NCBI RefSeq assembly: GCF_030028105.1
Contig: NC_092382.1
Coordinates: 92,510,295 to 92,574,294, forward strand
Reading direction: 5' to 3'
From: Mobula birostris
Taxonomy: Eukaryota
DNA: 64,000 bases
Shown here: positions 1 through 64,000 of the stretch, in pieces
How positions within the stretch are numbered: the stretch's first letter is position 1
Layout of the letters: every line of letters starts with the position of its first letter
Translations under genes and position numbers: made by a program
Notes under the pieces: generated by a model
Told to the model about the DNA's origin: nothing
Database searches by the model: none
The model's input: the letters and a program-made list of their open reading frames with translations, nothing else

Positions 1-409
1 GAGACGAGTACACCTGGCGGGGCGCGGGCGCTGGCCGGTCCCCAACATCCTGCCCTTTTCAATCAGTCCCGGCACTTCAGTCGGCCAGGCAGCGAGCCGT
101 GGGACCCGGGTGGTGGCCCTGTCGTTTCCGTACGCCCTCGGGCCCAGGCTCCGCCGTGGCAACTGTGCCTCCAAGTCTGCTCTAGCAGTCAAACCTTGCC
201 TCGCTCCCCCCCTCCCACTCTCATGGCCACGCCGCGACCATCCTGCACCTTGGAGACTCCAGTTAACCCCGCAAAACTGGCCAGGTGGTTCAACAGGGTT
301 ATTGACTGGAGTGATCCCCTGCGATCTCCAATAACCTTCTTCGCCGGCGACATCTCCTGAGTTTCATGCCGTCCACGAACTTACTGATGACGTTTTGAGC
401 CAAATCATT

Positions 410-625
410 TCATATAAATGACAAATAGCAGGGGTCCCAATGCGGTGCGGCACTAGTTATCGGCCTCCAATCTGAGACCTCGCCTTCAACCACCATCCTT
501 TGGTTCCTAGCTCTGCGCCAAGTTCGAATGGGCGAAACAGGGATTCCATAAGACCTAGTCTTCCAGACTAGCCTAGCACACGGCACCTTACTGAAGGCCT
601 TGCTGAAGTTGAAATGAACAACCTC
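410..625 (-). mobile_element. Decayed CR1 LINE reverse transcriptase fragment
   Basis: FSKAFSKVPCARLV...QRMVVEGEVSDWRPITS motifs of CR1 RT. Confidence 0.75.
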
Positions 626-1627
626 CACTCCCCTACCCTCCTCTGCCCTTTTCTTCAGCTCTTCCGGCACCAGTGCTCACTCTTAGAGCCTCCTAATCAG
701 ACTTTGTCTGCCCAAGTGCTGGTGCAGTCCTGTGCCAAAGTCTTAGGCGATACGTGTGGCTCGGATGCCCCAGCGCTGTATTTGTCAACGTGGCGCGGAG
801 AACGAGTTTGTAAATCTGGCTGGAGCAAAGAGATGTTGGGTACGGCGAGGGTGGAAGAGAGTGAGGGACGGGTGGCAGAGAAGGAGTGCCAGAGGTGGGC
901 GGGGGTGTTGGCGCGGGTGCAGACACACCCAGCCCTGAGACACCAGGCAAGGTTATCTGACTCCCAACAGTTGGCTTACTGATCATCACAGCGTCTCTCT
1001 GGCACTTCCGTCTCCCTCCCCCTTCTCCCAACCATGATTCCCCTTTCCTGCTCTCAGTCCACAATAGAGTCAGGTTTATCATCACTCACGTATGACATAA
1101 AATTTGTTTCCTTTTTTTGTGGCAGCAGCACAGTGCAGTGCATAAAATTAGTCCAGTACTGTGCCAATGCCTTGGGCATCGTAGCTATAGGTATGCGCTA
1201 AGACATTTGCATGGCACTGTAGATCTCGTCCCTCAGAATTAGCCCAGACTGAGCAGCCTGTAGTTCCCCGGCTTGTGCTTTCTACTCTTCTTGAACAATG
1301 GGAGCCACTTGGTCTCCTTCAGGAGCGTAAACAGTGGCTAACGGTGAAGCATGTGTCTCTGTTGCTGTTTCACCAAGCTGGGGGATGCACGAGGTCAGAT
1401 CCTGCGGAATTATCCGCCCGAATTCACTTCAAGTGCTGCAAGCAACCTCCTCCCTGGTGATCTGAATGTTCTGCAAAACATCTCCACTTGCTTCCCTTTC
1501 CCTCTGGAGCTGCTGTGAGTTTCTCCTCCGTGAACGCGGGGGAAAAAGTCCCGATCACCCATCTCGAGGCCTAAGTGGCCCTGTCGTTCCCTTCCCCTAC
1601 CTACACCTGGTATGGCTGTAAGCCAGC

Positions 1628-1790
1628 CGGTGGTGCAGTGGCGTCTGCACTGGACTTCGAGGTGAATGGTCCCGGGCTCGAATCCGGCCGGCTCCCGGCA
1701 CACTTTCCGTCCAAGCTAGCAGCTGGGCCTCGCCAAGTGGCAAAGGAGCGGCGAGGCTGCTGCCTGACAACACCAGCTATGGAGCCTCGA
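1628..1790 (+). mobile_element. tRNA-derived SINE
   Basis: A-box-like GGTGCAGTGG and B-box-like GGCTCGAATCC; related copy at 17381. Confidence 0.65.
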
Positions 1791-1899
1791 GATTTTCCTT
1801 GATCCATCCCCCGACCCTCTCGCGACCCTCCTGATTCCACCCATCCACTCTTAATCCTGTTCTGCCGGTCCCGGCCTTCACTCGCCCCCGAGGCCCCAG

Positions 1900-2270
1900 A
1901 CCCCAGTCTGTGCTGCCTTGCTCCTGTCCCGGCTGCCGAGGCTCTGGTGAGAGCACACTGGGAATATTGTGAGCAGTTTTAGGTTGCTCCCAGGGAGAGA
2001 GGTGCTTGCCCTGGACAGGCTCCAGAGGAGGTTCAGAGGAAAGGTCCCAGGAAAGAAAGGCTTAATGTATGAGAGACGTTTGACATCTCCGGACCTGTGC
2101 TGGATGCTGGGTGGATCTCGATTGAACCTGGGGAGGGTGTTTTCAGTAGCGTAAGAGTCAGGGGATGTCCCGTTAGAACAGAGGTGAGGAGAGAGCTGTG
2201 CGGCCCAAGTCATGGGATGTATTCCAGGCAGGGTCGTGGATTGGGAAGAGGGTTAAGTCACGGGGCGAAG
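1900..2270 (+). mobile_element. Highly decayed CR1 3' fragment
   Basis: LDRLQRRF...GLMYERRL motifs of the CR1 ORF2 C-terminus. Confidence 0.6.
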
Positions 2271-2289
2271 GTGGGATTGGGGAAGAAGT

Positions 2290-2530
2290 ATTTATTGAAT
2301 GAGTGTGAAATGGGCCCTTTGAGCCATGTCGCCCAGCAGTCCTCTGATTTCATCCCAGCCTAAGTCACGGGACGGCTTACAGTGACCAGTCCTGCGGGTG
2401 TTGGGACGGTGGGAGCAAACCTGGGCACCCGGGGGAATCTTGGGTGGTCGCGGGGAAAACGTGCAAACGTCTTGCAGGCAGCGACGGGAATTGGACCCCG
2501 CCTGCCCGTGCCGACCTCCTGCCGCCCCTG
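2290..2530 (-). mobile_element. SINE (V-SINE/HE1-like) copy
   Basis: gtgggagcaaacctgggcaccc...gggaattggaccc core; similar sequence at ~36600-36790, 46880-47080 and 52060-52210. Confidence 0.5.
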
Positions 2531-3301
2531 TTAGCCGTGATTGAATTGTGCAGTGGGCCAGATGGTTTGAACAGCCTCATTCTGCCCCTCCCGCCTGTTG
2601 ACTCAATAGCCCTCGTAAGGGAGGGCCCCCCCCCCCAAAGCTGCCAGTTTACCCCTTCCTTACCATGCTGCGCCCAGAGTCCTGACGACCACTCTGGTAA
2701 AGGCCTCCCTGTTGCCACCTGTCCCTCTTCTCTTCAGGCAGACCTCTGCTGGATCCTGCCTGCCTCTGACAAAATTACCCCCCCCCCCGCCCCGTGGGTA
2801 ATGGTGCCTGGCCTCTGGGCCTGTCCTCTCTGTTTCTCTGGCGTGTTAAGGTCACGGTCTGTGTGACCGTTCAATGGTCTGATAACAGTGGGGTAGAAGC
2901 TGTCTTTCAGCCTGGTGGGACGTGCTTTCCAGCTTTTGTATCCTCTGCCCGATGGGAGGGCGGAGAGAGAATGACCGGGGTGGGCAGGGCCTAATGGAGG
3001 CAGCGGGAAGTCCAGCCGAGAGTCCACCGCTGCTTGATCACTGGCGAGCGTTGTGGGAGAGGTTGACGGATGTGAGATTGGGGTGAGGGGTGCGGAGTAT
3101 CGGGCGGCAGGGGAGGAGGGGTTAGGAATTGAGGTGCTGGCCCCTGCGGTGAGGAGAGCGGGTCGCCGAAAGGATTCAGGAATGGCGATGTCGAGAGTTA
3201 ATGGAGCTCTGCTTTCTCCTCCTCGTCCCCCTCCCCAACCACTTGCTCCTCCCCTCTCCGCCTCCTTGGTGCCCCCACCCTCTTGCTCCCCACCCCCTCA
3301 G

Positions 3302-3445
3302 CCCCGGTGCTGGATGAGTCGGTCGTGGTGCAGCTGGCGGAGATGGGGTTCCCGATGGAGGCGTGCCGGAAGGCGGTCTTTTACACGGGCAACAGCGGTG
3401 TGGAGTCCGCCATGAACTGGGTCATGTCTCACCTGGACGAGCCAG
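3302..3445 (+). CDS. USP5: Ubiquitin carboxyl-terminal hydrolase 5, internal exon (UBA1 domain)
   Basis: Translates (A)PVLDESVVVQLAEMGFPMEACRKAVFYTGNSGVESAMNWVMSHLDEP, matching USP5 UBA1; cag acceptor and gtgggt donor, phase 1-1. Confidence 0.95.
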
Positions 3446-3699
3446 GTGGGTGGGGGGATGACGTCTGGGAGGGGTCCGCAACTCACAGCTCCCAATGCTG
3501 GTGGGTGGGGAGGAGCTCATAGCTCTGCCCCCTCCCCGTCGGACCCCCTTCTCTCCCACTGGTCACCTCTCCCCTTCTGGAGCCCGACACCCGCCTCTCG
3601 CCGTCCGCGTCTGGACACCTGTTTCTCCACGAAATCCCAGATGATGGTCTTACTGTCCCCTTGTAGGAAGCCATCACTGGCTGTCTGCCCCTACACCAA

Positions 3700-4225
3700 C
3701 CCCCGCCGTCCCCGTCTGCTTACCCCCCCGCCGTCCCCGTCTGCTTACCCCCCCGCCGTCCTCGTCTGCTTACCCCCCCGCCGTCCCCGTCTGCTTACCC
3801 CCCCGCCGTCCCCGTCTGCTTACCCCCAGCCGTCCCCGTCTGCTTACCCCCCCGCCGTCCCCGTCTGCTTACCCCCCCGCCGTCCCCGTCTGCTTACCCC
3901 CCCGCCGTCCCCGTCTGCTTGCCCCCCCGCCGTCCCCGTCTGCTTGCCCCCCCCGCTGTCCCCGTCTGCTTGCCCCCCCGCCGTCCCCGTCTGCCCCCCC
4001 GCCGTCCCCGTCTGCCCCCCCGCCGTCCCCGTCTGCCCCCCCGCCGTCCCCGTCTGCCCCCCCGCCGTCCCCGTCTGCTCCCCCCTCGCCGCCGTCCCCG
4101 TCTGCTCCCCCCCCCCGCCGCCGTCCCCGTCTGCTCCCCCCCCGCCGCCGTCCCCGTCTGCTCCCCCCCCGCCGCCGTCCCCGTCTCCTCCCCCCCCCCC
4201 CCCCCCGCCGCCGTCCCCGTCTTCT
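3700..4225. repeat. GC-rich minisatellite in a USP5 intron (unit ~21-26 bp, ccgccgtccccgtctgc(tta)cccccc)
   Basis: About 20 directly visible tandem copies with variable C-run length. Confidence 0.95.
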
Positions 4226-4406
4226 CTCCCCATCATCATCTCCGCCCCTCCCCTATACTGTAGCTGACTGTCTCCCGTCATTGCCTGTGTCTCTTGGTCT
4301 CTGATCCCCTTGGCGTGTCACCACCCCGTTCACCCCCCCCCCTCCCCCCACAGCACCCCATCTCTGTGTACGGGTCCCTGACCCTCTCTGCCTGTGCTCC
4401 CCCCAG

Positions 4407-4552
4407 ATTTCGCCCAGCCTCTGCTCTTGCCGGCGTGCGGCATCCCTGGATCTGCGGCAGCTGCCCCCGAGCCTCCCCCGGAGGAGAGCGTGGCCACCAT
4501 CTCCTCCATGGGCTTCTCCCGGGATCAGGCCCTGCGGGCCCTCAGAGCTACG
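4407..4552 (+). CDS. USP5: USP5 internal exon (linker and start of UBA2)
   Basis: (D)FAQPLLLPACG...PPPEESVATISSMGFSRDQALRALRAT; ccccag acceptor, gtgagt donor. Confidence 0.95.
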
Positions 4553-5077
4553 GTGAGTCCGCGAGGGATGTGACGGAGGGCAGCCCGAGGGGGATGGCGG
4601 AGAATAACTCCCTGCCCGATCTCCCTCCATCAATCAGCCGCCTTCTTCGCAATAATCCCCAAACATACAGCTCTGTTCTTCACCCCCAGTGAATAACCCC
4701 ATGAATACATCCGTCCCTCCTCCACTCGCTCAGCTCAGTCTCCCCCCAACCACACACCCATCGACTGCTCTTCCCTCCATCTGCTCAATCTCCCTCGAAT
4801 AGGCACTCTCTCCAATCTCCTCCACTTTATCCTCTCTGCGTTTCATTCACTGCTTATTCCCTGTCTTGTCAGCCTCAGAATTTTCCACCCTCCTCCTGCT
4901 TGAACATCCCCCTCGCTCCTGCCTCTCCCCGCCTCTCTCTCTCCCCTCCCTTTCCCTCCCACTCCCGGCTCTGTCCCTCCCCCGGCTTTCTCTCCATCCT
5001 GCCCGCCATGTTACCTGTCCAGTCCGTGTCCTCTCCCTCCCGCGCTCTCATCTCTCTCCCTGTTCCCTCTCCGTCAG

Positions 5078-5231
5078 AACAACAGCGTAGAGCGGGCTGT
5101 CGACTGGATTTTCAGCCACATTGATGACCTGGATGCCGAGGCAGTCATGGACGTATCTGAGGGCCGGTCAGCGGCCGAATCCGTGTCCGAAAGCATGCCG
5201 GCTGGACCCAAGGTCCGCGATGGTCAAGGCA
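5078..5231 (+). CDS. USP5: USP5 internal exon (end of UBA2)
   Basis: NNSVERAVDWIFSHIDDLDAEAVMDVSEGRSAAESVSESMPAGPKVRDGQG; gtcag acceptor, gtaagt donor. Confidence 0.95.
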
Positions 5232-5416
5232 GTAAGTCACTGAGGGTGCACGCCCTACCCTACCTCCGAGGGCAGATGCCAAGTGTCTTCCTGAGTGTGA
5301 ACACCACCTCCCCACACCGTACGTACGTACACACACATATGTACACACACACTCGCGCACACGCTCACACAGACACACTCACACGCACTTTCACGTACAC
5401 ACATGGATATATACAC

Positions 5417-5417
5417 A

Positions 5418-5457
<40 letters not shown>
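5417..5457. repeat. (CA)n microsatellite
   Basis: Direct observation. Confidence 0.95.
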
Positions 5458-5459
<2 letters not shown>

Positions 5460-5564
5460 CAGTTCCCCTATCTGCTGGTGTCTGGTGTGTACACACACAC
5501 CCCAGCACCTGCTGCCTGTGTATCTGCGGACTGTGACCACGCTGGTGTTTGCTTTCTTTCGCAG

Positions 5565-5649
5565 AGTACCAGCTCTTCGCCTTCATTAGCCACATGGGTA
5601 CTTCAACGATGTGCGGCCATTACGTCTGTCATATCAAGAAGAAAGGGAG
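5565..5649 (+). CDS. USP5: USP5 exon with catalytic His box
   Basis: (K)[27 protein letters not shown](R); gcag acceptor, gtgagt donor. Confidence 0.95.
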
Positions 5650-6016
5650 GTGAGTTCGGGCTCATGTCCTCACACCAGTCCAATGCTCCTTGACCTTCTC
5701 TCCAACTCTTTCTCTCCCCTCTGTCCGTCTCTCACTAGTCCCCCCCCGTATCCTTTTTGTCTCTCGCTCCATCTCAGCCCTCATTCGTTCCCCTCGTCCC
5801 TCTCCCCATCACAGTTGCTGAATCAACTTCCACTCCCCTTCACTCTTCTCCCTCTTTACCCTCCTCTTCTCCCTCTCTCTCTCCATCACTCAGCTTCTTT
5901 ACCCTTTTCTCTCTCCCCCCCATCACTGCTCTCTCTTTACTCTCTTCTCTCTCTCCCTAGCCTGCTTTGCCACTCAATAAGGCCATGATCTCATCTCCAC
6001 CTACCTGCTTTTTCAC

Positions 6017-7088
6017 AGAACATAGAACAGTACAGCACAATACAGGCCCTTCGGCCCACAATGTTGTGCCGACCCTCAAACTCTGCCTCCCATATAAGCC
6101 CCCACCTTAAATTCCTCCATATACCTGTCTAGTAGTCTCTTAAACTTCACTAGTGTATCTGCCTCCACCACTGACTCAGGCAGTGCATTCCACACACCAA
6201 CCACTCTCTGAGTAAAAAACCTTCCTCTAATATCCCCCTTGAACTTCCCACCCCTTACCTTAAAGCCATATCCTCTTGTATTGAGCAGTGGTGCCCTGGG
6301 GAAGAGGCGCTGGCTGTCCACTCTACCTATTCCTCTTATTATCTTGTACACCTCTATCATGTCTCCTCTGATCCTCCTCCTCTCCGAAGAGTAAAGCCCT
6401 AGCTCCCTTAATCTCTGATCATAATGCATACTTTCTAAACCAGGCAGCATCCTGGTAAATCTCCTCTGTACCCTTTCCAATGCTTCCACATCCTTCCTAT
6501 AGTGAGGTGACCAGAACTGGACACAATACTCCAAGTGTGGCCTAACCAGAGTTTCTAGAGCTGCATCATTACATCGCGACTCTTAAACTCTATCCCTCGA
6601 CTTATGAAAGCTAACACCCCATAAGCTTTCTTAACTACCCTATCCACCTGTGAGGCAACTTTCAGGGATCTGTGGACATGTACCCCAAGATCCCTCTGCT
6701 CCTCCACACTACCAAGTATCCTGCCATTTACTTTGTACTCTGCCTTGGAGTTTGTCCTTCCAAAGTGTACCACCTCACACTTCTCTGGGTTGAACTCCAT
6801 CTGCCACTTCACAGCCCACTTCTGCATCCTATCAATGTCTCTTTGCAATCTTTGACAATCCTCTACACTATCTACAACACCACCAACCTTTGTGTCGTCT
6901 GCAAACTTGCTGACCCACCCTTCTACCCCCACATCCAGGTCGTTAATAAAAATCACGAAAAGTAGAGGTCCCAGAACAGATCCTTGTGGGACACCACTAG
7001 TCACAATCCTCCAATCTGAATGTACTCCCTCCACCACCACCCTCTGCCTTCTGCGGGCAAGCCAATTCTGAATCCACCTGGCCAAACC
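6017..7088 (-). mobile_element. 5'-truncated CR1 LINE (RT and 3' UTR) in the last USP5 intron
   Basis: GVPQGSVLGPLLF, KFADDTK, EYCVQFWSPH motifs; (gttctat)-type 3' tail. Confidence 0.93.
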
Positions 7089-7247
7089 CACAATTCCCCT
7101 ACTATGCAAAAATCTATCCAACCTTGTCTTAAATATATTGATGGAGACCACACCTTTTTCCATCTCTCCCTCTCCCTCTTCCCCTGGTGACTTGGCTCCA
7201 TCTTTGCCCACTCCCCCTCACTCCTGCGCTTTCTTTCTGCCCCGCAG

Positions 7248-7341
7248 GTGGGTGATCTACAACGACCAGAAAGTCTGTGCCTCCGAGAAGCCTCCCCGAG
7301 ACCTGGGCTACATCTATTTCTACCAAAGAGTCGCCAGCTGA
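7248..7341 (+). CDS. USP5: USP5 terminal coding exon
   Basis: [30 protein letters not shown], the USP5-type C-terminus; preceded by a polypyrimidine tract and cag. Confidence 0.96.
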
Positions 7342-7467
7342 GGATCCGCCAGCCGCCTATTTATTGTACAGACCGAGCCGAGTGACTGGCACTGCCGGGC
7401 ACGTGGGACTTGTCCTGGGGGCCTCAGGGGGAGGGGAGGGGCGGGGAGTGCACCGTTCAGCATTGGA

Positions 7468-7473
7468 AATAAA
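7468..7473 (+). terminator. Candidate polyadenylation signal of USP5
   Basis: AATAAA ~127 nt after the stop codon, with GT-rich sequence downstream. Confidence 0.6.
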
Positions 7474-7559
7474 TTGGTGAATCGGGGCCTGTCTCGGTAC
7501 AGTGCGGTCTGTCTGGGTGTCCAGAACAAACGGCGGCAGTTGGTGAGACCACACTGCGG

Positions 7560-9270
7560 GGGCAGATGGAAGTGGGCAGAGTTAACGGTGATCTTGGCCC
7601 CACTGGATCAGTGCTACTGACCCCACCTTGGAGTCCACACCAGCGATCTTGGCCCCACTGCAGAGGTGGATCGGGACCAGTGGTCCCGGGGCAGAGTTAA
7701 GATTGGCCTGGTCCCCAGAGCGGAGTTGGATCTGAAATACTGGCCCCACGGTGGAGTTTTCACTGGGTGTGTCTCCACTGCACAGGCGGGTTGGTATAAC
7801 TTGTCCGAGAGCAGGGTGGCCAGCTCCCCACTGGGGAGGTCGATCGGGACAGCTGGTCTGTGGGGAAAGACGGGTTAGACCAGACCTTTCTCCACTGTGG
7901 AGGTGTGATCCCAGGGTGACCTCCAGACCAGACCCATCCCCACTGTGTAGGTGGATTAAGGGTGCAGTCTACACCAGATTGATCAGCAACTACAGGAGAT
8001 TGCACCGTGCTGCCGAGTTGGATGGGTCTACTGGTCCCAGGGTGGAGTACACACTGGGCATGTCTCCACCGTGGAGACGGATCCACACTTTTGGTCTCTT
8101 GGCTCAGGTGATTCGGACTACTGATCCCTGGGCAGTGGAGGGTAGGAGGTGGTTCAGACCTACTGGTTCCAGGGTGAAATTGGCAACAGACATGTCCCCA
8201 CTTTGGAGGTGGGTAGGAATTATTGGTCCCAAGGTGGAGATTAGATCAGATAGTTGTCCCACGGTGGAGTGTATGGGGATTATGGGTCCCAAAGTGGAGA
8301 TTAGACCAGACAGTTGCCTCACGGTGGCGTGTGTGGGGATTACTGGTCCCAAAGTGGAGATTAGACCAGACAGTTGCCTCACGGTGGCGTGGATGGGGAT
8401 AATGGGTCCCAAAGTGGAGATTAGAGCAGACAGTTGTCCCACGGTGGCGTGGATGGGGATTACTGGTCCCAAGGTGGAGATTAGACCAGACAGTTGCCTC
8501 ACGGTGGCGTGTGTGGGGATTACTGGTCCCAAAGTGGAGATTAGAGCAGACAGTTGTCCCACGGTGGAGTGTATGGGGATTACTGGTCCCAAAGTGGAGA
8601 TTAGACCAGACAGTTGTCCCACGGTGGCGTGGATGGGGATTACTGGTCCCAAAGTGGAGATTAGACCAGACAGTTGTCCCACGGTGGCGTGGACGGGGAT
8701 TGCTGGTCCCAGGGCAGAGTTAATATTGGCTTCTGCCCCCGCAGGCACCAGCCTGTCTTGTACTGGGCATGTCTCCCGTATGGTGGTGGCTTGGGACTAG
8801 TAGCCCCCAGCGTAGGGCAGCTGCTTCCCCTTGTGGATGTGGATCATGGTGTTTGGTTCGAGGATGGAGTTTAGACCAGAGTATTCCCCACTGGGGAAGT
8901 GGACTGTCTGCTGGTACAAGGGAAGATTTCACACAACGGGTATATCCTAATGATAGAGATGGATTGAAACTGCTGTCCCAGGGTGCAGATTGCATCTCTC
9001 GGGTCCCCACCGGGGAGCTGGTTGCAGGGGAGATAGTGAGTGGGACCATTTCCCAGGGTGGAGATTACACCACACCTGTCCCCCTTGCAGAGTTAGATCG
9101 GGCCTACTGGTCCCAGGGTGGAGATTACACCTCACCTGTCCCCACCGCAGAGATAGATCTGGACTAGAGACTCGAGGGTGGAGATTACACCGCACCTCTC
9201 CCCACCGCGGAGATAGATCGGGACTACCGGTCCCAGGGTGGGGATTACACTTCAGGTTCACCTGTCCCAG
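7560..9270. repeat. 60-bp tandem satellite downstream of USP5; homogeneous core ~8200-8720 with diverged flanks
   Basis: Unit tactggtcccaaagtggagattagaccagacagttgtcccacggtggcgtggatggggat; copies align in register on successive 60-nt lines. Confidence 0.93.
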
Positions 9271-9859
9271 GAATCCATGACACTCGTGTAACAGCGCCCG
9301 TGGGTGTGATCCGCTCAGTTTCCAGCTGCTTACCCTGTGTATTTAAGAAACTGAGCTCCTGCCTCAGCAAGGACCTGCACCCATAGCAATTTGCCTATCG
9401 CCGCTAGAACGACGTGGTTAGTTTTCACCAAATGCCGCGTTGAGGGAAAACATTTTGCCTCCACGGGCTTAAACTCCTAGTGACTTACTGACAGTCGCAA
9501 CACTTTAAATGATCCTGCGCTTCAGATTCGTTGCTGTTCAGAATCAGAAATCGGTACAATTCAGGACCTTTATGTCCAAACCGCGCTCAGCTTGAGGCCG
9601 TGGGAAGCAGCTCAGGTGCAGAGATCACCTCAGGGCGAGTCAGAATTTCAGAGTTGCAACGCAGAGATAACGAGCAAAGAAACGGCATAACGATGAGGCC
9701 CCACTGCTCGAAGTGATCAGAATTACTCGCAGTAGGTAGCCAAAGGAGAAAGGAGCAAAATGCAGCTATCCTGAACGATATCAATGCAGCCGGGCGGCAC
9801 AGTGAGCGCCAGAACGAATAGCCTCTCGCACTAAAAGCTTTTAAAAATACCGCTGGTCA

Positions 9860-10620
9860 ACACACCAAACGCCTTCTTAGCCACCCGATCAACTTCCGTG
9901 GCAACGTTGAGGGCTCTGTGGACGTGGACCCCCAAGGACTCTCTGTTCCTCGGCACTACTAAAAATCTGGCAGGAATCCGATAATTTATAGGGAAGTTGA
10001 AATTCCCTCTGACAACAATCGTATGATTTTACCCATTCCCTTAATCTGGTTGCAGATCTGTTCCTCAAGGTCGCGGTGGCTGTAGTGCAATCCCATCAGT
10101 GTGATTGTACCCTTCCTTTTCCTGAGTTCTACCCAAACGGACAATGCCCGGCCCCTCCATTGTGTCTCTCCTGAGGGCAGCTGTGGTATTGGTCCGTATT
10201 CGTCACCCCAACCCCCTTTTTTCCTTCTAGAGCTTCGAAAAGCTGATACATTAACCACCCATTGCTTCTCTTCTCTCAACCAGGTTTCAGTCATGGCTAT
10301 AACATTGTAGTTCCATGTACTCATCCCTACTGTAAGTTCATCACCTTTACCCATAATACCCCTAGTATTAAAAGTATACACACTTCAAACTATCCGAACC
10401 ATCATAGCTGTTAAATTTCGGTTTTGCCTTTCAATACTTTCTATAACATCGACCTTCCGGACAGACCCTCCTCTTACTGACCTGCGGCTTAGGTTCCCAG
10501 TCCCCCTGCAAAACTAGTTTACACTCTCCCGAGGAGCATTTGGAAACTTCCCGGCCAGGATACTGGCTCTCCGGCAGTTTAGGCGCAACCCGAGCAGATC
10601 ACCCCCTTTCCCAGAAAAGA
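9860..10620 (-). mobile_element. Decayed CR1 (ORF1 end, APE endonuclease, RT fragment)
   Basis: YTFNTRGI...VIAMTETWL...VWVELRKRKG motifs. Confidence 0.8.
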
Positions 10621-10800
10621 TTCCAATAATCCACGAACTAGCGTCAGTCGCGTCATCTTGCGTGGGCCATTAGACTCTACACCATGCTGAGAGCGCACAG
10701 GTTTCAAATAGCGTCAGGAGCGTGTGCTTGCATTGAAAAAATAAAACAGTGATTTTTGTCACTGATAGTTGTCGGGCAATATAGCCATAAGACAGTTCTG

Positions 10801-11740
10801 ACAACACACATCAAAGTTGCTGGTGAACGCAGCAGGCCAGGCGGCATCTCTAGGAAGAGGTACAGTCGACGTTTCAGGCCGAGACCCTTCGTCAGGACTA
10901 ACTGAAAGAAGAGCTAGTAAGAGATTTGAAAATGGGACGGGGAGGGGGCGATCTGAAATGATAGGAGAAGACAGGAGGGGGAGGGATGGAGCCAAGAGCT
11001 GGACAGGTGATAGGCAAAAGGGATACAGAGCTGGAGAAGAGCGAGGATCATGGGACGGGAAGCCTGGGGAGAGAGTGAGGGGGGGGGGGGGGGAGCCCGG
11101 AGAGTGGAGAGCAGGCGAGGAGTTATAATGAGAGGGACAGAGAGAGAGAGAGAAAAGTAAATAAATAAATAACGGGTGGGGTACGAGGGGGAGGTGGGGC
11201 ATCAGCGGAAGTTAGAGAAGTCAATGTTCATGTCATCAGGTTGGAGGCTACCCGGACAGAATATAAGGTGTTGTTCCTCCAACCTGAGTGTGGCTTCATC
11301 TTTACAGTAGAGGAGGCCGTGGATAGACATGTCAGAATGGGAATGGGACGTGGAATTAAAATGTGTGGTCACTGGGAGATCCTGCTTACTCTGACGGACA
11401 GAGCGTAGGTGTTCAGCAAAACGGTCTCCCAGTCTGCGTCGGGTCTCACCAATATATAGAAGGCCACATCGGGAGCACCGGACGCAGTATATCACCCCAG
11501 CCGACTCACGGGTGAAGTGTTGCCTCACCTGGAAGGACTTTCTGGGGCCCTGAATGGTGGTGAGGAAGTGTAAGGGCATGTGTAGCACTTGTTCCGCTTA
11601 CAAGGATAAGTGCCAGGAGGGAGATCAGTGGGGAGGAATGGGGGGGACGAATGGACAAGGGAGTCGCGTAGGGAGCGATCCCCGCGGAAAGCGGGTGGGG
11701 GGGGGGAGGGAAAGATGTGGGATCCTGTTGGAGGTGGCTC
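10801..11740 (-). mobile_element. Penelope-like retroelement 3' fragment (GIY-YIG endonuclease)
   Basis: GVIYCVRCSRCGLLYIGETRRRLGDRFAEH...LEEQHLIF...PDDMN; near-identical to copies at 28041 and 61588. Confidence 0.93.
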
Positions 11741-11965
11741 CAGTTCTGAACAGTTAAGAACCGTCTTACTCACTGCGGTTTCAAACAGTCAGGCTTGGAA
11801 ATGCCCGAAACGGCCGGGAGTGAAAATGAAACGATTTAAGTACTTCATCAAGTTAGAAACTACGCCGAATTTGAAGACATCGACAATTAACTTGGAAAGT
11901 TCCATTGAAAACGAAGTTTTACTGGATTCAATCGTCGAGAGTATTGTGCGGAGGGATTCCATTAT

Positions 11966-12370
11966 CTGCAGGAAGGACGTGGAAACCATAGAAAGGGTGC
12001 AGAGGAGATTTACAAGGATGTTGCCTGGATTGAGGAGCGTGCCTTATGAGAATAGGTTGAGTGAACTCGGCCTTTTCTCCTTGGAGAGACAGAGGATGAG
12101 AGGTGACCTGATAGAGGTGTATAAGATGATGAGAGGCATTGATCATGTGGATAGTCAGAGTTTTTTTCCCCAGTGCGAAATTGGCTATCTTGAGAGAGCA
12201 CAGTGGTGGAGGCGGATACGATAGGGTCTTTTAAGGACAGGTACATGCAGCTCAGAAAAATAGAGGGCTATGGGTAACACTTGGTAATTTCTAAGGTGAG
12301 GAACTGTTCGGCACAGCTTTATGGGCCGAAGGGCCTGTATTGTGCTGTAGGTTTTCTGTGTTTCTATGTG
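11966..12370 (+). mobile_element. CR1 3' fragment
   Basis: RKDVETIERVQRRFTRMLPG...RGDLIEVYK; tttctatg tail. Confidence 0.9.
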
Positions 12371-13899
12371 TCTGCGCTGATTCTGTTCATTTACCGTCAA
12401 TCCAATGGAGACGCAGCCTTTCCTGGATGAAATCCTCCGTCGATAACTATTGGAACTAATATACTATTTTATAGTACTGTAGTGATATTGTGTACTTCAT
12501 TTAAATACACAACTTAAAAAAACTTAATTTAAAGAGTAGTTTGACTTTTTTTAAATACCTTTTGAACCATTTCCATGAAACTTCGGCTAACTGGGGCAGC
12601 CTCTTAGTTGGGCCAAAATGTAGAGGTTCTGATGTATCCCGTGTGACGTGAAGTAGGCTCACGGGTTTGGTGAGCGAGTTTGCAAAGACTGACTAGGAAT
12701 AAGCATAATAATTATTTATATACAAAGAGTAAAAGATTCGACAGAACATTTAAGTTCCACCAAGTTACACTAAGTACAAAACGAAGCGACAGGGGCGGTC
12801 GGGCTCAGGAACCCTTCTGTCTCTCTGAATGAAATTTAAACCCCCAAGCGGAATCGCGCACAATAGAGGGAGACACTAAAACCCTTCGCCATTGCAGAAT
12901 TATTCAGCGGCGGTGAAAGCCCGCCAGGGGACGATGAAATAGGCTCTGCGTGTGGTCACGCCAGCGGGCTCCCATATAATGAGTAGAGTTGTCTATAACA
13001 GGACAAGCAGTGGGTCGCCCTGTGAGTACTGCGACTCATTTGTTGTAGTGTTCGGAGTAATAGAAGAGGCAGCGGGTAGCCAGGTACGGAAGTTGGATAA
13101 ACAGACGGGGAGTGGGGGATTCCCGCATGACCCGGAAGGAAGTCTTTGTGGTGTTGGTCAAAACTGTGGTCACGAAGGAGCAGGTAAATGGTGTTCCCGC
13201 CTCCACCCTCGATGCAATATGGAGGGAGTAATGCCTGAGGCAGCGGGTAAAGGAGGACATTGACAGGGAGCTTTCTCCCGATTAGGGCCTCTTTTATCCT
13301 CCGCTGGATTCCTCGCATCCAATTCAGGATTTCCTACGTTCCTGCCCTGGAGGCGATACGAAGGACCATGGCTGACCACCAACAGCAGCAGGTGCCGGGG
13401 TATGGTTAGCGCCTTCGCGCCTCATTACTGTTGGGGTGTGGTCGTTCGTCCTGTATCCCTCTTCCCTGTCAGTACAGTGTGAATGGCTTGAGAGCGGGAG
13501 AAACGTTGCTTGTGTGCGTGTCCATTTAGCAGAATGTGCACCGCACATTTAGCAGAATCGGACCCCGCCGAGCTGTTTTTTTCTTTCCTTTTGTTCTAGT
13601 ACATAGAATAATACAGCACAGGAACAGGGCCTGCGGCCCACAATGGCACCCAAACACTGATCCCTTGAGATATTCCCACAATCAATTATCTCACTTTAAG
13701 GACTCTATCTTGCTATTTCATGTCGTCATTATTTATTTATGTTTGTTCTGCTGTCCTCTAGTTTATCTTTCATTGATTATGTTATGGTTACTACTCAATG
13801 GATTTGCTGCAAATTCCCAGAGGAAAATGAATCTCCGGCTAGTATGCGGTGAAATATATGTTGTTTTGTGGTGATAGACAGTACATGTAGCCTCATAAT

Positions 13900-16710
13900 A
13901 GCAATTACTGTGACTTCACTGTACACTTTCCCCTCATACCCAATCCCTCCATCTTACTCACATCCATGTGCCTATCTAAATGTCTCTTCAAAACCTCGAA
14001 TGTATTTGTCCCTACCACCAAACCAGGCAGCGTATTCTAGATATCCACCACTCTCTGAGGAAAAAACAATTAAACCTCATATCCTCTTTGAACCTCTCCT
14101 TTCTCACTTTCAATGCCTGCCCTGTGGTATTAAACGGTTCAAACCAGTCTACACTATCAATGCTTCTCGTAATCTGATGAAATTCTGTCAGATCTCCCCT
14201 CAGCCTCCGAAGCCCCACAGAAGACAGCCGAAGTTTGTCTCGCCCCTCGTGATAGCACATGCCCTCTAAGTTAGGGAGACTGCTGATCAACCTCTACCGC
14301 ATCCTTGACAAAGCTGCAGCATTTTTCCTGTCGTGTGACGACCAGAACAACAAGCAACACTCCAGATGTGGCCTAACTCGAGTTTTATAAAGTTGCAGCA
14401 TAACCTCTTTACTTTTAAGCTCAATGCCTGGACTAGTAACCATATAAACATATAACAATTACAGCACGGAAACAGGCCATCTCGGCCCTTCCAGGCCATG
14501 CTGAACCCTTACTCTCACCTAGTCCCACCAACCTGCACTCAGCCCATAACCCTCCATTCCTTTCCTGTCCATGTATCTATCCAATTTAACTTCAAACGAC
14601 AACATCGAACCTGCCTCAACCACTTCTGCTGGAAGCTCGTTCCACACAGCTACCACTCTCTGAGTAAAGAAGTTCCCCCTCATGTTACCCCTAAACTTCT
14701 GCCCTTTAACTCTCAACTCATGGCCTCTCATTTGAATCTCCCCTACTCTCAATGGAAAAAGTCTATCCACAACAACTCTATCAATCCCCCTCATAATTTT
14801 AAACACCTCTATCAAGTCCCCCCTCAACCTTCTATGCTTCAAGGAATAAAGACCTCACTTGTTCAATCTTTCTCTGTAACTTAGCAGATGAAACCCAGGC
14901 AACATTTTAGTAAACCTCCACTGTACTCTCTCAATTTTGTTGACAACTTTCCTATAATTTGGTGACCAGAACTGTACACAATACTCCAAATTTGGCCTTA
15001 CCAATGCCTTGTACAATTTCAACATTACATCCCAACTCCTATACTCAATGCGCTGATTTATAAAGGCCAGCATACCAAAAGCTTTCTTCACCACCCTATC
15101 CACATGAGATTCCACCTTCAGGGAACTATGCACCATTATTCCTAGATCCCTCTGTTCTACTGCCTTCTTCAATGCCCTACCATTTACCATGTACATCCTA
15201 ATTTGATTAGTCCTACCAAAGTGTAGCACCTCACATTTTTCAGCATTAAACTCCATCTGCCATCTTTCAGCCCACTCTTCTTACTGTCCTAAATTTCTCT
15301 GCAAGCTTTGAAAACCTACTTCATTATCCACAATTCCACCGATCTTAATATCATCTGCATACTTACTAATCCAATTTGCCACCCCATCATCCAGATCATT
15401 AATGTATATGACAAACAACATTGGACCCAGTACAGATCCCTGAGGCACACCACTAGTCACCGGCCTCCAATCTGACAAACAGTTATCCACCACTACTCTC
15501 TGGCACCTCTCATCCAGCCACTGCTGAATCCATTTTACTACTTCAATATTAATACCTAATGATTGAACCTTCCGTGTGGAACCTTGTCAAAGGCCTTACT
15601 GAAGTCCATATAGACAACATCCACCGCTTTACCCTCATCAACTTTCCAAGTAACCTCTTAAAAAAATTCAATAAGATTTGTCAAACATGACCTTCCACGC
15701 ACAAATCCATGTTGACTGTTCCTAATCAGACCGTGTCTATCCAGATAATTATATATACCATCTCTAAGAATACTTTCCATCAATTTACCCACCACTGACG
15801 TCAAACTCACAGGCCGATAATTGCTAGGTTTACTCTTAGAACTCTTTTTAAACAATGGAACAACATGAGCAATATGCCAATCCTCCGGCATCATCCCTGT
15901 TCTAATGACATTTGAAATATTTCTGTCAGAGCGCCTGTTATTTCCACACTAACTTCCCTCAAGGTCCTAGGGAATATTCTGTCAGGACCCGGAGACTTTT
16001 ATATTTTATATTCCTTAAAAGCACCAGTACTTCCTCTTCTTTAATCGTTATAGTTTCCATAACTTCCCTACCTCTTTCCCTTATCTTACATAATTCAATA
16101 TCCTTCTTCTTAGTGAATACCGAAGAAAAGAAATTGTTTGAAATCTTCCCCATCTCTTTTGGCTCCACAAATAGCCGTCCACTCTGATTCTCTAAGGGAC
16201 CAATTTTATCCCTCACTATCCTTTTGCTATTAATATAACTGTAGAAACCCTTTGGATTTATTTTCACTTTACTTGCTAAAGCAACCTCATATCTTCTTTT
16301 AGCTTTTCTAATTTCTTTCTTAAGATTCTTTTTACATTCTTTATATTCCTCGAGCACCTCATTTACTGCATGCTGCTTATATTTATCGTACATCCCTCTC
16401 GTTTTCCAAACCAGGTTTCCAATATCCCTTGAAAACCATGGCACTCTCAAACTTTTAACCTTTCCTTTCAACCTAACAGGAACATAAAGATCCTGTACCC
16501 TCAAAATTTCACCTTTAAATGACCTCCATTTTTCTATTACATCCTTCCCATAAAACAAATTGTCCCAATCCACACCTTCTAAATCCTTTTGCATCTCCTA
16601 AAGTTAGCCTTTCTCCAAACAAAAATCTCAACCCTGGGTCCAGACCTATCCTCCTCCATAATTATATTGAAGCTAATGGCATTGTGATCACTGTACCCGA
16701 AGTGCTCCCC
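13900..16710 (-). mobile_element. CR1 LINE(s): ~2.3 kb ORF2 fragment (14440-16710) plus an older 3' fragment (13900-14430)
   Basis: NYRPVSLTSVVGKLME, QHGFVRGRSCLTNL, GVPQGSVLGP, KYADD and EYCVQFWSP across frameshifted ORFs. Confidence 0.93.
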
Positions 16711-17862
16711 ACATCTCCAGACACACTCACACTGTGTACTGGTTCTGATGTTTACACACATCTCCCAACATAGCCCCCTGCGCAATATTGTCTATTGCGT
16801 GCAATCACCCACGTGAAGGATTCCCCTACATACTGCTGTCTGGTATGTTCACACTGCACCCAGCCCCCCCAGTTCCACCATCTACTGGCGGTCCAGTATG
16901 TAAGCATCCCTTGCAAAACCATCATATTGTACATTGGTGTCTGTTATGAACAGAAAACTCGCATGAGATCCCCCTGTGTATTTGTATCTGTTGTATACAC
17001 AGTGCACAATATCTGTCGCTCTGTATTGTTGTCTGCTTTGCGTACTCACCACCCAAAGTTACATCCGATGCACTTTTGTTTGGCGTAAGCACACACATCC
17101 CAACACTTATTGCCAGTTTATTAGAGCCTGCCATGTACAGATGACTCCCAACACCGTTCTCCTGTGAACTAGCATCTGGCGTGTTGTCACACCTCCCAAG
17201 AGCATCCCCCTGGTGTGTGCAAACATTTTGCAGCATAACTCCATGCGTGTTTTCGCAGACTTTACAACACGGTCTCAAGGTGGACTGGTGTCTGGTTCGT
17301 GCCCACACCTCCCTGAACCGTTCCCCATGTACTGATGCCTAGTGTGTGCTCACATCGCCCAGAAACGGTCAATTTTCTCTGGTGGCATAGTGGCATTTGT
17401 GCCGGACTTCGGGACGAAAGGTCCCGAGTTCGAATCCAGCCAGCTCCCTTGCACGCTTTCCATCCGTGCTGGGTTACGAGCTGGTGATCTCTTTAGAAAG
17501 TCAGCCAGCAGAAGGCAATGGTGAACCACTGCCGTAACTTGCCTCCTACGTGGTTCTCCACTACGTCAGAGAGGCGTGGAGGGAAATCGTCCGCGAACTG
17601 GAGGAACTCCAGATGCGATGTACTTTTCCTTTCCTACCTGATGTGTACACTCATATCACAGCATTGTTCCTCCGCGTACCAGTGTCCCGTGTGCATTCAT
17701 ACACCTTCCCTCACCGCCCCTCTATGTACTGGTGTCTGCTTTGCACACGCACCTCCCAATTGTGTACAGGAGTCTGCCAGGTACACACAACTCTTGCGTA
17801 CTGATAGCTGGTGTGTACAGATATGATCTCCATACCGTACACTGGGCACATTTGTCTGGTGT

Positions 17863-17908
<46 letters not shown>

Positions 17909-18700
17909 CAGCACACTCCACCAGTGTACTGGTTGCTGCCCTATATGCAGGCACATCCGAAAACCACCCCGCCGTGTTGTGTAAAACACCTCCCATCACA
18001 TTGCCTCTCTGTGCCGTTGGCCTTGTGTGCACACACACCTACCAGCACCTGCCCTCGTGTACTAGTTTTTGGTGTCTGCATAGAGTTCGCGGCACCGTTC
18101 CCATGTGTACTGGCGTCTGGTGTGTGCACACACACCCCCACGATATCGTCTCCTCTATACTACTGACACGCACCGCACAGCATTTATCACCTTGTATACA
18201 CGTGTCTGGTTCGGAACATCTCACAGCCTCTGAATATGGTGTCTGGTGTGTGACCACACCTCCCAACACCGCCCCTAGCGTACAGGTATCTGTTGTGCAC
18301 AATCGCCTGCCAACACCGGTCACTGCGGACGGGTGACACACAGAACCTCATACCTTCCCCTAAATACTGCTGTCATAAGTGTGTACAAACCACACTATAC
18401 CGTGCTCCGTGTACTGGTAGATGCTACATGCAAACGAATCCCATCAGGACCCCTGCATACTCGGGCTTCGAGAGCCCTCGTAGCTCCCTGCCCTGTTCAT
18501 TTGTGTCCAGTAGGTAGACACTGCGCACTCTCCCTGGATATACACACATGCACACACCTTTTAACATATTCAGAATGTGAGCAGAGGTCAATTGTGTACA
18601 GGCACATCTCGCTGCATCACCCCCCGACCCCCGGACATTATACAGGGATCTGGTGTGTACACAATTGCTGTGCGCAATGCTACCAGCCCCACCTGCCGGC
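16710..18700. repeat. Degenerate CA/TG-rich satellite (tgtactggtgtctggtgtgtacacac-like) containing a SINE and a (CA)n tract
   Basis: Motif recurs roughly every 45-50 bp; (CA)n at ~17866-17905. Confidence 0.7.
17381..17630 (+). mobile_element. tRNA-derived SINE
   Basis: A box TGGCATAGTGG and B box GAGTTCGAATCC, followed by a non-tRNA body; paralog at 1628. Confidence 0.75.
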
Positions 18701-18759
18701 GAGTCCGTGTCATGACTGATTCCAGTGATAAATTTTTCCTCCCATTGTATCCTCATGCC

Positions 18760-19460
18760 CGGCCTGTTTGCGACTGCACAGGTGGATTGGAACGACTGAC
18801 CCCAGGGAGGAGTTTCAACTTGACCTGTCCCGACCTGCCTCCCGCTGCTGGCCCCGATGTCCCGGACGAGGCGGTCCTTGGGAGAATCCGCAGGGGAGAC
18901 GCATCTGTGAAATGGACCCGGACCGCAGACATTGCGGCCGTCTCCCGGCTGCGCTTTGGGTTGCGGCTTTATTACTGAACTGGAGCACAGAGGTGACCGG
19001 ATAACTCACCGCGCTCCCATCCACTCCCTGAAATTGAGCCGAGTTGACCCGTAAATAAATGTGCTCGTGAAGCAGCTGAAACTCCTCAGGAAAGCCCTCA
19101 AGTTTGCGAAAGGTCGATTGAAACCAGCTCCTGTGATCTGATAATGGACGGAATTCACAATCAGAGTCAGCCACAGGAGAAGGAAGCAGCCCGCAGGAGA
19201 GGGTGAAGAGTAAAACCACAGACCTTCTGCTGCTCTCCATCCCCGGGTCACTGCGGGCTTCCGCCTTGCGGACCCTTCCCCTCAGTCCCTTACGGACCCG
19301 ACCAGCCACTAAAGTATTGCCTGGCCGTCAGAGCGCCGAGCGGCAGAGTTACAGTGAACGGAGTTAAAACCGTGTCGAGCCAGTCAGATCCCACCGAACC
19401 GGGGCCAGAGCGATCACTGGCCATGTCTGAGCAGAAACGCGGTACATTGTCGGTGATCTC
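18760..19460 (-). promoter_or_regulatory. CpG-rich island-like region around a candidate first exon
   Basis: Locally dense CpG/GC unique sequence between repeat blocks. Confidence 0.45.
19010..19240 (-). CDS. Candidate first coding exon of a secreted protein (signal peptide; possible EPO/TPO-like helical cytokine)
   Basis: gggATGG Kozak context; hydrophobic leader VVLLFTLSCGLL; 77 codons ending at a consensus GCG|GTGAGT phase-0 donor. Confidence 0.5.
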
Positions 19461-19849
19461 TCGGTTCCTATGTGAAGTAACCAGGAAGGTTTTGCCCAGC
19501 CGCGTCAGAATGCCGGTAATTTTGGGAAGGGCAGACAATGTTTTCCCGGTGCAGTATTTTCTTTTCAGCTTTTGGCAATAAGTTGTGATAAACCGATCGA
19601 ACGTGAAGTGACGGTGAACCAGACAGTGCAGTCCGTGGCTATGACTGTCAGCACACAGGCGTGATGTCCAGGAAACTACGCCGACAGCAGTGATAATTAA
19701 TCTGGTACAAATTGAATCAGCCATTCAATCACGTACCGGATTGTACCGGATTGATCTGGTACAAATTCAATCCGGTACATGACTGAATGGCGAAGCAGCG
19801 TCGATGGGCCGAATGGCCGACTTCTGCTCCTACATCTTATGGTCTTAAA

Positions 19850-20570
19850 TACAAGGAGATAGCACACTGTTGTTAGCAGAGAGATCTTGGGAACCACATT
19901 CATAGCTCATTGAAAGCGGCTGCACTAATCGATAAAGTGGTTTGGAGGATTTATGAAACGCTTGCTTTTATTACTCGAGGCATTGATTTCAAAAGCCAGG
20001 AGGTAATATTACAACTTTATAAAACTCTGGTTAGGGTGTATCTGGAGCATGGCACACAGTTCTGGCCGACCCAGTATATTAAAGGTGTTGATGCTTTGGA
20101 GAGGGTGCAGAAGAGGTTTACCAGGATGCTGACTGGTTTAGAGGGCATGTGCTATCATGAGAGGCAGGATAAGCTTGGGTTGCTTTCGCTGGAGCATCGG
20201 AGGCTGAGGGGAGATCAGATAGAGGCTCACAAGATTATAAATGAATTGGTCAGAGCGTATCCGTTTCCCAGAGAGTATCTTATACACGAGGGCATGCTTT
20301 GACGTGAGACGTGTAGGAGCAAGCGGGATGTTAGGAAGAAGTCAGAGAGTGGTGGATGCGCTGGCTGGTATGGTGGTAGAGGGAAATTATTACAGGCTTT
20401 CAGGAGACGTATGGATAGGCACATGGATATAAGGAAGATGGAGGTTATATAGACATGGTGTAGGTAGGAGAGATTAGTTTTTGGGTGTTTTTGATTTGTT
20501 TTTTAGCTGGTCCGGCACAACATAGTGGGCCGAACGGCCTGTTTCTGTGTTGTACTCTTCTATGTTCTGT
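19850..20570 (+). mobile_element. CR1 3' fragment
   Basis: LQLYKTLVR..LE...QFW...ERVQKRFTRML; ttctatgttct tail. Confidence 0.88.
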
Positions 20571-21773
20571 TTTATCAGAGCATTCAGGTTTTGCTGGATA
20601 GCCGTATTAAGGATGTTACAATCAATCAATATCGACCTGTACGTTGGACGTTGCTGTTACGGGATCAGTTGAAAGGGTGTACGGTACAGCCGGGAAAGTA
20701 AGACCCCGACCATTCAGAGCCCTTCTCCTCGGGGGTCTGTGCCACGAGGAGCCCGACATCAAGTGCGACACCACGGGGGCCACATGTCGACTGGAGCCAG
20801 CGGTGCGCGCAACCGGAGTGCCTACTTCGGCAGAATACGGACGTACAACACATGAAGGTCAGCTATGAGCGTGCTTTGGAGAGGCGATCATTTCCCGTAT
20901 GCTACGGTTCTTAATTGTAACTTTAATTTAATTTTAGCCATTTTAACTGAACATTCGGATTTTGCTGAATTACGGACGGGACAATCAGTCACACCGGACT
21001 GGCACGTTCGACATTTGCTGCTACAAGGTCATATTTTTGCAGCCGAAAGAGGTAACGGTACAGTACCGCAAATGCTTGCTGACAACGTAACCTATCGGGA
21101 TGAACCTCACGGTTATCCGCTAACAGTAATAGCGTAAGCAAGGAGAGCACCGTTCATTGCCAGGTTAAACTGAGGCGAGGAAGATAAAGCCGACCGGCCG
21201 CAAAGATCAGGTTGGAGGGAGACTTGCAGGATGCAAAACAAAAACGCTGCGACTATAAACAAGTTTTGCTGCGGTGGCTTTCGCAGCCAGTCAGCCAGAA
21301 ATATGTCCTTCAGGGACGTATATTTGTAATAGTTTGACTGAATATTCGCCACTATGGGAAGACAGTAGATACCTTTCAGCAGACGGCAAACCTTTACCAA
21401 CAAGACCCCCTGTTTAAGTACAGTTAGAAGAAGACGCGAGGAAGAACTTAAAAAAGGCGAAGGCCCACGTAACATTCACAGAAAGGAAATGGAAAGCGGT
21501 TGAGTGAGTCAAACTAGGAAGGAGTTGTGGGGAGAAAGGTAATGGAGATATTCCAGTGTTTTTGATATAAATTTTTTAAAATCATATTTTACAGACTATG
21601 ATATTTCGTGAATATATTTTCGCTAGTATTTGATGTAGTCATGTATGCTCGTGTGCCTTTCAGACTGTATTGAAGGATACATGTAAACCGTAGTACGATC
21701 CCCAGAAAGGCAAGCTACTGGCCCCTCAAAACCAGTCGCTTCGGGGAGATTGGTCTCATCAGCCGGTGGAGGG

Positions 21774-21923
21774 NNNNNNNNNNNNNNNNNNNNNNNNNNN
21801 NNNNNNNNNNNNNNNNNNNNNNNNNNNNNNNNNNNNNNNNNNNNNNNNNNNNNNNNNNNNNNNNNNNNNNNNNNNNNNNNNNNNNNNNNNNNNNNNNNNN
21901 NNNNNNNNNNNNNNNNNNNNNNN
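21774..21923. other. Assembly gap (N run)
   Basis: Direct observation. Confidence 0.99.
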
Positions 21924-22119
21924 CTGGAGGTACCGAAGCACGGGCCGCTCAGTGTGTTGGAAAGAGATCTGTGAGGACGCAGTTTGAGTGGAATTGTATA
22001 TCATGAACCCCGGCAGGGCCTCAGCCACTTTGAAATAGGGCAAAAAAAACATACAGGAGCGGAAGAGGTTTTAGCTGTTTCGCGGATGAGCTCGAAAACG
22101 ATGCTCAGGTTCATAACAA

Positions 22120-22880
22120 CTCCTCCATAGAGATCGTTAAGAGCACCAAATTTCTTGGTGTACACCTGGCGGAGAATCTCTCCTGGTCCATCAACTCCAG
22201 CTCCATAGCAAAGAAAGCCCAACAGCGTCTTTACTTTCTGCGAAGGCTGAGAAAAATCCATCTCCCACCCCCCATCCTCACCACATTCTACAGAGGTTGT
22301 ATTGAGAGCATCCTGAGCAGCTGCATCACTGCCTGGTTCAGGAATTGCACCATCTCAGATCACAAGACCCTGCAGCGGATAGTGAGGTCAGCTGAGAAGA
22401 TCATCGGGGTTTCTCTTCCCGCCATTACAGACATTTACACCACTCGCTGCATCCGTAAGACAAACAGCATTATGAAGGACCCCATTCACCCCTCAGACAA
22501 ACTCTTCTCCCTCCTGCCATCTGGCAAAAGGCACCAAAGTATTCAGGCTCTCACGACCAGACTATGTAACAATTTCTTCCCCCAAGCCATCAGACTCCTC
22601 AATACCCAGAGCCTGGACTGACACCAACCTACTGCCCTCTACTGTGCCTATTGTCTTGTTTATTATTTATTGTAATGCCTGCACTGTGTTGTGCACTTTA
22701 TGCAGTGCTGGGTAGGTCTGTAGTCTAGTGTAGTTTTCTGTTGTTTTACGTAGTTCAGTGTAGTTTTTGTATTGGTCATGTAGCACCATGGTCCTGAAAA
22801 ACGTTGTCTCGTTTTTACTGTGTACTGTACCAGCAGTTATGGTCGAAATGACAATAAAAAGTGACTTCACTTGACTTGAG
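22120..22880 (+). mobile_element. Rex1/Babar-type non-LTR retrotransposon 3' end
   Basis: STKFLGVHL...KKAQQRLYFLRRL, LFSLLPSGKR, FFPQAIRLLN; aataaa followed by (gactt)n tail. Confidence 0.88.
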
Positions 22881-23099
22881 GTCCACCAAACAAAAAAATA
22901 GCTGATGTACTGGTCAGAGTGGCGGAGCTGAGTGCACTGGCAAGTACCGCGCCTGTTCATATAAACATAGCACAGTTTGTGTGTTATAACGGCCATGGCG
23001 GTGTACTGGTGGAATGCGGATAAAATGCCTTGCAGGGTAAGGTGATTGGGGAGACTGTCCTGATGTTTGATTTGTGGAGAGTTGGTGATGCTGTAAAGC

Positions 23100-23683
23100 T
23101 TTTCCGATGCATCCTAGGCGTTCGCGCTCGGAGTGGCGGGTTTGGGATTCTCTAGACAGCGGTTATGAACACACTAGTAAACTCCCTGGCTACCTATGGT
23201 GGACAACAGTTAATTGTACCACGTGGAATCTGGGCGTATCGGTTCGATGTCTGGGCTCGCAGTGAGCCAGTGACCTTGTGCGGATGGGAGAGTCGGGGCA
23301 GTCAGTGCCAGTGCAGAGGTTCAGCTGAATAATCTCGGCCCCATGCGTGTCACCATATTGGTGTCGGAACCGACGGCAAATGCACTGGACGGCGAGGTGG
23401 ACCAACACCGATCTGGTGGTAGGTATACCAAAGGTGCATGGAATCGCGAACACGGCAGCCTCTATTTGACCATCAGTAAGCGGTGAACCTCTGAGCTCCG
23501 CAACAATGTGCGTGTTTGCTCACGGACACGAACCCACGGACGACGCTGTTGAGGAGTTCAAGAAGCTCTTCAGTTCTCAATCATCCAAACCCAACCGGTC
23601 CTTCAGCCGTATACGTGGACGCATCTGACGTGGGCGCCGAGGCTAACCTCTCACAGGATGGGAGGCCACACCCTTGATGGGGG
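23100..23683 (+). mobile_element. Decayed Ty3/Gypsy pol fragment (RT-RNase H junction)
   Basis: ...VLNHPNPTGPSAVYVDASDVGAEANLSQ matches the Gypsy RNase H motif DASxxGxGAVLSQ; 5' boundary uncertain. Confidence 0.65.
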
Positions 23684-23985
23684 NNNNNNNNNNNNNNNNN
23701 NNNNNNNNNNNNNNNNNNNNNNNNNNNNNNNNNNNNNNNNNNNNNNNNNNNNNNNNNNNNNNNNNNNNNNNNNNNNNNNNNNNNNNNNNNNNNNNNNNNN
23801 NNNNNNNNNNNNNNNNNNNNNNNNNNNNNNNNNNNNNNNNNNNNNNNNNNNNNNNNNNNNNNNNNNNNNNNNNNNNNNNNNNNNNNNNNNNNNNNNNNNN
23901 NNNNNNNNNNNNNNNNNNNNNNNNNNNNNNNNNNNNNNNNNNNNNNNNNNNNNNNNNNNNNNNNNNNNNNNNNNNNNNNNNNNNN
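23684..23985. other. Assembly gap (N run)
   Basis: Direct observation. Confidence 0.99.
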
Positions 23986-24189
23986 TAGAGAGGAGAACCC
24001 AAGTGTGGGTGGGATACAGAGAATAGCGTGGGGATAGGTTGGAGAGGAGAACTTTGGAGTTAAGGTAGAGAGGGGCACTCGGGGTTTGGTGGAGAGGAGA
24101 GACCGGTGGGTGGTGTACAGTGGAGAGCCCGGGGTGTGGTAGAGACGGGAGCCCGGGGGTTGGGGAAGAGAGGAGAGCCTGGGGGTTGG

Positions 24190-37159: not shown

Positions 37160-37810
37160 ACAGAACAGAAATAGGCCCATCAGCCTATCTAGTCTATGCT
37201 GATCTGCTATTATGCCTATTCCCATTGACCCACACTTGGACCACAGCCCCCCAGATCCCTCCTATCCTTGTACTGATCCAAACGTCTCTTCATTGTTACA
37301 TTCAAACCCACATCCACCACTTCACTGACAGCTCATTCCACACTCTCAGTACCCACAGAGTGAAGAGGTTGACCCTCAGGTTGCCCCTTAACTATGTCAC
37401 CTTTCACCCTTCACTCATGACTTCTGCAGTTCTAAACTCTCGCAATGTCAGTGGAAAACCCTGCTTTTATTTACACTACCAATATCCCTCATCATTTTAT
37501 ATTCCTTGATTCAATCTCCCCTCCTTCTCTTGTGTCCAGGAATGAAATTCCAACCTATTGAACCTTTCCCAGTAACACAAGTTCCGACAATATCCTTGTA
37601 AACTTTTTCTGCACACTTTCCAATCTTATTGATAACTTTCCTGTAGGTACATGACCAGATCATTACGCAATATTCCAAATTCAGCCTCAGTAATGTCCCA
37701 TACAATTTCAACATAACATCATAAATCAAAGTATTGAGTACAGGAGTTGTGAAGTTCAAACTGTCGAAAGCTCTCTTCACGACCCTATCTATGTATGACG
37801 CCAATTTCAA
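37160..37810 (-). mobile_element. Decayed CR1 3' fragment
   Basis: IDRVVKRAF...LKLYGTLLRLNLEYCV. Confidence 0.8.
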
Positions 37811-39329
37811 GTAATTATTTATGTCTTTTCCTAGATCGGCAGGAAGAGGAACATTCCCTGTAACGATCTCCTCCACTGACACCAGATCGGTTGGTGGACA
37901 AACCCAGCCCAGGTTCTCCAATCATTGCTCCCTGGGTTCCCACAAGTTCAGTACAGATGTCAACCAGAGAACTGTGATTAGGGGGAATGGCACTCAGGAG
38001 ATGGGAGGTAACAACACGGGCAGAAACCATCAACCAGCATCAAATGGGTTAAATGTCCAACCCCACACTGTCCTCCCATGCCATTCACACCTCCCTCTTT
38101 TGTCATCTCACACCCCATCCATCCCTCCTGAGACACTGAAATCCGTCCCTTAATATTCCCCCATCCCACAGATACAACTCGTGCCATTCCCTGCCTCTTC
38201 CTCCTGTTAGACACCCTGTCCCTCTCCATCCCAGTCACCCGCACACTGTCTCCTCAGTCTCCATCTGCGACTCACCCAGTACATCCTGCTTTCCTGTATT
38301 ACTCTGTCCAACAACTGGGGTCCACCGTCCCTCCACCTTCCCTCTCCATCCTGTCACAGTTTCTGCCTCTCCTCTCTCATTCCTCACCAGTCTCTTCCCT
38401 GTGATCTGCCAGTCTTCCTCTCTGACCTCTCAGAACATCCCTTCGACAGTTACTTCATCACTCTCTGCTCAATCATTCCTGTCACTCTGTCCAAAAGCCA
38501 CAGTGGCTCACCCCACCACCCCTACCCCCGCACAGTCTATCAAACCCAAGCCCAATCCTGACCTTCTACATCACCACATGGTACAACCTTTTCACAAAGA
38601 CCCATCGAACCTTCACTATTCTCCGATGCCCCAGTGTCCTAATGCTTCAGCTGCCCCAATACTTCAAAAACCGCTCAATACCCTGATACACCATAGCCCT
38701 GCCCAACCTCCATATAATGTCCAATATTCAGCAGGTGTCCAGTGTATTCCCACCCTCCGTCTGGGCTACATATTTCCAGGCATCTCCTCCAATCTCCACA
38801 TGATGACCAATCTCCAATCCCTTTGCCACCCTATCCCATCTCCACCTATTTGACCAGTCCAGTGTCAGCCAGTGATACCCTGAACCCCGCTGATCCCTGT
38901 CCCGTCCTTGCTGCCCTTCTTAAACAACGAACAACATTCGCCACATTTCAGGCACCAGTGGCAAGCGATGAACAATCATCTCCACAGTGTTTCCTTCAAT
39001 GATCCCCAACACTGGTTCCTGATCTTCACTGTCCAGCTGTGGACCTGACAATCTTCAGCATCACTTCATCTCCACCCACCTCTTCCCCAACCCCTCCCCA
39101 ACTCTGTGGCACCCTCTCATACCCCTGTCTCTTCTCCAGTCTGGCTTCCACTCCAATTAGCCCTTGTTCCTGCCCACTTCTCCATTCACTCTCCCCATTT
39201 CCATCCCTCCACTCACCATTCTCCCTCCCCTCCTCTCCCTGATACACTGTCCTCCATTTCCTTGTTCACACTCTTCTCCCCTGCCTCCTCACCTTCCTCC
39301 TCCCCTTCTAGTCACCTCTTCCCAATGAC

Positions 39330-39710
39330 CATAAGACCATACGATACAGGAGCAGAACTAGGCCATTTGGCCAGCAATTTTCTTCCTTCTGCCTCTCTCC
39401 CTTCTTGAAGAGTGGAGTGACAGTGGAGTGGAGGGCAATTTTTCCTTCTTCCAGAACCATGCCAGAATCAATTGATTTTTGAAAGATCATTACTAATACC
39501 TCCACAATCTCTTCAGCCACCTCGTTCAGAACTCTGGGCTGCATACGATCTGGTTCTGGTGAATCATCTGCCTTCAGACCTTTTACTTTCCCAAGAACCA
39601 TCTCCCTCATAATAGCAACTTCAAATAATTCTGCCCCTTGACACTCTCCACCTTCTGGCATACTGCTAGTGTCTTCCACAGTGAAGACTGATGCAAAATA
39701 TGTCTTCAGT
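39330..39710 (-). mobile_element. CR1 internal fragment
   Basis: YFASVFTVED...PRVLNEVAEEI...VTPLFKKG. Confidence 0.8.
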
Positions 39711-39988
39711 TCATCCATCTGTTGAGCAAGTTTGTAAATCTGGATGGAGCAAAGGATGTGGGGAATGGCGATGGTGGACTGCCATGGGAGGGGTGTGGGA
39801 CAGGTGGCAGAGAAGGATGGCTAGGGGTGGAGGGGTTTGGGGCAGGGGTGCAGTCAATCCAGCCCTGAGGCAGCATGTAAAATAATTTCATTACAAATAA
39901 CTGGTTCACTGATTACAGAATGTCTCTCGTGCTTCCTGCTCCCTGCCACCTCCTTCACCTTGTCCCAACCATGATTCCCCTCTCCCTG

Positions 39989-40290
39989 CACGTGGCCAAG
40001 TGGTTAAGGCATTGGACTAGTGACCTGAAGGTCGTGAGTTCGAGCCCCAGCTGAGGCAGCGTGTGTGTCCTTGAGCGAGGCACTTAATCACACATTGCTC
40101 TGCAACAACACTGGTGCCAAGCTGTATGGGTCCTAATGCCCTTCCCTTGGACAACATCGGTGTCGTGGAGAGGGGAGACTTGCAGCATGCCAACTGCTGG
40201 TCTTCCATACAACCTTGCCCAGGCCTGTGCCCTGGAGAGTGAAGACCTTCCAGGTGCAGATCTATGGTCTCACATGACTAACGGATGTCC
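39989..40290 (+). mobile_element. tRNA-derived SINE
   Basis: A box TGGCCAAGTGG and B box GAGTTCGAGCCC; body gtgtccttgagcgaggcacttaa; tail gactaacggatg also at ~43600. Confidence 0.8.
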
Positions 40291-40556
40291 CCCTTCCACT
40301 CTCAGTCCACACAGACCATCAGGTTTATCATCAGTAACATAGTGTATGTCAGGATTTTTTTCTGTGGCAACAGTACAAAGCAAGACATAAAATCACCACA
40401 TTTCTTTGTTTTCTACCTTAGCCCCACAGGAGTGAAGATTCATTTTGCTTTATACACGTACACCATCGAATAACAATAAACCTGAACTTGAATCGGCTCA
40501 TGAAACCTTCCAGGTCACAGAATTATTCAATGATACACTTGCACGAGACTTGGTAC

Positions 40557-40652
40557 CTGAATTTGTCTCTCCTGCTGGGACAGAAGATGCTTCCTGGGGA
40601 AAATCTCCAGTGGACGACCCTTCAGACTGTTTCCCTGTGGAAGTCCCAGGAC
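40557..40652 (-). CDS. Candidate 5' linker exon of the NLR gene (Ser/Gly/Thr-rich, 96 nt)
   Basis: ccag/gtacca boundaries, phase 1-1, GPGTSTGKQSEGSSTGDFPQEASSVPAGETNS; paralogous to 41798-41887. Confidence 0.6.
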
Positions 40653-41797
40653 CTGGAATAAAGGAATGGAGAAACAGGAGAGTGGAAACACTGAAACAGA
40701 TCATCAGACAAGACATGAATCTGAGGGAAAATGGGACTGGAGTGTGAAGAAACCAACGTTATCTGTCTCTCATCACTGACTCTCCCTCCTAAACCAGAAT
40801 GACTTCAGGTCTCTCTCCTCAGAGTCAGGGTGAATTTCTGCAACCAAACATGGCGATGAGGATTCCCTTCAGTAAATCCCACCACCGACTCCTGAGCTTG
40901 CAGACTCCTCTGGGCGGATGGTCAAACCTGCATCTGCTTCTCACCTTCAACCTCTCCACTCCATCCTCCACCCCCTTCTGCTCACTCATTCTTCCTCATC
41001 CTCTCCAAAACCTCCCCTCAACCCCAACCCTGACTCTACTCATTACACCATGAAGATAATCTTGACACAAAGATACGTTACTTCAAACGTTCACCATTCT
41101 CCACTGCCAAGTCCAACGATGCACTCCAGTTCCCCAACACTTCAAAAACTCCCCTGAACACTGACACAGTGCTTGCCAATATCACTAACCTCCATGGACT
41201 CACCAGGTATCCAGTCAGTTCCTATCTGACCACCTTGGCCCTCTCGGTGTTTCCCACCACCCCCAAGACACAATGATCATTGTCCTATCCCTCATCCATC
41301 CCAGCTTAACACTACCCATTTGATCAGCCCAGACACACTCAGTGATCCCTGAAGTCCAGGTTTCTAATCCCCGTGACACTGACCACGTAACCCTGCCGCT
41401 GATTGTCAACCCCACCGTCACCTTCAATGACGACCCTGTCCGTCCCTCACCCAGATCCTGATCCTTCCTGAAGGTGACTCAGACATCCCCAGTGACCACT
41501 CACATCCCTCACTCAGCAAAGCCAAGGGGCTCAGTCCTCATGCTCTGGCCACCAACCCACCTCACCCGGCCCCATGAACCAGACTCAGACCAAGGTCATT
41601 ACTGCCCTCGTTATAATTGTACAACACCCTCCCTTGTAGTGATCCTGGATGGTGCTGAAATTTGTCACAGGGAGGAGAGAGGAACCTCTGACTCCATCAT
41701 TCACACCCCATCCCCTGCATCCAACAGGTAAACTGATCCCTGAGAAGCTGTATTTTACAGTGGAAGATTGAATCCATACAGACAGAAGAATTCACAC

Positions 41798-41887
41798 CTG
41801 GGCTCGTGTCTCCTGCTGGGACAGAGGATGATTTCTGGGTGTGTACTCCAGACACTGATCCATCGGTCTGTTTCCCTGTGGAACTAC
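41798..41887 (-). CDS. Candidate 5' linker exon of the NLR gene (90 nt)
   Basis: acag/gtgtga boundaries, phase 1-1, GSSTGKQTDGSVSGVHTQKSSSVPAGDTSP. Confidence 0.6.
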
Positions 41888-42820
41888 CTGTGTGTAGAAC
41901 AGAGGAACAGAGAGAGTGAGAGAGTGGAGACACTGAAGCAATCATCATGAGTCAGAGGAACAGAGGAATAGGTGCGTGTAGAAACAAACATCACACTGCG
42001 TTTCCCCACTGTCTCTCCTAATTCCCTGTCACCCCTGATCATTCCCTTTTGTGGGAGTTCAGGGATCAACAAGGGGATCAGCGTTTCCTTCAATGATCCC
42101 CACCACTGATTCCTGACCTGCAGTGTCCAGCTGTGGGTCTGTACACGTCCAATATCACTTCCTCTCCAGCCTCCTCTCTCCCCATCCACTCAATGGTCCC
42201 TTTGGAGCCCCCAATTTCCCCTCCAATCTGTTATTTCCTCCATCCAACCCTCCGTCGTACCACCCTCTTTCTTCACTCCCCTCATCCCTCTCCGCACTCA
42301 CCATCCTTACTCCCCTACAATCTGCTCATACCACTTCTCCTCCACAATTCTGCATCCTCCTCTTTTCTGTCACACTCATCCCCCCATTTTCTTCATTCCC
42401 CTCCCTTCTGCTTTTCCTTCCCCACTATCAGTCCACTCCCCCTTCAGCCCTTCCCCACATTCCCTCTATTCCCCATACCCGCTCTCGACCTTCATCCTCC
42501 TCTTTCCTCTCTTCCCCTCCCCTTCTCTCTCCCTCCTCCTCTACCCTGTCCCTTCCTTCCACTCTGCCTAATTCACTTTCCCTCCACCTCATTTCCTGTC
42601 CTCCCCTACCCTGTCCCTAATCTCTTCCGCTCTCCCTCCTCTCCTACCCTTCACTCTCCCTCATCCTCTGACCTCTCCTCCACCCCTCCCTGGGATCACA
42701 CACAAATTAAACATCACAGGGAGTAATGGGTTCCCGTTGTCTGTGCATTCCCCAGCCCGGCACAGAGTGCTGAGCTCCAGGGTCCACAGTGCGGCCCCAG
42801 TTGGCTCCTTGAACATCAAA

Positions 42821-43590
42821 CCCCGTGCTTATCAGTTGGAGAGGTGTTCTTTTCGTAAAATTCTGCACCCTTTTTTCTCCAAACATACCTTTGCTCATTG
42901 CGGCCAGAAAGTTCTATTTTAACTTCATCAGTCCACAGGACTTGTTTCCAAAATGCATCAGGTTTGTTTAGACGTTCCTTTGAACCTTTTGAATAGAACT
43001 TTTTGGCCGCAATGAGCAAAGGTATGTTTGGAGAAAAAAGGGTGCAGAATTTCATGAAGAGAACACCTCTCCAACTGTTAAACATGGGGGTGGATCAATC
43101 ATGCTTTGGGCTTGTGTTGCACAGGGAACATTTCACTGGTCGAGGGAAGAATGAATTCAATTAAATACCAGCAAATTCTGGAAGCAAACATCACACTGTC
43201 TGTAAAAAAGCTGAAGGTGAAAAGAGGATGGCTTCTACAACAGGATAATGATCCTAAGCACACCTCAAAATCCACAATGGACTACCTCAAGAGGGGCAAG
43301 CTGAAGGTTTTGCCATGGCCCTCACAGTCCCCCGAGCTAAAAATCATCGAAAATCTGTGGATAAACCTCAAAAGAGCAGTGCATGCAAGATGTCCCAAGA
43401 ATCTCACAGAACTCGAAGCCTCTTGCAAGGAAGAATGGGTGAAAATCCTCCAAACAAGAACTGAAAGACTCTTAGCTGGCTACAAAAAGCGTTTACAAGC
43501 TGTGATACTTGCCAAAGGGGGTGTTACTGCTATGTAGGGTGCCCAAACTTTTGCTTCAGGCCCTTTTCCTTTTTTGTTATTTTGAAACTG
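42821..43590 (+). mobile_element. Tc1 transposase remnant with an inverted 5' segment
   Basis: WTDE (minus strand), VKHGGGSIMLW, QQDNDPKH, WPSQSPELKIIENLW (plus strand). Confidence 0.92.
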
Positions 43591-43619
43591 TTATTTTGAG
43601 ACTAACGGATGCCTACAAG

Positions 43620-44560
43620 TTATTCCTAAGGTGTAAGACACAGTTAACTGGGTGACCGCCAGGAGGCAATGAGCAGGTAGGCAGCCAGTGCAGTGCACCC
43701 CTGGAGCCGTTCCTCTCCGTAGCAGGTATACCGACCTAGAGAGGAAATCTACAGGTGTTTGGTCTCTGTCACGGTGTGGCTCTGTGAATCAGAGGAGAAG
43801 AGGAGAAAACAGGGAAGCAGTAGTGACAGGCGATCTCTAGGTTAGTGGAGCCGACAGGAGGCTCTGTGGATGAGAAAAAGATCCCGGATGGCAGGTTGCC
43901 CCCCTGGTGCCAGGGTCAGGAATGTGCGACACGTACTGGTGAGGTCAGAAATAGGAAGATAGTAGAACAGAGCCAAGGAGAGATTGCGTGAGGTATGACT
44001 TCAGATTAGTTTCCCTTCCAGGTAAGCTGGGACCTGTACTGACAGGGAAAATGGACTTTAAGTTGACTTAATATCCTTGTGGGTACGCTTACGATTCCTA
44101 CCCAGGGGCTTTAAGTAGAGTTGTAGGGGATGGAAACCACTGTACTAGGGCAGATCGTGGAGTGGTTGTGCGGAAAATGTTGCTGGGCCTTTATATAAAG
44201 TCAGAATCGTAAGGTGAAGCAATACAGTTTTGAGTAGCACACACAAATTGCCAGCATCTGCAGATTTTCACTTGCTTGTGTCCGGTTACTGCTATATTGT
44301 TGTGTCTATATTAATGCAAGGCGTGTTGACCATAAGGTGGATAAGCTTAGAGCGTGAATCATCATGTGGAATAATGAAATAGTAACCACTAGTGAGGTTT
44401 GGTTGCAGGAGAGACAGAACTGGCAGCTTAATGCACCAGATTTCTGTTGTTTTAGATACAACAGAGCAGGAAGGATTAAAGGAGAAGGTATGGTACTACC
44501 AAACAAGGAAGCACTCAGACAGGGGAGACTGGATAGCTCATAGACTGAGGCAGGGAGTAG
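43620..44560 (+). mobile_element. Decayed CR1 ORF1/APE region
   Basis: AVVTGD..V.GADRRLCG, PGARV, YINAR, VTTSEVWL motifs. Confidence 0.65.
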
Positions 44561-44739
44561 AGAGGTCAACGAGCTGCTTCTGTGCTGCTGAGGTCTATGG
44601 CTATCTCCATTTTCAGCTGTTCCCTGGAGAACACGCTACTAATTCCTATGACTGTGGGGAAGCCTCTCTTTCCAGTCAGTACATTAATGCACACCAGAGT
44701 CCCCAGGGGATTCTACCCTCCCCCGGTTATTCCTTCGAG

Positions 44740-46860
44740 TCACAGAACACTGTAACACAGAGACAGGCCTTTCAGCCGAAATATTAATCTGCCTAGACCT
44801 AGCGACCTGCACCTGGAACATAGCCCTGCATGTCCTTCCCATTCATAGCCCGACCCAGATTTCTCTTCAATGCTGAAATCATACCCGCATCCACCATTTC
44901 TGCAGGCAGCTAGTCTCAGACTCTCGCCACCCAGTGAGTGAAGAAGATCCCCTTCTTGTTCCCCTTTAACATTTCAGCTTTCGTCCTCAACTCATGATCT
45001 CCACTGTTAGTCTCACCCAACCTAAGTAAAAAGATTCCGCATGCATTTATTCTATTGAATCAGGTCCCCACGTCCCCGGCAACATCCTTGTATTCTTTCT
45101 TTCCGCACTCTTTCAATATTTTTGATGTATTTCCCATAGACATTATACTCCAAAATGGGCCACACCTAATTCAGCCTCAACACAACATCCGAAGACCTAG
45201 AACACAACACTTCACTTTCTGAAGGCCCCGTCTACCCATGATGACACTTGTAAAGAATCACGTGTCTGTGTTCCCAGATCATTCTGTTCGATCGCACTCC
45301 ACACTGCCCTCCAGTGTTTACTGTGCAGGTCATAACCTGGCCTGTTATCCCAAAGTGCAACACCTCTGCATTTCACTTTCCTCAATTTTCAACTGGTCCA
45401 GATCCTGCTGTAAGCTTTGATAGCCTCCCTCTCCGTCCACGCACCCCCAGTCTTGGTGTCATCCGCAAACCTGTTAATCCAGTTTACCATGTCATCCATA
45501 AGACAAAGGAGCAGAAGTCAGCCATTCGGCCCATCAAGTCTGCTCCACCATTTTATCATGAGCTGATCCATTCTCCCATTTAGTCCCATTCCCCTGCCTT
45601 CTCACTATAACCTTTGATGCCCTGGCTACTCAGATACCTATCAATCTCTGCCTTAAAGACACCCAATGACTTGGCCTCCACTGCTGCCCGTGGCAACAAA
45701 TTCCATAGATTCACCACCCTCTGACTAAAAAAATTTTTTTGCATTTCTGTTCTGAATGGGCGCCCTTCAGTCCTTAAGTCTTGCCCTCTCGTACTAGACT
45801 CCCCCATCATGGGAAACGACTTTGCCACATCCACTCTGTTCATGCCTTTCAACATTTGAAATGTTTCTACGAGGTCCCCCCTCATTCTTCTAAAGTCCTT
45901 GGAATACAGTCCAAGAGCGGACAAATGTTCCTCATATGTTAACCCTCTCATTCCCGGAATCATTCTAGTGAATCTTCTCTGTACCCTCTCCAACGTCAGC
46001 ACATCCTTTCTTAAATAAGGAGACCAAAACTGCCCACTGTACTCCAAGTGAGGTCTCACCAGTGTCTTATAGAGCCTCAACATCACATCTCTGCTCCTAT
46101 ACTCTATTCCTCTAGAAATGAATGCCAACATTGCATTCGCCTTCTTCACTACTGACTCAACATGGAGGTTAATCTTAAGGGTATCCTGCAAGAGGACTCC
46201 CAAGTCCCGTTGCATCTCAGAACTTTGAATTCTCTCCCCATTTAAATAATAGTCTGCCCATTTATTTCTTCTGCCAAAGTGCATAACCATACACTTTCCA
46301 ACACTGTATTTCATTTGCCACTTCTTTGCCCATTCTCTCAATCTATCCAAGTCTCTCTGCAGACTCTCCATTTCCTCAGCATTACCGGCCCCTCCACCTA
46401 TATTCATATCGTCAGCAAACTTAGCCACAAAGCCATCATCCAGATGACAAACAACAACGGACCCAGCAGCAATCCTGGCAGTACACCACTACCTACAGGC
46501 CTCCAGACACAACTAGCCACCTACTATCACTACCTGGCTCCTCCTGCATATCCAGCGTCTAATCCATTTTGAATGCCAAGTGGCCAAACCTTCTTGGCTC
46601 ATCTCCCGTGAGATGAAAAAAGGCCTTGCCAAAATCCATATGGAAAATATTCTTTCATCAACTTTCCTGGTTCTTCCTTGAAAAACTCTATGAAACTGGA
46701 TGGAAAGGACGCACCACCAGACAGCCATGCTGTTTATCCCTAATCGATCCATTTCTATCAAAATTCTAACACTTACAATACCTTCCAATAACTTACCCCT
46801 ACTGATGTCACCTCCACCGTCCTAACATGCCTCAGATTATTTTTAGAGCCTTTCTCAAGT
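44740..46860 (-). mobile_element. Nested CR1 fragments (younger copy 45497-46430 within an older one)
   Basis: AKFADD...RPHLEY..QFWSPY...FFSQRVVNLWN, flanked by more decayed CR1. Confidence 0.9.
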
Positions 46861-47215
46861 AAAGGAACAGCATTACGGGCATCACAGTAGCGCGACACCA
46901 TTGCTGCTCAGGGTGTAGTAGCTTGGAGCCCAGTTATGGTGTTCTCTGTGAGCAAATGTGTACTTTCCTACCCCTGTGTGCCTGGGTTTCTTCCGGTTGC
47001 TTCCCAGTCCAAAGACGCACCGGTAGCTGGTTTAATTGGTCAATGTAAATTGCCCTGTGATGGGGTTCGGGTTAAGTCAATGAGTTACTGGGTGGCTCAA
47101 TTGATTATGGAAACTTACCTGAACACATTTGAGAAACTCTATCCCATCCAGCCCTTTTACAGCATGGGAATCCCAGTCAATATTGTTAAACTCTCTCAAT
47201 CAGTGGCTGTACTTA

Positions 47216-48450
47216 ACAATAGACAATAGGAACAGGAGTAGGCCATTCAGCCCTTCGAGACAGCACCGCCATTCACTGTGATCATGGCTGATCATCCACA
47301 ATCAGTACCCAGTTCCTGCCTTCTCCCCATATCCCTTCACTCTGCTATCTTTAAGAGCTCTATCCATCTCTTTCTTGAAAGCATCCAGAGACTTGGACTC
47401 CACAGCCTTCTGGGGCAGAGCATTCCATATACCCACCACTCTCTGGGTGAAAAAGTTTTTCCTCAACTCCATTCTAAATGGCCTGCCCCTTATTCTTAAA
47501 CTGTGGCCTCTGGTTCTGGACTCACCCATCAGCAGGAACATGCTTCCTGTCTGCAGCGTGTCCAATCCCTTAATAATCTCACATGTTTCAATAAGATCCC
47601 CTCTCATCCCTCTAAATTCCAGAGTATACAAGCCCAGTCGCTCCAATCTTTCGACATATGACAGTCCCGCCATTCCGGGAATTAACCTTGTGAACCTACA
47701 CTGCACTCCCTCAATAGCAAGAATGTCCTTCCTCAAATTTGGAGACCAAAACTGCACACAGTACTCCAGATGTGGTCTCACCAGGGACCTGTACAGCTGC
47801 AGAAGGACCTCTTTGTTCTTATACTCAATTGCCCTTGTTATGAAGGCCAGCATGCCATTAGCTTTCTTCACTGCCTGCTGTACTTGCATGCTTGCTTTCA
47901 GTGACTGATGTACAAGAACACCTAGATCTCGTTGTACTTCCCCTTTTCCTAACTTGACTCCATTTAGATAATAATCTGCCTTCCTGTTCTTACCACCAAA
48001 GTGGATAACTTCACATTTATCCACATTAAACTGCATCTGCCCACTCACCCAACCTGTCCAAGTCACCCTGCATTCTCATAACATCCTCCTCACATTTCAC
48101 ACTGCCACCCAGCTTTGTGTCATCAGCAAATTTGCTAATGTTACTTTTAATTCCCTCATCTAAATCATTAATATATATTGTAAACAGCTGCAATCCCAGC
48201 ACTGAACCCTGCGGTACCCCACTGGTCACCGCCTGCCATTCCGAAAGGGACCCGTTAATCGCTACTCTTTGTTTTCTGTCAGCCAGCCAATTTTCAATCC
48301 ATGTCAGTACTCTGCCCCCAATACCATGTGCCCTAATTTTGCCCACTAATCTCTTATGTGGGACTTTATCAAAGGCTTTCTGAAACTCTAGGTACACTAC
48401 ATCCACTGGCTCTCCCTTGTCCACTTTCATAGTTACATCCTCAAAAAATT
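47216..48450 (-). mobile_element. CR1 5'-truncated copy
   Basis: FQKAFDKVPH, GVPQGSVLG, KFADDTK; 3' part near-identical to 24484-25108. Confidence 0.93.
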
Positions 48451-48559
48451 CAGGTGTTGACTCTTTCTTGCTTCTTTTCCTCTATATTTGTGAAATCCAC
48501 ACCAAGGCATTAAATCTGGAGCTGATGTCAAGGCAAAATTTATGCTTGAGGGTATTCTG

Positions 48560-49370
48560 TAGAGTCACCTGCGTGCCCACTGTGCTCCAAGCGATGAACA
48601 CTGGAGCACATCCTCAGCGGCTGTGCAAGGGCACTTGGTGAGGGACGGTACAGGAGGAGGCATGATCAGGTCCTGAAGACCATCGCTGAAGTCGTCAGCG
48701 CAGGAGTTGATTGGGCGAAGTGGTCCCGATCCTTCAAGCAGACCATTGCCTTTGTCAGAGCTGGGAAGCAGCCAATACCCGTCAAAAGAACATCTGCAGG
48801 CATTCTGACCTCTGCAAGGGACTGGCAGCTGTTGGTGGACCTCGAAGGGCAGCTGAAGTTCCCCAACCATATCGCAGCCACCACCCTGCGACCAGACATT
48901 GTCCTAGTGTCTGAGTCTACTAAGCAAGTGGTGCTGCTGGAGCTGACAGTCCCATGGGAAGATAGCTTGGAAGAGGCCTTTGAAAGGAAGCTCTCCAGGT
49001 ACGCAGGACTGGTCAGCAATTGTCAGCAGGCTGGATGGAGAACGAGGTGTCTCCCAGTGGAGGTTGGTTGTAGGGGATTCATGGCCCGTTCCTTAGCTAG
49101 AGCCTTCAGCATTTTGGGCATCGAGGGAGAGAGGAAGAGGAGAGCCATCCGCAGTACCAGCGATGGGGCAGAAAGGGCCCAAAGATGGCTGTGGCTCAAA
49201 AGAGAGGAGCCATGGAGTCATAAGTAGCTAGCCATCTGGACACAAGCTGGGGTCTGATCAGCCCCGGCTGGGTCACCTGGAGGAGGGTGTATGATGTTGA
49301 AAGACCTGAAACACCCGATGATTCCAGGAACATCACTGAAGCTGTGTCCAGAAGCATCAATAGATGTATA
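48560..49370 (+). mobile_element. HERO/NeSL-like non-LTR retrotransposon 3' end (CCHC knuckle + restriction-like endonuclease)
   Basis: CPLCSKR*TLEHILSGC...RHDQVL, then RPDIVLVS...LLELTVPWE...FERKLSRY...PVEVGCRG. Confidence 0.88.
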
Positions 49371-49589
49371 TACACAGAAGTGTAACACACCTTTCGTGCT
49401 GTCTGCTGTAAACAGAACGAGGATTCGCTGATAATCATCTGAAGGAAAACACTGCTTTGCGATCTGCTGATTCCTCATCTGCAAACTACCCTCTGTCAGG
49501 GAGGACAGAAACAGGCCATTTAGCCCATCATGTACATACTGATCATCAGCACAATTCCTGCAACCTCTTGCTGGTCCTATTACACATAG

Positions 49590-51050
49590 AATCGAGTCAG
49601 GTTTAATATCACCAGCATATGTCACGAAGTTGGTAACTGCGACAGCAGAACAATGCAATACATAATAATAGAGAGTAAAAAAAAACTGAATTACGGTTAA
49701 AATATATTGGTTAAATAAGTAGAGCAAAAATATAAATGAAAAATGAGTGAAATAGTGTCCATGGGTTCAATGTACTTTCAGAAATCGGATGGAAGAGGGG
49801 AAGTACATGTTCTGAATCGCTGGGTGTGTGGCTTCGGGTTTCTGTTCCTCCTGCCTGATGCTCACAGTGAGAAGAGGGCCTGATCTGGGTGATGGGAGTC
49901 CTGAATGCTTGATGCCGCGTTTTTGGAGCACCGCTGGGCTGCCATGAAGACTCTTACCCATGATGGAGCTGACCGAGGTTACGACCATCTGCAGCTGACT
50001 TCGATCCTGCACAGTAACAACACCCCCCACTCCCACCAGATGGTGACGCAGTCAGTCAGAGCCCTCTCCACAGTCCCTCTGCAGAAAATTGCGAGTGTTT
50101 TTGGTAACATGCCACACCTACTCGAGCACCCAGTGAATATAGACGCCGTCTTGCCTCCTTTATGGCCGCATCGATATGTTGGGTTCAGCTTAGGCCCGCA
50201 GAGATACTGACACACAGGAACTTGAAATTGCTCACTCTCTCCACTTCTGGCCCCTTGACGAGGACTGGTGTGTATTCCCTCACCTTACCCTTCCTGAAGG
50301 CCACAATCAGTTCATGGGTCTGGCTGACATCGAATGCAAGGTTGTTACTGCGGCACCACTCACCTAGCTGGTATTTCTCGTTCCCGTAAGCCCTCCCAAC
50401 AGCAGCTGAAATTCTGCCAACAATAGTTGTACAGTATGGTCAGCAAACTTACTTATGGCATCTGAGCTGTCCCTAGCCACAAAGTCCTCGGTGTAGAGGA
50501 AGTGGACCGTTAGGCTAAGGCAGTTGACTGTCAGCAAAGTGGAGATGTTACTTCCTTTTTGCTCAGGCTGTGGTCTTCTGATCAGGAAGTCGGGGATCTG
50601 GTTACAAAGGGGGATACTGAGGCCCAGGTTCTGGAGCTTTTCGATTACAGCTGCAGGAATGGTGATGTTAAATGCTGAACTATAGTCAATAAACAGCATG
50701 CTGACACAGGCATTTGTAATGTGTAATCCAGGGCCGCGCGAAGGAGCAATCAGATCACATTGGCCGTAGACCGATTGCGGCGACAGGCAAATTGCAGTGG
50801 GTCCAGGTCCTCAGGCGGATGTTGATCCTAGCCATAATTAACCGCTCAAACAACTTCATCACTGTAGAAGTGAATGCTACTCGATGATAGCTGTTAAAGC
50901 AGCTCACCCTGCTCTTGGGCACTGGTTTAATTGCTGCTCTCTTCAAGCAGGTGGGAACTTCCAACTGCAGCAATGAGAGATTAAAAAAGCCTTTGAATCC
51001 TTCTACCAGGTTGTTGGCACAGGTTTTCAGAGTCTTACCAGGTACTCCAT
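49590..51050 (-). mobile_element. Decayed Rex1/Babar-type RT and 3' end
   Basis: YHRVAFTSTVMKLFERL, MLFIDYSSAFN, SKFAD, YFPSSIRFL. Confidence 0.85.
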
Positions 51051-52490
51051 CAGGGCCGGTCGTCCAGGCAGTTACCTCTCAAAGGCAGAGGGGACATTTC
51101 ATCCTCTCTGGCGTCACGGATTGCAACAACCCTCTGTGCATTTTTTCCCCTCAAATCCTTTCTAAACATTTTCCCCATCACTCTAAACGAGAGCTTTACG
51201 ACCTTTTTGTGCAATGGACCCCTACCATTAACCAAGGGGTCTATGAACCCCCTGCTCTAAACCCATGCACTTTGCTCGGTCCTACTCCTGTTCCCAAACT
51301 GGCTATCACCTGGTATCCTGCGGCGATCACCCGAGAGCTGCGGCAGATTTCAGTTGCGGACCTGCCTGAGGAACAGGCTGCTGTATCAGCGTCTGCCTGG
51401 TGTGACAAGCCGAGAGAGGTCTGCCCCCCACCTGTCCTGTACTCACGGTCCCTTTCACACACCTTCCGTTATAGACTTCCCAGGATGAATTGATGATCGC
51501 ATCTCCCAGGACCCCACCCTACACGCTTGGCGTAACATTGCATTCACAGGCCTACTCCAGGCACCCTACCGTCACCGTGTCACTCATCGTCCCCTCCCTC
51601 GCGACCCCACCCTCCCCGGGTCGTGCGCTGCCCCGATTCCAGGACATCACCTCCCTCGGGTCAAACACTTCACAGAATGATGTTTGCGCCACAGCTGGGA
51701 GAGTGCGTGTGACCGGCCTGGACAGGGTGCAGAAGGGATTTACCGGCAAAGATCCACTGTAAAATGACAAATGGATCTTGATGCAGCCAAATGTAGGGTG
51801 CTGCGCTTCGGAAGGGCGAATCGGGGTCGTACTTACACAGTAAACTACAGGGCACTGAGGAGTGTCGTAGGACAGAGTGCAGATCCATAATTGCTCGAGC
51901 GTGGCATCACAGGTAGACAGTAAACATAGATTTTGGCACATAGATGAACGTATTGAGTGGAGCAGTCGGTGCGTTATTTTGAAGTAGTATAAAGATGGTG
52001 GTGAGGCCTAACTTGGAGCAGTGTGCGCAGCTCGGGCCACGCCCTACTGGATCAGGGCACATCAGCTGGCGTAATGTCTCACAGCCCCAGTGGTCCGCGC
52101 TCAAACCCTGCCTCTGTCTAAAGAGTCCACACGCTGCCCCGGTGACCACATGTGTTTCCGCCCTCCGCCCACACTCCAAGGGTGTTTGAGCCACGAGGTT
52201 AATTTGGCACAAGCGTATATTGGCGTCACCGTCTTGTTGTGGCGTGCTGTATGAACGAGGGAAGGGAGGGACGAGCACATTGTATCCTATACCCACTGGC
52301 TCGCGCTCATCTCTTTCGCCAACTACATGTTCTAAAAAGGTTCAGCGGACAACTCAAACAGGCCTGCCTTTGGTTAACATGTCCACGCGTTATGCTACCT
52401 CTTCAATAATTGCAGAATTAGTCAGAGTTCTGACTTAACATTTGACAAGGTACTAAACGTATAACTTGCAACTACTTGCAATGGACTAAC

Positions 52491-52701
52491 CTGCTTCATG
52501 TCCAAAGCGTGCAGACGGTTCTGGGACATCTGTGTCAGAAGGACAGCCTTGGTGAACAATGATGCCCCCGTGTGGATCTCCTTGGCATGGTTCAGAGTCC
52601 AGAGAACTTTGTGCACTGTCACTCGCGTTTATGAGGTGATCAGCTTCCCCATCCGGCGACTGTTCAGACTGAGTTTTGCAGCATGAGCATATTCCTCCCA
52701 T
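52491..52701 (-). CDS. Candidate first coding exon of the NLR gene (MGGICSCC..., predicted N-acylation)
   Basis: ttttgcag acceptor at 52719; gaaATGG Kozak; 70 codons +1 nt, ending CAG|GTTAGT in phase 1, matching the downstream exons. Confidence 0.55.
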
Positions 52702-52939
52702 TTCAGTTGCGTTGTTATCTGCAAAATGCAAATCCAGGTTAAAGAGCAATGAAGCAGGCGACCGATGCCAGTCAGAACTTGTTTAATAAGTCTCCTGTCC
52801 CAATTAAGTGGCATAGTGCCCCAAATAAACGAAGGAAATTCCAGTTACTCGATTTGTTCTTGTTCCTTAAGTAATGTCCCGCCAAAAAAAAAAGCAGCTG
52901 CCGCGATTAATCGATGACCCACTTAACTGAATTCGACTA

Positions 52940-53320
52940 TAGAGAGCCTTCAAAAGGTATTCAGCCCCAACCCGACAGTCCGATCAATTTAACTGAAAGC
53001 TTCTACTTGTGAATGAACAGCTATTTTGTTTTAAAACATTAGGGCACACAGATAAACAGGGAAAATTGTAAAGCATGAAAAACTAAATATTCAAAACCTG
53101 AAATTTCAGCTGTTCAAAAGTCCCTTCGCTCAGCACTCAGGTGAAAAACCTCTTTCAGCTATTACAGCTGGCTGTGTTTTGCATAAGTCTGTGTTGGCTT
53201 TGTACAAAGTGATGCAGCCCGATTTGTCCATTCTCATTCCTCCTTCTAACATTGCTCCAGCTGTGTCAGGTGGGTAGGGGAAAGGCGGGGGACTTGGCAG
53301 AGATTTTCAGTTGAGTGGGT
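52940..53320. mobile_element. Tc1-like terminal/internal remnant
   Basis: aaaggtattcagcccc terminal-type motif and decayed antisense transposase 3' sequence; from recall. Confidence 0.4.
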
Positions 53321-54009
53321 GTATAATCAATATCCATGTTCACTTCTGAGTTCCCCAAACCACATCAGACACGAATCTTTTTTTCCTTCAGCTAGTCATT
53401 ATATGACAAAGCTTGGTACATCCCATTTGGACTGCTTTCAATGCCCGTATATCCCTGCTTAAATAATCAGCCCAAAATACATCGGGGCAAACTGAATGTG
53501 GGTGCTATCAGGATGTTTTTCCTCCTGGGGCATCTGCGGTAATGAAGGTCAGTTCGAGGGAAAGGGATCAAGTTTAACAAATTCTTCCCAGGTGTGACTC
53601 CCAGGCCGGACTGTTTCGGACAAGAAGCCTAAACACATTGAAAGCAGAGATTGACAGACACTGGAAACGGGGTGCGATCAAAGGAAAGAGCCAACAACTC
53701 GTGGCAAGGCCCAGTGCCAGCATCTGTGACCTTAATAAATGGCGCAAGAGATTCAGCCTAAGTGTTGGGTCCCCACTTACAGCACAAAGTTGCATATCCT
53801 CCAGCAAACCTGGGGTCCATGAGCCATTGGTTAATGGTTGCAGTCCATGGCATATAAAAGGTTGAGACCCCTGTCCTACACCCTCAGTCTCTGCCAGCAA
53901 GGATAACAGGTGCAGAGCTTGCGAAGAAACAGCACCACATGCAGGCATCCCTCTGCATCGAACACCACTTGCAGAAATAGCCTTTCCACCCACACGAGCG
54001 TGAAAATCA

Positions 54010-55150
54010 TAGAACATGGCAACAGAGAACTGTTCAGCACGGAAACAGACTACTCGACCCACAATGTTCTTTGGGGACAGCTAAAAAGCAAATAAAAACA
54101 CAGAAACTCTCATCCCTCCTCCCGACACCATGTTCATATCCCCCCACCTTCTTTACATCCACGAGCCTATCCAAACCTGTCTTAAGATCCTCTATTATAT
54201 TTGCCTCTGCCACCCGACAAGGCAGCATATCCCAGGCATCTGCCATTTACCCCTCACATACCCCTTGACACTACCCTCCTCAGCTTCAATGCACGCCCTC
54301 TGGTATTTGACATTTCAACCCTGGGAATCAGATGCCCTCTGTCCACTCTGTCACTGCCTCTGATAACCTCGTAAACCTCCATCAGATCTCCCCTCAGCCA
54401 CCGACACTCCAAGAGAAAGTAACCCAAGTTGATCCAGCGTCTCGTGATAGCACATGCCCTCTAAACCAGGTAAATCCTTTCTGCACCCTCTCCAAAGCCT
54501 GAACATCCTTCCTATAGTAGGTGACCAGAATTGTACGCAATACTGCCAGATCTGGGAACAGCTTCTTTCCAACTGTGGTAAGACTGCTGAACAGATCCTG
54601 ACCCGGACGTGGGCCGTACCCTCCAAATATCCGCACCTGCCTCTCAGTTTTTTTTTTGCACTACCTTACTTTCCCTTTTCTATTTTCTATTTATGATTTA
54701 TAATTTAAATTTTAATTATATTTACTATGGATTTGTACCCCAGGGAACGCGAAGCACAGAATCAAATATCACTGTGATGATTGTACGCTCTAGTATCAAT
54801 TATTTGGCGGCAATAAAGTAAAGTATGTGGCCTAACCAGAGTTTTATAACTTTACGTGCTGTATTATTTTCCAGTTTTCTACACTGTCCATGACTCCACC
54901 AATCTTGGTATTAACCACATATTTACTGACCCCACCCAACCACATTTTCATCAAGAGCGCTTATATATTTCACAAACAGCAGGGCTTCCAACTCAGATCC
55001 CTGCAGAAACTTACTAATCACAGACCTCCAGCTCAAATAAGTCCCTTCAATGACTACCTTCTGCCTGCCAGTCTGAATCCATACAGCCAAGTCGTCAGGG
55101 ACCCCATGCATCTGAATCTTCTGGATTAGCCTCCCATGATTAACCTTAGT
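54010..55150 (-). mobile_element. Decayed CR1 interrupted by a Rex1-type 3' tail (~54550-54825, +)
   Basis: YCVQFWSP, GRLIQKIQMHG; inserted segment ends aataaagtaaagta. Confidence 0.75.
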
Positions 55151-56099
55151 CATCCTGATCAGCCAAAATTTGTAACTACAGCACCAGGAAATACTCTTCT
55201 TGTCTTAACTAAAGAATACATGGGTTCACAAAATTTATTACCTGTGTGCACACCTACAAGGATTCCCTGAACCTCCATGAAGAGAGAAGGCATTACCCAG
55301 GAAAACAGTCTACGCTGACCAGACCTACTTTGTGTACCCGATCTCATCCCCACGTACCGGTGGGATACTCATATAAGCATGGTTGGTCTCTAGTAGTTAA
55401 AGAGTTATTGCCGCCAATGCACCTGAAGCTTTTATATTCATTCCCTACCAGTTGAAATGTTGCATTCAGTGTTGTTAGCTATGGGTTATCAGACTAGCTT
55501 TTTACACCGTCTTGTTGGCTCTGATTCAAGTCACCATCCAGTTCTTGCTCTCCTTCTGCAAGTGACATCGAGTAACTTATGGCTCTTTGCTTTCTTTGAC
55601 CCTGACTGGTTCAAAGCAGTCCAACCAGGTGACCCAGATCCCGAGTATAATGAGATTTCTTCTGCGAACCTGTCATTGTACACAACACACAGCTTATCTG
55701 AGAAAGATCTCTGGTTTAGCAGATTACCTGGAGCTTCATTCTGTCGACTTTAAAACATGAATTTAGCCACGGAGTTTCAGCTCACAAAATGGAGGATGCA
55801 GGGCAGCTTCACAAAATGGCAGCCCCCATCTCCTTCAATCACATGGCAAGAACAAAGGCAACTGGATTGTCTATTTCCACTGTTGGATTCATTTGAATTC
55901 ACTGACTTGTAGACTGTTGTTCTTTCTGGCCAACATCTCCCTCCTCTTGAGCCAATCATGTTTATCTTAGGATCATTATCCTCTCTGTCAGTGGACTACT
56001 CATAGGACTGCCATGAACCTGCAGACGCTGTGCGGCACTTATGTCTTATAAATATAAATGTAGCGTTTACTCAGTGAAATCGCACATTCTTTATTCCGG

Positions 56100-56801
56100 T
56101 GTAGCCCCCCTGGCCACCCTCAGGGTCGCTCGGCTCGCTGTCGTCTAGGGAAACAGCCTCGGCCCCACCAAACTGGGTAATTCGTTTGTGTGGATGCTGT
56201 GTGAGGTACCCCACCCCGCCCAAATAACAGACAATACACCAGATGCAATTAAATGATTTACAGTTTATAGATATTACTAATTCTATGACATTAATATGCA
56301 TTTGATACAGAGAAGAAAGTAATGGGAAGAAAAAAGGCGCCAACACTTATCAAAGTTCAATCTCTTCGTGCACAAAACAGTTGGAGCTCAAGGACCTTCT
56401 TCTTCACCCTGCGACCCCCTCGGACCACCTCGACCGGTCGCCTGGGACCAACAACGGTGGTCGACCAGACGCTCCACACGAGTCCGTCTCCTCGCCGAAT
56501 GTCCCGCTCGGGGTCCGACCCCGTTAGCGGACTCACAGCACCTCGTCCACCCTCTGTCTCGCTCTCCCGCCTTCTGCCCCCAAACCCCCTCGCAAACAGT
56601 ATCTTCAAATACACCAAAAACCATAACAACTATCCCAATTGGTTAATAGCACCCTCTTATCACCCTCTAAACCACAATAAGCTGCTAGCGCAAACTTTCT
56701 CAGCGTTAAAGCACAACAAAGCCGCATTCCCCAGATTAACATAACAAAAACGCCATTTTAATTAGCCTCCGCAGTAACATAAAAGTCAAAACCCCCTTAC
56801 A
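56100..56801. mobile_element. Solo LTR (702 bp)
   Basis: TGTA...TACA termini with a 4-bp target duplication ccgg/ctgg. Confidence 0.75.
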
Positions 56802-57059
56802 CTGGCAATTATCTTTTCTGCATTACAAAACTATCATCCTCTACCTTTTGAATGAACTTCAGTCTTCCACCTTCTAAGATGATCCTCACCCACTGATTTA
56901 TTTAAACATTTGATCCCCAATTCCAAAACTTATCCCAAGAATGTGAGTCATCCAATATTTCATTTGCTTTCTCATTTTTTTTGAGGAAAAGAGAGCATGT
57001 CTGCAGGGTTAGCACTTTGCTCTGGGTGTCCAATCAATGGTCCCATGGTCCAATTTAAT

Positions 57060-57830
57060 GTCAAAGAAATGTATACGATATACATCCTGAAATGCTTTTT
57101 CTACAGAAACACCCACGAAAACAGAGAAGTGCCCCAAAGTTAAACACAAGAATCCCAAAGTGCCCCCCCCAGCTCCCCTCCCTCCCGCATGTAAGCAGCA
57201 GCGAGCAACAATCCCCCACCGGCAAAAAAAAGCACTGGCACCCACCACCAAGCACTCCAGCGTGAGCAAAGCAATAGCAAAGACACAGACTTGCAGTTAC
57301 CCCGCAGTCTTCGCATTCCACCAGTATTTGACATCCCACAGGTTCTCTCTCTCTCCCTAATAAGAGAGAAAGCGGTATCTCTATTTTCCCAGCGAGCGGG
57401 GAGACATAACAAACAACTCACTGGTTTACGATGTTAAGGGTCCGTTACGTCGCTTTTCTCGAGCTCTGTGCCTGAAGATCGCATAGATCCCAGGTCTTTG
57501 GCCCACAGCAGAAGATTTTCTGACTCCCCCGATGACACACGGGTCTCCCGCCGTGACACTGATTGTCAACACCTGCCCCCGTCTCCCGAGCCCCGAGATC
57601 TTAGGCTTCGAAATCCGAGCTGGAGTCTCAAGCCAAACCCTTGGCATGTCGGATAACGGCCAGTCCTGAAACCCCGAGAACGGGTCCCATTCCCGCAAAG
57701 AATCAAGGTCAGCCTGTAACTCCAGGTCAGGGTCTTCAAAAGAACCCTGAAAGGGAAAAATATTAAAGATAGAAATAGAGCTGTTTCCGAAGATGCAAGC
57801 AAAGAAGTCACCGTTTAGCACCATCTTAAC
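57060..57830 (-). mobile_element. Second copy of the ~780-bp element at 35480-36260
   Basis: Reverse-complement similarity; both translate (V)KMVLNGD.FACIFGNSS.SIFNI. Confidence 0.85.
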
Positions 57831-57839
57831 TTCACTGCG

Positions 57840-60095
57840 CCACATCTCCCAGATGGCCACATCTGCACCAGGTGCTCCGAGATGCAGCTCCTGAGAGACC
57901 GTGTTGGGGATCTGGAGCTGCGGCTTGATGACCTACAGCTTATCAGGGAGAGTGAATGGGAGATAGCGAGGAGCTACAAGGAGTTAGTCACCTCGAGGCT
58001 GCAAGAGTTAGATAAGTGGGTTACTGTCAGGGAGGGGATGGGAAGAGCTCAGACAGTAGAGAGAACCCCTGTGGCCACCCCCCTCAGTAATCATTATCTC
58101 GTTTTGGATGCCGTTGAGGGGGGTGACCTGTTATAGGACGACCATTGTGCTGGAGTCTCTGATCCTGGTTCTGTGGTGCAGAAGGGAGAGAAGAAGATGA
58201 GGAATGCAGTAGTCATCGGGGAGTCCATAGTGAGGGGAACAGACAGGAGGTTCTGTCAGCCTGATAGAGATACCCGCATGGTGTATTGCCTCCCAGGTGC
58301 CATCCGATGTCTTGGACTGGGTGCAGAGTATTCTGAAGGGAGAGGGTCACCAGCCAGAAGTCTTGGTACACTTCGGTACCAATGACACAGGTAGAAAAAG
58401 AGATGAGGTCCTGAAGAGAGAATTCAGGGAGTTGGGTAGGAAGCTGAAAAGCAGGACCTTCAGGGTAGTAATTTTAGGATTGCTGCCTGTGCCACATGCT
58501 AACGAGCACGGGAAATGCCTGATCAGGAATATTAATGTGTGGCTGAGAGACTGGTGTAGGGGGCAGGGCTTCTGGTTCCTGGATCACTGGGGCCTCTTCT
58601 GTGGGGAGGTACGACCTGTACAAAAAGGACGGGTTACACCTGAACCCAAAGGGGTCCAATATCCTAGCAGGCAGGTTTAATAGAGCTATTAAGGAGGGTT
58701 TAAACTAATTTGGCAGGGGGATGGGAACTTGAGTGATAGGGCTGAGGAAGGGGAAAACAGAAATAAATCAAAGATAGCGTGCAACGGAGATGATAGAAAG
58801 GACAGGCAGGAGATGAAGTTTAATCACAGCCAGTGGGATGAGTTACAGGGCAATAGAGGTGTGGTGCAGTTAAAACAGAAAGCAACAAATACTGGACTGA
58901 GAGTGTTATATCTGAATGCACGCAGCATAAGGAATAAAATGGACGATCTTGAAATTCAGCGACGGATTGGCAAGTATGACGTTGTGGCCATCTCTGAAAC
59001 TTGGCTAAAGGATGGCAGCCATTGGGAGCTGAACGTCCAAGGATATACGGTGTATCGGAAAGATAGGTTAGTAGGCAGAGGGGGTGGTGTGGCTCTGTGT
59101 ATAAGAAATAATATTAAATCATTAGAATGGGATGACATAGGATCGGAAGGTGTAGAGTTTCTATGGGTTGTGTTAAGAAATGGCAAGGGTATAAAAGGAC
59201 CCTAATGGCAGTTATATACAGGCCTCCAAACAGCAGCCGGGATGTGGATTACAAATTACAGCAGGAGATAGAAAAGGTATGTCAGAAGGCCATGATAATC
59301 ATTGGGGATTTTAACATGGAAGTGGATTGGGAAAACCAGGCCAGTACTGGACCTCGAGAGAGAAAAAATTTGTATATGTCTAAGGGATGGCTTTTTAGAA
59401 CAGCTTGTTGTTGAGCCCGCTAGGGAATCGGCAGTGCTGGATTGGGTGTTTTGCAATGATCCAGAGGTGAAAAGAGAGTTTAAGGTTAAGGAACCCTGAG
59501 GGAACAGTATGATTGAATTCACTTTGAAATTTGAGAAGGAGAAACTAAATTCCAATGTGGGTTTTTCAGTGGAATGAAGGAAATTACAATGGCATGAGAG
59601 GGGAACTGGCCAAAGTTGACTGGAAAGAGAGACTAGCAGGAAGGACAGCAGAGCAGCAATGGCTGGAGTTTCTGCAAAAATGAGGGAAGTGGAAGACAGA
59701 TATATTCCAAATAAGAAGAAATTTTTGAATGGAAGAAGTACAGTACGTTGGCTGACAAGTGAAGTCAGAGCCAAAGTAAAAGCAAAAGAGAGGGCATACA
59801 AGGAAGCCAAAGCTAGTGGGAAGGTAGAGGATTGGGAAGGTTTTAAAAACTTGCAGAAAGAAACTGAGAAGGTCATTAGGAAGGAAAAGATGAATTATGA
59901 AAGGAAGCTGGCGACCAATATCAAAGAAGATACTAAAAGCTTTTTTTAAGTATATAAAGGGTAAAAGAGAGTTGAGAGTAGATATAGGACCAATAGAAGA
60001 TGACGCTGGAGCTATTGTAATGAGAGACACCGAGATGGCAGAGGGACTGAATGCGTATTTTGCATCAGTCTTCACAGTGGAAGAGATGTGCAGCT
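57840..60095 (+). mobile_element. CR1 LINE 5' half: ORF1 (Zn-finger/coiled coil + SGNH esterase) and ORF2 APE endonuclease, frameshifted
   Basis: HICTRC.EMQLL, VVIGESIVRG, HFGTND, DGLHL; YLNARSI, ISETWL, IYRPPN, IIGDFN. Confidence 0.92.
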
Positions 60096-60118
60096 AAATT
60101 TGCCTTTGATACAAAGAT

Positions 60119-61587
60119 TCTTCAAGATGGCGGCGCGCATGGACGCAGTGCCCCCTCGGGGAGTGATAAGTGTATCTAGTGTTTATTCTGTTTGACATAC
60201 AGTCGGAATATGCTCGTTAACATCAGGGCATACTATGTCGGAAAAACTGACGAGTTCTGGTGTGACATGGACAGCTTACGCCGCTACGGACTACTATCCG
60301 CTACCAAGCTGGCTGCTTCCCGAGGGAGGAGGAAGCGAAAGTGCTGTGAGAGAAGACAGAGGAGGGTTAAGAGGGCCGGCAACCCCACCAGGCCAGCGGT
60401 ACCGTCCCTCCTGCTCTCAAATGTCCGCTCCATCGACAACAAGCTGGATGAGCTCCGTCTGCTGAGAGAAACACGCAAGGAATTTACAGACTGCTGTGTC
60501 TATGTCTTATCGGAATCCTGGCTCCATGACAGCATACCGGACACGGCGGTACAGCTAGAGGGAATGACATCGTTCCATGCGGACGGAGAGGCAGCTAGCT
60601 CCGGTAAGAGCCGAGGAGGAGGTCTGTGTGTCTATATAAACAAAGACTGGTGTGTGAACGCTACAGTAGCTGCTAAACACTGCTCACCGCTGGGTGAATT
60701 TCTCATTGTGAAATGCCGGCCGTTCTATCTGCCGAGGGAATTCACCACTATGCTTGTGGCAGCTGTTTACGTAGCTCCCAGTGCCAATGCTGAGGCTAAT
60801 GCTAACGAAGCACTGGGAGGCCTACATGAAGCCATCAGCGAGCTGCTGACTACACATCCCGACAGCTTCGTGGTGATTGCTGGGGACTTTAAACCACACC
60901 AGCTTAAAGACCATGTTCCCCAAATTCCTGCAATATGTGGATTTCAAAACCGGGGAGACAACACACCAGACTTGGTTTATACCGACACACCACAGGTATA
61001 CAAAGCAGCCTCCCGCCCCCATTTTGGCCACGCTGACCACGTATCTGTCATGTTAACACCAGCATATAAACCACTGCCAAAACGTGTGAGAGCAGAGAAA
61101 AGAGAGATAAGGGTCTGGCCAAAAGGAGCAGCCTCAGCACTACAAGACTGTTTTTTGCGCACAGACCGGGATATATTCAGAACAGCAGCCTCCTATGACG
61201 ACCACACAGACATTGAGGAGTATGCGGAGGCAGTAATCAGCTACAGAGCCAAATGCACGGAGGATGTCACTGTGATGAAAACCTTCACCGCACGTGGTTA
61301 TAAAAAGCCATGGATGACAACAGAGGTGCGTTCGCTACTGGAAGGCCCGTGACACAGCCTACAGATCGGGGGACAGGAGTGCGCTTCGCTCAGCCAGGTC
61401 TGTGCTTTCACTAGGGATCAGGAAAGCGAAAAGGGCCTACGCGGGCAAAATACATGGACACTTGTGTGACACAGGTGACACCAGACGGATGTGGCAGGGA
61501 ATTAAAGCTCTGACAGACTACAAGATCAGGCAGAAAACTGATGACAGCGATGCCTCTCTACCAGACAGGCTTAACAATTTCTTTGCA
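60119..61587 (+). mobile_element. Rex1/Babar-type element 5' half (APE endonuclease)
   Basis: 5' tcaagatggcg; LSNVRSIDNKLDEL, SESWL, GGGLCVYIN, CRPFYLPREF, AGDF, GHADH. Confidence 0.88.
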
Positions 61588-64000
61588 AACAACAGGAATT
61601 CTGCAGATGCTGGAAATTCAAGCAACACACATAAAAGTTGCTGGTGAACGCAGCAAGCCAGGCAGCATCTCTAGGAAGAGGTGCAGTCGACGTTTCAGGC
61701 TGAGACCCTTCGTCAGGACTAACTGAAGGAAGAGTGAGTAAGGGATTTGAAAGTTGGAGGGGGAGGGGGAGATCCAAAATGATAGGAGAAGACAGGAGGG
61801 GGAGGGATGGAGCCAAGAGCTGGACAGGTGATTGGCAAAAGGGGATACAAGAGGATCATGGGACAGGAGGTCCGGGAAGAAAGACAGGGGGGGGGGACCC
61901 AGAGGATGGGCAAGAGGTATAGTCAGAGGGACAGAGGGAGAAAAAGGAGAGTGAGAGAAAGAATGTGTGCATAAAAATGAGTAACAGATGGGGTACGAGG
62001 GGGAGGTGGGGCCTTAGCGGAAGTTAGAGAAGTCGATGTTCATGCCATCAGGTTGGAGGCTACCCAGACGGAATATAAGGTGTTGTTCCTCCAACCTGAG
62101 TGTGGTTTCATCTTTACAGTAGAGGAGGCCGTGGATAGACATGCCAGAATGGGAATGGGATGTGGAATTAAAATGTGTGGCCACTGGGAGATCCTGCTTT
62201 CTCTGGTGGACAGAGCGTAGGTGTTCAGCAAAACGATCTCCCAGTCTGCGTTGGGTCTCGCCAATATATAAAGGGCCACATCGGGAGCACCGGACGCAGT
62301 ATATCACCCCAGTCGACTCACAGGTGAAGTGTTGCCTCACCTGGAAGGACTGTTTGGGGCCCTGAATGGTGGTAAGGGAGGAAGTGTAAGGGCATGTGTA
62401 GCACTTGTTCCGCTTACACGGATAAGTGCCAGGAGGGAGATCAGTGGGGAGGGATGGGGGGGACGAATGGCCAAGGGAGTTGTGTAGGGAGCGATCCCTG
62501 CGGAATGCAGAGAGGGGGGGGAGGGAAAGACGTGCTTAGTGGTGGGATCCCGTTGGAGGTGGCGGAAGTTACGGAGATTAATATGTTGGACCCGGAGGCT
62601 GGTGGGGTGGTAGGTGAGGACCAGGGGAACCCTATTCCTAGTGGGGTGGCGGGAGGATGGAGTGAGAGCAGATGTACGTGAAATGGGGGAGATGCGTTTA
62701 AGAGCAGAGTTGATGGTGGAGGAAGGGAAGCCCCTTTCTTTAAAAAAGGAAGACATCTCCCTTGTCCTAGAATGAAAAGCTGCATCCTGAGAGCAGATGC
62801 GGCAGAGACAGAGGAATTGCGAGAAGGGGATGGCGTTTTTGCAAGAGACAGGGTGAGAAGAGGAATAGTCCAGATAGCTGTGAGAGTCAGTAGGCTTATA
62901 GTAGACATCAGTGGATAAGCTGTCTCCAGAGATAGAGACAGAAAGATCTAGAAAGGGGAGGCAGGTGTCGGAAATGGACCAGGTAAACGTGAGGGCAGGG
63001 TGAAAGTTGGAGGCAAAGTTAATAAAGTCAACGAGCTCTGCATGCGTGCAGGAAGCAGCGCCAATGCAGTCGTCAATGTAGTGAAGGAAAAGTGGGGGAC
63101 AGATACCAGAATAGGCACGGAACATAGATTGTTCCACAAACCCACAAAAAGGCAGGCATAGCTAGGACCCATACGGGTGCCCATAGCTACACCTTTAGTT
63201 TGGAGGAAGTGGGAGGAGACAAAGCAGAAATTATTAAGAGTAAGGACTAATTCCGCTAGACGGAGCAGAGTGGTGGTAGAGGGGAACTGATTAGGTCTGG
63301 AATCCAAAAAGAAGCGTAGAGCTTTGAGACCTTCCTGATGGGGGATGGAAGTATATAAGGACTGGACATCCATGGTGAAAATAAAGCGGTGGGGGCCAGG
63401 GAACTTAAAATCATCGAAAAGTTTAAGAGCGTGAGAAGTGTCACGAACATAGGTCGGAAGGGATTGAACTAGGGGTGATAAAACCCTGTTGAGATATGCA
63501 GAAATGAGTTCGGTGGGGCAGGAGCAAGCTGAGACAATAGGTCGGCCAGGACAGGCAGGTTTGTGGATCTTGGGTAGGAGGTAGAAACGGGAAGTGCGGG
63601 GTGTAGGATCTCCCAGTGGCCACACATTTTAATTCCACATCCCATTCCCATTCTGACATGTCTATCCACGGCCTCCTCTACTGTAAAGCTGAAGCCACAC
63701 TCAGGTTGGAGGAACCTTATATTCTGTCTGGGTAGCCTCCAACCTGATGGCATGAATATCGACTTCTCTAACTTCCACTAAGGCCCCACCTCCCCCTCGT
63801 ACCCCATCTGTTACTTATTTTTATACACACATTCTTTCTCTCACTCTCCTTTTTCTCCCTCTGTCCCTCTGAATATACCTCTTGCCCATCCTCTGGGTCC
63901 CCCCCCCCTTGTCTTTCTTCCCGGACCTCCTGTTCCATGATCCTCTCGTATCCCTTTTTGCCAATCACCTGTCCAGCTCTTGGCTCCATCCCTCCCCCTC
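61588..64000 (-). mobile_element. Penelope-like element (RT + GIY-YIG) with an inverted 3'-end copy from ~63605 to the window end
   Basis: FYLLPKIHK..PGRPIVS, MDVQSLYTSIP, GVAMG, YIDD, GIY-YIG; 63605-64000 is an inverted repeat of ~61800-62195. Confidence 0.94.

Follow-up and report, generated by a model that had tools for sequence, protein, structure and literature searches.

What is the short open frame on the minus strand at 19240-19010 of the window, that is, of the whole 64,000-nucleotide stretch of Mobula birostris DNA that was analysed? The sequence-only reading had proposed that it could be an orphan signal-peptide exon of an unannotated cytokine resembling the EPO/TPO family. Cytokines evolve quickly, and those of sharks and rays are often overlooked. 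The features at this end of the locus are the following.

19010..19240, minus strand: candidate first coding exon, 77 codons, translated from the ATG at 19240
19169..19240, minus strand: predicted signal peptide (about residues 1-24/26), with a basic N-region and an uncharged hydrophobic core
19010..19168, minus strand: predicted mature part with Cys28 and two predicted helices (residues about 33-47 and 51-70)
19004..19009, minus strand: phase-0 splice donor GTGAGT, by PWM score
18815..19009, minus strand: read-through in the same frame (residues 78-141), which holds a weak acceptor (18904) and a weak phase-2 donor (18824)
18760..19800, strandless: CpG-enriched flank, possible promoter region, from the CpG observed/expected ratio (o/e) in 200-base bins

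Translation of the minus strand from 19240 to 19010 reproduced the 77 residues quoted earlier, and the unspliced frame continued to a stop at 18815, giving the 141-aa read-through ORF as claimed. The other signals described for the exon were also recovered: the Kozak ATG at 19240 carries G at both -3 and +4, the phase-0 GTGAGT donor at 19009 has a PWM score of 4.6 (38 of 3779 minus-strand GT sites score as high), and the hydrophobic leader has a best 10-residue Kyte-Doolittle mean of 2.32, which is reached by nine of 389 ATG frames. The segment 18139-19719 has no second copy inside the window by self-comparison, in line with its description as unique sequence. The supposed CpG richness applies to the flank, with an o/e of 0.82 over 18760-19600 and of 0.69-0.98 per 200-base bin from 18800 to 19799, but less to the exon itself (0.60), the value for the whole window being 0.47.

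How far these signals depart from chance could be judged against the window itself. Among its 389 ATG frames of at least 50 codons, 71 have the Kozak bases, nine an equal leader and 19 an equal donor, and the 19240 frame is the only one to combine all three (1/389), at thresholds that were chosen with the exon already in view. Such a frame also appeared in two of 20 Markov-simulated windows at the same thresholds and in three of 20 at looser ones. The frame thus exceeds chance moderately, and these simulations favour the main rival explanation, which we consider possible, somewhat short of an even chance: that CpG-rich single-copy DNA happens to contain a frame free of stops, hydrophobic at its start and followed by a good donor, be it the start of a non-coding transcript or an old repeat of low copy number. 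The coding statistics point the same way. A periodic coding model, for which 2646 bases from neighbouring exons served as training data, gave exon 1 a marginal score, with 9.6% of 1297 stop-free control frames scoring higher; true exons withheld from training scored from -0.14 to 0.31, and a transposon-derived frame beat exon 1 on this test (3.2% of 2090 controls). The amphipathic moment is likewise ordinary, 17% of 500 shuffles being as high. The sequence signal of exon 1 is real but modest, and we read 19240-19010 as the likely opening exon of an unannotated gene for a secreted protein that may be a cytokine.

The exon's immediate neighbours within the window are two recognizable genes. The convergent deubiquitinase gene reported beside it was confirmed as USP5/USP13-type on the plus strand (UBA_7, E 1.7e-20; UCH, E 1.2e-6); we take it to be USP5.

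3301..7473, plus strand: 3' exons of the USP5-type gene, with UBA_7 and UCH matches, a stop at 7339-7341 and an AATAAA at 7468

Upstream, a NACHT-LRR gene on the minus strand ends near 26870, and therefore the orphan exon is not part of it. This NLR gene (32927-26866, minus strand) sits between the orphan exon and the remaining window and comprises a 590-codon NACHT exon (NACHT, NOD2_WH and NLRC4_HD2) and four or five LRR-type exons; NLR genes of this kind are expanded in cartilaginous fish.

The interval 19000-5600 was read for further exons, with splice sites scored. The earlier statement that no convincing downstream exon exists still holds for the middle of the gene, and is qualified at its end by a candidate last exon at 9334. 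New in this analysis are this candidate exon, the 60-bp minisatellite behind it and, further on, an AATAAA that overlaps with the 3' end of USP5.

9262..9334, minus strand: candidate last (or next-to-last) exon, with a phase-2 acceptor, PRALLHEC at 9303-9280 and a possible phase-0 donor at 9261
8947..9261, minus strand: the frame stays open across degenerate 60-bp units until a stop, from frame reading and the unit PWM
7600..9250, minus strand: 60-bp minisatellite, probably 3' UTR or intron, with TRF arrays at 8219-8711 and 9051-9250 and degenerate units to about 7670
7360..7365, minus strand: AATAAA from the hexamer scan, which would end a minus-strand transcript tail-to-tail with USP5
18761..18830, minus strand: solitary copy of the 60-bp unit, the best PWM match outside the array

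The 9334 acceptor scores 4.0 and the 9261 donor 3.2, compared with 6.4-7.0 for four true NLR acceptors. The acceptor opens straight onto a 29-residue stretch (31% hydrophobic), whose phase-2 frame reads PRALLHEC (9303-9280) and then GFLGQV, and which by eye fits the last helix of TPO and that of IL-34. Patterns for the TPO-like and IL-34-like last helices each occur once in the six frames of the window and in none of 20 simulated windows; they were applied by eye and written after the sequence was seen. According to the chance explanation, the 9334 piece would be sequence unrelated to exon 1 that borders on a minisatellite. Against this, the motif core directly behind the good acceptor is not repeat-derived (7/32 bases match the 60-bp unit consensus), and all the signals lie on one strand, in gene order, in the space that separates two real genes. 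On the other hand, GQV and the second cysteine fall at the start of the 60-bp repeat unit, and both the likeness to TPO and the case for a disulphide lose force by this.

The AATAAA at 7365 is one of six minus-strand AATAAA/ATTAAA hexamers in 19300-5600 and is weak alone. It opposes the plus-strand AATAAA at 7468 (window 7341-7473), such that the two transcripts would overlap tail-to-tail by about 100 bases in the USP5 3' UTR. The solitary unit at about 18810, behind the read-through frame, has a PWM score of 15.2 versus 6.0 for the next best match (nhmmer E 0.11); this lone copy ties both ends of the locus together. The unit (9250-7600 and about 18810, minus strand) holds a donor-like CAGGTGAGG, its solitary copy lying 9.5 kb off. 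Within the minisatellite, a frame at 8796-8104 is open for 230 Ser/Thr/Pro-rich codons and resembles a mucin tail, without an evident in-phase entry. Reading the 19240 exon as the start of a secreted protein is reasonable, and is strengthened by the candidate last exon at 9334 and the facing poly(A) signal.

The middle of the putative gene was not recovered. None of the 470 candidate frames in 18960-16700, 13560-12690 and 10100-9430, which were taken as non-repeat, was a convincing middle exon, and a stricter scan of the whole interval found no frame resembling two amphipathic helices with good splice sites. Two pieces that looked strikingly IL-34-like by eye were rejected: 9476-9333, which is antisense to a LINE, and 11965-11792, which lies within a repeat where public contigs of depth about 200-350 span an inserted element. 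Since two equally cytokine-looking frames proved to be transposon fragments, likeness by eye is weak evidence, and both the absence of a middle exon and these two errors within the same interval favour the chance explanation. Insertions are nested in the region 12700-10700, where the remains of a presumed DNA transposon are interrupted at about 12369-11966 by a CR1-like piece and at about 11740-10802 by a Penelope-like element; these element names are our assumption. The second insertion shows an apparent target duplication of 9 bases and is bridged by public contigs. The minus strand of 18760-16700 is TG-rich, highly degenerate and tandem-like, with weak periods near 47 and 84, and an assembly could lose sequence here.

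Several spliced models could nevertheless be built. The phases disagree, with phase 0 at the end of exon 1 and phase 2 required at 9334, and a direct splice from 19009 to 9334 shifts the frame and yields 106 aa. No missing exon is required if the frame is read through to the phase-2 donor at 18824, which is weak (score 0.0), and joined from there to 9334; the result is a single open frame of 267 aa, about one four-helix-domain span, with cysteines at 28, 157 and 168; an alternative model with a 105-base in-frame intron gives 232 aa. In the read-through part, residues 78-95 are 33% hydrophobic and by eye extend the EPO-like alignment, and residues 96-139 (11% hydrophobic, 27% Gly+Pro) are so poor in hydrophobics that a third helix is ill-suited there.

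Searches of protein families and structures linked the exon to no family. Pfam gave no family for the exon, the read-through or their sub-pieces, and the EPO_TPO, IL34, CSF-1, SCF and Flt3_lig profiles were unmatched for these fragment queries, from which the filters drop weak matches; the profile check that had been suggested for the peptide and the 141-aa ORF (EPO_TPO, IL34, Flt3_lig and SCF) gave no match. A phmmer search of the PDB with E up to 10 returned no cytokine chain; its matches, at E 1.2-2, were to unrelated chains. In a 5.8-billion clustered protein set (lengths 77-247 and 136-2000 residues), no true relative was found, and none by phmmer against 1.84 billion representatives, where the single match was a tandem-repeat artefact. 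This lack of a relative in any collection also favours the chance explanation. The HMMER filters discard weak matches, the queries were fragments rather than whole spliced models, and among true USP5 exons, a 29-residue one matched no Pfam family and a 26-residue one was matched. The blanks therefore indicate that the alignment originally drawn to EPO/TPO is not significant by these tools, not that it is wrong: no Pfam family or PDB cytokine chain backs the resemblance, which stands unrefuted because weak matches are filtered out.

The structure searches gave no link to EPO/TPO, IL-34 or any family. The AlphaFold check that had also been suggested went partly in favour of a helical product: single-sequence AlphaFold2 folded residues 25-77 into two helices (mean pLDDT 69, pTM 0.35), and the 141-aa frame, predicted without an alignment, reached a pLDDT of only 36.6, with no helix for residues 96-139. 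With respect to a four-helix bundle, only pieces were folded, and two helices are what is seen in residues 25-77.

The likeness to EPO and TPO, judged by eye, begins with the leader and a Cys-acidic-x-Arg-x-Leu start followed by a predicted helix, and resumes in the later Pro-x-Ala-Leu-Leu stretch ending in Phe-Leu-Gly-Gln-Val, which recalls the last helix, with a possible donor where TPO has an intron. The neighbourhood, too, is a USP13/GNB paralogue region. In human, EPO lies beside GNB2, THPO on the arm that carries GNB4 and USP13, and GNB3 beside USP5; from these linkages, a sister gene derived from the vertebrate genome duplications could sit here. The differences are considerable. In addition to the lack of any profile or sequence match and of the middle helices, there is one 231-nt open exon in place of the three short exons that encode the leader, first helix and loop, a difference already raised at the outset as a caveat about introns within this segment; intron loss is a possible source of the single long first exon. 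Phenylalanine stands where the inner cysteines of EPO/TPO, or the second cysteine, lie, the Arg-Gly-Lys receptor motif is absent (the candidate last exon reads FLGQV), and the intron before the last helix is in phase 2. Partners for an N-to-C disulphide, Cys28 with Cys157 or Cys168, exist in one possible model, the last cysteine coinciding with the repeat unit. Given the deviating exon layout and the absence of the Arg-Gly-Lys motif, we do not file the locus as an EPO/TPO member.

The reading that we put forward, tentatively and somewhat short of an even chance, is an unannotated four-helix-cytokine-like gene, most likely of EPO/TPO type, with its last exon at 9334 and lying tail-to-tail with USP5. 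A four-helix-cytokine-derived gene of any sort, live or decaying, is a possibility that we hold with similar reserve; the EPO/TPO type within it is rather doubtful, and the fuller proposal of a third vertebrate EPO/TPO hormone, a genome-duplication sister beside USP5 that was lost in bony vertebrates and lost its 5' introns, is unlikely. The sequence itself contains a start, leader, donor, acceptor, motif and poly(A) hexamer, in that order. All of them would belong to one transcript from about 19300 to about 7350; its leader would be cleaved after about residue 24-26 to release a helical secreted product, in which Cys28 may pair with a cysteine close to where the last helix ends. The secreted bundle would then signal via a homodimeric class I cytokine receptor (EPOR/MPL-like, JAK2-STAT5); dimerization with JAK2-STAT5 signalling is textbook knowledge for receptors of the EPOR/MPL type, and CSF1R would be the receptor of an IL-34-like product. 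No exon encoding the two middle helices was found, and hence either the gene may be damaged in this species or that exon may be missing from the assembly.

A real first exon of a secreted protein other than a cytokine is improbable in our view. The start, leader and donor signals are family-neutral, and the open 106-aa, 141-aa, 232-aa and 267-aa models can all be built, so that the product might be a lineage-specific peptide, might carry a repeat-rich tail, or might simply be one of the two shorter models (106 aa or 141 aa); however, no piece of any model has a domain match, and the tails are low-complexity or repeat-derived.

The remaining rival takes the product to be a short-chain cytokine of IL-34/CSF1 type that binds a class III receptor kinase (CSF1R, for instance) and is encoded by a paralogue off the IL34 locus. 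The IL-34 pattern suggested earlier as a weaker alternative fits the same residues about as well by eye, without a profile match: there is a leader of about 24 aa with an early cysteine and an FP dipeptide in exon 1, and the IL-34 last-helix motif P[KR]ALLxxC has a single match in the window, followed 11 residues later by another cysteine. IL-34 has five conserved cysteines and two disulphides, and the mudskipper protein has a similar layout, with a 24-aa leader, cysteines at 32, 177, 182, 187 and 197, a Cys32-Cys187 bond, and Cys177 ten residues before Cys187 (PMC7109011). However, neither Pfam nor the PDB gave a match, the motif did not turn up in published paper text, the second cysteine belongs to the repeat unit, there is no evident counterpart of the other cysteine pair or of the basic C-terminal motif, and the middle helices are missing from an uncertain gene model. 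Furthermore, whale shark IL34 adjoins MTSS1L/FUK/COG4 in a comparative survey, and the linked genes named there (MTSS1L, COG4, FUK, SF3B3 and VAC14) are absent among the in-window neighbours, which suggests that the orphan locus is not the usual place of an IL34 orthologue (PMC7717901). The motif alone fits IL-34 as well as EPO/TPO, and our lean to the latter comes from the locus position, through the human linkages; an IL-34-like ligand is accordingly quite unlikely.

According to the same survey, CSF1, CSF3 and the receptors of both are missing from the two cartilaginous fish examined (PMC7717901). If the frame arose by chance, the locus shows plainly how easily an amphipathic frame can pass for a cytokine when judged by eye. 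If the cytokine reading is true, another ligand resembling EPO/TPO or IL-34 would alter the account of the origins of blood-cell growth factors, and would provide a concrete ligand for testing on shark and ray receptors.
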